Source: Verrucomicrobiia bacterium
Lineage (GTDB): Bacteria > Verrucomicrobiota > Verrucomicrobiia > Limisphaerales > UBA1319
NCBI GenBank assembly: GCA_963664225.1
Contig: OY760937.1
Coordinates: forward strand, 1,792,001-1,856,000
Direction of reading: 5' to 3'
DNA: 64,000 nt
In this document: positions 1-64,000 of the stretch, one piece after another
How the letters are laid out: each line of letters starts with the position of its first letter
Numbering within the stretch: the stretch's first letter is position 1
Notes under the pieces: generated by a model
Databases searched by the model: none
Seen by the model: only the letters and a program-made list of their open reading frames with translations
What the model was told of the DNA's origin: nothing
Position numbers and translations under genes: made by a program

Positions 1-1
1 G

Positions 2-145
2 GCCGTGGAAGCCGCCGGGCGCGCCTTCATCGAAAAGCACGGCGCCGAAAATCTGCCCAAAGTGGCCAAGATGCATTTCCGCACCTCCTTCCGCATCCAG
101 GGCCTGCCCGAGCCGCCGAAATACGAGTGGAAGAAGAAGGGGTAA
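2..145 (+). CDS. rnhC: Ribonuclease HIII, C-terminal fragment (gene starts before window)
   Basis: Hand translation AVEAAGRAFIEKHGAENLPKVAKMHFRT...KKKG*; VAKxHFxT is the RNase HIII C-terminal motif. Confidence 0.7.
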   Translation, partial: AVEAAGRAFIEKHGAENLPKVAKMHFRTSFRIQGLPEPPKYEWKKKG

Positions 146-165
146 TGCCTGAGGACGTGAAAAGT

Positions 166-325
166 AAACCGCTAACTCGCGGGGAATCACTAATGGATTA
201 AAACCACTTTTTATTAGTGGCAATTAGTGTCAATTAGCGGTTTCAATCCGTGTTCATCTGCGGCATCTGCGGATTATACTTCCTTGTTTTTCTTTCCTCC
301 GCGCCTCTGTGTCTCAGTGGTTAAC
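166..325. repeat. Intergenic mosaic of short 9-10 nt period repeats
   Basis: Inverted pair AAACCGCTAA (166-175)/TTAGCGGTTT (234-243); tandem ATTAGTGGCA-ATTAGTGTCA-ATTAGCGGTT (213-242); tandem CATCTGCGG; related copy at 3137-3167. Confidence 0.7.
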
Positions 326-874
326 CCGCCCCTCCCGCTGCCACAGTTCCCAATAATACAGGGCCACAACCACGAGCGAATGCCGGATCTTCCCTTCGCG
401 CACCAATGCCGGAATGGAGTCCACAGGGACCAGCCGCGTGACGAGGTCTTCGCCGTGGTCAAATTCAGTGGGATGCGTCTCCCGGCAGTTCCGCACGAAA
501 ACCGTGTGGCAGGTGTTGCTCATGATGGCCGGATTTGGAAAGACCTGGCCTATGATCCCGGCGGATTCGCCGGTATAACCCGTTTCTTCGCGCAGCTCCC
601 TCAATCCGGCGGCCAGCGGTGACGCATCCTGCGGATCGATCATTCCCCCTGGAATCTCAAGCTCCACCGTGTTGGTGCCGTGGCGGTACTGCTCGATCAT
701 CACCATTTCCTCCTTGGGCGTCACCGCGACCACGTTCACCCAATCGACCGTGTCGATGACATAGAAATCGTGACTGGCGCCCGTGCGGGGAGAGACTTTG
801 CGGTCGGAGCGGATTTTGAAGATCGAATAATCCGCCAGGGCGCGGGAGCCTTCTTTTGGCCAGGGGCGAATCAT
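314..874 (-). CDS. NUDIX hydrolase (ADP-ribose pyrophosphatase-like)
   Basis: Nudix box GGMIDPQDASPLAAGLRELREETGY; start MIRPWP at 874 overlaps upstream stop (ATGA). Confidence 0.9.
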   Translation of the reverse strand: MIRPWPKEGSRALADYSIFKIRSDRKVSPRTGASHDFYVIDTVDWVNVVAVTPKEEMVMIEQYRHGTNTVELEIPGGMIDPQDASPLAAGLRELREETGYTGESAGIIGQVFPNPAIMSNTCHTVFVRNCRETHPTEFDHGEDLVTRLVPVDSIPALVREGKIRHSLVVVALYYWELWQREGRVNH

Positions 875-1077
875 AATCCTTTTTCCTTTGCGGCCCAACC
901 CTCGCGCATGAGCTTCAACAAATGCGCCATGGCCTCGACCTTTGAACAACCCTTTTTGGCGGCAAGCTGGTCGGCGCGCTTGTCGAGTTGAGCGGCCATC
1001 CCGGCGGTTTTATCCGCCGGACAGCCCATTTGCTTTAAGAGCTCTGAAAGTTCAGTGACGTCCAAGGGAAACTCCAT
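871..1077 (-). CDS. Small hypothetical protein (68 aa)
   Basis: ATG-started ORF translationally coupled to the NUDIX gene. Confidence 0.75.
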   Translation of the reverse strand: MEFPLDVTELSELLKQMGCPADKTAGMAAQLDKRADQLAAKKGCSKVEAMAHLLKLMREGWAAKEKGL

Positions 1078-1117
1078 TTTTGTGCGTCACAGCCATCGAT
1101 TGACGGTTGGCCTGCGA

Positions 1118-1750
1118 CTACTTGACCGAGTCCGCAGGAACGATCTTCACGCTCTCGAGACCTACGCGCGTCAGCGGAACGCTTTTCTCACCGGAATTTC
1201 CGACACCCACCGGGGAGTCCCCGAGCTTGCCCAGAACGTCGTCGCCCTTGATGACATGCCCGAAAGCGGTGTATTGACCGTTCAGGAAGGAGGCATCACC
1301 CAGACAGATGAAGAACTGGCTGCCCGCGCTGTCCGGGTTTTGGGAACGGGCCATGGAAAGGACGCCCCGCTCGTGTTTGCGATTGTTGAACTCGGCCTTG
1401 ATCTTGTAACCGGGGCCGCCGGTGCCCACGGCCGGGCTGTTGCTCTTGCTCAGGGGATCGCCGCCCTGAATCATGAATCCCTTGATGATGCGATGAAAGG
1501 CGGTTCCATCGTAAAAGCCCTGATTGGCGAGCTTCTTGAAATTCTCAACCGTGTTGGGGGCGACATCGGACCAGAATTCGATGACCATTTCGCCTTCGGC
1601 GGTTTTAAGTATGGCGACTTCGTTGGTAGTTGCTGTGCTCACAATATTAGTTTCTTTTGATGTGGACGTGGTGGATTGAGGCCCCTGACTGCATGCGGTC
1701 AGCAGTCCGGCCATAAGTCCCAATAAAACAAGGTTCAAACCGTATTTCAT
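1118..1750 (-). CDS. Cyclophilin-type peptidyl-prolyl isomerase, lipoprotein
   Basis: FYDGTAFHRIIKGFMIQGGDP, SMARS..PDSAGSQFFI; lipobox LTAC after MKYGL start at 1750. Confidence 0.95.
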   Translation of the reverse strand: MKYGLNLVLLGLMAGLLTACSQGPQSTTSTSKETNIVSTATTNEVAILKTAEGEMVIEFWSDVAPNTVENFKKLANQGFYDGTAFHRIIKGFMIQGGDPLSKSNSPAVGTGGPGYKIKAEFNNRKHERGVLSMARSQNPDSAGSQFFICLGDASFLNGQYTAFGHVIKGDDVLGKLGDSPVGVGNSGEKSVPLTRVGLESVKIVPADSVK

Positions 1751-1857
1751 GGGTTCATTATTCGCACATGCGCGGCCCCTTGTCACGCGCCGAACGAGAA
1801 CAGGAGATTGGAGAAAGCGCGGGAGAAAGCTTCGGCAGGCGAAAACCGTCCGGAACA

Positions 1858-1917
1858 AACATGGAAGAGCAGGATTGGGGGATGGGATTTGATTCAACGC
1901 CTAAAGCGTTGGGATTT
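1858..1917. repeat. Composite intergenic repeat, second copy at 31664-31735
   Basis: 1884-1917 GGGATTTGATTCAACGCCTAAAGCGTTGGGATTT matches 31702-31735 at 31/34 nt; both preceded by AACATGGA..CAGGAT; internal hairpin CAACGC/GCGTTG. Confidence 0.75.
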
Positions 1918-1963
1918 CCGGGGGAGGAGGGGCGGCACGCGAAGGGGGGAGGAGCAACGGTAT

Positions 1964-2905
1964 TTAATTTGAGAGTGCAAAATCTGGGTTTTTGAGGATT
2001 TGGTTCATCAGGACAATGAGTTTGCGCATGACGGCGGTGAGCGCGACTTTGGCGGGCTTGCCCGCCAATCGGAGTCGTTCGTAGAACTCCTTGAGTTGGC
2101 GATTGCAGCGCGCAGCCACCAGGGCGGCCATGTAGAGGGCACGTCTAACGGCGGCTCTTCCGCCACCGATGGAGCGGCGGCCTTGCCACTGGCCGCTTTC
2201 TCGAGGATGTGGAGCCAGTCCGGCCAAGGCGGCGGCCTGCCCCCGATTGAGCGTGCCCAACTCGGGCAGCTCAGCCAAAACCCCCAAGGCGGTAATCGCG
2301 CCCACCCCGGTGATGGCTTCGAGTTTTTTTGCGCGTTCATCCAGTTCTGTGGTTTTCTGGCGCAGCGCTTTGAGTTGGGTCTCGATATGCTCCAGATCCC
2401 GTTCCAATCGACGCAGCAGGCTCTGGGCCTGGCGGCGCAACTTGGGCAGCGTGAGGCGTTCGATCTGATGGCGCTGGCTAATAAGCAGATCAAGGATCTG
2501 AGTGCGGCGGCGAACCAGTTCGGTCAACTGCTCCTCCACCTCGGAACGCGCGGGCGTGGGTTTGGGGGCGAAGGCCTGCCCATAGGCGGAGAGGACGGCG
2601 GCATCTATACGGTCGGTTTTGGCCCGTTGTCCCTGGGCGCGGGCGAAATGCCGGACGCGGGCGGGATTGATGATGCTGACAGGAATGCTGGCATGATGGA
2701 GGGCGTCAGCCACCTCACGCTCGTAGCCGCCGGTGGCTTCACAGATGACGTGAGCGCCGGGATGCTGCGCCAGGAGTTTGACGAGCTGGCGATGACCGGC
2801 GGCGGTATTGGGCAGATGGTGGGAACGACCGGCCAGTTGGAGATCAAGACTCAGCTTGGCAATATCCAAACCAGCGTAGATAGTGGTCATAGTGTTCTGG
2901 CTCAT
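1964..2905 (-). CDS. IS110 DEDD recombinase/transposase
   Basis: GLDIAK, CEATG, KTDRIDA (DEDD) and RESG serine motif; start at 2905 or 2890. Confidence 0.97.
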   Translation of the reverse strand: MSQNTMTTIYAGLDIAKLSLDLQLAGRSHHLPNTAAGHRQLVKLLAQHPGAHVICEATGGYEREVADALHHASIPVSIINPARVRHFARAQGQRAKTDRIDAAVLSAYGQAFAPKPTPARSEVEEQLTELVRRRTQILDLLISQRHQIERLTLPKLRRQAQSLLRRLERDLEHIETQLKALRQKTTELDERAKKLEAITGVGAITALGVLAELPELGTLNRGQAAALAGLAPHPRESGQWQGRRSIGGGRAAVRRALYMAALVAARCNRQLKEFYERLRLAGKPAKVALTAVMRKLIVLMNQILKNPDFALSN

Positions 2906-3114
2906 TCTTGTAAATACGAGCAGGCCTTGGTGGGCCGCTCAAGCAACGGTTCGAGTTTAGGACACAGGCACGAACGGCTCTGGCTCCTCGCGCATTTGGT
3001 TAAAAACCAATGCAAGAAGGAAACGAGCTCGTCCGCGCCACTGTCCTGCCGCCTGCAGGCGGCAGGACAGTTCCATCTATTCCGTCTTTTCAAACAAAAC
3101 AAGAATAGATGGAA
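2892..3114 (-). ncRNA. Predicted bridge RNA of the IS110 element
   Basis: Two internal loops, each with inner and outer stems: guides TTTCCTTCT (3023-3015) and GAGGAG (2989-2984); ACCGTTGCT (2950-2942) and TACAAG (2912-2907). These match the element flanks and ends. Transcript ends are approximate. Confidence 0.85.
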
Positions 3115-3136
3115 AATCAGATACAAGGAAGGAAGG

Positions 3137-3167
3137 AAACCGCTAATGGGAGGGAATTGACGCTAAT
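3137..3167. repeat. AAACCGCTAAT..GCTAAT repeat unit
   Basis: Same family as 166-243 (reverse complement AAACCGCTAATTGACACTAATTGCCACTAAT). Confidence 0.65.
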
Positions 3168-3235
3168 AGGAAGGGAATGGGGATTTGGAAAATGATATTT
3201 AGCCTGATTTACAGTTTCTCTGCGAGGCGATGGCC

Positions 3236-3258
3236 GAGCCGGCTGAAAGCCGGGACTC
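3236..3258. repeat. REP-like hairpin forming the intron 5' exon
   Basis: GAG-CCGGCT-GAA-AGCCGG-GA-CTC; continues as CATAC (3879-3883) after the intron. Confidence 0.7.
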
Positions 3259-3878
3259 GTGTGTCTGGCAGGTATTGGATCTATTGGGATGAAAGGAGCC
3301 CAACGGGGGCGGTGACGCCAACCGTAGCGGTAGGCCAGGTTCGATCCGCGAGGGTCGGGCGCGAAAGGGCCGAGAGCAAAGGCGCGACCGTAGGAACACG
3401 AACGGGCAGTGAGGCCGGGTGCGTGGGTTAGCTGGCGAGTAACGGCGAAACCCAAAGGTCATCCAAACGCATCAGGTAGAGCCCGGCGGCGCGCGCCGAC
3501 AGAGTCAATACCGACCCAGAGAGATCTGTCCCGTGAGAGCGGGACAGAAGTCAGCAGAGGCCATAGTAGTGATGAGGCCCGGTGAAAGCCGGGAGGAGCG
3601 AAGGGCCGAAGGAACAAACGGAGCCAACCAAGGCGTTGGACATGAGGACGAGTGATGGAATGAAGCAACAGGACGCAACAATTACGGTTACCATCCTGGC
3701 ACTGGCAAACGGCGGGCCCAACGCTGGAAGCGCCCAACCCGTCGAAGCATTCCGGGGTCACATGTCTGCACGACTGGGAAGGAAGAACTCTGAATGTTCC
3801 AACCGCCGGATGCGAGAAAACCGCACGTCCGGTGGTGTGGGAGGGTGCCGGGGCGAAATCCCTGGCACCCGACCCGAT
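3259..3878 (+). mobile_element. ORF-less group II intron, class IIC (620 nt ribozyme)
   Basis: 5' GTGTG; GAAGTCAGCAGAGGCCATAGTAG D3 motif; D5 ACCGCCGGATGCG..CGCACGTCCGGTGGT (3802-3836) with CGC triad; D6 hairpin ending ACCCGAT; D4 only ~190 nt with no RT/YADD. Confidence 0.92.
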
Positions 3879-3891
3879 CATACTCCGGAAC

Positions 3892-3915
3892 GCCGGGCCG
3901 GGGGACCCGGCCTAC
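3892..3915 (-). repeat. GTAG-type REP-like hairpin
   Basis: Minus strand GTAG-GCCGGG-TCCCCCGG-CCCGGC. Confidence 0.6.
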
Positions 3916-4059
3916 AAGTTGATGCGCCGGATAATGCGATGGACTGGTCGGATGAAGCTGGGAGACCAAACCAAGGAAAATACGGCAGAGTTTAGGTCAG
4001 GGTTTCCACCGCCCCTTAAATTGCCTTTCGCAATGGTCCTGATGCGGTATTCTTGAGGC

Positions 4060-5718
4060 GTGTCTGATACGCAAACAAAACAACACCCGGTGCGGATCGG
4101 TTTGATCTCGCTGGGTTGCGCAAAGAATCTGGTGGATTCGGAAGTCATGCTCGGCTCGCTGGCGCGGGATGGCATGGAGATCACCAATGACGCCTCGCTG
4201 GCCGATGTCGTCATTGTGAACACCTGTTCGTTCATCGACTCCGCCCAGGAAGAGAGCGTGGATACCGTGCTCGCCGCATCCCAAACGCGGGATGCGGAAT
4301 ACCCGCATCAGGCCGTGATCGTGGCCGGTTGCCTGCCGCAGCGTTTTCAAAAAGAACTGCCCGGCCTGTTGCCCGAGGTGGACGCCTTCATGGGTCTGGA
4401 CCAGGTGCCGCAGGTGGCCCAAATCGTGCGCGAAGCGCTGGCCCACCGGTCCGCGCGACTGGCTGCGCCAGCGGAACGCAAGACACGTTCAAAGAAGCTC
4501 ATACAAAAGCATTTGGAGGCATTGGACAAGGCGCATCCTGAAACCGAAGACCGCCCCATGCGGGCGGGCGCCACTTCCACGAAAACCAGCAAAGTCAGTT
4601 TGCCCGAACCGGTGAATCTGGTCAGTCCCCGTTCGGTCTATGTGCCGGATTACAATACCCCACGGTTCCGACTGACGCCGCGGCATCTGGCGTATGTGAA
4701 GATCGCCGAGGGCTGCAATCATCCGTGCAGTTTCTGCATCATTCCGCGCATTCGCGGATCGCACCGCAGCCGTGTGCAATCGGATATTGTGGCCGAGGCA
4801 CGCCAGTTGATTGCCTCGGGCGTGCGGGAGCTGAACCTGATTTCGCAGGATACCACCTATTACGGTCTGGATTTGCGGCCCGGACGCGATGGTTCCATCT
4901 CCGCCCCGGAAAAATTCACCGCCGCGAACCTCTCGCTTCCTTCCGGCTCGTCCACCCTCCCGACCTTACTGCGGGAATTAAACGGCATCGAGGGCGATTT
5001 CTGGATCCGGCTCCTCTACACCCATCCGGCGCATTGGACCCCGGAATTAATTGAAACCATCGCGGCCTGCGAAAAGGTGGCGCGGTATGTGGATATGCCC
5101 CTGCAGCATATTCATCCGGTGATGCTTGAACGGATGCGGCGCGAAACCACCCGCCAGTATATTCTCGATCTGATCGAGAAAATCCGGGCCGGAGTTCCGG
5201 GCATTGCGCTGAGAACGACGTTCATCGTCGGTTTCCCGGGCGAAACGTCGGAGGCCTTCCAGATGCTTCTGGACTTCATTCGTTCAGCGCGTTTCGAGCG
5301 GTTGGGGGTGTTTGCCTATTCGCAGGAAGATGGGACGCGCGCCTCGAAAATGGAGGGGCAGATTCCCGTTTCGGTTAAAAAGCAACGTCACCAGCAGGCC
5401 ATGGCCGCGCAATTGGAGGTGGCCCGCACGGTGTCTGAATCGTTCGTCAACCGCACCATCCGCGTGCTGGTGGAGGACGAGGCCAGCGCGAAAGAGTTAC
5501 AGCAGGCCCGGGTGCAAAGCTGGGAACATGGCCTGGTCCGGGGCAAGGACTACCATGAAAGCCAGCTCAAAGGGCTTTATCTGGTGGCGCGCGGCGATGC
5601 GGACGCGCCGGACATTGACGGCCGGGTCTATGTGCGTGGCAAGCTGCCCATGGGCGAATTTGCCCAGGTAAAAATAATCGGCCACACCGATTACGATCTC
5701 ATTGCCGAACCGGCCTGA
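4060..5718 (+). CDS. rimO: Ribosomal protein S12 methylthiotransferase
   Basis: SLGCAKNLVDSE, NTCSFI, YVKIAEGCNHPCSFC radical SAM motif, APDIDG TRAM region. Confidence 0.95.
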   Translation: MSDTQTKQHPVRIGLISLGCAKNLVDSEVMLGSLARDGMEITNDASLADVVIVNTCSFIDSAQEESVDTVLAASQTRDAEYPHQAVIVAGCLPQRFQKELPGLLPEVDAFMGLDQVPQVAQIVREALAHRSARLAAPAERKTRSKKLIQKHLEALDKAHPETEDRPMRAGATSTKTSKVSLPEPVNLVSPRSVYVPDYNTPRFRLTPRHLAYVKIAEGCNHPCSFCIIPRIRGSHRSRVQSDIVAEARQLIASGVRELNLISQDTTYYGLDLRPGRDGSISAPEKFTAANLSLPSGSSTLPTLLRELNGIEGDFWIRLLYTHPAHWTPELIETIAACEKVARYVDMPLQHIHPVMLERMRRETTRQYILDLIEKIRAGVPGIALRTTFIVGFPGETSEAFQMLLDFIRSARFERLGVFAYSQEDGTRASKMEGQIPVSVKKQRHQQAMAAQLEVARTVSESFVNRTIRVLVEDEASAKELQQARVQSWEHGLVRGKDYHESQLKGLYLVARGDADAPDIDGRVYVRGKLPMGEFAQVKIIGHTDYDLIAEPA

Positions 5719-5878
5719 TTGGGTATAGTCTTGCGCGGTTAATGTCTTCAGGCCACGCTGCATACTTAAAGCCGGGTGAAGGACTGGTACTTTTGCGCCA
5801 GTCCCGGTGGTTGGCTTTCACACCTTTCCCCTCGCTCAGGCGCGCGATTCATAACCCATCGGATGAAGGACGAATCGC

Positions 5879-6451
5879 GTGAATTTACCCAATCAACTCA
5901 CCGTTTCGCGTCTGGCGCTGACTGTGGCTTTTCTGGTCTGCCTGATGTCCCCGATGCCCTATGGCCAAACGCTGGCCCTGGTTTTCTTTGTGGCTGCGAG
6001 TCTGACGGATTATTACGACGGCAAGATCGCGCGACGCGACAAGCTCATCACCAACTTTGGCATTCTCATGGATCCGCTGGCGGACAAAATCCTGATCTGC
6101 TCGGCGTTCATCGCATTTGTCGATCTGCGCCTGATGCCCGCGTGGATGGTGGTGGTCATCGTCTGCCGCGAATTAATCATCACCGGATTGCGCTTGCTGG
6201 CGGCCTCCAAACAGGTGGTGCTGGCGGCTGAAGGCTACGGCAAACATAAAACCGCCTCACAGATCACCGCCATCATAGCCATGCTGGTCTTCATCAGTTA
6301 CGCACAATGGGGCGGCTGGTCCCGGGCGATTTTCGACCCATGGATCGACTTCTTCCAAAACGCCATGAAATGGGTCGCGGTCTTCCTCACGCTCCTTTCC
6401 GGTGGAATGTATCTCTGGCGCAACCGCGCCATGTATCTGGCGGATCTGTAG
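5879..6451 (+). CDS. pgsA: CDP-diacylglycerol--glycerol-3-phosphate 3-phosphatidyltransferase
   Basis: NLPNQLT, DYYDGKIAR...GILMDPLADK CDP-alcohol phosphotransferase motif. Confidence 0.95.
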   Translation: MNLPNQLTVSRLALTVAFLVCLMSPMPYGQTLALVFFVAASLTDYYDGKIARRDKLITNFGILMDPLADKILICSAFIAFVDLRLMPAWMVVVIVCRELIITGLRLLAASKQVVLAAEGYGKHKTASQITAIIAMLVFISYAQWGGWSRAIFDPWIDFFQNAMKWVAVFLTLLSGGMYLWRNRAMYLADL

Positions 6452-6461
6452 GAATCCGCCC

Positions 6462-6998
6462 ATGAACACTCCCCCATCCCGAACAACAACGGATGCGGTC
6501 ATTCTTTGGGCCGCTCAAGGCTTCGGTATCGGTCGCATTCCCGTAGCCCCCGGCACATGGGGATCGCTCCTGGGCGCGGGCTGGCTCCTGATCTTGCTGG
6601 CACCGGGCCAGCTCTGGATTTACATCGCGGGTCTCATTTTAAGCAGCTTTTTCTCCGTCTGGGTCTGCGGGCGCGCCGAAAAAATCCTCGGCCTCACGGA
6701 TCCCGGTTCCGTGGTCATGGACGAAATCATCGCCGTGCCCCTGTGCTTTGGGGCTTGGATCCTGCTCCAGATGAGCCGGACAGGTCATATTCCGAATCCC
6801 GGCGCGCTATTGGAGCCAAAAAACCTGCCGGTATTCATCGGACTGGTCATCGCCTTTCGTTTTTTCGATATCGCCAAACCCTGGCCTGTGCGCCAGAGCC
6901 AGTGTCTGCCGGGCGGTTGGGGCATTACCATCGACGATCTCCTGGCCGCGCTGTATGTAAACCTAAGCTACCTGATTGGGGTCCTTCTTTTTCGATAA
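6462..6998 (+). CDS. pgpA: Phosphatidylglycerophosphatase A
   Basis: APGTWGS, DPGSVVMDE, FRFFDIAKPWP, GITIDD. Confidence 0.95.
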   Translation: MNTPPSRTTTDAVILWAAQGFGIGRIPVAPGTWGSLLGAGWLLILLAPGQLWIYIAGLILSSFFSVWVCGRAEKILGLTDPGSVVMDEIIAVPLCFGAWILLQMSRTGHIPNPGALLEPKNLPVFIGLVIAFRFFDIAKPWPVRQSQCLPGGWGITIDDLLAALYVNLSYLIGVLLFR

Positions 6999-7047
6999 TT
7001 CCTTGCGCGGCGATTGACAGACTGTCCCGGTGGTTCAGACTGTGCGG

Positions 7048-7752
7048 ATGCGCGCGAACCAGCTTCCAAAGGCGGTGATTTTCGACATGGACGGCGTTTT
7101 GGCTGATTCCGAGCCGATGATTTGCGCCGCGGCCTGCGCCATGTTTCTCGAACGCGGCCTTGCGGTGCAACCGGAGGATTTTTCGCCGTTTGTTGGCACG
7201 GGCGAGAACTCCTACCTCGGCGGCGTTGCCAGAAAATATCAATTTCCCATCGATATTCCCGCCGCCAAAAAGCGGACCTACGAAATCTACCTGGAAATGG
7301 TGCCAGGTCATTTGAAGGCATTTCCCGGGGCTGAAAAACTGGTGCGGGATTGCCGGGCGGCAGGATTGAAGATCGCCCTGGCCTCCAGCGCCGACCCCAT
7401 CAAAATCGAGGCGAATCTGGCAGCCATCAACCTGCCGCCCGGGCTTTGGGATGCGGTGGTTTCCGGCGCGGATGTGAAGCATAAGAAGCCGGCGCCCGAT
7501 CTCTTCCTCGAAGCGGCGCGGCGGTTACAGGAACCTCCGGAACGCTGCGTGGTGGTTGAGGATGCCATGCACGGCATTCAAGCGGCGGTGGCGGCGGGCA
7601 TGCGTTGTGTGGCGGTGGCGCACACGTTTTCGCACGGTCAATTATGCGGGGCGGCCCTGGTGCGCGCCACTGTGGCGGAAATCAGCCTCGATGATTTGCT
7701 GAACGTGGACTCCAATGGGACGCCTGCAATCGAAGTCACCCAACCGATCTGA
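7048..7752 (+). CDS. HAD-superfamily phosphatase (beta-PGM/CbbY-like)
   Basis: IFDMDGVLADSE, KPAPD, VEDA..G. Confidence 0.92.
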   Translation: MRANQLPKAVIFDMDGVLADSEPMICAAACAMFLERGLAVQPEDFSPFVGTGENSYLGGVARKYQFPIDIPAAKKRTYEIYLEMVPGHLKAFPGAEKLVRDCRAAGLKIALASSADPIKIEANLAAINLPPGLWDAVVSGADVKHKKPAPDLFLEAARRLQEPPERCVVVEDAMHGIQAAVAAGMRCVAVAHTFSHGQLCGAALVRATVAEISLDDLLNVDSNGTPAIEVTQPI

Positions 7753-7766
7753 CCGCAAACCGCCGA

Positions 7767-8285
7767 CTACTTTCTTAAGGGACGCCCGGAATTGCCATCC
7801 AGCTTTTCTGGTTGTTCCGGTTCCAGTAACACGGCCAGGCAGGCCAGCCATGCCCCCAGACTCACGGTAACAAGGCAAAACAGAACCATCCAAAAACCGC
7901 TCAGGGTCCCGGCACGAACCAGCATCCACGACAGCGCCAGCAGCAGCACATCGGCCGCAAACAGGGAGAGTTGGACCAAACCGATGGGAACCGGGGACGC
8001 TGCGGGGCGAACTTCAGGTTGGGATTGAGGCTTCGCCGTTTTATCTTCGGCGGATTTGATACCGGTCCTGAACAAGTCCGGGGCCACCGGTGGCGACGTA
8101 ACGTCCAGGGGCAGTTCATCGCGCGCAGGAATCCCGTTGCCTCTGAGCAGGCTGCCCAGGCCCGGGGTCACCGAGGTGAGATCCAATTGATCGGACGCAG
8201 GCGCGGCACTCCCCTCCGGACTGGCGTTCTTGCGCGAGCCTTCCAGCAGATTTCCCAGACTTCGTCCCAAAGCGGGTTTTGTCAC
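7767..8285 (-). CDS. Hypothetical membrane protein with ParB-like N-terminal peptide
   Basis: GTG start, (M)TKPALGRSLGNLL, Pro-rich linker, two C-terminal hydrophobic helices. Confidence 0.7.
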   Translation of the reverse strand: MTKPALGRSLGNLLEGSRKNASPEGSAAPASDQLDLTSVTPGLGSLLRGNGIPARDELPLDVTSPPVAPDLFRTGIKSAEDKTAKPQSQPEVRPAASPVPIGLVQLSLFAADVLLLALSWMLVRAGTLSGFWMVLFCLVTVSLGAWLACLAVLLEPEQPEKLDGNSGRPLRK

Positions 8286-8324
8286 AAGCACAGGTTTAAT
8301 GAGTCATGGCCTTGGAGCAACAAT

Positions 8325-8354
8325 AAAAAAGGACACGTCCTGACAGACGTGTCC
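8325..8354 (-). terminator. Intrinsic terminator after secG
   Basis: 9-bp stem GGACACGTC/GACGTGTCC followed by T6 on minus strand. Confidence 0.85.
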
Positions 8355-8376
8355 CTGTATTCAAAAAAGAAGCGGC

Positions 8377-8820
8377 TTAATTTTTAGGCGTGGCCACCGC
8401 ATTGCTCGTGGTGAGCAACAGATTGGTGGCGGCGGGCTTGATCGCGTTGGCCGCATTGGTCATGGCCTTGACGGGACTCTCGGCCAGGTTGGTGCTCACG
8501 ATCATCTGATTTGTCATGGCGCCGGGCAGGCCGGCCTGCTTCTTGAGCACGTCCTTCAAAAGGGATTTCTCCTGATATGACCTGTGCGCGTTGAGGACGG
8601 TGAGTGACACTGCCAACACGAAGAACAGGGTGGCCGCGTAACGTGTCAATACCGTCAACGCGTTGCCCGAGCCCGCGCCAAACAAGGCGTCCGTGGCCGC
8701 TCCCCCGAACGCGGTGCCCATGCCCGCTTCCTTTTTGGGAAGCTGCATGAGGATCAACAAAATCAGGAAGACACAGTCAATCGCCAGAATGACGGTCATT
8801 AAACCAATGAGATATCCCAT
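8377..8820 (-). CDS. secG: Preprotein translocase subunit SecG
   Basis: LILMQLPKKEAGMGTAFGG..LFG, two TM helices, downstream of tpiA. Confidence 0.92.
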   Translation of the reverse strand: MGYLIGLMTVILAIDCVFLILLILMQLPKKEAGMGTAFGGAATDALFGAGSGNALTVLTRYAATLFFVLAVSLTVLNAHRSYQEKSLLKDVLKKQAGLPGAMTNQMIVSTNLAESPVKAMTNAANAIKPAATNLLLTTSNAVATPKN

Positions 8821-8832
8821 AAGACGGCTGTA

Positions 8833-9597
8833 TTAAATACTGTTTTTTACAATGTCAGAGAAACTGCGGACTTCGAGCGCGGCACCGCCGACCAACGCGC
8901 CATCCACATCGGGCTGGCTCATCAGTTCGCGGGCGTTTGCGGCCTTCACGCTGCCACCATATTGAACGCGCACGCGACGGGCGGTTGCTTCGTCGAAGAG
9001 AGAAATCAGGGTCTTGCGGATGAACGCATGAATGTCCTGCGCCTGCTGCGTGGTCGCCGTCTTACCGGTGCCAATCGCCCAGACCGGTTCGTAAGCCAGG
9101 ACGGTCTCTTCCATTTGGGCCTTGCTCAGGCCGGCCAGACTGCCTTTGAGCTGGGTGCCAATGACGCTCTCGGCCTGTCCGGCTTCGCGTTCGGCCAATG
9201 TCTCGCCGACACACACGATGGGCTTGAGGGAGGCGGCATGGGCGGCCAGGGCCTTTTTGGCAATCAGCGCGTCCGATTCCTTCTGGAACTGACGGCGCTC
9301 CGAGTGCCCCAAAATGACGTAGCGCACCGAAAACTCGCGCAACATGGCCGCGCTGATTTCACCGGTGAACGCGCCCGCGTTGTTTTCGCTCATGTTCTGG
9401 GCGCCCAGGCGGATGTTCGAGTCCAGGATGGCCTTGGAAACCTCGCTCAAAGCGGTGAAGGGAGGACAGACGAGAATATCGACTTCCTTGACTCCGGCCA
9501 ATTCCCGGCGCAGGCCCTGGACGAGGTCCAGTGCTTCCGCCACGGTCTTGTTCATCTTCCAATTGCCGGCAATTAGTAATTTACGTTCTTTGTTCAT
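8833..9597 (-). CDS. tpiA: Triosephosphate isomerase
   Basis: AGNWKM, GHSERR, AYEPVWAIGTGK, YGGSV. Confidence 0.99.
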   Translation of the reverse strand: MNKERKLLIAGNWKMNKTVAEALDLVQGLRRELAGVKEVDILVCPPFTALSEVSKAILDSNIRLGAQNMSENNAGAFTGEISAAMLREFSVRYVILGHSERRQFQKESDALIAKKALAAHAASLKPIVCVGETLAEREAGQAESVIGTQLKGSLAGLSKAQMEETVLAYEPVWAIGTGKTATTQQAQDIHAFIRKTLISLFDEATARRVRVQYGGSVKAANARELMSQPDVDGALVGGAALEVRSFSDIVKNSI

Positions 9598-9633
9598 GCG
9601 AAAATAATTTGAAATTCGGTTCTGTAATCGTTG

Positions 9634-10890
9634 TTATTTATCGGACAACGCGGCCACGCCGGGCAGGACCTGGCCTTCGAGAAACTCGAGGCTCGCTCCG
9701 CCACCCGTGCTCATGAACGTGACCTGGTTGCCCAGTTTGGCCTTGTTGATGGCCTTGACGCTGTCGCCGCCGCCAATGATGCTCTTGGCGCCTTTTTTCT
9801 GCGTCGCCTCGGCCACCGCGCGGGCCACCGCAAAGGTGCCATCTGCAAACCGGGGATCCTCGAACATGCCCATCGGGCCGTTCCACAAAATGGTTTTGGC
9901 GTTCATCACCACATCGGCATACGCCTTCGCAGTGGCCGGACCAATATCCAGACCCGCCACGTCATCGGGGCAGTTCATGCCGGGATTGGCCGTGGGATTC
10001 TGCCATTCGATGATCGCCTTGCCTTTTTTATCGAGCTTGTCGGTTTTCACCGGCTTGGCCACCACATCATCCACAGGCAGGAGGAATTTCACGCCCTTGG
10101 CTTTCGCCTTGGCGAGGGCCGCATTGGCGGTATCGACCTTGTCGGCTTCGACGAGCGACTTGCCCACCTTGTATCCCTGGGCCAAACGGAACGTATAGGC
10201 CATGGCGCCGCCGATCAGGATCGCGTCCGCCTTTTCAAGCAAACGGTCAATGACCTTGATCTTATCGGAAACCTTGGCGCCGCCGAGGATCACAACAAAC
10301 GGACGGGCGGGATTTTCCAATTCATCGCCCAAAAACTTCAATTCGCGCTCCATCAAAAGTCCGGCCGCGCATTGGCCACCGCGGGCGGCCACCACACGGG
10401 CCACACCCTCGGTCGAGGCGTGCGCGCGATGAGCCGCACCAAACGCGTCGTTCACATATACTTCGGCCACCTTGGCCATCTTCGCGGCGAACGCCGGTTC
10501 GTTGGCTTCCTCTTCGTTGTAATAGCGCACGTTCTCCAGCAACAGGATGTCGCCGTTCTGCAGGGCTGCGGCTGTCTTTTCAACCTTCTCGCCAATGCAA
10601 TCATCAACAAACGCCACGGGACGGTTGATCATTTCAGCCAGCCTGGCCGCCACGGGACGCAGCGACATGGACGGCTCTTTCTTGCCCTTGGGCCGACCCA
10701 AATGGGCGGCCAGAATGATTTTGGCTTCGTTCTTGATAAGCCATTCCAACGTGGGGAGGGTTTCCTTGATGCGGGTGGAATCATTGATGACCATCTGGCC
10801 ATCTTTCTCCTCCATGGGCACGTTGTAGTCAACGCGGACAAAGACGCGCTTGCCGCGAACGTTCAAATCTCGAATGGTTAATTTAGCCAT
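9634..10890 (-). CDS. pgk: Phosphoglycerate kinase
   Basis: [42 protein letters not shown]. Confidence 0.99.
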
Positions 10891-11001
10891 AACTCGTAAA
10901 TAAGTCAGGGATCATACCGAATCCCCTCCCCGAGTCAAAGTGAAATAAAAAACGAAAAAAACGTCGCACCCGCCCGCATTCCCACGCGCCCGCAGGAAAT
11001 G

Positions 11002-11030
11002 AAAAAGGCGCCCCATGCAAAAGGGCGCCT
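11002..11030 (-). terminator. Intrinsic terminator after pfk
   Basis: Stem AGGCGCCC/GGGCGCCT followed by a T-run on minus strand. Confidence 0.8.
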
Positions 11031-11072
11031 CGATTAAAACGGTTACAGGCCTGCCTGTATGCGATCCGACTC

Positions 11073-12341
11073 CTAGCGGGGAGGCAGCTTCTTCTCCAGC
11101 TTGTTCTTTTCAAGCACGGCGAATTTCGGCAGTCCGCCTTCCATGGGAATCTTGACTTCGCCCTCGATCAGGGGACGCGCATACTCGATAAACTTGTCGT
11201 TGGGCATCATCCCGTCCTCCTCGATCCAGTCGCGGGGGATGAAATGCTCGACATTGGCCACTTCGGCCAGGTCATGCAGATCCGTCGTCCACTGGTAAGG
11301 CAGGTTTTGCTTGCGAACGATTTTCACCATGAAACCGCTCTTGCCGGAAATCGCGGCGCGCACGGCCGTTTCGCCGCAGGCGGTCGCCTCGGTGATATCG
11401 GTCTGGCTCGAGAAATGGGAGGCCGCCCGCTGGGCGTAACCCAATTTGACGGTGCGGGTCTTGGTGTTGAGCTTGCCTTGCACAATCTCCGCCAGGCGAT
11501 CCGCCGCGCCCGAAAGCACAGGGTGACCGAAGGAGTCCAGACGCGTCTTGTCAGCGCCGATTTCCTCACCGGCGGCGTTCTTCAGGCCTTCGCCCACGAC
11601 GACGATGCAATACTTGAGCGTGTCCACGGTGGCCTTGACCTTGTCGAGGAACTTCTGTTCGTCGAAGGGCAATTCCGGGAGCAAAACAATGTGGGGGGCA
11701 TCGGTGGTCTGGCGGCGGGCCAGGGCGGTGCCGGCCGCGATCCAACCTGCGGAGCGGCCCATAACCTCGATGATGCAGCAGGATCCGTCGTCGGTAGCCA
11801 TGCTCGAAACATCGGCGGCGACTTCCATCACAGTGACGGCGTTGTATTTGATCACGGAACCGAAGCCGGGGCAGTGGTCCGTGTGGGGCAGATCGTTGTC
11901 GATGGTCTTGGGCACACCGATCACACGCATGGTATAGCCGCGCTTGACGGCTTCCTCGTGGATTTTGTGCGAGGTGTCCTGGCTGTCATTGCCACCGGCG
12001 TAAAAGAAGAAGCGGATGTTGTGCGCTTCGAATACCTGGAACAAACGGTCCATGTCCTTGGCCGCGGCTTCAGGCTTCTTCTTGAAATCGATTTTGTAAC
12101 GGCAGGTGCCCAGGGCGGCCGCAGGCGTGTATTTCAAACCTTCGATCGTCCGGGCTTTCTCTTCGTTCAGGTCGATGATTTCCTCGTTGAGGATGCCCAG
12201 AATGCCATTGGCGCCTCCATAGATTTCCTCAATGCATTCATGCCGACCCGCCTCTTGGATAACACCAGCAACGCTGGCGTTAATGGCGGCAGTGGGCCCG
12301 CCCGATTGGGCAACGAGTAAATTTCCAGTCAATTCGGCCAT
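11073..12341 (-). CDS. pfp: 6-phosphofructokinase, probably PPi-dependent
   Basis: QSGG, GGNDS (Asp) and PKTIDND (Lys) are PPi-type signature residues; EVMGR. Confidence 0.88.
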   Translation of the reverse strand: MAELTGNLLVAQSGGPTAAINASVAGVIQEAGRHECIEEIYGGANGILGILNEEIIDLNEEKARTIEGLKYTPAAALGTCRYKIDFKKKPEAAAKDMDRLFQVFEAHNIRFFFYAGGNDSQDTSHKIHEEAVKRGYTMRVIGVPKTIDNDLPHTDHCPGFGSVIKYNAVTVMEVAADVSSMATDDGSCCIIEVMGRSAGWIAAGTALARRQTTDAPHIVLLPELPFDEQKFLDKVKATVDTLKYCIVVVGEGLKNAAGEEIGADKTRLDSFGHPVLSGAADRLAEIVQGKLNTKTRTVKLGYAQRAASHFSSQTDITEATACGETAVRAAISGKSGFMVKIVRKQNLPYQWTTDLHDLAEVANVEHFIPRDWIEEDGMMPNDKFIEYARPLIEGEVKIPMEGGLPKFAVLEKNKLEKKLPPR

Positions 12342-12485
12342 AATATTCTTCAAGTTAACCCGGGCGCGCGACTACATTCATGCTTCGACACGTTAACGAC
12401 CCGGCGTGTATCAATCAGTTGGATAACCTGCCAACCCAATGCCCCACTGTCAAAGCGGAATTCTTAGAGATTTTGGGTCGCCTCC

Positions 12486-12758
12486 CTAATCGACGTCGAT
12501 CGCCTTGCCGCCTTCCCTCTTATCGTAACTGCGAAAAGCAAACATCGTCTCGCTGTCCACCACCCCTTCCGTCCTGAGAATGTGGTCGGTGATCAGGCAC
12601 TCGATCTTGTCCAGCGATTCACATTTGATGACCACCATCAGGTCGTAGCGGCCGGAAATGGAATACACCTCCGTGATGTCGTGGAGATCCAGCAGCTTTT
12701 CTGCCGTTCCAGTAACCTTGTTATGGTCGATTTTCAGAAGGACGATTGCAGTAGGCAT
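12486..12758 (-). CDS. Stand-alone Lrp/AsnC ligand-binding (RAM) domain protein
   Basis: 90 aa, EVYSISGRYDL, GVVDSET; no HTH. Confidence 0.85.
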   Translation of the reverse strand: MPTAIVLLKIDHNKVTGTAEKLLDLHDITEVYSISGRYDLMVVIKCESLDKIECLITDHILRTEGVVDSETMFAFRSYDKREGGKAIDVD

Positions 12759-13045
12759 AAATTATTACGGATTTTATCTGACGATCGATTCAGCCGCCAA
12801 CACTCCTGGGCAGCATGGCGTTGAACCAACAAAAACCATAAAACGTGGCCAAAAGCAATCGCCAACGGCGAGTTTTTGACCGGTTCTTTGAACGCCTGAT
12901 TTGAATAGGGCCACCGAAGATCGGCGCCCAAAAACGTTTGGGGTGGTCAGGATCTTCAGGGTGGCTCTGTGGCACATAAAACACCAAAAATATCCATGAA
13001 TGTTCTTGCACTGCATCGCGTCCAATTTACAACTTTCACAACCCT

Positions 13046-13528
13046 ATGACTCACAAGATCAACCGCAGAGAACTGCTCCAGGGGGCTGCTGTGCTGACAG
13101 GAGGTTTGTGCGCCTGTTCGCTGGCCGGTTGCGCCTCACACCCCAAAGCCACTGCCTGCATCACTCCCGCCCTGGAATCCGACAGCGTCACGTTGACGGA
13201 TCAGGCCATCACCATTGACCTGGCCAAAGCGCCCTCGCTATCGGTTGTCGGCAGCGCGGCCTTCCATGTGGACCCGGCCAAAGACCTCCAAATCATCGTC
13301 ATCCGACCACGGGACCGCGAATATCGCGCCCTGTCGCGGCTCTGCACCCATGCCCATCAAGTCCTCAGCTACAACCACGCCCGAGGCGTCCTCCAATGCA
13401 ATGGCTTCAACCATTCCCTATTCGCCCTCGACGGTCTCCCGCTCAAAGGGCCTGCCTCCGATCCCTTGAAAACCTTTCCCGTAACCTTGAAAGACAACTT
13501 GCTGGTCATCTCTCTAAACGCCGCATAA
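13046..13528 (+). CDS. Tat-exported Rieske (2Fe-2S)-like (lipo)protein
   Basis: NRRELL Tat motif, LAGC lipobox, ALSRLCTH box 1, GPA..PL tail. Confidence 0.85.
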   Translation: MTHKINRRELLQGAAVLTGGLCACSLAGCASHPKATACITPALESDSVTLTDQAITIDLAKAPSLSVVGSAAFHVDPAKDLQIIVIRPRDREYRALSRLCTHAHQVLSYNHARGVLQCNGFNHSLFALDGLPLKGPASDPLKTFPVTLKDNLLVISLNAA

Positions 13529-13546
13529 CCCCTGACTCGAGCTTTT

Positions 13547-14371
13547 ATGAATCGATTCTTGTTGATGCTGGTCGTTGCGCTGGTTGCCGGCTCCGCACGC
13601 GCATCGGATGTTCCACCAAAGGGCCAGTCCTGGCGAAATCCAAAGGACGGGATGACTTTTGTCCGGGTTCCTGCCGGATCTTTCGACGTGCAACCGGCGG
13701 ACGGCGAATCCTCACAAACCGCCAATCCCACCAAATCCACCAACACCACCATCCGTTTTCCCAAGGGATTCTGGATGGCGCGCACGGAGACCACTGTGGG
13801 CCAATTCCGGCGTTTTGTCCGACAAACGGGTTATGTCACAGACGCTGAAAAGGCAAAAAGCCGGCTTGTGTGGAGTTCTCCCGGTTTTAAACAGACAGAC
13901 AAACACCCGGTCGTCTTTCTGAGTTATCAGGACGCATTGAACTACGCCCGGTGGGCCGATGTCGATCTGCCCACCGAACAGGAATGGCTCTATGCCTGCC
14001 GGGCTGGAACCACGTCGCAATTTTATTGGGGCGATGCGTTGGACGATCGGTTTGTCTGGCACCGCGCCAACACCGGCGGAACCGGCACCCGGCCTGTGGC
14101 CAGAAAACGTCCAAACGCCTGGGGTCTATATGACATGGTGGGCAACGCCTGGGAATACTGCCGTGTCGATGAGGTCTGCTATGTATTCCGGGGCAGTTCC
14201 TGGACCCGTTGCCCGGAATACCGCACCCGCCAGGGTTTTATGGCCACAAACCTGATCGCCGATGGCGTTGCAAACAAGCTGACCCGCCACGAACATCCCA
14301 ATCCAGCGCCTCCCTATCCCTGGGATGATGACCGCGGCTTTCGGTGCGTCCTGCACGGAGCCCCGCGATGA
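13547..14371 (+). CDS. Secreted SUMF1/FGE-sulfatase domain protein
   Basis: Signal peptide; TETTVGQF, LPTEQEW.YACRAG, PNAWGLYDMVGNAWE, GFRC. Confidence 0.9.
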   Translation: MNRFLLMLVVALVAGSARASDVPPKGQSWRNPKDGMTFVRVPAGSFDVQPADGESSQTANPTKSTNTTIRFPKGFWMARTETTVGQFRRFVRQTGYVTDAEKAKSRLVWSSPGFKQTDKHPVVFLSYQDALNYARWADVDLPTEQEWLYACRAGTTSQFYWGDALDDRFVWHRANTGGTGTRPVARKRPNAWGLYDMVGNAWEYCRVDEVCYVFRGSSWTRCPEYRTRQGFMATNLIADGVANKLTRHEHPNPAPPYPWDDDRGFRCVLHGAPR

Positions 14372-14478
14372 TCCCGCCGCGCTCATTCCTCCGCGCCAAA
14401 CCGCACGTGTCGGGCTTGCATTCCTTTTTTCTTGAGGCTGGACAGGCCCCGCCCAGTCTGGCAGAACCCCTCACATCA

Positions 14479-17031
14479 ATGACACACCGGAGCAATCCAA
14501 TCGTTCCAATAGTTCCAATCGCACTCGCCTGCCTCATGGCGATTTGGGCCTTTTGCGGAATCCGTTCGGAGGCGCAGACCTGGACTCAAGTTCTGTCCGA
14601 TGCACGTGACGCGGAGTTCTCGGAACTTTCCACGGATCTGACCAACCGCGCCTGGTTTTCAAAAATCGCAGAGCAGGCCTATCGCCCGGAGGCCTTGATA
14701 CAGGATGCCGATCGCGATCCTCTGGATGTGGTGATCAGGCGGACAAGCGCTCTACTGAAAGATGCCAAGGGCGCATCCTCAAAACTCGGCCCGCTGGAGC
14801 AACAGCTATCCGCCTTGAAATCGGCTGCCGGGAATACGGCCATCACCAATCAAACGGCGCGTCGGGCCCTTTTCAATCAAGCCTGTGACTTGCGCCGCGA
14901 GATCGCCTTCAGCAATCCCGCGCTCAATTTCCAGAGTCTGCTCTTTACCATGTCCAAGAGTTCGGGCGGCGACTACCACATGTGCGACCAGTATTATGGC
15001 GGATACGCCCGGCCCGGAGGCAGCCTTTACATCCTGAACAAACCTTTCGGGCAAAATCCCAACCTCATCAATCCGCTGGCAAACTCCATCGTCGGGCAGG
15101 GTCGGCTCAAGGGCCAAAAACTCCAAAGCGGCATGTTCCTGAACGCCTCGCTCTCCTATGACGGCCAGTGGATCGTATTCGCCTATTCCGAGTGCGGCCT
15201 GAATACCACGAACCCGGCCCCCAGACCCTACGGACAGGCCATCTGGTCACAGGAGCATTCGTTCCATATTTTCAAAGTCAAAACCGACGGCACCAGTCTG
15301 GCGCAATTGACCGATGGCCCGTGGAACGATGTGCATCCCTGCTGGCTCCCGGATGGCCGCATTGTCTTTATTTCCGAACGCCGCGGTGGTTTTCTGCGCT
15401 GCTCCGGGGACCGCCCCTGCCCTGGTTACACCCTCCATGCCATGGATGCGGATGGCGGGCGCATGGTCCGATTGAGTTACCATGAAACCAACGAATGGCT
15501 GCCCTCCGTCAACAACGACGGCATGATCGTTTACACCCGGTGGGATTACGTGGATCGCGGCGCGGACACCGCCCATCATCCCTGGATCACCACCCCCGAT
15601 GGCCGCGATCCCAGAGCCATCCAAGGCAATTATAAAAAGCAGCATAACAGCGCGCCGGACATGGAACTGTATATGCGGGCGATCCCCGGCTCGCATCGCT
15701 ACATGGCGCTCGCAGCCCCGCACCATGGCGCCGCCTATGGCTCGCTGATTGTGATTGATCCCCGTGTGCCCGATGACGACGCCATGGCGTCCGTCAAGCG
15801 CTTCACGCCGGAGGAAGGATTCCCGGAAATGGCCGTGACCCGTGATTACCAGGGCAAGGACTGTCCTGACCGGCTTGGTCACGATGGCTTTGGCTGGAGC
15901 GCCCCTGTGGAAACAAGCCACCAACGCTATGGAGCCGCCTGGCCGCTTTCGGAAAAAGTCTGCCTGACCACGCGCGATCAGGGTTTGTTCTTGGTGGACG
16001 CGTTTGGGAATCGAGAGCTGCTTTTCAGAACAAACGATTGGTATTGCCTGGGGCCGGTGCCTTTGCAATCGCGCCCCGCGCCTCCCATCATTCCAGCGGT
16101 GGGGGAACCGCCTCTTTTGGCGAACCATCCTTCCTGGACCCGCATCGGCGATGAGCACCCGCTCGATGCAAAAAGTGTCGGCGCGACCGCCAAAGCCATC
16201 GTGGGCGTCGCCAACGTTTACGACAGCCGCTATCCATTGCCTGAAGGCACCAAAATCAAATCGATGCGCATCATCCAAGTCCTGCCCAAGACCACCGTGC
16301 TGCATCAGGACCCCTGGATTGGTTATGGTCGCGAGACCGGCGCCAGGGCTGTGCTGGGGACTGTTCCGGTCGAAGCGGATGGCAGCGTTCAGTTTTACCT
16401 GCCACCCGGCAAATCCGTTTATTTCCAGGTGCTCGACGACAAAGGCCGCGCGGTGCAATCCATGAAAAGCGCCACCTACGCGCACGGGGGCGAGACCCTC
16501 TTATGCGCCGGCTGTCACGAATCGAAAAACCAGGCCCTGCCCCGCAAAGCCACAGCCACGCCCATCGCATTCCGCAGGCAGCCCTCGGAAATCGCACCCG
16601 AACCGGACGGATCCAATCCCTTCAGTTTTGCCCGCCTGGTGCAACCGGTTTTAAACCGTCAGTGCATCGGTTGCCATGATGGAACCAAAGACACGGGGCA
16701 TTCCTTCGAGTTAAGACCCGGCGGCTGGGATCAGGACCGTTACAAGTGGTTTGCATCCTACCGCAATCTCCACCCCTACGCCTCGCACAGCGGAGCCGAT
16801 GGCGAAGGCTTCGATTTGTGGGAACAAACCAGAAGCATTCCGGGCAAGGTGGGCGCGCGCGCCTCGAAGCTGCTTCCTCTGCTCGAAAACAAACATCAGG
16901 GCGTGACTCTTTCCGACGACGATCATCGGCGCCTCGTGGTGTGGCTGGACGCCAATTCGGACTTCTTTGGCGCCTACGAAAACATTGAAGCCCAGGCGCG
17001 CGGCGAAGTGGTGCAACCCAAATTGCAGTAA
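14479..17031 (+). CDS. HzsA-related protein (beta-propeller + hydrazine synthase alpha middle-like domain + 2 CxxCH)
   Basis: PD40/TolB-like repeats (DVHPCWLPDGRIVFISER, YTRWDYVDR), GTVPVEADGS..FQVLD..GRAVQSM, CAGCH and CIGCH. Confidence 0.85.
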   Translation: MTHRSNPIVPIVPIALACLMAIWAFCGIRSEAQTWTQVLSDARDAEFSELSTDLTNRAWFSKIAEQAYRPEALIQDADRDPLDVVIRRTSALLKDAKGASSKLGPLEQQLSALKSAAGNTAITNQTARRALFNQACDLRREIAFSNPALNFQSLLFTMSKSSGGDYHMCDQYYGGYARPGGSLYILNKPFGQNPNLINPLANSIVGQGRLKGQKLQSGMFLNASLSYDGQWIVFAYSECGLNTTNPAPRPYGQAIWSQEHSFHIFKVKTDGTSLAQLTDGPWNDVHPCWLPDGRIVFISERRGGFLRCSGDRPCPGYTLHAMDADGGRMVRLSYHETNEWLPSVNNDGMIVYTRWDYVDRGADTAHHPWITTPDGRDPRAIQGNYKKQHNSAPDMELYMRAIPGSHRYMALAAPHHGAAYGSLIVIDPRVPDDDAMASVKRFTPEEGFPEMAVTRDYQGKDCPDRLGHDGFGWSAPVETSHQRYGAAWPLSEKVCLTTRDQGLFLVDAFGNRELLFRTNDWYCLGPVPLQSRPAPPIIPAVGEPPLLANHPSWTRIGDEHPLDAKSVGATAKAIVGVANVYDSRYPLPEGTKIKSMRIIQVLPKTTVLHQDPWIGYGRETGARAVLGTVPVEADGSVQFYLPPGKSVYFQVLDDKGRAVQSMKSATYAHGGETLLCAGCHESKNQALPRKATATPIAFRRQPSEIAPEPDGSNPFSFARLVQPVLNRQCIGCHDGTKDTGHSFELRPGGWDQDRYKWFASYRNLHPYASHSGADGEGFDLWEQTRSIPGKVGARASKLLPLLENKHQGVTLSDDDHRRLVVWLDANSDFFGAYENIEAQARGEVVQPKLQ

Positions 17032-17133
17032 CTCAAGGGCGGAATCGCGCCACCTATGGGACGCGGACTGGCCCTTTAAAAAAAATGGAAACGCCTTTGA
17101 AAACGTTTCCATCACGGATTCGGCAAATACTGG

Positions 17134-17457
17134 CTACTTGGTTTTCTTTTCAGGAACGAAATAGAGCACGAAATGCATGTTTGTGGACAATGACAGCGTG
17201 GGAAACAGGGTTTCGAGGACCTGCATGCCATTGTCGTAATCTGGTTCAAACCTGAATTCGTCCCCCTTCTCGAGGGTTCTCGTGCCGACCATCTTCCCGG
17301 AAGATGTCTCCATGAGAATGGCGGTGCCGTTCTGGGGTGCGTTCCATTTGATGGTGAGCCCGCCGCCGACCTTCTGGGCGCCGCTGGGAAGAGAGCATGT
17401 GGCGCATCCCGAAAGAATGCACAGAGCGGCCATCGCGGCCATTGGTTTGAATTTCAT
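17134..17457 (-). CDS. Small lipoprotein, unknown function
   Basis: MKFKPMAAMAALCILSGC lipobox. Confidence 0.7.
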   Translation of the reverse strand: MKFKPMAAMAALCILSGCATCSLPSGAQKVGGGLTIKWNAPQNGTAILMETSSGKMVGTRTLEKGDEFRFEPDYDNGMQVLETLFPTLSLSTNMHFVLYFVPEKKTK

Positions 17458-17737
17458 ATCCGTATTTGAGGTGATTATGTTTATTCCAGCCCTAAATTTC
17501 TGCATCAGGCGCGCTTCTTAATCCCGCGCATCGTCGCGCGCGACCTTATGCATATCCGGCATACATGCAAGGCGATTTATAATTCTGCACAGCGGTTAGC
17601 GCTTGTGCCACAGCAGCTTTTGTTGATATATGCGGAAGCTGACCCGGGTTGTCATCGCTCTTATCAGAGCATTACCAGAGGATCCATTACATTTTGGTTG
17701 ACGGTATGAGCCTTGAAAATACTATTGATGGACTAAT

Positions 17738-18433
17738 ATGAACATGCGTATTTGTGCGGTTTCAGTGGCGGCAATGCTTGCCACGGCAGGCCAGGTTTGG
17801 TCCGCTGTTCTCTACGTCAATGATTTGGCGGGGTACGACACCGCCATTGGAGGCCTCTCGTTGGCCGGAACGGAAAACTTCGAGAGTCTTTTCCCCACCG
17901 GAGGGTCGTTCGAGGATCTGGGCAGTCTGAGCGGCACTGTGATCAACGCTGGCTTGGGTCTGAAAGTGACAGCCTCAAGCGGCAACTTGGGTGGGGTGGG
18001 CAGCACATTTGGCCTGGGAGCTGACTCGAACTCGCTCTGGGATGGAAATTACGGAACCCTGACAGTGGAGTTGGCTCCTTCCTCCGGCAAGCCCGTGCTG
18101 GGTCTCAGTCTTAACGTGCTATCCTGGAATGACACTTTGGGAGCTGCTGGCACGCCAGACATTAAGGTATATAACCTCTCGGGAACCCTGATTGGCTCCG
18201 GCACCGTTGCGGCCTCAACCATGGCCAGTGCCAGCGGTTTCGTGGGCATTGTCGCTAGTCCCGGGGAATCCATTGGTAAGATTGTCCTCACCCCCACTTT
18301 GGATTACACCGTGGGCGTGGATAATTTCGCGGCAGCCGTCCCCGAACCCGCCACTTATACGCTGGCTTTGGGGATATGCGCTCTGGGTGTGGGCTTTGTG
18401 AGACGATGCCGCCGTTCAAATTCGCGGGCGTAA
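17738..18433 (+). CDS. PEP-CTERM sorting domain protein
   Basis: Signal peptide; C-terminal VPEP + TM helix + RRCRR basic tail. Confidence 0.93.
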   Translation: MNMRICAVSVAAMLATAGQVWSAVLYVNDLAGYDTAIGGLSLAGTENFESLFPTGGSFEDLGSLSGTVINAGLGLKVTASSGNLGGVGSTFGLGADSNSLWDGNYGTLTVELAPSSGKPVLGLSLNVLSWNDTLGAAGTPDIKVYNLSGTLIGSGTVAASTMASASGFVGIVASPGESIGKIVLTPTLDYTVGVDNFAAAVPEPATYTLALGICALGVGFVRRCRRSNSRA

Positions 18434-18443
18434 TCGGATCTTG

Positions 18444-20162
18444 TCAGAAATTTTGGATGGCAGCGGGAACACCACCCTGCCATATCCAATCGCCCTCGTT
18501 CATCGAGATCCTGTTCGAAGGTTTGTTAATAGCCATGCCACCGTCGTCCTTCCCGTTGAAGCCGATCGAATAGAGCACGAAGTGTTCCTTATCAATCCGG
18601 CGATACCGGTAAGGTTCGCCAGTCAACATATCGTGAGGCACCTTCTCGATATATTGCGGCATCAGGTCGCCAAGACCCGCCGGGTATTCCTTCCTATCAA
18701 GAAAATACCGCTCCAGGGCGCAGCCCAGATACGCCAAATCCACAGTCGTTTGTTCCAGGACGGCCGGTTTCGCCAGAGAATAAATGGTCCATAAACATTC
18801 ACTAACCTTGACCTTGTGATGCCAATAAGGGTGGAATATACTCGGGCTATTCCACAAGCCGGTTATGCGCGCAAGTTCGTTGGTGGACATCCTCCCATTT
18901 GCGAGATCGAAAACTCGCGGGACGAATTCATCATAACATTGGCTCAGATGCAGCTTTTCAAAATCATACCAACCTGCGGGTCCCCATTGGTAATAAAGAA
19001 CATACGGTAACGCACCACTATTCTCGAGGTTCAATTTCCACTGTTCCCAATCGAATCGACTCCGCTGATATTCCTTTCGATCTTCATCGACCAGCGGAAT
19101 GCACCATGCTCGATGACACATGAGAACCCGACTTGCCTCGACAATTTCGTTGTTTGGGATTCTCAGTTTCTGCAAACGCTCCAATTGAGCAGCCGACCAC
19201 AGGTGTCTCGACGCCCCTTCCCATATCGCCTGCGTCAAGTAACGATCAGAGGCCCAACGGACAGTATAGGATGTCTTCCACGGATCCGTTTTTAATGAAT
19301 TGCAAAGGTGGAATCCGAGTTCGAGATCGGCCATTGCCGAATCGGTTTGACCTGACTCCAAGTGGCAGATGGCTGATATCCGCAGGAAAGAGGTGAGATT
19401 CATAATTACGTTTCGATGCGGTTGCCTGATGGCGTATATCGGCTCATTGTCGTATTTGACTGGATAGCGACAATAAGGGCGCTTCATGGCGGATCGGAGC
19501 TCGTCCCAAACCGGCTGCATGGTTTCCATGCTTTGAAGAATCTCCTGTGCCTGCTCGTTCTTACTCATCTGGGAATAACGTTCAACCAGTGGATCAACCT
19601 TGGTGGATTCAATTTCCCGGTCGGCTGTTGCCGAATTCGACGGGGGGACAAGGCCGTAACGCTTCAGCATCGCCGGGCTCATCCTTGGGAAGTGCCCCTT
19701 CGAGCCAGGAGCCTGGTTGGTCAAGACTTCAGATAAAGAGGTATGCAAACCGAGCATCCAATTTCCACCGCCGAAATCCAAATGCTTGTTGAAAATAGAA
19801 TCAGTGAGTTGTTTGATCCTCGAGGAGGAATTCGTGTCCCGGTATTCCTGCGTGCCGGGTTTGAAATCGTATAAAGCCGCCAGAACCGGCGTCATGGCAA
19901 AATTCTCAGCGTCCGGCACTTGTGGCGGAATGCAGGACTTCCAATCCAAATGCAATCCCTGCGCGGTCTTCGCCTGCACGTAGTTCGTCCAGGCGCGATG
20001 CCCGCGCCAGTTTTCTTCCGCATAGAATGCCAGGACGAGGGCGACACCGATCAACGCCATCCGCCAAAGAATCCGGAAGCTGAACAACCGGCGAATTCGC
20101 GATACACGGGAGCCTTGTTTCATGTTCAGATCTCCACCAGCCGGTCCTTCTGGAAGATTCAT
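18444..20162 (-). CDS. Hypothetical membrane-anchored protein with C-terminal GspG-pseudopilin-like segment
   Basis: Single N-terminal TM; C-terminus ALERY....YPAGL..L...DMLTGEPYRY...LYSIG.NGKDDGG. Confidence 0.75.
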   Translation of the reverse strand: MNLPEGPAGGDLNMKQGSRVSRIRRLFSFRILWRMALIGVALVLAFYAEENWRGHRAWTNYVQAKTAQGLHLDWKSCIPPQVPDAENFAMTPVLAALYDFKPGTQEYRDTNSSSRIKQLTDSIFNKHLDFGGGNWMLGLHTSLSEVLTNQAPGSKGHFPRMSPAMLKRYGLVPPSNSATADREIESTKVDPLVERYSQMSKNEQAQEILQSMETMQPVWDELRSAMKRPYCRYPVKYDNEPIYAIRQPHRNVIMNLTSFLRISAICHLESGQTDSAMADLELGFHLCNSLKTDPWKTSYTVRWASDRYLTQAIWEGASRHLWSAAQLERLQKLRIPNNEIVEASRVLMCHRAWCIPLVDEDRKEYQRSRFDWEQWKLNLENSGALPYVLYYQWGPAGWYDFEKLHLSQCYDEFVPRVFDLANGRMSTNELARITGLWNSPSIFHPYWHHKVKVSECLWTIYSLAKPAVLEQTTVDLAYLGCALERYFLDRKEYPAGLGDLMPQYIEKVPHDMLTGEPYRYRRIDKEHFVLYSIGFNGKDDGGMAINKPSNRISMNEGDWIWQGGVPAAIQNF

Positions 20163-20262
20163 ACCCTGCAGACCATGTCAGATTCTCCACCTTCCTGCGA
20201 CTAATTTTAATCCCGTTTTGCGCTGTGATCAGTTAATCTGCGGATGACGCCCCGCCCTTCGC

Positions 20263-22554
20263 CTACTCACGCCACGGCACTTCGTAAACCCGCACCGGTT
20301 CGCGAATGCCTTTGGCGACCACGGGGGATTGTTCCACGCAGGTCGCCGCCAGGGCCGGATCGCCGACCAGCAAGTCCGCGTGGGTGGACGCGCTGATGAT
20401 GATGCGGCTGCGCCCGGAAACCCCTTCCAGGCGGCTGGCGACGTTCACTTCGCGTCCGAACACGGTGTAGTTGAGGATGTGCTTGTCGGAACCCATCAGG
20501 CCCACGGTCGCCACCCCCGTGTTCAAACCGGTGCCCATGTCGAGTATCGGCAATGGCGCCTGAAACGGCAGGCCCGCGGCATTGTCCGCTTCGCGTTTCC
20601 GATTTTCCTCCGTCCGCGTTGCGTTGAGCTGATGAATCGCGCGCTGGATTTCGATGGCGGCGCGCACCGCCCGCAACGCGTGATCGGGATACGCCGCAGG
20701 CGCGCCCCAAAAGGCCATCACACAATCGCCGATGTATTTATCCAGCGTGCCGTTGTGTTTCTTGATGATGTCCGCCACCACGCTCAAATACAGGTTCACC
20801 GTCATGAGCATCTCCCGCGCCTGCGCGTCAAAGAAATCAGCCGCATCGCGCTCTTGAAGCTGCCGGGAACGCGCGGATTCCGCAGCCCGCGCCTGGTGGG
20901 CGTCTGTGATCTCAGTGAAACCGCGCACGTCGGCAAAGAAAATCGTGATGCGCCGGCTGGCGCCGCCGAGGGACAAATGTTCCGCATTGAGCAGTTCATT
21001 GACCACATCAGGCGATACGAGGCGGGAAAAGACCGACCGCACCCGCCGCCGTTCCTGCTGCTCGAAAATCACGCGGTAGGTCACCATGCACAGGTGCGTC
21101 GTGAACAAGGCGCCAAAAACCGGCAGCACGATGGGCGCCCAGATCCGCATTTCGACAAATAGCGACAACGCGGCGGCCAGTTCCACCACCATCAGCACCA
21201 GCACCAGGAACGAGGCCCAAAGCACCCGCAGCCGCCATGTCAGCCATGCCGAAATGAGGCTCATCGCCAGAATCAAACCCAGGGCGATCGGGACCGGGAC
21301 CGGCCGTATCACCCGGTCCATCAACAGGGCGTTGGCCACATTCCAATGCTGGCTGATGCCGAAAGTCTCCTTCTCGAGCGAAGTGGCCACCTTGTCGCGC
21401 AAATCGTTTCCGGTGGCGGTGGACCCGACCATTACCAGCCGTCCTTTAAACAGGTCCGGCGTTTCGTTGGTCATTCCATTCTCGCGCAGGATATCCCGCG
21501 CCAGCAGGGCCTCTAATGAGGTCGAAGCCAGGACGGGGTCGTTGATCGGAATGCTCCAATCGATCACAAACCGCCCCTCCCCATCCACCGGAATCACCCG
21601 CTGAATCGCGCCCGGCCCGCGCAAAATAATCCGCCCGGGCGCCACTTCGGCATGGTCCAGATCCAGTCCCAGCCCCAGCGCCGCCATCGCGATCCCCATA
21701 TTCCACACGCGCGCATCGACATAGGCCGGAGCGCGACCTGGCGCTGGATTGGCTGATTCATCGTGCAACACATCGGCCTTGAAACGACCCACATCGAAAG
21801 TGCCGTTCGTATCCGTGGCCAGTGCGAACGGCAATGGCACCACCGCGCCATTCCTGTGGCATGTGAATTCGCCCGCTGCGTTGCGCCGCACGGTGAGCAA
21901 ATCCACCCCCTCCAATTGAGCCGCCTGCACGATCGACGGATGCCAGATGCGGTAATCTGAAAAAGCCCTGGCCCGACGCAGTATCCCGTCCCTCTCGACT
22001 TCCGCAGTGATGTCCCCCATCTGGCTGGCATTCGTCCGGAATAATGCCGCTGGAGGAAAGCCCCGGGCTGCGGCAAGAACGACGTTGCCGGCGCTCTTTA
22101 TCTCCCGGGCAAAAAACTGGTCCGAACCAATCCGCCGCCCATCCGGCAACAACAGTGCGGCATGATCCGGGCGATTTTCGCCAAACGCGATGTCAAAGCC
22201 CACAGCCGTGGCCCCCTGCCGGGAAAGCTCCCGCACCACGCGTCCATATAAATGCCTGGGCCAGTATAGACCGTATTGGAAGCCAAGGGAACCGTCGCCG
22301 ATCACACCAATGCTCGCGTCGCTGATGAAGACGGCACCGAGATTGGTGGCCGTCACGGGCGCCATCTTCGCCGCCCAACGCACCCGCCAATCGAAGCTCA
22401 TCCATTCGAGACGATTGGCAAACTCGACGGGAGCGAAACGGGCCGGCGCGAGTTGCAAAAAACAAAAGAAACCCGCCACCAGGGCGGGTATCACGACCAG
22501 ACCCCACTTAAACCGCAAAGCCGCGCTTCGGTGTTTTGCGGGCTGGGAGGTCAT
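20263..22554 (-). CDS. CHASE2-domain class III adenylate cyclase
   Basis: WPR..Y, GFDIAF, DGILRR (CHASE2); three TMs; FADVRGFT, LDKYIGDCVM, VNVASRLE. Confidence 0.92.
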   Translation of the reverse strand: MTSQPAKHRSAALRFKWGLVVIPALVAGFFCFLQLAPARFAPVEFANRLEWMSFDWRVRWAAKMAPVTATNLGAVFISDASIGVIGDGSLGFQYGLYWPRHLYGRVVRELSRQGATAVGFDIAFGENRPDHAALLLPDGRRIGSDQFFAREIKSAGNVVLAAARGFPPAALFRTNASQMGDITAEVERDGILRRARAFSDYRIWHPSIVQAAQLEGVDLLTVRRNAAGEFTCHRNGAVVPLPFALATDTNGTFDVGRFKADVLHDESANPAPGRAPAYVDARVWNMGIAMAALGLGLDLDHAEVAPGRIILRGPGAIQRVIPVDGEGRFVIDWSIPINDPVLASTSLEALLARDILRENGMTNETPDLFKGRLVMVGSTATGNDLRDKVATSLEKETFGISQHWNVANALLMDRVIRPVPVPIALGLILAMSLISAWLTWRLRVLWASFLVLVLMVVELAAALSLFVEMRIWAPIVLPVFGALFTTHLCMVTYRVIFEQQERRRVRSVFSRLVSPDVVNELLNAEHLSLGGASRRITIFFADVRGFTEITDAHQARAAESARSRQLQERDAADFFDAQAREMLMTVNLYLSVVADIIKKHNGTLDKYIGDCVMAFWGAPAAYPDHALRAVRAAIEIQRAIHQLNATRTEENRKREADNAAGLPFQAPLPILDMGTGLNTGVATVGLMGSDKHILNYTVFGREVNVASRLEGVSGRSRIIISASTHADLLVGDPALAATCVEQSPVVAKGIREPVRVYEVPWRE

Positions 22555-22573
22555 GGGATCGATCACAGAAATG

Positions 22574-22608
22574 AAAAAACCCAAGGCATCGAAGACGCCC
22601 TGGGTTTT
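22574..22608 (-). terminator. Terminator-like hairpin between FecR gene and cyclase
   Basis: AAAACCCAAGGC..GCCCTGGGTTTT stem with T-run on minus strand. Confidence 0.65.
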
Positions 22609-22641
22609 GTCTTAAAGTTCTTCCGATTCCATCACATCGGA

Positions 22642-23412
22642 CTAGTCTTGCGGCGGCGTCACAGGAGCAGACGCGGGGGCAGGATTGCCGATGATCGGGG
22701 ACACGGGCACCTCAATGGGCTTCACAACTCCACCAACGGGAGTGACGACCACCGGGGGTTGACCCGTAGGAGGCATCGGCAAAGGCGACCAACCGGCAGG
22801 AGGCGTGTTCTGAATCGTGGGAACGCCAGCGGCATCCGTGGGAGGAATGAACCATTCGCCTTCGCGGACAGTCATGGTGGTGACTTTGCCGGACGGCGAC
22901 ACGTAGGTCACGATCACTTCGCCCGTCACAACATGAACGACACCCGAGGCGCTTATGTCATATTCCGTGCCGCGAATGCCCACGGTGCCCGTCGGCACTT
23001 TGACTTCATAGCGGGAGGCGGCGGCCAATTTCTTGACGTTGCCCAAAATACGTCCGCTGGCGAGATTCAACTGGGTCTCGACCACGGTTTCCGCACCCGT
23101 GTCATCAAACAGAATTTTGTCCAAACCGAGCGTGGTGTCTGACGTCAAACGAACCACCGGGCCATTTTGCTTAAGGAACAGATCCACTTGAGAATCCGAA
23201 GCGGTTTTGACTACAGCGCCCGCTTTGAGGACTTTGCCCACCTTCAGCGGGGTCCAGGCGCCACCCGCGTCGGAATACTGCGCACTGCCGCGCAAGGATG
23301 TGACTGTTGCCGTTCCTTCTTGTTGAGCCTGAGCGGAGCTGAGCATGGCCGAAACCACGAGAGCGACTCCGCCAGCCGCCAATTTAGATATTAAGCTACC
23401 GAGGTGTTTCAT
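22642..23412 (-). CDS. Secreted FecR-domain protein with Pro-rich tail
   Basis: Signal peptide; VKT..DS.V.L, YEVKVPTGTVGIRGTEY, V.TGEV. Confidence 0.85.
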   Translation of the reverse strand: MKHLGSLISKLAAGGVALVVSAMLSSAQAQQEGTATVTSLRGSAQYSDAGGAWTPLKVGKVLKAGAVVKTASDSQVDLFLKQNGPVVRLTSDTTLGLDKILFDDTGAETVVETQLNLASGRILGNVKKLAAASRYEVKVPTGTVGIRGTEYDISASGVVHVVTGEVIVTYVSPSGKVTTMTVREGEWFIPPTDAAGVPTIQNTPPAGWSPLPMPPTGQPPVVVTPVGGVVKPIEVPVSPIIGNPAPASAPVTPPQD

Positions 23413-23532
23413 ATTATGCTCCAGATTTGATCAATTTACCTTAAATCTTCGCCCACTTTAGTGACTCAGCGCCAATTGTCAACCGCATAATTCGCAGTTC
23501 AATCAACTTTCTCAAAAAAAAGCGGCAAAGAG

Positions 23533-25404
23533 TCATTTTTTGCCGCTGGAAGCGGCCTTGCGACGATCGATCAGCCAAATATACTTCAAAGCAATCGGGT
23601 TGTCATTATGATTTAACTGGTATGACCGTATAAACCACACCCTCGCCCCATCGTAATCTCCGAGTTGAATCAAATGCCATCCTTGATGGGCCAAGGTGTA
23701 ATACCCATTGGGATCCAATTCCAGAGCACGCTCAAAATATCGCGCCGCCTCCTCTTGCCGCCCCAACCAGTCCAGGCACATCCCATATCGCAGCCAGGAG
23801 TATCCATCGTATGGATTGATTTTCGTGGCTCGATCAAACCATTCCATTGCCTTCTGCGCGAGCAGTTTATAATCGGAGTTACCCTCCCAGCTATGCATCC
23901 GCCAGGACTCGCCAATCTCGTAGGCGGTCTTGGAATTCATCGGTTCCCCGGCAAAAGCCTTTTCAAGGGCTTCGATTCGCGCCATCGAATATTCCTTCAG
24001 CTTCTCAGCATTGGCCAGGCGCACCTCTTCGCGAAAACGACGAATCCCCTGGGTCCCCAAATAATACATTCCACCCAGGCAGAGGATCGTGACCAGAATT
24101 TTGAAACCTACGCGGCCCCGGACCCAGTATCGGTCTGTTGAAAATCGTAAATGACTCGACATCAATGCCATGAGAGTCACTGCGAGAATCGCATTCGCCG
24201 GGATTCGCATGTTAAAATCCACCACCGAATGCAAAAGAATGGCCATCAGGCCAATGGATGCGCCCAAAACAAAAGCCGGTTTGTTGCTTTTCCGGGAAGC
24301 GCCATCGCTGGAGACGCGCAGCACAAATTTCCAGGTTTGGAATACGCCCACATAGAGCAAAACCCACGCCGAAAGCACCAATGCCGTTCCCACCACCCCG
24401 TAATCGGACAGCGTGTTCAGATAATCGTTGTGAACATAATAGGGGCGCATTTGCACCTCTTCAGGCCGGTATTGCCGGAACCGGAGATCGAAATGCCCCG
24501 GCCCGACCCCCAGCAACACGTTTTCCTCCCACATCTTCAGGGCCGGTTTCCACAGCCGAAAGCGGGTATCCTCAAGCTTGCCCGCCACGAACATTTCGCT
24601 GAAGCGTTTTTGCGTCATCCTCGCGTTCGAGACGAAGGCCACGCCAAAACCGAGCAAAACCACCAGAGCGACGATCGCGGGAATCCGATACTGGCGCTGG
24701 CGCAACAGCACAATGAACAGCACCGTCAACGCCAGAGCGGTGGCAATCCAGCCGCCCCGGGAAATGGAAGTGGCTATCCCGGCCAGCATCACCAATCCGG
24801 CATACCCGATAAAAATCCTGGTCACCGCACTAATCTTGCCCATGAACACATAGGCCAATGTCAGCGGCAGCACCATCTCCAGAAAGCCCGCCAGGTGATT
24901 CGGGCAGATATAAGTGCCCGAACCCCGCTTCATATACTGGGCAGGCTTGATAAAGCCCCAAACACGGTCCGAATTGGTTGCAAACTGATAAATTCCATAG
25001 GCGGCAACCGCCATGGCCAGAAAAATCAGGACGAAACTGATGATTTGCGTCGATTCCTGATGATGCAGATGGTTCACCACCGCAAAAAACAGGAAGGCAT
25101 AAATAATCACGCGGATCATCTCCTCCCGCGCGGTATATTCGACTCCGGCCTGGAAATAACGGACAATCACATACGTGGCAAAGGCCAGCACGGCCCAACC
25201 GATGGGAGGAAATAAGAAACGGCGGGACTCGCCAAACCAAAGCCGGACAATCCACAGACCCAGAACGCCGATCGTCAAGCCCTGGATCACCAGAAAGTCC
25301 GTGGGACGCACCGCGCCGGTGGCCAGCGGACCAAACACCAGGATCGCCAAGACCAGGCCCAAAATCCCCCACTCGCACCAGCGATCAATCCGTTCGCGAT
25401 TCAT
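23533..25404 (-). CDS. O-antigen ligase/Wzy_C family protein with C-terminal TPRs
   Basis: Multi-TM, SISRGG, GVGPG.F, VHNDYL; TPR-like C-terminus. Confidence 0.9.
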   Translation of the reverse strand: MNRERIDRWCEWGILGLVLAILVFGPLATGAVRPTDFLVIQGLTIGVLGLWIVRLWFGESRRFLFPPIGWAVLAFATYVIVRYFQAGVEYTAREEMIRVIIYAFLFFAVVNHLHHQESTQIISFVLIFLAMAVAAYGIYQFATNSDRVWGFIKPAQYMKRGSGTYICPNHLAGFLEMVLPLTLAYVFMGKISAVTRIFIGYAGLVMLAGIATSISRGGWIATALALTVLFIVLLRQRQYRIPAIVALVVLLGFGVAFVSNARMTQKRFSEMFVAGKLEDTRFRLWKPALKMWEENVLLGVGPGHFDLRFRQYRPEEVQMRPYYVHNDYLNTLSDYGVVGTALVLSAWVLLYVGVFQTWKFVLRVSSDGASRKSNKPAFVLGASIGLMAILLHSVVDFNMRIPANAILAVTLMALMSSHLRFSTDRYWVRGRVGFKILVTILCLGGMYYLGTQGIRRFREEVRLANAEKLKEYSMARIEALEKAFAGEPMNSKTAYEIGESWRMHSWEGNSDYKLLAQKAMEWFDRATKINPYDGYSWLRYGMCLDWLGRQEEAARYFERALELDPNGYYTLAHQGWHLIQLGDYDGARVWFIRSYQLNHNDNPIALKYIWLIDRRKAASSGKK

Positions 25405-25554
25405 CAGGCCAAGGAGCCTACCCGAATCAACCGGTTCCGGTCACTTAAAAACTCGAAATGCTCCACGGGGCTTTGCGCCACGCCGGCTTGGTGTGGAACA
25501 AAAGTTGCTTCCCATGGTTTTTTTAGTGCCAAAGTGCTCTTTGAGCCTTCCTGT

Positions 25555-27090
25555 TTACACACAAGACTCGGGAGCCGGCTTCATGAGATTGGAATCCTGG
25601 GGATGCATACCGACCTCCCCGGCGGTTTGGGTGGATCGCTCGAAACGGAGGACCGCGCCGCGAAAATCCACGCCATCGGCAGATAAGGCGGCGACGGGCA
25701 ATTCAAATTGTCCGTCTGGCAGGGCAAACCGGAAGCTGAACCCTCCGTCCGGCCGCAGGCGTATCGGATGGCTGCCAATCTCGACCCTGGCGTCGGGTTC
25801 TGTGGCGCCGTAAATGACCAGTTCCGCATTCACCGTGAACCAGAACTTTCGGCCAGGCACGGCACCCGGTTGGCCGGGTTGGACGGACTGGCCGGGCAGA
25901 AAGCTTGTCGGCAAGGAAAACACTCCCGGAAATGAAGAGGGCAATCCTCCAGGCTGGGGAACTGGTGCTGTGCCCGGAACTTCTTGCGGGCCTGAAACCG
26001 GACCGGGGATTTCACGTTCGGGCCCGACCATTTCAACCCACTGGAGTGAGTTGGCCATGCCGACTGACTTCGCTGTTTGAACCGGGGCGCCCAAGGTTGC
26101 CAGGGCAGCTTGAACTTCCGGGATCCAGGGAACATCGGATGCAGGAGTGATCCGGGCCGCCGGAAAATTGCGCACAAGCGGCTCCGGTTCCACCCCAAGG
26201 CCTGTGCTTAATATCCCGGGAACGGGTGTCTCCAGGACAGGAAACACCACGGTGTGCATCTGTGCTGTGGCGGGTTCGGCCGGCGCCTCCGCAGGGGTGG
26301 CCGCCAAAGCAGGGTCCGCAATGGGCACCCAGGCCCCTGCCCGGTTCCGATAACCCATTTCCACCCGGTATTCGGCGCCCGCGCGCGCCACTGGGATGAA
26401 CCATTCGCACGCTTCAGGCGTTAAAATGACATCGTGCTCCCCGCCCTGCCCCACCACGGCAACCTTCAGGTGGATGCAACCGTCAACGGCGCGCAAACGG
26501 TGGAGTGCGAGTGCGCCGGCTGGAAAATCCCACGTTGCGAACAAACAATGGGGATCGCGCGCAAGAAGATGGAGAATCCCCCGTTCGAGTTCTTGAAACT
26601 CCATTACAGGCACTCCCGGGTGCAGCGCCAATGGTTCGGGGACGTGAATTGCCATTTGCTCCGTTACTGCTGGCTGGGGCGCCATCGCAGGTTCCAAATT
26701 CACCAAGGCAGTTTGCGCATGGGCCAGGGTCGGAATGATCGGCGCCACTTCGAGGACGGATACGGTTAAAAACCGGGGCTTGGAACTTTGGACCGGGCTG
26801 GTCTGAATATTTTCAACTCGCTCTTCAACTCTCTCTTGAACAAGTAATTGTGCCTCAGCCAGCGGTGTCTCCACTAGTTGGGATTCCGAAATCCGTGGCA
26901 CCAGCGGGGGAGGTGCTGTTTCGAGTAAAATCGGGGGAATGACAAGAGCCTGAGAGCGCGGTTTGGCGATGCGCGGGGCGGCTTTTGCAGCCCGGACCGG
27001 AGTCCTGCGCTTCGCTGGCAAAGCGACGCCAGCCGACGTCCGCACTTTCTTGCGTGCCGGCTTCACCGCTTTTTTGACAGGCTTTTTCAT
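25555..27090 (-). CDS. DUF4912-domain protein
   Basis: LLARDPHCLFATWD; C-terminal FWFTVNAELVIYGATEPDA...RPDG.FSFRFALPDG; Lys/Arg-rich N-terminus. Confidence 0.85.
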   Translation of the reverse strand: MKKPVKKAVKPARKKVRTSAGVALPAKRRTPVRAAKAAPRIAKPRSQALVIPPILLETAPPPLVPRISESQLVETPLAEAQLLVQERVEERVENIQTSPVQSSKPRFLTVSVLEVAPIIPTLAHAQTALVNLEPAMAPQPAVTEQMAIHVPEPLALHPGVPVMEFQELERGILHLLARDPHCLFATWDFPAGALALHRLRAVDGCIHLKVAVVGQGGEHDVILTPEACEWFIPVARAGAEYRVEMGYRNRAGAWVPIADPALAATPAEAPAEPATAQMHTVVFPVLETPVPGILSTGLGVEPEPLVRNFPAARITPASDVPWIPEVQAALATLGAPVQTAKSVGMANSLQWVEMVGPEREIPGPVSGPQEVPGTAPVPQPGGLPSSFPGVFSLPTSFLPGQSVQPGQPGAVPGRKFWFTVNAELVIYGATEPDARVEIGSHPIRLRPDGGFSFRFALPDGQFELPVAALSADGVDFRGAVLRFERSTQTAGEVGMHPQDSNLMKPAPESCV

Positions 27091-27217
27091 AACGTTATCC
27101 TCGCATAAAGACGGGCTTTTAAAAAGGATTATTCTGGCGAATATGAGGACTTTTCAAGGCTGCAGCCAAAAGGATTGGATTGCCTAACGCCCCGATATTC
27201 TTAAAAATCCTATTCGC

Positions 27218-28837
27218 ATGGTTTTTAACTCACTCGTATTCCTGATTTTTTTGGGAATCGTTTTGATTCTGTACTTTCGGTTGAACTTCCGGGGGCAGAA
27301 TTGGATGCTGATCTGCGCCAGCTACCTTTTTTATGGCTGGTGGGATTATCGTTTTTTGGCGCTGCTGCTGTTTACGACGTTTTTCGATTATTATTGCGCC
27401 TTGTGGATCGATCGGGAGTCGAATTCCAAAAGACGGAAACTCCTGCTGGCTTCGAGCATGACGGTGAATCTGGGCGTGCTGTGCATTTTCAAGTATTTCA
27501 ATTTCTTCATGGATAGCCTGCAAAGCGCCATGGGGACTGTCGGTGTCACCATGAGCTTTCCGATGCTGCATGTCGTTCTGCCGGTCGGAATATCGTTTTA
27601 TACCTTTTTGTCGATGAGCTACACCATCGACGTTTACCGGAGGGAGTTGAAAGCGACAAATAATCCCAGCGATTTCATGCTCTACGTGGCGTTTTTTCCG
27701 CATTTGGTGGCCGGACCCATCGTTCGCGCCTCAATCCTGCTGCCCCAATGTCAAAAGCCGCGCACGATCATCCCGGCAGAGGTGGCCAATGGCCTCTGGC
27801 TCATTCTCATGGGATTTGTCAAAAAAGTCGTGATTGCCGATCGTCTGGCGCAAGTCGTCAACTGGGGTTTCACTGGAGGTGTGCCGCCTTATGCGGATGC
27901 GAATTCGTGGTTGATCATCTACGCCTTTGCGTTCCAGATTTACGGCGATTTTTCAGGGTACTCGGACATTGCGCGGGGGGTGTCCAAGCTGATGGGATTT
28001 GAACTGGTGGAAAATTTCCGGGCGCCCTACCTGGTAACCAATCCATCGGCCTTTTGGCGGCACTGGCACATCAGCCTCTCCACCTGGCTGCGGGATTACC
28101 TGTATATACCGCTGGGGGGGAATCGATACGGGTCGTATAAGACTTATCGCAATCTGATGATTACCATGTTGCTGGGCGGGCTGTGGCATGGTGCGGGCGC
28201 GGCCTATGTTCTGTGGGGGCTTTATCATGGGGTGTTGTTGGCGGCACAGAGGGCATGGAACGGGGTCATGGAGCGGGTTTGCGGCCAGAGGGCCTCATTG
28301 TCCACGGTTTCACAAATCCAGGCAAAGGCCATGGTGCATCCAAGGGTCGAACGGGAATTGGTGCCGGTGGGAATTCAGGAAGCGCCAATGGATTGTGAGG
28401 GGAAGAATCGCCAAAAATCGGGAGTGCGGGAAACCGTGGCAGCCACCGATGAACAGACCTCCATACCGTTGCAGACCGCGTCTCCGATATTCGCAATGCT
28501 CAAGAACGCGGTGTTCGTCCTATTGTTTTTTCATTTAACGTGCCTGGGATGGCTGCTTTTCCGCGCCGGCGCGCTTCCCCACGGAGTGAACCAGGTGAAA
28601 TGCGTTACGGATTACCTCCACACGCTGATGGTTTTTCCGTCAGCCTTCAGTCCCATGGGCCAGGGAGTCCTATTGCTGGGTGGGGTGGCCTTGTTCTTTC
28701 AGTGGAAATATGATGCGATGAATCGTTTCTCACAATGGTCGGACGGTTGGAAGGCGATCGGTGTGATCACGGCCATTGCGGCCATTGCCGGGCTCGGAGT
28801 CTTCGAAGGCTCCCAATTCATTTACTTCCAATTCTAA
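27218..28837 (+). CDS. MBOAT O-acyltransferase (AlgI/PatA-like)
   Basis: LPVGISFYTF, FFPHLVAGPI, FQIYGDFSGYSD, FWRHWHISLS.W.RDYLYIPLGG, GLWHGA, FIYFQF. Confidence 0.95.
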   Translation: MVFNSLVFLIFLGIVLILYFRLNFRGQNWMLICASYLFYGWWDYRFLALLLFTTFFDYYCALWIDRESNSKRRKLLLASSMTVNLGVLCIFKYFNFFMDSLQSAMGTVGVTMSFPMLHVVLPVGISFYTFLSMSYTIDVYRRELKATNNPSDFMLYVAFFPHLVAGPIVRASILLPQCQKPRTIIPAEVANGLWLILMGFVKKVVIADRLAQVVNWGFTGGVPPYADANSWLIIYAFAFQIYGDFSGYSDIARGVSKLMGFELVENFRAPYLVTNPSAFWRHWHISLSTWLRDYLYIPLGGNRYGSYKTYRNLMITMLLGGLWHGAGAAYVLWGLYHGVLLAAQRAWNGVMERVCGQRASLSTVSQIQAKAMVHPRVERELVPVGIQEAPMDCEGKNRQKSGVRETVAATDEQTSIPLQTASPIFAMLKNAVFVLLFFHLTCLGWLLFRAGALPHGVNQVKCVTDYLHTLMVFPSAFSPMGQGVLLLGGVALFFQWKYDAMNRFSQWSDGWKAIGVITAIAAIAGLGVFEGSQFIYFQF

Positions 28838-28839
28838 AC

Positions 28840-30090
28840 ATGAGACGCACTTTTGTTTTTGCCTCGCTGGCGCTGAGCGCGGTTGCATGGATGGCCTACG
28901 GGCTGCTGGGGCATTCCCTAGCGGGTTGGATCGGCCGGAAATGGGGCGGCCAAATGCTGCGCATGGGGGATGGCAAGTTTTCCGATGCGGCGGCGTTTAT
29001 GGAGCATCGCTTTTTTGATGCGGCATTGCTATTCACAACGGGCATCGGGCTCCTGCTGGTGGCTGCGGCCCTGGGGGCCCTGCTTGGACGGAGGTTGCCC
29101 AGATTATGGAAGTGGATCCCCCATGCCGTCACGGGGTTTGCCGCGTTGAATATCTGGATCAAGATTGCGATGGGGACCTGCCTGTTCTGGTGCTTCTTCT
29201 GGAATGGGAAGAACAAGACCGACAATTTCACCCAGTTCCATATCAAATTGCAGTTGATGGACGAGAATCCGGCGCCTGTCAAAGTGGTGCTCGGGGGATC
29301 CAGCCAGACGCGCACCCAGATTGACCACCGTCTATTGAATCACCGGCTGGGACCCGATCTTTTCTCCACCGAGCTGCATTTTCCAGGGAGTTACGGGTTT
29401 GATTTTCTGTTTCTGGATCGCAAGCTGGCAGGGCACAAGGCGGACATCATTGTTTGCTATTTAAGCGAGGTGAACTTTTTCAACGACGGTCTGAGCGTTG
29501 GGTTCCCCCTGTTTTTCTCCTTTGGCGATCTGCCTGATTTTCTCCGGCTTGGCGGCAATTTGCAGTGGGACAAAAAGGCCGAGGGTTACGGATTATTGAG
29601 CCATGTCCTGCCAGCCTTTCAATTGCGGGAATCCCTTGCCCAACGACTTCTCGGCGATGATGTGGCAAAGGTGCGACAACGCCAGCGGGACACCACGTTG
29701 AGCACCAATATGCACGAACGCGTGATCGAAGCGGCAGCCACGTATCATGGGAAAGAGCAGAGTGCGTTTGAGATGGCCGCGTTCGAGCTATTCGTTGCGC
29801 GATGCCAGGCGGAACACAGAACCGTGGTCCTTTGTTGCGGCCAGGTTAATCCCCTGCTTGCCCGCGAACTGGATCCCGCGCTGCGCCCTCAAATGGTGAG
29901 CTTCCTGAAGTCACTGGCCGCGCACCATGACAACGTGGTGTTGCTGGAGGAATCCGCGCTGCCCAAACAGACGCCGGAGGATTATGAGGACCTGACTCAT
30001 GTAAATCCTGAGACACAGGTTCGATTTACCGAGGCATTGGGAGATGTGCTGGAAAAGCTGATCCGACGCAAGGAAGTTGCTGCGAAATGA
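28840..30090 (+). CDS. Membrane-anchored SGNH-like protein, probable partner O-acyltransferase
   Basis: N-terminal TMs; LGGSSQ and DLTH (DxxH) motifs; starts 2 nt after MBOAT stop. Confidence 0.7.
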   Translation: MRRTFVFASLALSAVAWMAYGLLGHSLAGWIGRKWGGQMLRMGDGKFSDAAAFMEHRFFDAALLFTTGIGLLLVAAALGALLGRRLPRLWKWIPHAVTGFAALNIWIKIAMGTCLFWCFFWNGKNKTDNFTQFHIKLQLMDENPAPVKVVLGGSSQTRTQIDHRLLNHRLGPDLFSTELHFPGSYGFDFLFLDRKLAGHKADIIVCYLSEVNFFNDGLSVGFPLFFSFGDLPDFLRLGGNLQWDKKAEGYGLLSHVLPAFQLRESLAQRLLGDDVAKVRQRQRDTTLSTNMHERVIEAAATYHGKEQSAFEMAAFELFVARCQAEHRTVVLCCGQVNPLLARELDPALRPQMVSFLKSLAAHHDNVVLLEESALPKQTPEDYEDLTHVNPETQVRFTEALGDVLEKLIRRKEVAAK

Positions 30091-30262
30091 CTCTGAAACG
30101 GTGAACTGGTAACGAACGGATTCACCATAAAACCAGATCGGTGTGTAACGATCATGGATCGTCAGCAGACGATCAATCCCCCGCCCGAGCAAAGCAGCGC
30201 ATCGACTATCTGCAATCTGGCTGGCGTGCAGATATCTCCTCTGGAGTTTATTGCGTCCGCCA

Positions 30263-30574
30263 TCAAAGCCAGCACACGCCCACCAACAACGCAAAGAAAA
30301 GAGCAGGCGCGAGGATCAGGCGTCCCAGTTCGCCTCGGCGCTGCAGGCGTTTTCCAAAGAGGAGGAGGTAAAGAATCCAGCCAAGGATCTGAGCCACCAT
30401 GACCGGATTGGGGCCTATGAATTTAAGATGTCCATGCCCCCAGAGCGGCAGGATGAAAAAGGTGACCATGGCAAGCAGGCTAACATACCGCATCTCATCC
30501 GCCTCCGGCGACCAGAGCGAACGGTTTAAGGCGCGCAGACAACGGAGAAGGAAATGGGGTTTGGCGGCGTTCAT
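30263..30574 (-). CDS. Small hypothetical membrane protein
   Basis: 103-aa ORF with about three hydrophobic segments, co-oriented with neighbours. Confidence 0.5.
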   Translation of the reverse strand: MNAAKPHFLLRCLRALNRSLWSPEADEMRYVSLLAMVTFFILPLWGHGHLKFIGPNPVMVAQILGWILYLLLFGKRLQRRGELGRLILAPALFFALLVGVCWL

Positions 30575-30644
30575 TGTCCCTTGATCCGTTTGCGCTGTCT
30601 GGCTTCGATTTTCCGGATGTTTTCCACAATTGGCCCTTCCACCC

Positions 30645-31103
30645 TCATTTCAAAACCAGATGTACTAGCGCGCCCACCATCCATACGATGAGAAAAACCC
30701 AGAGTAAGACTCCAGCAATGCGCGTGGCTCGTGTGTCGGTCCAATAGATTTTGTCGCACTTAACACATCGAACCTGCTGCTCGCGGCTCGCGCCCCAAAG
30801 TGCCGCAAACAGCCAGCCACCCAAGGCAAAGAACCACGGATTGTGCAAAGTCCGCAAAATGCCTGCGGCCTGCCACTCAGCGCATCCACATTGTGGACAG
30901 GATTTGCCGGGCGCGGTGACTTTCGCCCACAACAGAGCGTATGCACCCCATAGGGGAAGCAGCCCCAGGAAGAGAAACATAACGGCAACCATCCACAGCG
31001 GAACCTGCGAATCCGGATCAAAAACCAGAACGAAGGTACTAAGCAAAAACATGACACCAACAGTGGCGAGCAGAATTCCTGAGATGTGCTTCAATGCTCG
31101 CAT
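30645..31103 (-). CDS. Hypothetical membrane protein with CxxC...CxxC zinc ribbon
   Basis: CPQC and CVKC flanking a hydrophobic segment (LITAF-like arrangement). Confidence 0.7.
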   Translation of the reverse strand: MRALKHISGILLATVGVMFLLSTFVLVFDPDSQVPLWMVAVMFLFLGLLPLWGAYALLWAKVTAPGKSCPQCGCAEWQAAGILRTLHNPWFFALGGWLFAALWGASREQQVRCVKCDKIYWTDTRATRIAGVLLWVFLIVWMVGALVHLVLK

Positions 31104-31130
31104 AAGACCATTCCCTTGTTCGCCTCCAGT

Positions 31131-31478
31131 TTACAGTGCATTGATAATTGCATCCAAGAGCCTCGCCGAGCCGTTCGCTGTCAACTTTTGCAGTTCACGG
31201 TCAATATAAGACTTCCTGCCGAGAATGCCGCAGAGAATGATGAAGATGCAGCCCAACCCAAACAGCACCCAAATCCACCATGGGGCACCGCCACGATAGC
31301 ACGTATAGGCTAAGGCACCCACCAACAGGCCCATCACAGAAATTGCGACTCTCTTCCATGATTCCACGGTTTGAATTTTCAACTGAAGCACTTCTTCTTT
31401 CGTGAGCGGTCGTCCGGCCTTTCTGCTTTTGTGTTGTGCCAGTCGTATCGCTTGACGAGATAGGACGTCCGGATTCAT
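31131..31478 (-). CDS. Small hypothetical membrane protein
   Basis: Two TM helices, ATG start. Confidence 0.65.
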   Translation of the reverse strand: MNPDVLSRQAIRLAQHKSRKAGRPLTKEEVLQLKIQTVESWKRVAISVMGLLVGALAYTCYRGGAPWWIWVLFGLGCIFIILCGILGRKSYIDRELQKLTANGSARLLDAIINAL

Positions 31479-31663
31479 GGCATTTGTGGCAAACATTATT
31501 ATTTTCTCAAACTCAACACCGGAAATGAACCGGTCTTTCAGTGGTTTATGCGGGAAATAATATCAATCATTATCTTCGCGAGCAAGACAATAGCAGGTGC
31601 GCGCGAAATGATTTTACGACGTAGGAAATCGCGCGCGCGAAGGCGCAAAAGGAAGGGGGCTGT

Positions 31664-31809
31664 TAACATGGATAATCAGGATGGTCAGGATGTGGAAAAG
31701 GGGGATTTGATTCAACGCTTACAGCGTTGGAATTTCTCTGGGGGCGAGCACCCCGGGTGGCTCGTTCCTCGCGACCCGGGGCTGATTGATTGCAATCCCT
31801 ACAGGATTG
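31664..31809. repeat. Composite intergenic repeat island
   Basis: CAGGATGGTCAGGATG tandem; copy of 1884-1917; hairpins CCCCGGGT/ACCCGGGG (31751-31781) and CAATCC/GGATTG (31793-31809). Confidence 0.7.
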
Positions 31810-32107
31810 CGCTTCCTGGCACGAAGGTCACGGTGTGGCGGTCACTGTTGTAACAAGTATTACCAAGGGCAGCGGACGAAACGTTTATAGGACAAAACCT
31901 TCTGGAACAAAGAAGGCGCTTAACGCCCCTGATACGACGCTCCCCACTTGTGACAATTCAGGTTTTGGGGCCAGGGTGATGAGGCACACAATATGGGGCC
32001 CAGTCCGAAAAATGATGCCATGGGAGCGAAGAACCGCTATACCATGAGGGTTCAAGGCCGGACCGGTCGCGGCGCTTCATGCAGAACCCGCACGGCGGCG
32101 GAACATT

Positions 32108-32755
32108 ATGTCGTATAAAGCAGTCATTTTTGACATGGACGGGGTGATCCTGGATAGCGAGCCTGTCCACGAACGCGCCTTCCGTGATATTTGCCACGAG
32201 ATGGGCTACGGGGAGAATCACGGGATCATTTTCCCCGCGTATTACGGGCGCTCGGATGGGGCGCTGTGGCGGGATTTCATCGCGCTGCATCATCCGCCGC
32301 AATCGCTGGAGGAATTGATCGCCTGGAAGCAGCGTCATTTGATCGAGCTGGTGGAGAAGGAGCAGCCGTTTTTCAAGGAGGCGCTGGAGTTGATCCGCAA
32401 GCTGGCGGCGCGTCATGCGCTGGCGCTGGCGTCGGGGTCGATGCACCCAGTGATCGATGCCGTATTGGCGCTGCGGAATCTGCGACCCTTTTTCAAGGCG
32501 ATCGTGAGCGTTCAGGATGTGGGCCGGGGAAAGCCCGCGCCGGATGTGTTTTTGCGGGCGGCGGAGCTGCTGGGGATAGCCCCGGCGGATTGCTGGGTGA
32601 TCGAGGACGCGGCGGCGGGTGTGGAGGCGGCGCTGGCGGGAGGATTCCGCGTGATCGCGATCACGAATTCGCTGCCGGCGGAGAAGCTCGCGCGCGCAAC
32701 GCATGTGGTTTCGACGTACGCGGAGATCGAACGCATCCTGAAAATCGAGGGGTGA
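32108..32755 (+). CDS. HAD-superfamily phosphatase
   Basis: IFDMDGVILDSE, GKPAPD, IEDA..G. Confidence 0.92.
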   Translation: MSYKAVIFDMDGVILDSEPVHERAFRDICHEMGYGENHGIIFPAYYGRSDGALWRDFIALHHPPQSLEELIAWKQRHLIELVEKEQPFFKEALELIRKLAARHALALASGSMHPVIDAVLALRNLRPFFKAIVSVQDVGRGKPAPDVFLRAAELLGIAPADCWVIEDAAAGVEAALAGGFRVIAITNSLPAEKLARATHVVSTYAEIERILKIEG

Positions 32756-32894
32756 CAATGGGCCAAGCCGGCATAGAATAGTCCGACTTTGTCCGGTAAA
32801 AGGCAAAGAAAGCAGTTGATTGTTTTAAGAAAGCGACGGCGAATCATTGCGCGGTCGCGGTTCGGGAATTGAACCAACAGATGGGTGGAATATT

Positions 32895-34244
32895 ATGAGC
32901 GTTCGAGTTCGTTTTGCACCGAGTCCCACGGGTTACCTCCATATCGGAGGCGCCCGCACGGCATTGTTTAACTGGCTGTATGCCCGGCACACGGGCGGTG
33001 AATTTATTTTGCGGATTGAGGACACGGATACCGCGCGCAACACCCGCGAGGCGGTGGATGTGATTCTGGAAGGCCTGCGCTGGCTGGGGATGGATTGGGA
33101 CGAGGGTCCCGAGACGGGCGATCCCACGGGGCCAAGTCGTGGAAATCACGGGCCTTATTTCCAATCCCAGCGGAACGATATTTACAAGAGGCGGATTCAG
33201 GAATTGCGGGACAAGGGTTTTGCCTACGATTCCGAAGGCGCGGTGAAATTCCGAATGGGCAAAGAGGCGACGGTGATGGAGGATGTGGTGGTGGGCAAGG
33301 TCCGCCGCGAGCTGACGGATCAGGAGCAGTTGGATCCGGATTTCTTCATTGTGCGCTCGGACGGACAGCCGGTGTTTCACCTGGTCAATGTGATCGACGA
33401 CCTGGAAATGGGTGTGACGCATGTGATCCGCGGCGAGGACCATTTGTCCAATACGGCCAAGCACCTGGCTTTGTTCAAGGCCTTCGGCGTGCAGCCTCCG
33501 CAGTACGGGCACATCCCGCTGATCCTGAATCCGGACGGCAGCAAGATGAGCAAGCGAGACGCGGGGGCGTCCCTGATGACTTACGTTGAAAAGGGTTATG
33601 TGCCCGAGGCGGTGGTGAATTATCTGCTGCTGCTGGGATGGTCGCCCAAGAACAACCGCGAGATCATGCCGATTGCCGAGGTGATTCAGGCGTTCGATCT
33701 GCCGCAGATTTTGCGCCACAACGCGAAGTTCGATTTCAACAAGCTCAACTGGCTGAATTACGAATACATCCGAACGTTGAATATGGACCGGTTCGTGGAA
33801 CTGGGCGTTCCCGTGCTCGAGAAAACGGGGTTGAAGCCCACGCAATACGATCCCGCGTATGTGCGCGCCGCGCTGGCCACCTGCCAGCAAAAAACGAAGG
33901 TGATGAACGACCTGCCGGGCTTCGCGGATTTCTATTTCATGGAAGAGATCGTCCTGCCCGAAGGCGTGGCGAAAACGGATTTTGGCGCGGAGAGCCGTCC
34001 GCGTCTGGAAAAATTGCGCGCGGCATTTGCGGGCGTCGAACCGTTCAACGCGGCCACCGTGGAGGCCGCCCTCAAGGCTGTGGCGGCGGAACTGACGGTG
34101 AAGGCAGGTGTGCTGGTGCATCCGGTGCGGCTGGCCTGCACGGGCAAGACGATTGGCCCCAGCCTCTATCACCTGATGGAAGTGCTAGGCAAGGAACGCG
34201 TTCTCAAGCGACTGGACAGTGCGTTGAAGGCCGGGACGGTGTGA
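32895..34244 (+). CDS. gltX: Glutamate--tRNA ligase
   Basis: RFAPSPTGYLHIGG, RIEDTD, RGEDH, KMSKR. Confidence 0.98.
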   Translation: MSVRVRFAPSPTGYLHIGGARTALFNWLYARHTGGEFILRIEDTDTARNTREAVDVILEGLRWLGMDWDEGPETGDPTGPSRGNHGPYFQSQRNDIYKRRIQELRDKGFAYDSEGAVKFRMGKEATVMEDVVVGKVRRELTDQEQLDPDFFIVRSDGQPVFHLVNVIDDLEMGVTHVIRGEDHLSNTAKHLALFKAFGVQPPQYGHIPLILNPDGSKMSKRDAGASLMTYVEKGYVPEAVVNYLLLLGWSPKNNREIMPIAEVIQAFDLPQILRHNAKFDFNKLNWLNYEYIRTLNMDRFVELGVPVLEKTGLKPTQYDPAYVRAALATCQQKTKVMNDLPGFADFYFMEEIVLPEGVAKTDFGAESRPRLEKLRAAFAGVEPFNAATVEAALKAVAAELTVKAGVLVHPVRLACTGKTIGPSLYHLMEVLGKERVLKRLDSALKAGTV

Positions 34245-34405
34245 AAAAGTCCAAAAACAAATCGAAGCCGGCAGGAAAAATCCGACTCGTTGAATCGTCG
34301 TTTGCCGTTAAAGCAGAACGCGCCATGCACATGGCACAGAAGGAAGCGGCGAAGGAATGTGCGCGCTATGGTCTGCCATTGATCGTCGAAAAAACGTCCC
34401 GTTAA
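34241..34405 (+). CDS. Small basic protein (54 aa)
   Basis: GTGA overlap with gltX stop; (M)KKSKNK...AERAMHMAQKEAAKECARYGLPLIVEK. Confidence 0.5.
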   Translation: MKKSKNKSKPAGKIRLVESSFAVKAERAMHMAQKEAAKECARYGLPLIVEKTSR

Positions 34406-34417
34406 TTGTTCCCCCAC

Positions 34418-37400
34418 CTATTTCCCCGGCTTGTGGCGCAATTTGATATGGGTGCTCTCGGTGTTCTGGGTCTTCTCGCCGCCGGTTTGCTCGTAGTCCT
34501 TGGATAGAATGACCTCGCTGAGGCCGCCGTACTGAAAGCCGGTCATGCGGAACACCGATCCGCCCATGACCATTTCATCAATGCTGCCCGATTGCGGGGT
34601 TTCCTCCTCGTTGATATGGAAGACTTCAAAAATGCGGCCGAAAGTGTCCGCGATGGTGGTATCCGGCTGGTCAGGACAAACCGACCTACGCCCTTCCGCA
34701 GGAGCCAGCGCAGGGTCTGAGCGCATGAAGAGCTTCATATCCGGTTTGAATTCGTAAGTGGTTGTGTAGCCATGGAACGGCACGCGCGTGACACGCTTCT
34801 GATAGAGGCCGATCTTCAGGTATGGCACGATCAACTGACCCGCAGATGGCGAATCCGCGATGGTGCATTCGCCGGCGCCCACGTTATCCACTTTGGTGAT
34901 GTTCCACTGGCCGGAGCCGGAAAGCAGCAGCTTGAGTTGCACGACCACATCGTCATCGATCGGCTTCAACTTAATCTTTGCTTTTGTGTCGGTGGCCATG
35001 GTGCCCACGCTGGATTGGGAGGTGATTTTCGACTCGATCTCGAGCTCGAAAACAAGGCACTTCCGGGCGCACTTCCACACTTCGTCCTCGTAACTCAGGC
35101 CGATGAGCGCGCCCATTCTGGCCAGATCCAGCATCCGGTAGATGCGCGCGATGTCATGTTCCATGCACTTCTGGCAGGACTTGGTGACGCCGTTGTGAAT
35201 CGCCTGGGTTGCGAGGTTACCTGCAACGCGCACACGCTTGGCCAACTCTCCGGCGTTGGCGTTGCCCAACAGATTGCCATTGTAGAGGCCGAGCAATTCC
35301 ATGGTTCTCAGCCAATCCAACCAGGCTTCCACCGCGCCATCGATCATGTCGTCGTTGCCCACCGCCTGTTTCAATTTGGGAATCACGGATTGATCGGCAA
35401 GCTGGATGCAGAGCTTGATCATTTCCTCGTTCAAGGACTCCGGCGAGCAATCGGGGTCGGCCTTGCAATCTGCGAGATTCGCCGCCATCTGCTGTTTGGT
35501 GGACGCCCCGGGATCGCTGGGCGAGTTCTGGGACATTCCCTGGGCATTGGCCGCAGTGCCGTTACCAGCGCCGGCCATTGTGAAATGCTGCAAGTGCAGC
35601 GAAACGGTGCGGTTGGTGATGAACGAAAGCTGGAGGGCGAATTCGCTGCCGTCCGCCTGGGCGCCAAAACCCATCAGGCTCGCCGGATTCAGGGGCGTGG
35701 GCGATGTGATGTCGAGCCGCGCCGGAGTGTTGAACAAGAGACCCTCCGGCTGAAGATCGACTGCGGCGCTCAAGCCGCCGCTCAAAGGCAATCCGTTGAT
35801 TTTCGCCACGTCGGTCATGGTAATCGTCTCCGTACGGTCAAGCGCGTCTGGAGGCACATTCAACGTGAACACATATCCTGCGGCGTTGGTCAGGCTCAAC
35901 CTGCCGCCGAATTCGTCGAGCTTTGCCGTTGCGGTCATATTGGAGTTCAACACGAGACCAACGGTCAGCGGATTGGGCGTGGGCAAGGGATCGCCGGGGC
36001 CGCGCACGCGGAAAAAGGCGGTCCTGCTTGCGATCGGGATTTGCAGAGTCAACCGGTCTGCCGGGGCATTGGTTGTGAGGAATGTCGTCCATTGGAGCAG
36101 GTTCGTGGAATACTCCACAACGCATCCAGAGGGCGAACCACCCACCACATCGAAAACGACATTGGTCCTGCTGGCACGGCCCACGTTTTCCACCGACGGC
36201 ACAAACACCGATGCCGGTGGGGGCACGGTCACCACGCGCAGAGCCTGCGTGCTGACGCGCCCGATCAAGTCGGTCATGCGCAAGGTGGCGTCGAACGTGC
36301 CTTCGCTGGCGGTCTGGCCGGTGAGGGTGCCTCCGGCTTCCAGCGTCATTCCGGGTGGAAGGGAGCCTCCGATTTGCTCAAATTTCAGGGGTCGCACGCC
36401 GTTGGTTGTGAAGAGCGGATTCATGAACGTCATGCCGACAGGCACGCTGCCCATGTTCGTGGTGAGCAAAACCGGCGGAGGAAGCGTGCCGTCCACGACG
36501 CGCAATTCAAATTCCGTGGTGCGATGCAGGGCGGCGCGAAGCGTGACACCGGGTATCGAATTCGTGTCGAGCGCGGTGAAGCTAAACGCGGTGAGACTCA
36601 CGGCGGCGCGGCCCACTTTCGCGAAGGCTCCGGCAGGCACCACAACTGTGTTGGATGCGCCATTCAGGGCGCCGTCATTGTCTGGAAGGGGCGAGGCAAA
36701 CACGATGGTTCCATTTTGCTCGATGCGCATCCGCACATAATCGATCGCTGCTCCACCGTTGGCAAAATCCCAGTTCAACGTCCATGGCTGACCCAACACC
36801 ACGTAAGGCGTGCTCCCTTGATTTGCGGCTCTCGGCGCAGAAGGCAAGGCGTCCGTGCTCAGTGTGAGCGACGCTCTGGAAACATTGGTGCCCCATGCAA
36901 AAGCGACCTGATAGGCCCCCAGCGGGTAATTCGTGGCGAAGGCCGAGGTGTCCGAGTCCGAGTCTGAGAACTCCACCGCATCCGGGGCTCCCGCCCAGCA
37001 TAGGGCGCTTGTCTGGCCGGGTGCCGGGGCTGTGAGAATGACGGAGTTGGTGAAGGCCGTTCCCGCCAGGCCGATGATTTCAGGTCCAACGGTTTCGAAT
37101 AAATTCGTCTCCGTTTGCTCGATCAATTCGCCATACGAAACGAGTCCGGAACCGGTCAGTCTGGACCCGCTGCTTGAACCGGCTGTAAAAAACGAACCGC
37201 CCCCACCGGTGTAGGGAGTGCCGAGGACGTCCTGCCCTGCCAGACTCCAGACGATCCTGGTGCCGGCGGGGAACGGAGGATTGGGAGTGCAGGTCAATTT
37301 GGTTTTGTCCGAACTCCACGAGACCACCATGGTCAGATTGGTCATCGGAAAGGCAATGTCAGAGAATTGCGCGCCGCTTGCGCTGGTGTTCATCGCCGCG

Positions 37401-37900
37401 CTGAAGGTGAATACAACGGCTGTGCTGGTGGGAACATTGGTGCTCAAGCTTGCCGGCGAGACGGACACGAGCGTGGGAGGCGTGGCGGCTGTGCCTCCCG
37501 TCACGAAGCCGCCGCTGAACGTTCCACTGAGCATAGTCCCGGCGGTATCCCGGCCATTCACCGTCCAGATGATGGGCGACTTCGCGGGAAATATCGGTGT
37601 CGGCGTATTGGTGAGCATGGTGTGATCATCGCTCCATGTCGGGATCGTGGGCAGGATCGGCGGGGGGAAGGAAGAGTTGTTGATGAATTTAACGACCGTG
37701 GCCACAGGATCCATCGCCTTGCTGAAAGCAATAATGACGGGGGCGCTTTGGGAGATGCCGGTCTTTCCGGAGATGGGACTGTTGGAAACGATGGTCGGCG
37801 CGGTTTGGGCGCAAGCGGGGGCCAAATACGCAACGAAACAGGTGATCGCCAGTCCTGGCAGCGAAAAGTGTCTGGATAAGAGGTTACGCATAAAGTTCAT
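34418..37900 (-). CDS. Large secreted Ig-like repeat protein (2x Big_5, putative Ig, ZU5-like, Cys-rich C-terminal region)
   Basis: Signal peptide; PT.VS.SP...FS.AM repeats; GSLPPGMTL...G.LTG; GG.LSL...VPPDAL...L.PEGL.F..P...HFT. Confidence 0.82.
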   Translation of the reverse strand: MNFMRNLLSRHFSLPGLAITCFVAYLAPACAQTAPTIVSNSPISGKTGISQSAPVIIAFSKAMDPVATVVKFINNSSFPPPILPTIPTWSDDHTMLTNTPTPIFPAKSPIIWTVNGRDTAGTMLSGTFSGGFVTGGTAATPPTLVSVSPASLSTNVPTSTAVVFTFSAAMNTSASGAQFSDIAFPMTNLTMVVSWSSDKTKLTCTPNPPFPAGTRIVWSLAGQDVLGTPYTGGGGSFFTAGSSSGSRLTGSGLVSYGELIEQTETNLFETVGPEIIGLAGTAFTNSVILTAPAPGQTSALCWAGAPDAVEFSDSDSDTSAFATNYPLGAYQVAFAWGTNVSRASLTLSTDALPSAPRAANQGSTPYVVLGQPWTLNWDFANGGAAIDYVRMRIEQNGTIVFASPLPDNDGALNGASNTVVVPAGAFAKVGRAAVSLTAFSFTALDTNSIPGVTLRAALHRTTEFELRVVDGTLPPPVLLTTNMGSVPVGMTFMNPLFTTNGVRPLKFEQIGGSLPPGMTLEAGGTLTGQTASEGTFDATLRMTDLIGRVSTQALRVVTVPPPASVFVPSVENVGRASRTNVVFDVVGGSPSGCVVEYSTNLLQWTTFLTTNAPADRLTLQIPIASRTAFFRVRGPGDPLPTPNPLTVGLVLNSNMTATAKLDEFGGRLSLTNAAGYVFTLNVPPDALDRTETITMTDVAKINGLPLSGGLSAAVDLQPEGLLFNTPARLDITSPTPLNPASLMGFGAQADGSEFALQLSFITNRTVSLHLQHFTMAGAGNGTAANAQGMSQNSPSDPGASTKQQMAANLADCKADPDCSPESLNEEMIKLCIQLADQSVIPKLKQAVGNDDMIDGAVEAWLDWLRTMELLGLYNGNLLGNANAGELAKRVRVAGNLATQAIHNGVTKSCQKCMEHDIARIYRMLDLARMGALIGLSYEDEVWKCARKCLVFELEIESKITSQSSVGTMATDTKAKIKLKPIDDDVVVQLKLLLSGSGQWNITKVDNVGAGECTIADSPSAGQLIVPYLKIGLYQKRVTRVPFHGYTTTYEFKPDMKLFMRSDPALAPAEGRRSVCPDQPDTTIADTFGRIFEVFHINEEETPQSGSIDEMVMGGSVFRMTGFQYGGLSEVILSKDYEQTGGEKTQNTESTHIKLRHKPGK

Positions 37901-38149
37901 GAGACAAGGGATTGACCGGCGTCGAATTCCACGCCCCGCCCCGACGACGCTATCGACATTTGAGATCCCGAACTCCCGAGGCTTGGCATCACACCAGGAG
38001 CAATCGCAGCCCATAACGATACGAAAGCGCTTCATAGGCGAGGAACAAGTGGCATTATAAACAATCCACCTCCCCAGTCAAGAAGTCGCGTGCGCCCCGA
38101 ATGCACGCATGATGGACCGCACCTTAATAGTTTGTATCGACAAACTAAA

Positions 38150-39322
38150 TCACTTCGTCCGGCTTCCACTTTCCTTCAGAACCGTCCGGTAAATTTCCTC
38201 CACGCGGCGGATCATGATGCGATGATCGAAGTTGTTTTGCGCATGCAGCTTGCCTTGTGCGGTCAGGCGTTTTCGTTCTTCCGGATGCGCTAAAAGCTCG
38301 AGAATGGCTTGCAGCAGTGCCTTCTGGTCGCCTTGGGGTGCGAGCCGGCCGGTCTGGCCATCAACGCACACTTCGGGAATGCCCCCGACCGCATAGCCCG
38401 CAATGGCGCAATCGCACAGCAGCGCCTGCACCAGCGTGCGTGCCTGGCCCTCCTGATACGAAGGCAGGGCGTGGATGTCCATGGCGCTCATCAGCGGCCC
38501 CACGCGCTCGGGCGGAACCAGACCCGTGAAAATCACATGTTCGCTGAATCCCTCCCGCTCGACCCGGTCCTCGAGGTGTTTGCGATTCCAACCGTCGCCA
38601 ACGAATAACAGGCGCGTTTGCGGATGTTGGGCGATGAGAGCGGGCAGGATGTTGAGCAGATCGTCCTGGCCTTTGTAAGGATCGAATCGGGCCACGAGTC
38701 CGACGACTGGCGCATTGTCGGGAATGCCTAGCGAATGACGAACGCGTTCCCGTTCTCCGGCGGGGTATTGGAATTGGGAAATATCCACCGCGCTGGGGAC
38801 CACCTCAAATTGTTCCGGACGACCGATTTTGTGCTGCTGGAAGGCTTCGCACATGGCGTTGGTAATGCCGATGAGCCGGTGGCAGCGGGGAGCCGCCCAT
38901 CGTTCGGCCAGCACATAGGCCTGGTAAACGAGTTGTGACTGGCGCGAGTGAAACGGCAGGCCGTGAATGGTATGAATGATGGCCGGCGTCTGTTCGGCCC
39001 AGGCGGCGGCGCGTCCGATTATCCCGGCCTTGCTGGAGTGGGTATGCACCACATCGGGGCGTTCCTGGCGGATCAAACGCCGCAGCGCGTAGTATGCGGC
39101 GAGGTCGTGCGGCGGCAGGATGGCGCGGCGCAAGGAATGGATTTCCCGGAGGACCGCGCCGCTTTTTTGGGCGTCGGGCAGCACAGAACCTTCCGGTCCG
39201 TAGATGGGACCATACGCGAGTATGACCTGGTGGCTCGCCGCGACCTGGGCGGCGCTGCAGAGGACGGTGTTTTGCTGGGCGCCTCCGAGGATGAGTCGCG
39301 TGATGATGTGAAGGACCTTCAC
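38150..39322 (-). CDS. Glycosyltransferase family 4
   Basis: HIITRLILGGAQ, HTHSSKAG, HTIHG, PSYQEG, VGGIPE. Confidence 0.93.
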   Translation of the reverse strand: MKVLHIITRLILGGAQQNTVLCSAAQVAASHQVILAYGPIYGPEGSVLPDAQKSGAVLREIHSLRRAILPPHDLAAYYALRRLIRQERPDVVHTHSSKAGIIGRAAAWAEQTPAIIHTIHGLPFHSRQSQLVYQAYVLAERWAAPRCHRLIGITNAMCEAFQQHKIGRPEQFEVVPSAVDISQFQYPAGERERVRHSLGIPDNAPVVGLVARFDPYKGQDDLLNILPALIAQHPQTRLLFVGDGWNRKHLEDRVEREGFSEHVIFTGLVPPERVGPLMSAMDIHALPSYQEGQARTLVQALLCDCAIAGYAVGGIPEVCVDGQTGRLAPQGDQKALLQAILELLAHPEERKRLTAQGKLHAQNNFDHRIMIRRVEEIYRTVLKESGSRTK

Positions 39323-40002
39323 GGGGCGCGCTTCCCGTTCTTTTCAACTTTCTGAATTTCCACGCCCATTTTTTGGGCGAAAGCGGAATGGGTGTCAAAC
39401 GCGATCGCTGCACGCCAGATAGCGGCGGCCTCGTCGGTTCGCTCATGTTTCTTGAGCGCCAATCCATAAAGCAGGCCGATCTCCTGCTTGTGGGGCGTGT
39501 CAATCTGGGGATTATTCTTTTGCACCTGCTCCCAGAGCCAGGTGAAATCATTCACCACGATCTCCTCCCGTCCAAGGAATTTGGGCATGTAAAAGTTATT
39601 GTTGGCGCGGGCAAAACGGACCATGGCATCGTTGGTGGCGAGGCTGACCGCGGCATCCATTTCACGAATGCCCTGATGGACAAAACTGAGCTGGGTCAGG
39701 GGCCAGACAGCGTCACGGCCTTTCATCGTCAGAACGCTTCCAAAGAGAACCTTGGCAAAGGCATTGGTGGATTCCAGCGCGAGGGCTTCCTTGAGATACT
39801 TTTCACTGAGTTTGACGGCTTCGGGATTGTCTTTCACGCCTTCGTCGTGGCAAAGGTCGCCCAGCTTCACCAAAAGCGCGACATTCGATGGGCTGGAAGC
39901 CAGTTGCGCCTGCAAGGCGGTCAGACTGTTTGTGAAGGAGTCCTCTGCCACAGCAAGCGCGATGGTGGTCCACAGGAGTCCCGTAATGGCTAAAAAACGC
40001 AT
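39319..40002 (-). CDS. Secreted TPR-like protein
   Basis: Signal peptide, helical TPR-like repeats; stop overlaps GT4 start. Confidence 0.75.
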   Translation of the reverse strand: MRFLAITGLLWTTIALAVAEDSFTNSLTALQAQLASSPSNVALLVKLGDLCHDEGVKDNPEAVKLSEKYLKEALALESTNAFAKVLFGSVLTMKGRDAVWPLTQLSFVHQGIREMDAAVSLATNDAMVRFARANNNFYMPKFLGREEIVVNDFTWLWEQVQKNNPQIDTPHKQEIGLLYGLALKKHERTDEAAAIWRAAIAFDTHSAFAQKMGVEIQKVEKNGKRAP

Positions 40003-40073
40003 ATAATCCGCCCGACCTCAGATCCCATTCTAACACAGACCAGGCCGGTTGGCCACCAGGCAGGGGGCGGGGG

Positions 40074-40598
40074 CTACTTTTTTACCTTTTTGAGCGTATT
40101 CGTTCGCTCGGTCGGAAGCGGCAATGTGGTGGATGCCGCATTGGTGGCCGGTTCATACAAACCGGGACCGAGGTTCGAGAGCGGATCCTTGCTTTGATGA
40201 TTCCGCCAGACACGAATGGTCCAGATGCCCACAATGACGATCAACGCCACGCCGAAAACCGGGAGCACCATGCGCCAGTTAACCTTGGAGAGCTGGTACA
40301 TGATCTGGTCCAAAATCCCACCCCTTGAACCGGTGAGGCTGGGCGGTTCGCGGAATTTATCAATCGCGGACAGCTCGGCCTCCAATGTGGCCATGATGCT
40401 GGCCACATCCAGCTTGAGCAGCATGGCGTAGGAGCGCACAAAGCCACGAACGTATACCGGGGCCGCGAACACGGTGTATTTCCCCTCCTCAAGCGAGCGA
40501 ATATGCTCGGTCTTGATCTTGGTCCTGTCCGCCACCTGGTAGATCGTGAGGCCCGCGGCCTCACGGCCCTGGCGCAGTTGTTCGGCAACAGTCGGCAT
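40074..40598 (-). CDS. rodZ: RodZ-like HTH membrane protein (short periplasmic part)
   Basis: LRQGRE..GLTI.QVA..TKI....SLEEG, YVRGFVRSYA..L, single TM; follows ftsK. Confidence 0.75.
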   Translation of the reverse strand: MPTVAEQLRQGREAAGLTIYQVADRTKIKTEHIRSLEEGKYTVFAAPVYVRGFVRSYAMLLKLDVASIMATLEAELSAIDKFREPPSLTGSRGGILDQIMYQLSKVNWRMVLPVFGVALIVIVGIWTIRVWRNHQSKDPLSNLGPGLYEPATNAASTTLPLPTERTNTLKKVKK

Positions 40599-40674
40599 TT
40601 GACGTACTTATATATTTTTCACTGCGTCTGGCAATCCCTGAAAAAAACCGCGCCGCACTTGCCATCAGCGGTTG

Positions 40675-43293
40675 TCAGCCACGGACCGGATTCCCGTCGG
40701 CCCCTTCGCCATCCAGATCGATCAGGATATCCCGAGGCTCGGCGCCTTTGTTCGGGCCAACAATGCCGCGGTCTTCCAATTCGTCCATGATGCGCGCCGC
40801 CCGGGTGTAGCCCAGCCGCAGACGGCGCTGGAGCAGCGAAACGCTGGCTTTTTGCTCGCTGCGGATGACCTCGATGCATTGATTGATGAGGCCCTCGTCC
40901 TCGTCGCTGCCGCCGCCGCCGCTTTCCAGTTCCGCAATCGGCTTGGACAATTGCTGGTGGATGTCCATCTCGTAACTTGGCTTGCCCTGTTTGGCAATGA
41001 AATCGACAATGCTTTGAACTTCCTGATCCGTGACCAGAACGCCCTGGGCCCGCAGCAGGCGTGAGGAACCCGGCGGCACATAAAGCATGTCGCCCTTGCC
41101 GAGCAGTTTGTCCGCTCCCATGCCGTCGAGAATGGTTCGCGAATCGACCTTCGAGGCCACCTGAAACGCGATGCGCGCGGGGATGTTCGCCTTGATGACG
41201 CCGGTGATGACGTCCACGCTGGGCCGCTGGGTGGCGACGATGCAGTGAATGCCCGCCGCGCGCGCCATCTGGGTGATGCGCGCAATGGACATTTCCACAT
41301 CCGCAGGCGCCACGAGCATGAGATCCGCCAGTTCATCGATGATGACCACGATGTAGCTGAGCTTGTCCGGGATGACGATATCGTCATCGCGCGGGACGAC
41401 AATTTCCTCGTCCAGCTCGACTGCAAAACCGTCGGAACCGGCCTCGATCCGCTCCTTCTTGGCTTTCAAGGGCAGTTCGGGTTGTGGGGATTCCTTGACC
41501 ACATGGGTGCGTTCGTTGAACGATTTGATGTTGCGCACACCGACGCGGGCGAAAATCTGGTAGCGCTTTTCCATTTCGTTGACCACCCAGCGCAGGGCCA
41601 GGACCACTTTCTTGGGATCGGTTACGACAGGAACGACCAGGTGCGGCAGGGCGTTGTAATGCTGGAGTTCGACCACCTTGGGGTCGATCATGACAAAGCG
41701 CAGTTGGTCCGGCGAAAAACGGTAAAGCAGCGAAGCCGTGATGGAATTGATGCAAACGGATTTGCCCGAGCCGGTGCTTCCGGCAATGAGCAGGTGGGGC
41801 ATTTCGGCCAGGTCGGCAATGACCGGCTTGCCGTAAACATCCTTCCCCAGGGCCAGGGGAATGCGCGCCTTGGTGTTGCGCCATTCTTCGGACTCGAGCA
41901 GGTCGCGCATGATGACCTTGGTTTTCACAAGGTTGGGGACCTCGATGCCGACCGAGCTTTTCCCGGGAATGGGCGCGAGAATGTTGACGTTTTCGGCCTT
42001 CAATGCCGCCGCCAGGTTGTTGCTCAAGGCGGAGATTTTCTCCAACCGCACGCCGGGAGCGGGATGAAGTTCGTAACGCGTGATGGTGGGGCCTTTGGTG
42101 ATGTCGCCCAGGGCAACCTCGATATCGAACTGGGCCAGCGTGTTTTGCATCAACCGGGCGTTGGCCATCAAATCCTCCTTGGACTCGGTCGGTTTGACGT
42201 TGGGATCGGGGTAATTGAGCAACTCCATCGGCGGCAATTTGTAATTGCCGATGATCGGCGCCGAGGCAACCGCCAGGGGCTTGGATTTGCGTGGGAATGA
42301 TTTGGAACGCGCCGGGAGGCCCACATGCTGTGGAATCTCAGCGGCGTCAGCTTTCTCGTTGTGCTCCTCGTCCGATTCCCTGGATTTGTCATTCGCAGTT
42401 TTCGAATCTCCGCGCCGCCCCAGCACATCGGCGGTGGTGGCGGCCGCAATTTCCACTGCGGGAATGATTTCAGCGCCAGGTTCCAGGAGCGCATCGTCAC
42501 GGTCCGGGGCGGTCTCAACATTTTTCTTCTTCTGGGCGGGGCCTGATCCAGCCTGGGGCACGCTCAGATCGCGAATGGTGATGGGAGGGATGGGTTGGAG
42601 GTCTGCGCCCAAACCGGGGTTTTCCGCTGCTTCTTCCTCGAGTTTTTTCACCTGTTTGGCGAGTTCACGGGCCTGTTTTTCGAGGGCTTTTTCATCTTTC
42701 GCGCCGCCGTCTCCGCCCGGAGTGTTGATGCGGTGCCACAAGGACTGGAGCCAATGACCAAACGGGATGTTCGTCAGGCCGATGAGACTGATGAGATACA
42801 TGGTGCCAAAGAGCGCGCCAGCCCCCACCTGCCCGAAGTATTGGGCGAAAAAATAGCGGTTCAACGCCATGCCCAGGAAACCACCCGTGCTGGGGATGTT
42901 CAAAGTCTCCTTGATCGAGCGTTGCCACATCCAGGAGTAGAGGTCGAAACCGCCGGCAGTCGCAATCAACAGAAGCAAGGCCCAGGGCCAGCGCTTCTTG
43001 AGATAGCTCAAGGATTGGAATAAATGCGCCAGACCAAGGCCCAGCAGCAGCAAGGGCAGCAAATACGCCGAGATGCCGAGCACCATGAACAGCGCGTTGC
43101 CCACATGGGCGCCGACGGGGCCCACCCAATTACTCACATGCTCGTTGGCGGGAACACGGTTGGACTCCAAGTCATTGCGGTCGAAGGAAAACAACGACAC
43201 CAGCAATAAGAACGACACGCAGGCAAGCAAAATGCCCACGATTTCGCTCGCACCTCGCGAGTCCACCGCCTCCCGCGGTTCCTTACTAGACAT
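40675..43293 (-). CDS. ftsK: DNA translocase FtsK
   Basis: N-terminal TMs, PHLLIAGSTGSGKS, IIDELADLM, ATQRPSVDVITG, gamma domain SVSLLQRRLRLGYTRA. Confidence 0.98.
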   Translation of the reverse strand: MSSKEPREAVDSRGASEIVGILLACVSFLLLVSLFSFDRNDLESNRVPANEHVSNWVGPVGAHVGNALFMVLGISAYLLPLLLLGLGLAHLFQSLSYLKKRWPWALLLLIATAGGFDLYSWMWQRSIKETLNIPSTGGFLGMALNRYFFAQYFGQVGAGALFGTMYLISLIGLTNIPFGHWLQSLWHRINTPGGDGGAKDEKALEKQARELAKQVKKLEEEAAENPGLGADLQPIPPITIRDLSVPQAGSGPAQKKKNVETAPDRDDALLEPGAEIIPAVEIAAATTADVLGRRGDSKTANDKSRESDEEHNEKADAAEIPQHVGLPARSKSFPRKSKPLAVASAPIIGNYKLPPMELLNYPDPNVKPTESKEDLMANARLMQNTLAQFDIEVALGDITKGPTITRYELHPAPGVRLEKISALSNNLAAALKAENVNILAPIPGKSSVGIEVPNLVKTKVIMRDLLESEEWRNTKARIPLALGKDVYGKPVIADLAEMPHLLIAGSTGSGKSVCINSITASLLYRFSPDQLRFVMIDPKVVELQHYNALPHLVVPVVTDPKKVVLALRWVVNEMEKRYQIFARVGVRNIKSFNERTHVVKESPQPELPLKAKKERIEAGSDGFAVELDEEIVVPRDDDIVIPDKLSYIVVIIDELADLMLVAPADVEMSIARITQMARAAGIHCIVATQRPSVDVITGVIKANIPARIAFQVASKVDSRTILDGMGADKLLGKGDMLYVPPGSSRLLRAQGVLVTDQEVQSIVDFIAKQGKPSYEMDIHQQLSKPIAELESGGGGSDEDEGLINQCIEVIRSEQKASVSLLQRRLRLGYTRAARIMDELEDRGIVGPNKGAEPRDILIDLDGEGADGNPVRG

Positions 43294-43442
43294 GGGTCCA
43301 GACTAAGCCCTGCCCCTGATTTGACAATGGAAAACAGGCGCGCAGGCGGGGCATATTCTGGGCTGGTCATGGTTCCGGGGGCATGGTAGCATCTTTAACG
43401 CGTTAGTTTTGGAACCAGGGATCGCCATCGCACGATGGATGC

Positions 43443-45044
43443 GTGGGGACCTTGCTGACGGTTATGTTTGGCTTTCTTTCTGAAATACATGTTGGCGGAC
43501 CCTTATTTACTGGGTTTCCATATGTGACATACGCAGGGTGTTTTCTCCTCGGTGCGCTAATCACCTTGGTTGTGACGCCATTGGTGATCCGTCTGTCGAT
43601 TCGGCTAAAAGCGATCGACAAACCGGCCCACCGGAAGATCCACACGCATCCGGTTCCGCTGTTGGGCGGACTGGCAGTGTTTGTTGGGGTATGGACTCCC
43701 TTGCTGCTTCTTTGCTTTTACGATAACGATGTCACGCGCCGTCTGCGGCAGGAGTGGTTCAATCTGACATTGGTTTTTAGCGGTGGGTTCCTCATGATGC
43801 TGGTGGGAATTTACGATGACGTCCGGGGGTTGAACGCCAAAAGGAAATTTCTGGCTCAATTGCCGGTGGCGATACTCCTCTTCTGGCTGGGCACGCGGTT
43901 TACGAACATCACCATTCCGTTCATGGGCACGGTCAGTCTGGGATACCTGAGTCCGTTGCTGACGATTCTCTGGATCATTGGCGTGACTAATGCGCTCAAT
44001 TTGATCGATGGCATCGACGGTCTGGCGGCAGGCGTTGCTTTTTTCGTGGCGGCAACCAATGCGGTGATCGCGGTGGAATTTGGAAACGACCTGCTGGCGG
44101 TGGTGATGGGTTCGATGGCGGGGGCCTGCCTGGGATTTTTGCGTTATAATTTCAGTCCCGCAAAAATATTTCTTGGGGACACGGGCAGCCTTTTTCTTGG
44201 CATGACGCTGGCCGTGAGTTCGATCAGCGCCAATGCCAAAGGGACTGTGGCTTCGTCGCTGTTGATTCCGCTGCTGGTGATGGGCTATCCGGTGCTCGAC
44301 ACGCTGCTCTCCATGATGCGCAGGCTGGCGCGGGGCAAATCCATGTTTTCAGGGGACGCCGGGCACATACACCACCGGTTGCTGCAAAAGGGGCTGGGGC
44401 ACCGGTGGGCCTCCGGGATTATTTACGCGGTCTGCTGCCTGTTCAGCCTGCTGGCGCTGGCGGTGGTGTTGCAGAACAACCGGATTACCGCCATTGCCAT
44501 TGCCTTGCTGGCGCTAGTCTTGTTTTTTGGCCTGCACGCATTGGGTTATTTCAAATATTTCACATCGCCTAAATTAATGGAGGAACGCAAATATTTTCAA
44601 ATCGCCCACCATTTTGCCGCGATGATGAAATGCAAGATCGCCCTGGCTGAGAACGCCGGGGGAGTCCTTCGTTACCTCGAATCCTCCGCTGCCGAGTTCC
44701 AAATTCCAATGGTCATTGTGACCAGCGGAAAACAGGTCGGGCGCATGGTTGCGGTCAGACGCTGGCGTTCACTGGATAACACCCATCAGCATTTCAACGA
44801 GGAAACCGCGAATAAGGATGTTTATTTTGATCGTCCCACCGGATTGAACGTCGAAGTTTTTTTCCCATCCGGCTGCGAACAGGATGAGATGATGATGGAA
44901 AAACGCTCGCAATTCGCGGATTTGGTCAGCGCGGCCTTCCGGCGCATGGCGGAATTTGACCATATGCCGGCCCAACTTCGCGAGCTTTCGAAAGAGGAGC
45001 CAGCAGTCGCGGTTCGTGCCGACGAGCCTCGAGTGCGTCGTTAA
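43443..45044 (+). CDS. wecA: WecA/TagO-like undecaprenyl-phosphate GlcNAc-1-P transferase with C-terminal extension
   Basis: RKIH..PVPLLGG, YDD, NLIDGIDG, IFLGDTG, HIHHRL. Confidence 0.88.
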   Translation: MGTLLTVMFGFLSEIHVGGPLFTGFPYVTYAGCFLLGALITLVVTPLVIRLSIRLKAIDKPAHRKIHTHPVPLLGGLAVFVGVWTPLLLLCFYDNDVTRRLRQEWFNLTLVFSGGFLMMLVGIYDDVRGLNAKRKFLAQLPVAILLFWLGTRFTNITIPFMGTVSLGYLSPLLTILWIIGVTNALNLIDGIDGLAAGVAFFVAATNAVIAVEFGNDLLAVVMGSMAGACLGFLRYNFSPAKIFLGDTGSLFLGMTLAVSSISANAKGTVASSLLIPLLVMGYPVLDTLLSMMRRLARGKSMFSGDAGHIHHRLLQKGLGHRWASGIIYAVCCLFSLLALAVVLQNNRITAIAIALLALVLFFGLHALGYFKYFTSPKLMEERKYFQIAHHFAAMMKCKIALAENAGGVLRYLESSAAEFQIPMVIVTSGKQVGRMVAVRRWRSLDNTHQHFNEETANKDVYFDRPTGLNVEVFFPSGCEQDEMMMEKRSQFADLVSAAFRRMAEFDHMPAQLRELSKEEPAVAVRADEPRVRR

Positions 45045-45317
45045 TTCGAGCGTTGGAAATGGCCGGATCCGCCGGGGAATATCCATCCGCCACGCGGCAG
45101 CAGCCATCCCCGTTTTGTTTTCGGGAGCGTGCCTATTGCGAAGAAAACGATGAAGAAACCCGGAAATGGCATGCATTGAACGGCATTCGCGGCGCCTATT
45201 CAACGTTCTCCTGGTCTTCCTGAGCCGGATTGCGACAGGACTGCGCCCAGGTCTCGTGTTGTATCGATTGAAATGGAAATATTCCTGCCAAAACCTTTTG
45301 GTCGAGCCGTGAAAACT

Positions 45318-46913
45318 TCAACACCGGCGGTTCGAGCAGGAGAGAATCACGCACGCCGTCAAGAACAGCGTTAGAATGGAATGGACCTGAAGCGGGAAAT
45401 CGAATTTGGCGTGCGCCAGGCATCCTGCGATCCCCAGCCAGAGCATCATTACAAATTCCCGCCGGATCGGTAATCCCGCGCCCCAGAGCCATTGGAGCAG
45501 TAGGACGATCAGAGGGGCCAACACCAGCGCAAAGCCCACCCAGCCAAACGTAATCCGAGTCTCCAGCCAATCGTCATGAGCCTGGGCCACCCAAGTCTGG
45601 GTGACATCTTCCCTGTAATACTGATACACACTGGAGAACGTGCCTGGCCCGCTCCCGAACACAGGATTGTCCTCGAGCATTTGCTGGCTGTTTTGGTAAA
45701 TTTCCATCCGCCCCCCCAGTTCATCCTTATCCAACAATTTTAGTCGTTCCACCAGGGGAGACCATCCCAAACCAGTGACCAGGGCGAGCACGGAGATAAA
45801 AATGGCGGCCACGCCCAATCGATGCCGCCAGGGAACGTGTTTCGCCGTCCCCAGCAGAAGCGCCATCGCCGCGATCATCTGGCCCACTGCAACCAAAGCT
45901 CCGCCCCGGCTGATTGAAATGATCGGACACGCCGCCATGATAATGGTGCAGGGCAGCAATAGAATCGACGCGCCACTGCCCAGCCTTTCGCTGGAGAATC
46001 GGCTCATCCGCCGCTCCTGGCGCAGGCACCACCAAAAACCCAGGGTGGCCGGCCAGAGTAGATTGAAATACTGGGCGGCATTGCTTCGGTAGTTATAAGG
46101 TCCGAATTGGGACTCTGCTGCCCGGAAGAACATGGGTTCCACCAGCCACAGCAATTTGTTGGTGCCGCTGAACCGCTGCAAAATGCCTTCGATTCCAAGA
46201 ATGGCCCCATTCAACGATAAAACCCACAGAAGACGCTTGAGGCGGTCGGGCATTCGACGCCCGATTTCGACGGGCGCCTCATCGGGCGTCCGCTCCTCAA
46301 AATGACGTTCCCGACGGGACTTCGTCAGCAGCCAATCGCGGGCGCTCCAAAAGAAGAGCGACAGCCCCAGATATTGCCAAAAGGCATACCAGGAGGCCCG
46401 ACTGTCGTAACTGTGCGGCAAAAAAGAAAGAAACTGATCGTAATAAATCTGGCGGCGTTCCTCGAAGACATAGGTGGCGCGGGCGTTGAGGGCGCTGATC
46501 AGACAATAAAGCAGGATTAAAATATTCAGCGCCGCCAGGGCGCCGGTTAACAACCGGGGCAAATTCGACCCTTTCGAGCCATCGTTTGAAACAATTCCGC
46601 CGATGGCCCATTTTTCAGGTGTGTAATTTGCACGCCAACTAATCAGGTGCTTGACCAGTAGCAGCCCGCCCAGGGTGTAACCAATCCAATTCATGATCCA
46701 TGTGGACCAGGGTTCGGTGGTGCCCAAAGCCCAGGGGCCAAACACCAGGCCAACATAGAGAAGGGCCTCTGTGAGCGCTTCGCAGACGCGGAATGCCATG
46801 GGGGCGCGGTTGCGCGGCGGGTGCCGCCGACGGTGTTCGACTGCGGCACGCGAACTTGGACCCGATTCTTCGGGCCTGGAATTTGAGGTGCCTTCCGCGC
46901 GATGTTCCTGCAT
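45318..46913 (-). CDS. O-antigen ligase/Wzy_C family protein
   Basis: Multi-TM, SISRGG, GSGPGTF, AHDDWLE; start uncertain (46913 or 46799). Confidence 0.88.
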   Translation of the reverse strand: MQEHRAEGTSNSRPEESGPSSRAAVEHRRRHPPRNRAPMAFRVCEALTEALLYVGLVFGPWALGTTEPWSTWIMNWIGYTLGGLLLVKHLISWRANYTPEKWAIGGIVSNDGSKGSNLPRLLTGALAALNILILLYCLISALNARATYVFEERRQIYYDQFLSFLPHSYDSRASWYAFWQYLGLSLFFWSARDWLLTKSRRERHFEERTPDEAPVEIGRRMPDRLKRLLWVLSLNGAILGIEGILQRFSGTNKLLWLVEPMFFRAAESQFGPYNYRSNAAQYFNLLWPATLGFWWCLRQERRMSRFSSERLGSGASILLLPCTIIMAACPIISISRGGALVAVGQMIAAMALLLGTAKHVPWRHRLGVAAIFISVLALVTGLGWSPLVERLKLLDKDELGGRMEIYQNSQQMLEDNPVFGSGPGTFSSVYQYYREDVTQTWVAQAHDDWLETRITFGWVGFALVLAPLIVLLLQWLWGAGLPIRREFVMMLWLGIAGCLAHAKFDFPLQVHSILTLFLTACVILSCSNRRC

Positions 46914-47323
46914 GACACCAAAATTCAAATCGTTGCGCCCCTAATGCACAAGCATAATCCAAGCGGGGGTGGTGGTTGCTTGCGGCATTATTCATCATGC
47001 ATCATAATTCAGATTTGTATTGACACACGCCCTCATCCTAACCTCCCACCAGGAGAAGGAACAGCTTCGTGGCTTGCAGAATGATTTGGACGGTCCGGGA
47101 GATGCCGCCGCGCGAAGGAAATTTACAGGGCGGTGCTGAGTGAAAGAGGAAGCCCTGCGAAATGATTTAGTTTGTCACAGGCGGCAGTAGATGACGGACG
47201 GTTGGTGAACGGCGGTATTGAATTTCGCCCGTAGCCTCGTTCAAACATGGAATGGAAATCACACCTTTGCTCTTCTCAGGATTATCCACATTCCTTTTAT
47301 TTTGAATGGAATGGCTCTCTTAA

Positions 47324-47707
47324 TTATTTGCTTAATGTGGAAACCTCACTCATAAACGCCCGATGTTCATCTGGCGACAGGTGATATTTGAACACCTCGG
47401 CCAACTGCAAAATGTCCTCGCGTGTCATAAAACGACGCAACTGCGCTCGAACCAGCGGCTCCGTCGGAAGGTGCTCGTAAAAGTGGCAATATGTCGAAGT
47501 CGCCATCTCGGCACTTTGCGAATCTTTGCATGTCCACCTGGCAAATTCATACTCACCTCGAATGGTCTCTTCATCAAGTGGCTCGTGGTGCGCCTCAACA
47601 AATCGAAACCAAAGATCGACCCATAGCATTCCGACGCTTGCGCTACGCTCGATAAGTTCGCGCTGCTTCGGAATCTTCTCAGTGGCAATTCGTCTCCAGG
47701 CACTCAT
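47324..47707 (-). CDS. Hypothetical protein (127 aa)
   Basis: Compact globular-looking ORF in lower-GC DNA. Confidence 0.7.
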   Translation of the reverse strand: MSAWRRIATEKIPKQRELIERSASVGMLWVDLWFRFVEAHHEPLDEETIRGEYEFARWTCKDSQSAEMATSTYCHFYEHLPTEPLVRAQLRRFMTREDILQLAEVFKYHLSPDEHRAFMSEVSTLSK

Positions 47708-47737
47708 GGTAATGGATTCTGTCGCCTAGCGTAAAGC

Positions 47738-48253
47738 TCACCGCCCACCTCCGGAAACGCCCGGCGGGCGCATTGGCAAGGTCTCGCCGGCATTTCGATC
47801 GATGGGGCCGATGAACATCGTCGCTACCGGGAGGCCGAAGTAATACATGCGGATGGTGTCGTGAATGCGTCCGTCCTCGCCGAGCACGCACTCGTCGTGA
47901 CAGCGCATCCGGTAGATTCGGCCATGAAACGAACCCCAGGCATGATATGGCGTAAAACGAAAGCCCCTCTCATGCAGAAATATGTCAGCGCCCAATGGCA
48001 TGTCATCCGCCGTAACGTGAATCCGATCGGGCGCGATCAATTCCGCGAACATTTTGCGCTCATAAATCCAGCCGGACGAAAACTCCATCCTATCTCTCAC
48101 CAGCCAAAAAGTGTCAGAAAGCCACTGAGCCTCAGAGCCAAAGAGAATGCGCTCCCGCCGTTGGAATGGACGCAAGAGCGGATGCGGCACCAACTGGCCC
48201 TCGCCGCGCCAGCAGCCCCGGAAAAACTCTCTTGGTTGCAGTGGTGTTATCAT
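47738..48253 (-). CDS. Hypothetical beta-barrel-like protein (possibly DUF3833-like)
   Basis: Start MITPLQPREFFRG.W.GEG; aromatic beta-strand pattern. Confidence 0.6.
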   Translation of the reverse strand: MITPLQPREFFRGCWRGEGQLVPHPLLRPFQRRERILFGSEAQWLSDTFWLVRDRMEFSSGWIYERKMFAELIAPDRIHVTADDMPLGADIFLHERGFRFTPYHAWGSFHGRIYRMRCHDECVLGEDGRIHDTIRMYYFGLPVATMFIGPIDRNAGETLPMRPPGVSGGGR

Positions 48254-48527
48254 TTGGGATGTGCGATGCGGACTAATGTAGAAACTTGCTTGCCATGCAA
48301 GTGACCGTTTCTCGATTTCGAGATTCAAGGTGGTTGTTGGTGGTGGGGAGGTCAAGAGAGAAAGAGTGTTTATGGGACCGCACGACCCCGGTCCTTGGAA
48401 CAGGGTCAAAAACAGGGGGCGATGCGGAGTCGCGTAGAAAAAGACACAGGCTGAGGTTGGCGGGCGGTGGCCGGAGAAGGTTCCACTTAATACTTGAGAT
48501 ACTTGGAATGTTTGCCAGACTGCGCGC

Positions 48528-49745
48528 GTGCCATCGTTGGTGAAAATAACGGTCCTGTTGCTGCCGATGTTGTTCTGGTGGGGATGCGCCTCCCAGCCAA
48601 ACTCCAATGTGTCGGCTCCCATGACCTATTTTACGGAAGGTGTCACGAACGCACCGGCATGGCGCCCCAGCACCAATTCGCTGATCCAAATGCCGATTGC
48701 GACGGCTCCACTTCCAATGGAGACGGAAGCGGTTGAGGACCTCCCGTCTGTGGTGGTGCAGGCGCCCCCACCCGTTGCAAGCGCGGTCATCGAGACCAAC
48801 AAATGGGTGCCGTGGGAATCCTGGTGCCTGTCCAACGGTGTGGGCCGGCCGCATCCAACGACGCCCAACGCGCGCAGCAGCTTTGTGCTGGCCACGCCCA
48901 ATGGCCCCATCACACTGACCATGGGAAGCCGGGTGGCCAAATGGAACGGCCTGGATTGCTGGCTGGGATTCACGCCGCAATGGAAGGACGGTCAACTGAG
49001 CATCAACCTGCTGGACGCGCGGAAGAATATCCTGCCTTTAATGGCGCCGTTATCCGCCTCATCCCTCTCCAACCATGTGATCGTGATCGATCCCGGGCAT
49101 GGCGGACGCAGCGTGGGCGCAAAGAATGTGGCCAGCGGGTTCTATGAAAAGGATTACACGCTGGACTGGGCGCGCCGGATGCAAAAGGCGTTCGCGGCCC
49201 GCGGATGGACGGTCATTCTCACGCGCACGAACGATGTGGACATGACACTGGAGCAACGGCTGCAAGTGGCCGACCAAGCGCATGCGGCGCTGTTTATCAG
49301 CCTGCATTTCAATTCCGCCGCCCCATCCAAAGAGCAATCGGGCCTGGAAACCTACTGTCTGACGCCCACCGGAATGCCCTCCAGCCTGACGCGCACCTAT
49401 GAGGATGACCCGCGCCAGGTCTTCCCGAACAATTCCTTCGACGCCCAAAACCTCCAACTGGCCACCCAGCTTCATCGCGTGCTCATCCAGGCCAGCGGAT
49501 GCCTGGATCGCGGGGTGCGCCGCGCCCGCTTCATGAGCGTGCTGCGCGGCCAGGCCCGACCGGCGGTCTTGATCGAAGGCGGATTCTTATCCAATCCCAG
49601 GGAGGGTCAACTGATTGCGGAAGGGGCGTATCGGCAAAAGCTGGCCGAGGCGGCAGCCCGCAGCCTGGACATGCCCATGGTCAATGTGGCGGGCATCCAA
49701 CGGAGCGGCCAGGAAATGACTCCGGCCTTAATCTTGTTCAAATGA
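48528..49745 (+). CDS. N-acetylmuramoyl-L-alanine amidase (Amidase_3), lipoprotein
   Basis: VIDPGHGG, EKD, FISLHFNS, AVLIEGGFLSN. Confidence 0.93.
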   Translation: MPSLVKITVLLLPMLFWWGCASQPNSNVSAPMTYFTEGVTNAPAWRPSTNSLIQMPIATAPLPMETEAVEDLPSVVVQAPPPVASAVIETNKWVPWESWCLSNGVGRPHPTTPNARSSFVLATPNGPITLTMGSRVAKWNGLDCWLGFTPQWKDGQLSINLLDARKNILPLMAPLSASSLSNHVIVIDPGHGGRSVGAKNVASGFYEKDYTLDWARRMQKAFAARGWTVILTRTNDVDMTLEQRLQVADQAHAALFISLHFNSAAPSKEQSGLETYCLTPTGMPSSLTRTYEDDPRQVFPNNSFDAQNLQLATQLHRVLIQASGCLDRGVRRARFMSVLRGQARPAVLIEGGFLSNPREGQLIAEGAYRQKLAEAAARSLDMPMVNVAGIQRSGQEMTPALILFK

Positions 49746-49782
49746 TCGGCAAATTGAATTGCGATTTCAGCAAGGCTCACCC

Positions 49783-50754
49783 GTGACCACATCCTCGCAC
49801 ATCCTGGTCACAGGCGGGGCGGGATTCATCGGCTCGCATCTGGTGGAGAGGCTCCTGGGCGAGAATCACCGGGTCACCGTGGTGGATGATTTATCGACCG
49901 GCCGTCTGGAAAACCTGAGCGCCTCATTGCAGAATCACAATCTGAAGTTCATTGAATCGACCGTGTCGGCGTGCGCTCAATTGCCCGAGCTGGCGGCTTC
50001 CGCGCAGTTTATTTATCACCTCGCGGCGGCGGTTGGCGTGGACCTGGTCGTCACCTCGCCCATTCACACCATCCGCAACAACCTGCACGAGACTGAAGTG
50101 CTGCTCGAGGCTGCGGACAAATCGCACACGCCGGTCCTTCTGGCCTCGACGTCCGAGGTCTATGGGAAAAGCCAGAAACCGGCGTTTGCCGAGACCGACG
50201 ATCTGCTCATCGGCCCGCCATATCTGGGCCGCTGGGGCTATGCCTGCTCCAAGCTCATGGACGAATTCATGGCCCTGGCCTACTCGCGGGAACGCAAACT
50301 GCCCGTGGTGATTGCCCGTTTTTTCAACACTGTCGGTCCCCGGCAGACGGGGCGTTACGGCATGGTGCTGCCCCGGTTCATCGAGGCGGCCAAGGCCGGA
50401 CGTCCGCTGCGGGTCTTTGGCGACGGTCGGCAAACGCGCTGTTTCTGCCTGGTCCACGACACCATCGAAGCCCTGATCCGACTGCGGGATTGCCAGGCGG
50501 CGCGCGGCGAGGTGTTTAACATCGGCAGTACCGAGGAAATCAGCATACTGGAACTCGCCCACAAGGTCATCGAAACGCTCGATTCCTCCTCCCCCATCGA
50601 GTTTATCAGCTACGATCAGGCCTACGTTCCCGGGTTTGAGGATATGCGTCGGCGAAAACCCGTGGTCGATAAACTGGACCGGATCACGGGCTTTCGTCCC
50701 CGAACTTCGCTATTGGACATCATCCGTCTGACCGCAGAGGGTGCAAACGGCTGA
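49783..50754 (+). CDS. NAD-dependent nucleotide-sugar epimerase/dehydratase
   Basis: TGGAGFIG, ASTSEVYG, YACSK, RFFNTVGP. Confidence 0.93.
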   Translation: MTTSSHILVTGGAGFIGSHLVERLLGENHRVTVVDDLSTGRLENLSASLQNHNLKFIESTVSACAQLPELAASAQFIYHLAAAVGVDLVVTSPIHTIRNNLHETEVLLEAADKSHTPVLLASTSEVYGKSQKPAFAETDDLLIGPPYLGRWGYACSKLMDEFMALAYSRERKLPVVIARFFNTVGPRQTGRYGMVLPRFIEAAKAGRPLRVFGDGRQTRCFCLVHDTIEALIRLRDCQAARGEVFNIGSTEEISILELAHKVIETLDSSSPIEFISYDQAYVPGFEDMRRRKPVVDKLDRITGFRPRTSLLDIIRLTAEGANG

Positions 50755-50795
50755 TGGCTCAGGGCTGACGGGTGAGGGTCAAGTGGCCCGTGACG

Positions 50796-51461
50796 TTATT
50801 TGACCGGTTGCGGGTGCAGGACTTTGACCGGTTCGGGCTCTTTGTAATGCCGCTTTAATCCAACTTCATTCAACATTCCCGCGGGAACGCGTCCAATGAA
50901 CTCAGGGAAGGAGCGTTCGACCCGGTCGCGAATCAGCTTTTGACCGCTCTTGGAACCCCAGAAATCACCCTCCACCTTTTGAAGCATGATGGAGGCTTCG
51001 TCGGGGGTCATGTTCTCGCGCTTGGCCATAAACCACACCAATTCCTTGTCTCCGGGCAGGGACACGGGAAACGGAACGAACTTTAACGTTACCTCCTGCT
51101 CGCCGTCGCCTTCCGCGCCCGCGGGTTTGACTTTCATTTCCGTGTGAAATTGCGAGCCGTCCGGCAGATCCACTTCCACGGCAAGGGTCTGCTCTTTCTT
51201 GTCCGGCTTGATCGTGACATCACCTTCGGGAAAAGAGGCTTCGAACTGCTTTTTCAAATCCATGATGGTTTCGGCTTCGAGATTGGGCAACTCGCACTTT
51301 TCACAGAACTTCTCAAAGGCCATGGCTCGATTTTTTTGCGCCAGTTCATGTTCCACGGCCTCCATGATCTTGGTGGCCAACCGGGGGTCCTCAATCGCCT
51401 TATGAATGACCAACTTCAACAGCTCCAATACCTGCGACTCATTCGTTTTCTTCTGTTTCAT
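50796..51461 (-). CDS. Hypothetical cytoplasmic protein
   Basis: Charged globular ORF starting MKQKKT. Confidence 0.8.
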   Translation of the reverse strand: MKQKKTNESQVLELLKLVIHKAIEDPRLATKIMEAVEHELAQKNRAMAFEKFCEKCELPNLEAETIMDLKKQFEASFPEGDVTIKPDKKEQTLAVEVDLPDGSQFHTEMKVKPAGAEGDGEQEVTLKFVPFPVSLPGDKELVWFMAKRENMTPDEASIMLQKVEGDFWGSKSGQKLIRDRVERSFPEFIGRVPAGMLNEVGLKRHYKEPEPVKVLHPQPVK

Positions 51462-51614
51462 GACAAATTTCGATTCGTTAAATTCAGGGCGCATTTGTGG
51501 GCCATACGAAGAGAAAGAGCAATCCGCATTTATGGGGTGCGGCTTGCGCAAAGAAGACGCCGGAATGGTATTTTTACAGACAGCTTCCGGGAACGGACTT
51601 ATAAAACAGGCATC

Positions 51615-52769
51615 ATGAAAATCCCAAATCCTTCCAACCGGCTGCGTGAATCGATCGCGCTGAGCGTTGCCGGATTATTAATCCTCACCAGTATCGGATT
51701 TGCCCAGGACCAATCAAGGCGGGAACTGACTTTTCCGAATATTTACAGCTATGTGACGTTGAAATGCGATTTCCACATGCACACGGTTTTTTCCGACGGA
51801 TTGGTCTGGCCTACCGTGAGGGTGCAGGAGGCATGGCGGGATGGATTGGATGCGATCGCGATCACGGACCATATCGAGTATCATCCGCACAAAGTCGATG
51901 TGGGCACCAACTCCACCCGCAGCTATGACATCGCCAAACCGACGGCCGATTCGCTTGGGCTTTTGCTGGTGCGCGCCGCTGAGATCACCCGTCCCGAACC
52001 CCCGGGCCATTTGAACGCCCTCTTTTTGGAGGACACCGAACCACTTTGCACTCCGGATTACCATGACGCGGTAAAGGCCGCGGCAGATCAGGGCGCATTT
52101 TTATTTTGGAATCATCCCGGTTGGAAACAGCCCGACAACAAGGCGGTGTGGTACAAAGAGCAAGGCGAGTTCCTCGCCAAGGGATGGCTGCGCGGACTTG
52201 AGATTGTCAATGGCCCGGATTACTCCCCCATCGTGCATCGATGGGCCGTGGACAAGAACCTGACACCCATGGGCAACTCAGACACCCATGGTCCGATTGA
52301 CATGGAATACGATGGATCCGCAGAACACCATCGTCCAGTCACCCTGGTATTCGCTAAAGAAAAATCTCTGTCCTCTCTCAAAGAGGGCCTGATGGACCGA
52401 CGCATCGTGATCTGGTCCTCCACTAATCTCTACGGCGCGTCCGAATATCTGAAGCCGTTGCTGGAAAAATCGGTGCGCGTGATCAATTCCTCCATCACGA
52501 TCCAGGGCAAAGGCAGCGCCACGCTCAATCTTTATAATGAATCTCCCTGCGAATTTACGCTGCGCTCGCTGGACACTCTCAAGGGAATCCAATTGCCCAA
52601 AAAACTGGTGCTGCCTCCCGGTCGTTCCGTGGCCTGCAAAATCACCGTTACAGACCCGAGGGACGGAAAGCAAACTCTGGAACTCCCATTTATGGCCATG
52701 AATCTTCATCCCGCTCCGGATAAAACCCAACCAGTGGAAATCCGCGTGACCGTTCAGTTCAAACCATGA
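51615..52769 (+). CDS. Secreted PHP-domain phosphoesterase
   Basis: DFHMHTVFSDG, AITDH, E...GH, NHP, NSDTH. Confidence 0.9.
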   Translation: MKIPNPSNRLRESIALSVAGLLILTSIGFAQDQSRRELTFPNIYSYVTLKCDFHMHTVFSDGLVWPTVRVQEAWRDGLDAIAITDHIEYHPHKVDVGTNSTRSYDIAKPTADSLGLLLVRAAEITRPEPPGHLNALFLEDTEPLCTPDYHDAVKAAADQGAFLFWNHPGWKQPDNKAVWYKEQGEFLAKGWLRGLEIVNGPDYSPIVHRWAVDKNLTPMGNSDTHGPIDMEYDGSAEHHRPVTLVFAKEKSLSSLKEGLMDRRIVIWSSTNLYGASEYLKPLLEKSVRVINSSITIQGKGSATLNLYNESPCEFTLRSLDTLKGIQLPKKLVLPPGRSVACKITVTDPRDGKQTLELPFMAMNLHPAPDKTQPVEIRVTVQFKP

Positions 52770-52827
52770 CGCGGACCACACTTCCAACGCGCTGGACCGG
52801 GGTATATTTGCGAGGTGATTTTCGCCG

Positions 52828-55014
52828 ATGATTTTCAATACCAATGCGCCCGTGGAAAGCCTCTCGGGACTGATTGAACGGGTCACCTTTTTCAATGAGG
52901 AAACCGGATTCGCTGTGCTCAAGGTCAAGGTAAAGGGCGTGCGCGATCTGGTGTCTGTGGTCGGTTCCCTGCCGCAGGTCAGCGCGGGCGAGTGGCTGAC
53001 TGCGGAAGGCACCTGGGAACACGACCGCGAGCATGGACGACAACTGCGCGCCACCCTGTTGCGCAGCAGCGCGCCGACCACGCGGGAGGGAATCGAAAAA
53101 TATCTCGGCAGCGGCATGGTCAAGGGCATCGGCCCGGTGTATGCGCAAAAACTGATCGCCAAGTTTGGAGAGAATATTTTTGAGATCATCGATCACTCCT
53201 CCGCGCGATTGGAGGAAGTGGAAGGCATCGGTCCGGGTCGCCGCCGCAAAATCAAGGAGGCCTGGGCCGAACAAAAAACCATTCGCGATATCATGGTGTT
53301 CCTCCACTCCCAAGGAGTGAGCACCAGCCGGGCGGTGCGGATTTACAAGATGTATGGGGAGGAGGCCATCGCGAAAGTCCGGGCCAATCCCTACATCCTG
53401 GCGCGCGATATTCAAGGTGTGGGCTTTCACAGCGCGGACCAGATTGCGTTGAAAATGGGCATCCCGGCCGACTCCCTGCTGCGCGCCTCCGCAGGGCTGG
53501 ATTATGTGCTCGAACAGGCCATGTCCGAGGGCCATTGCGCGCTGCCACAGGAGGTCCTGACCGCACAGGCCGCAAAGCTGCTGGACGTGGCTGAAACGAT
53601 TGTGACGGCCGCAATGGATCGCAGTCTCGATCAAAAGGACCTCGAACGAGAAGATATTGCCGACCAGATTTATATTTTTCTGCCGGGAATGCGCCGGGCC
53701 GAGGAAGACATCGCGCGGCGGATTCGGCAACTATCCAACGGACTGCCAACCTATCCGCCGATCGATCTGGCCAAGGCCATCTCGTGGAGTCAGGAAGCGA
53801 CTGGAAAGGCGCTCGCGCCCAGTCAGGTTCATGCGCTGGAACAAGCCCTCACACGCAGGGCGATCATCATCACCGGCGGTCCCGGTGTGGGCAAAACGAC
53901 CTTGCTCAATGCGTTCCTGAAAATTCTCCGGGCCAAAAAGGTGCAGTGCCTTTTGTGCGCGCCGACGGGACGCGCTGCAAAACGGTTGCAGGAGGCCACG
54001 GGGCTCGAGGCCAAAACCATTCATCGGTTGCTCGAAGTGCAGCCCAACACGCGCGGCTTCGCACGCAATGCACGCAATCCGCTGGAATGCGGGCTGCTGG
54101 TGGTGGATGAGTGTTCGATGGTGGATGTGCCGCTCATGGCGCACCTGCTTAATGCCCTGCCAGCGAAGGCCAGCCTTGCGCTAGTGGGCGATGTGGATCA
54201 ATTGCCATCCGTCGGTCCCGGCGCGGTGCTGGCCCATTTGATCGAGAGCGGTTGCATTCCCGTGGCGCGGCTCACGGAGGTTTTTCGCCAGGCCGCCGGA
54301 AGCCGGATCATCACCAACGCCCACCGCATCAACCAAGGCCTCATTCCAGAATTGCCCGAAAAGGATGTGCTGTCGGATTTCTATTTCATCGAGCGCACCG
54401 AGCCGGATCAAATCGCGGATACGCTGGTCGAGATGGTTAGAAAACGGATTCCCAAGCGCTTTAATTGCGATCCCGTGCGCGATATCCAGGTGCTCAGCCC
54501 CATGCACCGAGGTTCGCTCGGCATTCAGGAACTCAATCTCCGGCTCCAAAACGAGCTCAACCCGGAACGCGCGAATGAACCCGCCGCGGTCAAATTCGGA
54601 TACCAGTTCCGTGTGCGCGACAAGGTCATCCAAACCTCCAACAACTACGACAAGGACGTGTTCAACGGCGACATCGGCCAGATCGCGCGCATCAACGCCA
54701 TCGACCAGGAGGTGAAGGTGCGCTTTGACGCGAAGGAGGTGTGTTACGACTACGGCGAGCTGGACGAACTGGCGCTGGCCTATGCCATTACGATCCATAA
54801 ATCACAGGGCTCGGAATTCCCAGTCGTGGTCATTCCCATCGCCATGCAACAGTATCTGCTCTTGCAACGAAACCTGCTCTACACGGGGGTCACACGCGGA
54901 CGCAAACTCGTCGTGCTCATCGGCCAATCCAAGGCGCTTTCCATCGCCGTCAGCAACTACCGCGTGCAACAACGCCACTCCGGCCTGCTGGCACGGCTCC
55001 GACGGGATAGGTGA
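52828..55014 (+). CDS. recD2: ATP-dependent RecD2 helicase
   Basis: HhH KGIGP, GGPGVGKTT, VVDECSM, GDVDQLPSVG, YAITIHKSQGSE. Confidence 0.96.
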   Translation: MIFNTNAPVESLSGLIERVTFFNEETGFAVLKVKVKGVRDLVSVVGSLPQVSAGEWLTAEGTWEHDREHGRQLRATLLRSSAPTTREGIEKYLGSGMVKGIGPVYAQKLIAKFGENIFEIIDHSSARLEEVEGIGPGRRRKIKEAWAEQKTIRDIMVFLHSQGVSTSRAVRIYKMYGEEAIAKVRANPYILARDIQGVGFHSADQIALKMGIPADSLLRASAGLDYVLEQAMSEGHCALPQEVLTAQAAKLLDVAETIVTAAMDRSLDQKDLEREDIADQIYIFLPGMRRAEEDIARRIRQLSNGLPTYPPIDLAKAISWSQEATGKALAPSQVHALEQALTRRAIIITGGPGVGKTTLLNAFLKILRAKKVQCLLCAPTGRAAKRLQEATGLEAKTIHRLLEVQPNTRGFARNARNPLECGLLVVDECSMVDVPLMAHLLNALPAKASLALVGDVDQLPSVGPGAVLAHLIESGCIPVARLTEVFRQAAGSRIITNAHRINQGLIPELPEKDVLSDFYFIERTEPDQIADTLVEMVRKRIPKRFNCDPVRDIQVLSPMHRGSLGIQELNLRLQNELNPERANEPAAVKFGYQFRVRDKVIQTSNNYDKDVFNGDIGQIARINAIDQEVKVRFDAKEVCYDYGELDELALAYAITIHKSQGSEFPVVVIPIAMQQYLLLQRNLLYTGVTRGRKLVVLIGQSKALSIAVSNYRVQQRHSGLLARLRRDR

Positions 55015-55142
55015 GTTGGAAGAGGGGTGGAAGTGTTACAAGCGGATATGACCTTAGGATAACGACGATTCTTGAGACTCGTTATTCGCTTGCCTGAACA
55101 TCACAATGCTGCTTATCTCCATAAAGCGCATGGCGATGATTT

Positions 55143-55823
55143 ATGGGGCATTGTTTGCACATAGGACCGGGACAGCGCGGATTCACCTTGATTGAATTGC
55201 TGGTGGTGATTGCCATCATCGCCATCCTGGCCGGAATGCTCCTCCCCTCGTTGAGTCGGGCCAATGCAAAGGTCAAGGCCACGGCCTGCCTGAACAATCT
55301 GCGGCAATGGGGCCTGGCCACGCAACTCTACACGCTGGACAATAACGATTTTCTGCCTGCGGACGGCACGCCCAATCCCTCCGCCTCCAGCACGAACACC
55401 GGCTGGTATGTCACGCTGCCCCGGCAGATTTCATTGCCTCCTTACCACACGATGGCCTGGCACACGAACGCCTCCGTGGATCCCGGCCGGAGCCTGTGGA
55501 TTTGCCCTGCGAACAAACGCCGCAGCAATGGCCTGAATTTATTTCATTACTGCCTCAACGAGCACGTCAATGGCACGGGCGCCGATAACGCTCCGGTCCG
55601 TTTGTCCTCCATCACGCACCTGGAATCGATGGTCTGGATCTTCGACTCGAAGAATCTTCCTGCCGTTGGGTACTGGGGCTATTCGCATACCAACTTGCAT
55701 AATGGCGGGGCGCAGTTCACCTTTCTGGACGGGCATTCGGCGCGGTTTAAGAGCTCGGAGTATTGGGATTTCACGACCGGCAAGGGACTGACAAATAATC
55801 CCAAGCTGCGGTGGGATCCGTGA
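55143..55823 (+). CDS. Prepilin-type N-methylation protein with H-X9-DG motif
   Basis: GFTLIELLVVIAII; C-terminal HNGGAQFTFLDGH. Confidence 0.92.
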   Translation: MGHCLHIGPGQRGFTLIELLVVIAIIAILAGMLLPSLSRANAKVKATACLNNLRQWGLATQLYTLDNNDFLPADGTPNPSASSTNTGWYVTLPRQISLPPYHTMAWHTNASVDPGRSLWICPANKRRSNGLNLFHYCLNEHVNGTGADNAPVRLSSITHLESMVWIFDSKNLPAVGYWGYSHTNLHNGGAQFTFLDGHSARFKSSEYWDFTTGKGLTNNPKLRWDP

Positions 55824-55859
55824 GTGAACCGCGTGGTCTTCCCACTGAATGGAGGCCGG

Positions 55860-56141
55860 TCATCCCTTTTTCTGGCGGGCCTGCTCTTTCTTCTCTTCGC
55901 GCTCGGCATTCAAGGTGACGCGGTCACTGAGCAATTGCTTGTTAAGCTGCTCATACGCGGCGAAATCCTGGGCTGCGATGGCCTGTTGAATCTGGGATTT
56001 GACGAGCAATTCCCGCTCGGCAATTTTCGCGGCGTAAATCGAATCCAACTCCGCAAGGGCCTTCTTCTGTTCGTCGGACACTTTCTCTGTGGGCGCGCTC
56101 TTGCTCAGGCGCTCCATGGCTAATTCGTATGCGGTTTTCAT
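55860..56141 (-). CDS. Small helical hypothetical protein
   Basis: MKTAYELAMERL..., 93 aa, coiled-coil character. Confidence 0.8.
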   Translation of the reverse strand: MKTAYELAMERLSKSAPTEKVSDEQKKALAELDSIYAAKIAERELLVKSQIQQAIAAQDFAAYEQLNKQLLSDRVTLNAEREEKKEQARQKKG

Positions 56142-56271
56142 TTAATTATGCTGCAACATACGCGATACCGCAGAATGAGACAATGGTTTAGGTGATTTCG
56201 AGTAAACGCACACGGCATCCGCGCACCGCCGGGCTCCAGAGGTGCGTTTGTGCAATGTCGAAAAGCGCTGG

Positions 56272-58884
56272 TTATTGCGGCGCGACGCCTTCGTCGATCA
56301 CACGGAAATAGTGATTACGAGCGCGCAAGGTGATCGGCAACCGGATAATGGTCCCGCCGATGACATCGATCCGACCAGGCAGGGTTCGCAAGGTCCGGGC
56401 GGAACCCGGATCCTCATACACCACCACGTTGGAGACCGCATTGGTGGTTTTCACATCGTACCAGATCGACATGTCGGGAGATCCCTGGATCAGGTATTGC
56501 CTGCCTGCAGAAGCCGCGAATTGGAAGCGAAAGCCCTGGCCTGCGGCAGAATCCACCGGCACAAGCTTCGGCCCCCGGGATAATGGGTTAAACCGTATGG
56601 GCCGAAAGCCCAGGCGGTCGGAGAGAAGACCGATCTTGCTCACCAGATTGGTTTTTACGCCGGGCAATTCGAGCTCGCCGTTGGGCCCGGTGAAGCCGTT
56701 GGTTCGCACGCCATTGCCCAAATCGATATTCACGAAGGCTCCGGGAACCAATGCCCCCAGAGTGTCCTTGACCTGGACGACCGTGAGACCATCGCGGGTT
56801 GTGAAACTGCCAGTGATTCCTCCAAGAGAGTAGGGAACACCGTCACGACGAATGGTCATTTCAGGATCGCCGAGAAGAATGTAACAGAAAGTATTATTTT
56901 CCCAGCCGCCGCCTCCTCCTGTAAGCACGTAGCTGATCCGCTCGGCCTCAGCCAGGGCAGGCCCCAGGCGCGTGAAGCCCGATTCGTAAATGGCTCTGAA
57001 AATGCCCATGGCGCGGTTGTGATTCTCGGCGGTGTTTGAATTGACACTCGCCCCCCAATGGGCCACCGCGCCGCCGTCATCGCGCAACATCCATTGCCGT
57101 CCAATGCAGTCTGCGGAGCGCAACCGGTTGTTTTGACAGGCGATGGAATAGACGATGGGATAAGCGTCGTTATTGAGCTTTGGAATGTAAGTGGCTCCGA
57201 CAAAATCCACGCCATTGGCATCCCAGCCTCCAACCCAGGCATTTGGGCCGCCATGTCCTCGATAGAGCACCTGTCCCCTGCCCTCGTTGATGGCATCCAC
57301 AACATCCTGATTGACGGCGCGCGTGACGTTATAACTGGCGGCGCCCGCGTGCAGGACCTGGAAGGCGGGCGGATCGGTGTAACCTGAATAATTGGCGATG
57401 GCATTGACTGCGGCGGCGTATTTGGAGGCAAAGGAGGAACTAACATAGGCTGAACCGTCGTCGTTCTGGCTGTTGGCCGCCAGAGTCACTTTGGCCGGCC
57501 AGTTGCCGGGCGATGGGGAACGCTCATAGGAGAGAATTTTATCCAATTGGGTTTGCAGTTCCGCTTCATTCTTGCAAGGGAGGCGTCCGACATAGACGCT
57601 CGAAAAGAGATCGTCGCCAATCACGGCATACACATGGTCGGAATCCCCGTTCGCATAGTCGGGCTCCGCGGTAACCCGACTGCTGCGACCGGAGGGAATC
57701 GTGTCCGTATCCCCCACCAGCAGCACGTACAGGCCATGACAATAATTGATTTTGAAGAGGTTCTCGATATAGGTGTCGATGGCATTGCGGTCGGCGGCCA
57801 CATCGTCATTAAGAGGGTCGGAACCGACATAGGCAAAATCCACATTCAAACCCTTGTTTTGTTTCCAAAGCGCGAATTCGTCGAGCGTGCTCCGATATTT
57901 GCGCGGTGTAAGGATAAGGTAATGGGCGCTTCGGGAGGCCTCGATGGCGATACCTTTGGCTGTCAGCGAATCGCGCAAGGCTTCGCCGTTCAGGAATGGG
58001 ACGTTGAACATCCAGTTATCCCAGCTGATCGGACATTCGAAATCCTCTGCGCCCTGCAGATGCGTCACCTCCACCAATAAATTTGTATAAACAACCAATT
58101 CGCTGGCATTGACCATGGAAACCAGAGGAGTCCGCACTTCGACACCGGAATAGGCACCCAACCGTCGGACACCCGTCACCGGTTCCTCGGTTCCAGTGTA
58201 GGAACCCTGGAAATTCTGGTAAAAATCCGAGTCCAGCAAAACCGGCGCGGTAAACCCGTTCGTAATGACGGCCTGGTCATAGGCATCGTAACCGGCCGGC
58301 GCCAGGGGATGCGTCAACTTCAGAAGGGCGCCTTGCGCGCGAGTGTTTTTCACTCCCAAATCATTTGCGGTATTGAGCCGGGAGGCCGCGACCAAGCCGC
58401 GCAAGGTCGGGATGCCGGGACGCGCGCCCACAGGATCAATTCCCAATTTTCTCATTTCCTCAACGGTTTGGGGATTTTTGCCAATGGCGGATGCCGGGTA
58501 AACGGCCTGCGGTATCGTGATGGCTGGAGCGTTCTGAAAACGCGCACGCCCAATGTTGACCTGTTTGGCGAGCGAGGGAAAATCGAACCATGCCGTCCTC
58601 CCGAATCCGGCGCCTCCCAGTTGGACCGGCGGATATTCGATTCGCGTGAAGGTGTTACTGCCCTCGGTTTGCGGCGTCAGCCAGACGCCGCGAACCTGCA
58701 ATTCGTAAATCGTGCGCTGTCTGGTGGACTCGACCACCTGCATCGTCACGGGGGTGTCCTGAGGCGCAATGCCATCGAGGGCCTTCCAAGTGCGCACCGC
58801 CCGTTGAGCGGAGGCTGGCATGGGGGCGGCAAGGAGAAGGACGAAGGCGATGAATATCTGTTTCAAAAGAAGGTGTTTTTGCAT
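56272..58884 (-). CDS. Gingipain-like cysteine peptidase (family C25) with propeptide
   Basis: Signal peptide; YVLLVGD, VGRLP, YRGHG (His), SIACQ (Cys), LLGDP. Confidence 0.9.
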   Translation of the reverse strand: MQKHLLLKQIFIAFVLLLAAPMPASAQRAVRTWKALDGIAPQDTPVTMQVVESTRQRTIYELQVRGVWLTPQTEGSNTFTRIEYPPVQLGGAGFGRTAWFDFPSLAKQVNIGRARFQNAPAITIPQAVYPASAIGKNPQTVEEMRKLGIDPVGARPGIPTLRGLVAASRLNTANDLGVKNTRAQGALLKLTHPLAPAGYDAYDQAVITNGFTAPVLLDSDFYQNFQGSYTGTEEPVTGVRRLGAYSGVEVRTPLVSMVNASELVVYTNLLVEVTHLQGAEDFECPISWDNWMFNVPFLNGEALRDSLTAKGIAIEASRSAHYLILTPRKYRSTLDEFALWKQNKGLNVDFAYVGSDPLNDDVAADRNAIDTYIENLFKINYCHGLYVLLVGDTDTIPSGRSSRVTAEPDYANGDSDHVYAVIGDDLFSSVYVGRLPCKNEAELQTQLDKILSYERSPSPGNWPAKVTLAANSQNDDGSAYVSSSFASKYAAAVNAIANYSGYTDPPAFQVLHAGAASYNVTRAVNQDVVDAINEGRGQVLYRGHGGPNAWVGGWDANGVDFVGATYIPKLNNDAYPIVYSIACQNNRLRSADCIGRQWMLRDDGGAVAHWGASVNSNTAENHNRAMGIFRAIYESGFTRLGPALAEAERISYVLTGGGGGWENNTFCYILLGDPEMTIRRDGVPYSLGGITGSFTTRDGLTVVQVKDTLGALVPGAFVNIDLGNGVRTNGFTGPNGELELPGVKTNLVSKIGLLSDRLGFRPIRFNPLSRGPKLVPVDSAAGQGFRFQFAASAGRQYLIQGSPDMSIWYDVKTTNAVSNVVVYEDPGSARTLRTLPGRIDVIGGTIIRLPITLRARNHYFRVIDEGVAPQ

Positions 58885-59128
58885 GACGTTCCTTTAAGAT
58901 TGGCGTGTATTTCACATGAATTATGTCGCGCTCCCGCTCCAACCCGTGATCCACAAAAGCTTTGAGGACTATAAATAACTGTCCACTCAAGTCAATTTTA
59001 TATTTGATGTATTTATCGAACGCCGCCGACGCGGCGCATGGTGTTGCGAAATGCGGACGCCGCTTGTCCAAACGGGTGACTTGGTGGTAATCTGCACGCA
59101 ACGAATTGGATCAATTCAACATATTGCC

Positions 59129-60505
59129 ATGAACGCCATTGAAACCTATCTCCGGGATAACGAACCACGGTTTATTCACGATTTGTGCGAGTATCTGCGG
59201 TTTCCCAGCATTTCTGCGCAACCGGAGCATCGGGAGGACGTGAGCCGATGCGCGCAATGGCTGGCGGAGCATTGCCGGCAGATCGGCCTCGAAGTGAGGG
59301 TGATTCCGACCAAAGGCAATCCCGTGGTGATGGCACGCACACCGCGCCAGGGAAAAGGTTCGCGCCCGCACTTCATGGTTTACGGCCATTATGATGTGCA
59401 ACCGGTCGATCCGTTGGATTTGTGGAAGACGCCGCCCTTCGAGCCGCGCATTCTGGGCCGGAGCCTTTTCGCGCGCGGCGCGAGCGACAACAAAGGCCAG
59501 CACCTGGCGCACCTGAACGCCGTGGAAGCCTACCTGAAAACAGGCACGCCGCTGCCGTGCGACCTGACCTTTGTCATCGAGGGCGAAGAGGAAGTGGGCA
59601 GCGAGCATCTGGCCGAGTTTCTCAAGGCAAATCGCGCCGCACTGAAATGTCAGGCGGTGGTGATTTCGGACTCGGGCATGCCGGAGCGCAATTGCCCCGC
59701 GCTCACCTATGCGCTGCGCGGCATCGCGGCCATGGAAGTGCGCCTTAGCGGTCCCTCCCGCGACCTGCACTCCGGCATTTACGGTGGCTCCCTGGAAAAT
59801 CCCGCCATGGCGCTCTGCCGCATCCTGGCCCAACTCCAGGACTCCAAGGGCCGTGTGGCGGTTCCCGGATTCTACGACGAGGTCGATGCGCTCTCGAAAT
59901 TTGAACGCAAGCAACTGGCGCGCCTGCCCTATAGCGAAAATGCTTATAAAAAGTTCCTCGGTGTCCCTCAACTATTTGGCGAAAAGGGTTTCACCTCCTG
60001 GGAGCAACGCACCGCACGGCCCACGCTGGAAATCAACGGCCTGACGAGCGGTTACCAGGGTGAAGGAAGCAAGACGATCATTCCCGCCTGGGCCAGCGCC
60101 AAGCTGACCATGCGCCTCGTGCCGCATCAGAATCCAAAACGCATTTTGCAGCTTGTCACAAAACGGCTCAAGGAGCTTTGTCCGCCCACGGCACGCATGC
60201 GCATCGAAACCGGCCATTGCGGCGAGGCTTATCTCGTCTCCCCTGAAGGACGAGATGTGCAGGCCGCGTTGCGTGCGCTTAAAAAAGCCTTTGGCAGCGA
60301 GCCGGTTCTCATGCGCGAGGGCGGATCGATCCCGATTGTCACCGACTTCAAAAAGATCCTCGGCGCGCAATCCCTGCTGTTGGGGTTGGCGCTCCCGGAT
60401 GACAACGCCCACTCGCCCAACGAGAAATTCGATCTCGACTGCTACGCCAAGGGGGCGCTCCTCGGCGCCTGCCTCTGGCCGGAGTTGACCGGGGCGGGAA
60501 AGTAG
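59129..60505 (+). CDS. M20-family dipeptidase
   Basis: YGHYDVQP, RGASDNKG, EGEEE, DLHSG, GGSIP, HSPNE. Confidence 0.95.
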   Translation: MNAIETYLRDNEPRFIHDLCEYLRFPSISAQPEHREDVSRCAQWLAEHCRQIGLEVRVIPTKGNPVVMARTPRQGKGSRPHFMVYGHYDVQPVDPLDLWKTPPFEPRILGRSLFARGASDNKGQHLAHLNAVEAYLKTGTPLPCDLTFVIEGEEEVGSEHLAEFLKANRAALKCQAVVISDSGMPERNCPALTYALRGIAAMEVRLSGPSRDLHSGIYGGSLENPAMALCRILAQLQDSKGRVAVPGFYDEVDALSKFERKQLARLPYSENAYKKFLGVPQLFGEKGFTSWEQRTARPTLEINGLTSGYQGEGSKTIIPAWASAKLTMRLVPHQNPKRILQLVTKRLKELCPPTARMRIETGHCGEAYLVSPEGRDVQAALRALKKAFGSEPVLMREGGSIPIVTDFKKILGAQSLLLGLALPDDNAHSPNEKFDLDCYAKGALLGACLWPELTGAGK

Positions 60506-60572
60506 GTTTTGAAAGTCAGGATGACTACTTGAAGTCGGAGGACGGCCCGCTATGCTGGACCCAGGTTTTTTT

Positions 60573-61274
60573 ATGAGTAAACTGATTATTCGTATTCTTG
60601 AGCAGTCCAAACGGGCGCTCGTATTTGTCACCGCCACTGCGGCACTGGGGCTGACCGTCACGGCGTCAGCCGCTGTTAATGTCCATCTGGATGTTTCGGA
60701 GGTTCCTGAATTGCAGGCTTGGGGAGACAAGTCCAGGGCGCTTTGCGAGGAATGGTTTCCAAAACTTCTCGAGTTGCTTCCCAGCGAAGGCTTTAAAGGG
60801 CCCGACGACGTATATCTGAAGTTCTCCAAAGACATGCGCGGAGTGGCAGCCACGGGCGGAGATCACATCACCGTGTCCGCCTCCTACGTCAAACATGCGA
60901 CCAACGATTTCGGCATGGTGGTTCATGAATTGGTGCATGTGGTCCAGGCCTATCCGCCGCACAAACAAGGATTCGCGAGCCCGGGATGGCTCGTTGAAGG
61001 CATTGCCGATTACATCCGTCTTTTCAAATACGAACCAGACGCGCGGCGCCCCCGCATTAATCCCGAAAAGGACAGTTACAAGGATGCTTACAAAACGACG
61101 GCCATCTTTCTGGATTGGGTTGTGCGCAAGTATGACAAGGATCTCATCGCCAAGTTCAACCGCTCCTTGCGCGCGGGCGAATTCAAAGTTGAAATGTTCA
61201 AGGATGTCACGGGAAAGAATGTGGACGACCTTTGGAAGGAGTTCACGGATTCCCTCCCTAAAAAACAAGCCTGA
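60573..61274 (+). CDS. Basic secretory protein (BSP) family zinc-peptidase-like protein
   Basis: Signal peptide; HELVH and WLVEGIADY. Confidence 0.88.
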   Translation: MSKLIIRILEQSKRALVFVTATAALGLTVTASAAVNVHLDVSEVPELQAWGDKSRALCEEWFPKLLELLPSEGFKGPDDVYLKFSKDMRGVAATGGDHITVSASYVKHATNDFGMVVHELVHVVQAYPPHKQGFASPGWLVEGIADYIRLFKYEPDARRPRINPEKDSYKDAYKTTAIFLDWVVRKYDKDLIAKFNRSLRAGEFKVEMFKDVTGKNVDDLWKEFTDSLPKKQA

Positions 61275-61293
61275 TAAAATCTTCGCATAAAAC

Positions 61294-61329
61294 CGGCCCC
61301 GCGTGCATCACGATGGGGCCGTTTTTTTT
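61294..61329 (+). terminator. Intrinsic terminator
   Basis: CGGCCCC/GGGGCCG stem followed by T8. Confidence 0.85.
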
Positions 61330-61514
61330 AATTCCAATATCGCCACTCCTTGGGATTAGAGCCTGTTTCAACTTGGAAACACCCGCAATGATCATAAAGC
61401 GGGATTCGTCTGAGGTAATTCACCATTTCAGTTGTTATTATGACAGAGCGTTGAGTATGGTTGGCGGTAATACAGCACAACCCAATCATTAACGCCCAAA
61501 TAAAAGACGTGGAC

Positions 61515-62596
61515 ATGACGCAACAACCGCCCTCTTCACTCCGTGGCTGGACCGTGACTTCAGCCGCCCTCGGCATCAATCTCATCCTTGGAGCCCTTTA
61601 CGCCTGGGGTGTGATCGCCAAAGCGCTGGTCATTAATTGGAAGTGGACCAAGACGGACGCCGCCCTTCCTTTTACCGTTTCGACGGCTGCTTTCGCGCTG
61701 ACGATGATCTTCGCGGGCCGCTGCCAGGATAAGATGGGGCCCCGCTATGTGGCCATGGCCGGGGGGATCATGTTTGGGCTGGGACTCTTCACTTCGTCCT
61801 TTTCCAGCACGCCCATGATGATGGCCATGACCTTCGGCGTTCTGGGTGGCATTGGCTTGGGCCTGTGCTATTCCGCCACAACACCTCCCGCCATCAAGTG
61901 GTTTGCGCCTTCGAAGAAGGGCCTGATCACTGGAATTGTCGTTAGCGGAGTGGGCATTGCCGCGGTGTATGTCTCCCCCTTGACCGCTTATCTATTGGGA
62001 GCCACAAACATACCTCAGACGTTCATGATTCTCGGTGGCAGCGCCACTGTTCTGATCTGCCTGTTTTCCATGGCCCTGACCAATCCACCCGCAGGTTATG
62101 TGCCCGCGGCCGCACAGACGGCCGCCAAGTCCGCCAAACCGGTTACGGCTGTCAGGCCGAGTCTCGACTGGCCTGAAATGCTCCGGAGCCGACAATTTTT
62201 CCAGCTTTGGATCATGTTCGTGCTGTCGGCTTCGGCGGGATTGATGATCATCGCCCATGTGGCCATCATCGCCAAAGAGCAGGCGGGAGTGGACAAGTGG
62301 GGATTTCTGCCCATTGCCATGCTGGCGGTCTTTAACACCCTCGGACGACTGGTCGGCGGTTACGTCTCGGACCGGATTGGCCGCACGCAGACCATGATTC
62401 TGGCCTTTGTTCTGCAGGCGATCAACATGTTCGCCTTCGTCCACTACACGACGCCGGGGATGGTCGTGTTCGGCGCCTCCTTCACCGGTTTGTGTTATGG
62501 GGCCATCTTTACCTTGATGCCCAGCGCCAGCGCCGAGTTTTACGGTGTCCGCAACCTGGGGGTCAACTACGGCCTGCTCTTTACCGCCTTTGGTGT
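61515..62596 (+). pseudogene. OFA/OxlT-family MFS transporter interrupted by IS66
   Basis: LGALYAW, KWF..KKGLITG, FYG..NLGVNYG..FTAFGV, then IS-derived sequence; last TM helices missing. Confidence 0.85.
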
Positions 62597-64000
62597 GTAT
62601 CCGTCAGGCGAAGTGGCAATAGGCAATGTGGGGCTGGCCTGATTAGATTGGCGGCGTGAAAGGCGAATATGGCAACTTTCAGAAGTCACCCGCAACAAGG
62701 CATCGGTTACTTGGGCAACTGTGCGAGCGCTTCGGGATGTGCCTTGGCCCAGGCTTTTGGGGTAATGGTTGGCACCTCACTTTGCTGCATGTTGGGGAGG
62801 CGGCTGAGCACATCACGCAAATAGAGGGCCGGATTGATTTTATGGCGATGACAACTGCCCAGGATCGAGTAGATCACGGCGCTTCGCCAGCCCGCCTCGG
62901 GATGGCCAATGAACAGGAAGTTCTTTTTCCCAATGGCCGTGGGCCGAATTATGTTCTCGATCGGATTATTATCAATCGCCACCTCCCCGAACTGGGCATA
63001 TTGATTCAACTCTGTCCACAAACCCCTGGCATAATGGATGGCCTTGCCCAGAAGGCTTTGGGGCAAAATCTTGGGCTCGATTTTCTCCAGCGCCCTTCCA
63101 ATGCGCGCGAGCACGGGCTTGGCCTCCGCAGCCCGCACGGCTTCCCGCAGGTTGGGCCCGGCCTTCTGCTGGCTCAGACGTCGTTCAATCTCATAGAGCA
63201 GGCTGATTTGCTTCAAAAACCAGGCCGCGTGCCGGTCATGATCCTTGGCCTTATGGAAATATCGCCGGCAATGGGCCCAGCAACCGATCAGGGTCCAATC
63301 CTCCCGTTCCCTAGCCAAAGATTGATAGACGCCATAGCCATCGCATTGGAGCTTGCCCTTGAAAGTCTCCAGAAACGCCTTGGGTCCTTCCCGGCCCCGG
63401 CTGGTCTTCCACTCGAAAATCACATCTCCGCCTGGCTGGCCATACACCCAGAAGTATCCCGTGCAACTGCGCCCGGGCACTTCCCGGTCCAGATATTGAA
63501 TGGGGGTCTCGTCGGCTTGAAGATATTTGGCGGCGCGCAGTCCAGCGGCCATCTCGCGATAGACCGGCAGGAACCAATCGGCCAGGCGTTCGGTCCAATC
63601 GACCATTGTCTGCCGGGCGATGGGCACCCTGTGTCGTTCCCGGAAGATCTTTTCCAGCCGGTAAAAGGGCAGATGATCTTCAAAGCGGCTCAAAATCAAG
63701 TGGACCAGCAAGCCCACTCCCGGCAGTCCTTTTTCGATCAGCCGGTTGGGCAGCTCCGCGATCAGAACCTCCCTGACCTCGGGCAACGAGGTCATTGCCA
63801 GGGCCAACGCCAGCGGCGGCAGCTTGCCTTCCGGTGTCGTGAGCGAAATTTCGGGGGCCGGGGCCGCCGCAGTCCGACGCACAAACTTTGGCCGCGTAAT
63901 TTCCCTCCAGAAAAACCGGCCCGGCTCATAGTCCAATTCCCGTGTGATCAGCTGGTCAATCTGGCGGAACTGGTCCGGGTTGGCTTTCACCTCGTCGGGC
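62597..64000 (-). mobile_element. IS66-family element, right end (continues beyond window)
   Basis: Terminus GTATCCGTC at 62597 exactly where MFS homology stops; TnpC ORF ends 110 bp inside. Confidence 0.88.
62707..64000 (-). CDS. tnpC: IS66 transposase TnpC (5'-partial)
   Basis: DHLPFYR, ADET, CDGY, CWAHCRR, IDNN..E..IR. Confidence 0.95.
   Translation of the reverse strand, partial: PDEVKANPDQFRQIDQLITRELDYEPGRFFWREITRPKFVRRTAAAPAPEISLTTPEGKLPPLALALAMTSLPEVREVLIAELPNRLIEKGLPGVGLLVHLILSRFEDHLPFYRLEKIFRERHRVPIARQTMVDWTERLADWFLPVYREMAAGLRAAKYLQADETPIQYLDREVPGRSCTGYFWVYGQPGGDVIFEWKTSRGREGPKAFLETFKGKLQCDGYGVYQSLAREREDWTLIGCWAHCRRYFHKAKDHDRHAAWFLKQISLLYEIERRLSQQKAGPNLREAVRAAEAKPVLARIGRALEKIEPKILPQSLLGKAIHYARGLWTELNQYAQFGEVAIDNNPIENIIRPTAIGKKNFLFIGHPEAGWRSAVIYSILGSCHRHKINPALYLRDVLSRLPNMQQSEVPTITPKAWAKAHPEALAQLPK

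Follow-up and report, generated by a model that had tools for sequence, protein, structure and literature searches.

A bridge RNA predicted in the left end of an IS110-group insertion sequence from a Verrucomicrobiia bacterium

Does an IS110-group insertion sequence in the genome of a Verrucomicrobiia bacterium carry, in its long non-coding left end, a guide RNA of the kind described for IS621, and how much of its target can be read from that RNA? The question arises from an original prediction, made on the window analysed here (the whole stretch of 64,000 nucleotides), that an IS110 element with a left-end bridge RNA is present and that its target loop precedes its donor loop. Every sequence named in that prediction lies at its assigned place on the minus strand, and the overall reading was borne out by the protein family, by covariation of the RNA stems and by covariation between guides and DNA. 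Taken as a whole, positions 1953-3127 of the minus strand are very probably occupied by a complete IS110-group insertion sequence with the same mode of action as IS621.

Element, ends and genomic copies

The element is markedly asymmetric, with a non-coding left end of 237 nt up to the ATG at 2890 and a right end of 11 nt. Its parts and immediate flanks are as follows.

1953..3127, minus strand: whole IS110-group element, 1175 bp when the CT on both sides is counted, or 1173 bp and a single CT target core
3128..3134, minus strand: left target half of the window copy, TTCCTTC, just outside the element
3126..3127, minus strand: CT core at the left junction
3125-3121, minus strand: start of the left end, TGTAT, adjoining the left CT
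1953..1963, minus strand: right end ATACCGTTG with the CT core, only 11 nt past the stop codon
1961-1949, minus strand: right junction, ACCGTTG (1961-1955), then CT (1954-1953), then CCTC (1952-1949)
1947..1952, minus strand: right target half of the window copy, CCTCCC

The termini, CTTGTAT... on the left and ...ACCGTTGCT on the right, are not inverted repeats of each other, and the element has no long terminal inverted repeats. Five copies with identical termini and CT on each side were found in the genome, which harbors no solo ends. The ends and the CT core are established by these comparisons, because removal of the element and one CT from the copy L003 leaves a 30-mer that is present exactly elsewhere in the genome; this 30-mer has 30 genome matches within 4 mismatches, and 8 of the 15 matches listed are exact. 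In the same search, the empty-site models of two further copies also had matches elsewhere in the genome (17 for L004 and 4 for L002), and those of the window copy and of L005 had none within 4 mismatches. For the proposed empty site TTCCTTC-CT-CCTC, the flanks and the CT are present, but the site of the window copy itself has no match in the genome. Nor was an orthologous empty site of the window copy found in 30 relatives, in which the intergenic insertion site is not conserved. For the neighbouring isomerase gene, only the coding part matches in the 30 relatives (best identity 80%).

Four other sequencing runs (X2, X7, X5 and X9) were compared as assembled contigs only, a form of data unable to reveal RNA ends, circles or rare empty sites. 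All 24 runs listed for comparison are assembled contigs; the one RNA run among them contained 5% of the sampled words, and no RNA run contained the element. Contigs from the four runs break at 1950-1953 and at 3127-3128, and near-identical element ends are found there next to other flanks, as at 1951 in run X9. A joint from 1913 to 3218 in X5 (side 29) was considered as a precise empty site and rejected; it sits in repeats.

The recombinase

The gene between the two ends is uninterrupted in the window copy.

1964..2890, minus strand: recombinase gene, encoding 308 aa when read from the second ATG; a 313-aa frame from 2905 is also open

The ATG at 2890 is the more likely start codon, giving 308 aa, because the first ATG reads AAG or AGG in sub-family B (described below) and in close relatives. 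GAATGAG / GAAGGAG is found 8-15 nt ahead of ATG 2890, and the 3' end of the RNA structure overlaps this ribosome-binding region. The protein matches Pfam PF01548 (N-terminal DEDD RuvC-like domain) and PF02371 (C-terminal Tnp domain), both with E ~1e-19, and the NCBIfam model NF033542, 'IS110 family RNA-guided transposase', at 202 bits with a cut-off of 140. In structure-database searches it matched IS621 (8wt6; E 7.6e-39) and ISCro4 (9t56; E 5.6e-39) over residues 5-301. Residues D9, E51, D93, D96, S232 and G233 align with D11, E60, D102, D105, S241 and G242 of IS621, the roles of which are given in the available part of PMC11208158, and all five catalytic residues are kept. An intact, compact recombinase of about 310 aa had been proposed; the open gene, the catalytic residues and the length agree with this, but 'compact' makes no distinction, since 308 aa is only ~5% shorter than the 326 aa of IS621.

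Proposed mechanism and present-day mobility

By analogy with IS621, the left end would be transcribed into a bridge RNA of ~200 nt, comprising two 5' hairpins, a target-binding stem-loop and a donor-binding stem-loop, which the 308-aa DEDD/Ser recombinase would bind. The donor loop would pair with ACCGTTG-CT-TGTAT, formed when the ends of the excised element are joined, and the target loop with a genomic site matching CCTT-CT-CCTCG; strand exchange at the CT core would then leave the element flanked by CT on both sides. Transcription of the RNA, its binding by the protein, the circular intermediate and present-day activity are all inferred from IS621.

A promoter that might drive such transcription was sought with sigma-70-like rules, the promoter rules of the host phylum lying outside the scans. 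In the integrated left end the minus strand yielded none, and loose criteria revealed none across the modelled circle junction of the window element or its nearest relatives. In 13 of 30 relatives, a -35-like hexamer in the right end (e.g., TTGCCA) is followed after 16-18 nt by TATCTT or TATGTT in the left end, across the junction.

The strongest rival explanation accepts a bridge-RNA element but takes this copy, or its entire sub-family in the genome, to be an immobile resident relic, in which the RNA is not made or the recombinase is inactive. The lack of a recognisable promoter in the integrated or modelled circular form would fit this explanation, as would the low number of copies (five) and the damage to two of the three copies of sub-family A, where codon 270 of L002 is a premature stop and L003 lacks 18 bp in frame. 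The contigs of the four runs likewise show neither a circle junction nor an empty site; however, rare circles are invisible in contigs, so that their absence there says nothing. Against a relic stand the uninterrupted gene of the window copy with its full set of catalytic residues, the ends and donor loop that are the same in all five copies, the 98-100% identity among the sub-family A copies and the different flanks to which near-identical element ends are joined in other runs. Immobility is therefore, in our judgement, improbable, and we continue with the reading of the element as one that works like IS621.

Fold of the predicted bridge RNA

The left end was divided into the following predicted structures.

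3072..3113, minus strand: SL1, first 5' stem-loop (CCATCTATTC ... GAATAGATGG), whose ten pairs form in 91% of cells across 20 relatives, 4 of them with changes on both sides
3040..3071, minus strand: SL2, second 5' stem-loop, perfectly palindromic around a TGCA apex; its fourteen pairs form in 98% of cells, and 11 of them have changed on both sides
2967..3039, minus strand: target-binding stem-loop (outer stem, internal loop, inner hairpin)
2992..3013, minus strand: inner hairpin of the target loop, which forms in 40/40 distinct sequences
2901..2955, minus strand: donor-binding stem-loop (4-bp basal stem CUCG/UGAG, internal loop, inner hairpin)
2918..2940, minus strand: inner hairpin of the donor loop, where 4 of the 8 pairs show compensatory changes

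Folding of the left end had been suggested as a check of the prediction, and the outcome was favorable: region 2892-3127 folds at -113.1 kcal/mol compared with -67.9 +/- 4.9 for shuffled sequences (z -9.2), none of the 200 shuffles being as good, and the minimum-energy fold of the 218-nt RNA starting at the first hairpin is the layout with two internal loops. The suggested covariation test across homologues pointed the same way. The stems were tested with RNAalifold and with pair counts against controls, in 43 aligned left ends picked out of 62 for their conserved donor-loop 10-mer, the tested structures being taken from the same alignments; 94.1% of cells pair, compared with 32-42% when the partners are slid, and the covariation score of 0.506, against 0.08-0.11, was reached by 0 of 500 shuffles. 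In these 43 sequences, 12 of the 13 pairs of the target-loop outer stem show compensatory changes. For the two 5' hairpins, 95.4% of cells pair in 20 sequences, compared with 45-61% (0/500 shuffles). The basal stem of the donor loop is invariant, and covariation therefore gives no test of that stem. Taken together, the predicted RNA stems are supported by covariation.

An Rfam search of the left end, with E up to 1 and also at gathering scores, matched no bridge-RNA family. At E up to 1 the only match to any family was that of the palindrome to mir-4773, which was set aside as chance, since it scored 21.8 bits and the gathering score is 100.

Guide segments and their DNA partners

All four predicted guide segments fall within the left end.

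3014..3022, minus strand: left target guide TTTCCTTCT, of which the last two bases read the CT core and positions 4-9 covary with targets
2984..2991, minus strand: right target guide GCGAGGAG, reverse complement CT-CCTCGC, of which the core and ~5 positions covary
2942..2950, minus strand: left donor guide ACCGTTGCT, 9/9 identical to the right end plus core
2907..2915, minus strand: right donor guide ATTTACAAG, reverse complement CTTGTAAAT against the left end CTTGTATCT, 7/9 with the first 6 contiguous

The donor loop proved to be as originally described. The left donor guide occurs only twice in the 64-kb window, at 2950-2942 and in the right end at 1961-1953, both on the minus strand, and TACAAG at 2912-2907 (minus strand) is the reverse complement of CTTGTA in the left end. 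The target loop likewise carries the segments described, with one caveat: GAGGAG at 2989-2984 (minus strand) is the exact reverse complement of CTCCTC at 1954-1949, but the left guide is not an in-register match to the left flank of the window copy, TTCCTTC-CT, with which it agrees at 6 of 9 positions including the core and at two of the four covarying non-core positions. The right flank plus core of the window copy agrees with the right target guide at 7 of 8 positions.

The correspondence was also examined across relatives, the left ends of which were located by a search for CTTGTAT with at most 1 mismatch. Left guides matched their cognate left targets at a mean of 4.39 of 7 non-core positions and non-cognate targets at 2.30 (n = 33), and right guides matched their cognate right targets at 4.54 of 6 positions and non-cognate targets at 1.85 (n = 35); for each guide separately, the observed cognate mean was reached by none of 10,000 permutations. 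The positions that covary with the guides in this clade extend over ~4 nt to the left of CT and ~5 nt to the right. Thus, the predicted correspondence between guides and DNA is supported by covariation. The bridge RNA had been described as 'fully decoded'; the guides do covary with the flanks, but only ~4+CT+5 positions of the target are read, so that the phrase amounts to an 11-bp target, CCTT-CT-CCTCG.

These results also bear on a second alternative, namely that the left-end structure is an ordinary regulatory element in the 5' UTR of the transposase gene, acting for example in translational control, and that the matches between loops and ends arose by chance. The overlap of its 3' end with the ribosome-binding region before ATG 2890 is what such an element might show, and simple arithmetic indicates that one 6-mer match is expected about once in twenty for a left end of 222 nt, so that a lone 6-mer would be insufficient. 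However, the loop matches exceed chance because five copies share the same ends, empty sites exist elsewhere in the genome and the guides covary with the flanks beyond every permutation; moreover, the donor guide matches at 9/9, and the substitutions between two sub-families are concentrated in the guide segments, with the flanks changing along. A purely regulatory role is accordingly very improbable, and the bridge-RNA reading is retained below.

Two sub-families and their natural targets

The genomic copies fall into two sub-families, A (three copies) and B, which differ at 7 of 9 positions of the left guide and 3 of 8 of the right guide. Elsewhere in the left end only 8 of 205 positions differ (1/104, 4/23 and 3/78), as do 62 of 927 in the gene, and the flanks of A and B differ in step with their guides. 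This constitutes a natural control: in two sub-families of one genome, the target loops and the insertion sites shifted together while the remaining RNA stayed almost identical.

Sub-family A mainly targets a REP-like repeat, in which the site lies in the 5' arm of a hairpin (..CTCCTCCTT-CT-CCTGGGGGAGAAGG..). The left guide matches the REP-like sites of L002 and L003 at 7 of 9 positions, better than the window copy's own flank. The window copy lies at a non-repeat site, with a good fit to the right guide and a poor fit to the left guide. An inversion that exchanged flanks between the window copy and L002, which lies in inverted orientation 54 kb away, was considered as the cause of the poor left match; it was rejected because both L002 flanks together match the REP-like repeat.

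Comparison with known systems

The element and IS621 of E. coli (8wt6) share the DEDD RuvC-like domain, the coiled coil and the Tnp domain with its catalytic Ser, with 297 of 308 residues aligned. Both have a long left end, a very short right end and a CT core, and both have the same RNA order (5' stem-loop, target loop, donor loop) and the same guide sense, in which left guides equal the top strand and right guides are complementary to it. In addition, both have a natural target in a repeated palindromic element, one position off the ideal encoded by the guide. The layout agrees with that published, in which a 5' stem-loop precedes a variable and then a conserved stem-loop, each with an internal loop (PMC11208160, in the part available).

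Several differences were also observed. The present RNA has two 5' hairpins where IS621 has one, and the extra hairpin accounts for its length of ~200 nt compared with 177. The covarying positions number ~4+2 in the left guide and ~2+5 in the right guide, whereas those of IS621 number 7+2 and 2+2. No clear junction promoter was found in the present element by sigma-70-like rules, and its host belongs to the Verrucomicrobiota. The suggestion of specificities unlike those of IS621 holds for the target (CCTT-CT-CCTCG here, ATCGGGC-CT-AC in IS621) and for the left donor half (ACCGTTG here, ACAGTAT in IS621), but the right donor half CT-TGTAT is identical; the IS621 donor oligo that includes CT-TGTAT is printed in PMC13396178.

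ISCro4 (9t56), with the same domains and catalytic residues, was the best structural-database match and is a distant relative only; it is reported as a bridge recombinase for human genome rearrangement, the system being named IS622 in the available part of 10.1101/2025.05.14.653916. ISPpu9 and ISPpu10 of Pseudomonas putida are likewise reported to be IS110-family elements that insert into multicopy repeated extragenic palindromic sequences, in another host and another target repeat. An extra small-RNA gene downstream of the transposase is described for ISPpu9, and none was seen in the present element.

Elements of the IS1111 group, with their seekRNA, have the recombinase family and the RNA-guided logic in common with this one, but the idea that ours is such an element, with its guide RNA encoded at the right end, is scarcely tenable and is refuted by anatomy, as the RNA is reported to lie in the right end in IS1111 and in the left end in the IS110 group (PMC11208160, in the part available), longer sub-terminal inverted repeats are described for IS1111, and here the right end extends 11 nt past the stop codon compared with 237 nt for the left end, which holds four of the four guide segments.

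Features of the verrucomicrobial clade

The element is a clear though unexceptional case of a system described in 2024, and the understanding of that system is unchanged. Predicted bridge RNAs are reported for 85.7% of IS110-group elements, and longer right guides for some orthologues (PMC11208160, in the part available). In the literature searched, we found no mention of Verrucomicrobiota together with bridge RNAs.

We suggest, tentatively and as something less probable than its converse, that the bridge RNA of this clade may depart from the geometry of IS621 in three respects: an extra 5' hairpin; a second hairpin with a self-complementary tetraloop; and a left guide of ~4+CT with a right guide of CT+~5, the reverse of 7+2 and 2+2. 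On this reading one genome would also preserve a case of natural re-targeting, the target loop having moved between two families of repeats, and the window copy may be a natural 'half-match' insertion, matched on the right and not on the left. Half-match insertion was recently described in vitro for IS621 (10.64898/2026.08.31.748434, in the part available).

As a candidate tool, the element would add one more orthologue, whose recombinase is somewhat smaller and whose right target guide is longer. The case also indicates that the IS110 guide code can be read correctly from raw sequence, and model NF033542 of NCBI already names such proteins 'RNA-guided transposase'.

Borders, core and genomic copies of the element

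The element is present in five copies in the source genome (one contig, 5.78 Mb), with identities to the window copy of 100, 99, 98, 93 and 93%. All five copies start with CT-TGTATCTG and finish with ATACCGTTG-CT, and a 22-mer search allowing up to two mismatches found five left and five right ends, all paired, and no solo ends in the genome. The sequence words listed in the original prediction were all found in the window where it had placed them.

Junctions of the window copy
Left junction, minus strand: left flank ...GGTTTCCTTCCTTC, CT at 3127-3126, then TGTATCTG...
Right junction, minus strand: ...AAATTAA-ATACCGTTG to 1955, CT at 1954-1953, then CCTCCCCCC

Empty-site models were made by joining both flanks of each copy through a single CT, and the genome was searched with up to four mismatches. 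The model of copy L003 had 30 matches elsewhere (eight of the 15 listed were exact, 30/30), that of L004 had 17 (with one mismatch in the closest among the matches listed) and that of L002 had four; those of the window copy and L005 had none at this threshold. The recurring models and the identical ends of five copies thus establish the borders and the CT core of the family. As for the junction and empty site originally predicted for the window copy, borders and core hold at the level of the family, and its own empty site, with no match in the genome, is inferred. Nor was this site found in 30 related genomes, where the neighbouring coding sequence alone is conserved. Contigs of four other public sequencing runs stop at 1950-1953 and 3127-3128 or run into different flanks, and the element is present in these samples with 90-100% likeness and other flanks.

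The recombinase

The open frame of the window copy lies as follows.
2905-1964, minus strand: open frame of 313 aa

Its product contains the domains PF01548 (DEDD_Tnp_IS110) and PF02371 (Transposase_20), and scored 202 bits against NCBIfam NF033542, "IS110 family RNA-guided transposase" (cut-off 140). Residues 5-301 (308-aa numbering) aligned with the bridge recombinases IS621 (8wt6, E 7.6e-39) and ISCro4 (9t56, E 5.6e-39). The catalytic residues of IS621 are given as D11, E60, D102, D105 and S241, followed by G242 (PMC11208158); with the +2 offset of the structure-chain numbering in the alignment, these align with D9, E51, D93, D96, S232 and G233.

The first ATG (2905) is replaced by AAG in sub-family B (L004 and L005) and by AAG or AGG in close relatives, all of which retain the ATG at 2890, suggesting that the product is probably 308 aa long and starts at 2890; ribosome binding probably takes place at the GAATGAG/GAAGGAG stretch. 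As the IS621 recombinase has 326 aa (PMC11208158), this size is unremarkable, and the earlier description as intact and compact (~310 aa) stands in its first part only. The frame is open in the window copy, L004 and L005. Within sub-family A (window copy, L002 and L003), codon 270 of L002 is a premature stop (TAC>TAG, 269 codons read), L003 has lost 18 bp in frame inside the RuvC-like domain, and only the window copy is intact.

A conserved predicted RNA structure in the left end

The stretch 2892-3127 (minus strand) folded with -113.1 kcal/mol (z -9.2). For a 218-nt RNA that begins with the first hairpin, the minimum-energy fold (-106.2 kcal/mol) has the two-internal-loop layout that was predicted, preceded by two 5' hairpins. 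Opening all four guide segments by constraint costs 8.3 kcal/mol, because both target guides can pair together.

Stem-loops in the minimum-energy fold of the 218-nt RNA
3113-3072, minus strand: 5' hairpin SL1
3071-3040, minus strand: 5' hairpin SL2
3039-2967, minus strand: first stem-loop with internal loop (target loop)
2955-2901, minus strand: second stem-loop with internal loop (donor loop)

We retrieved 79 related loci with 40-81% protein identity, most of which carry a Verrucomicrobiota label; distinct upstream stretches numbered 62, comprising 60 from relatives and two from the source genome. Those with the conserved donor-loop 10-mer, plus the related locus L048, were aligned (43 in all), and the 19 more distant ones were omitted. 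In the first loop RNAalifold recovered the outer stem (13 pairs) and in the second the inner hairpin (8 pairs), with compensatory changes in 20 of 25 pairs. The check proposed with the original prediction, folding of 2892-3114 (minus strand) and covariation across homologues, came out in its favour: 94.1% of cells were paired, compared with 32-42% with partners slid, and the covariation score of 0.506 (0.08-0.11 when slid) was reached by none of 500 shuffles, the scored structures coming from the same alignments used for scoring. The first-loop inner hairpin, poorly aligned by MAFFT, was assessed by one-by-one folding and had at least five pairs in all 40 distinct, highly divergent sequences.

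For the 5' hairpins, 20 of 36 available left-end starts, chosen by eye as having the same first-hairpin type, were aligned and 16 omitted; 95.4% of cells were paired (45-61% when slid; 0/500 shuffles), with compensatory changes in 11 of 14 pairs of SL2 and only four of 10 of SL1, the structure again coming from the alignment that was scored. The CUCG/UGAG stem predicted at the base of the donor loop is invariant in the alignment, and covariation is uninformative for it. SL2 is a perfect palindrome (3040-3071, minus strand). Of 20 aligned relatives, 19 have a self-complementary tetranucleotide, TGCA or GGCC, at its apex, and L036 has TGTA; the hairpin could conceivably serve, for example, in loop-loop pairing or be bound by a dimeric protein. 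No Rfam family matched the left end.

Guides change together with flanks

In bridge RNAs, left guides are described as top-strand in sense and ending on the core, and right guides as complementary to the top strand and starting (as DNA) on the core (PMC11208160). The left donor guide ACCGTTGCT in loop 2 equals right end plus core at 9/9, as predicted; within the 64-kb window this 9-mer occurs in these two places only, both on the minus strand. The right donor guide ATTTACAAG (reverse complement CTTGTAAAT) matches the left end CTTGTATCT at 7/9, the first six contiguous.

The target guides of the window element are TTTCCTTCT (left) and GCGAGGAG (right; reverse complement CT-CCTCGC), and those of sub-family B are CCATTCCCT and GTCGGGAG.

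Differences between sub-families A and B
Left target guide: 7/9 positions
Right target guide: 3/8 positions
Remaining left end: 8/205 (1/104, 4/23, 3/78)
Gene: 62/927

The flanks, ..CCTCCTT-CT-CCTGGG in sub-family A (L002, L003) and ..GTTCC-CT-CCCTGC and ..GCTCC-CT-CCCCGC in sub-family B, differ in agreement with the guides. This joint change within one genome amounts to a natural experiment and is the strongest evidence pointing to a guide function.

Guides and flanks were also compared among relatives with known flanks, after dropping L067 (misaligned), L036 (loop deletion), contig-end rows and rows with guide gaps. For the left guide (seven non-core positions, 33 distinct pairs) the mean match was 4.39 for cognate and 2.30 for non-cognate pairs, and for the right guide (six non-core positions, 35 distinct pairs) 4.54 and 1.85; none of 10,000 permutations reached the observed value in either case. 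By position, the left guide was at chance at 1-3 (0.24-0.45) and matched at 0.76-0.97 at 4-9, and the right guide gave 0.97, 0.97, 1.0, 1.0, 0.89, 0.71, 0.63 and then 0.31. These rates indicate that the clade reads about 4 + CT + 5 bp; the window element encodes CCTT-CT-CCTCG as its target. The earlier decoding, now resting on covariation, is essentially right.

Natural targets and repeats

The sequence CCTTCTCCTGG, which departs from the encoded ideal by a single mismatch, has 41 exact sites in the genome where base composition predicts 3.7. Among 40 listed contexts, about 31 fall within a single repeat, at least about 70 nt long and with the hairpin CCTTCTCC-TGGG-GGAGAAGG; L002 and L003 occupy two of these sites, and the repeat is the main target of sub-family A. 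This REP-like repeat (..TGCAATAAACCCAGGGCTCGCAATACTCCTCCTTCTCCTGGGGGAGAAGG..GGGATGAGGGCG..) occurs genome-wide, for example at 116963, 3288293 and 4439573 of the source contig (G000:C1). A second repeat, CTCYCTCCRRCTCYCTCCCCRCTCGTGCCT, with 17 matches, is the insertion site of L004.

The window copy differs from these: its right half (CT-CCTCCC) fits the guide at 7/8, and its left half (TTCCTTC-CT) at 6/9 and at only 2/4 of the informative positions. The copy is either an off-target insertion or its flank has been altered since insertion. In a recent preprint, pairing with one half of the bridge RNA is reported to be sometimes enough for off-target insertion of IS621 (10.64898/2026.08.31.748434), an analogy that would fit the window copy. 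Both of its flanks (1830-1930 and 3128-3260) consist of short repeat modules that recur, reordered, in tandem-like arrays at 619-622 (period ~615 bp), 1676-1679, 1960-1964 and 3669-3672 kb of G000:C1, and depth over 1855-1925 is several-fold above the surroundings in contigs of the public runs X2, X7 and X5.

Comparison with IS621

The description of bridge RNAs dates from 2024, with such RNAs predicted for 85.7% of IS110-group elements (PMC11208160). The element shares with IS621 of E. coli its domains, catalytic residues, CT core, long left and short right end, loop order, guide sense and repeat-borne target. In both, the natural target is one position off the encoded ideal: CCTTCTCCTGG here, and in IS621 the REP target ATCAGGCCTAC against the loop-encoded ATCGGGCCTAC (PMC11208160). 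The donor, predicted to be unlike that of IS621, differs in its left half (ACCGTTG against ACAGTAT), whereas the right half, CT-TGTAT, is identical, the IS621 donor oligo containing ACAGTAT-CT-TGTATG (Methods, PMC13396178). It departs from IS621 in having two 5' hairpins and in its target guides, of which the left is short and the right long; longer right guides were already noted in some orthologues (PMC11208160). A full-text literature search for "Bridge RNA" with "Verrucomicrobiota" returned no paper, and the clade may already be catalogued in the supplementary tables of PMC11208160; the element adds one member to a kind already described.

A loose scan of the modelled circle junction (at least 3/6 in the first hexamer, 4/6 in the second and 8/12 overall) found a TTGCCA-like hexamer, 16-18 nt and then TATCTT or TATGTT across the junction in 13 of 30 relatives, so that the conserved left-end TGTAT falls in the -10 box. 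For the window element and its nearest relatives it found nothing. No convincing junction promoter was thus seen, and a standard promoter scan of the integrated left end had no match on the minus strand.

Neighbourhood and a second IS110 family

The right flank adjoins a gene (1118-1750, minus strand) that, from its translation, looks like a secreted peptidyl-prolyl isomerase; relatives conserve this gene (68-80% DNA identity) and nothing else of the neighbourhood. An ORF-less group II intron (3219-3883, plus strand) lies 92 bp from the left end, with matches to RF02001 (D1-D4; 3342-3510, 84 bits) and RF00029 (D5-D6; 3801-3878, 44.7 bits). Further copies with 98-99% identity are present in the genome, two of them nearly full and another interrupted; one (G000:C1:3175523-3176152) is 2.3 kb from L003, so that two of the five IS copies each have an intron copy nearby.

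A second IS110-group family (L006-L015), with a 55% identical recombinase, has five copies near 1762, 2332, 2569, 2578 and 3487 kb of G000:C1. It has the same layout, with left end CT-TGTATGTTTG, two hairpins and right end ACACCGTTG-CT. Its guides (left TTCCAATCT; right reading CT-GCCGTAC) fit its flanks, ..TTCCAGT-CT and ..TTCCAAC-CT, then GCCGTAT.., which belong to another repeat, CGTAGCGCAGAC..., that also flanks the relative L040 in a different organism.
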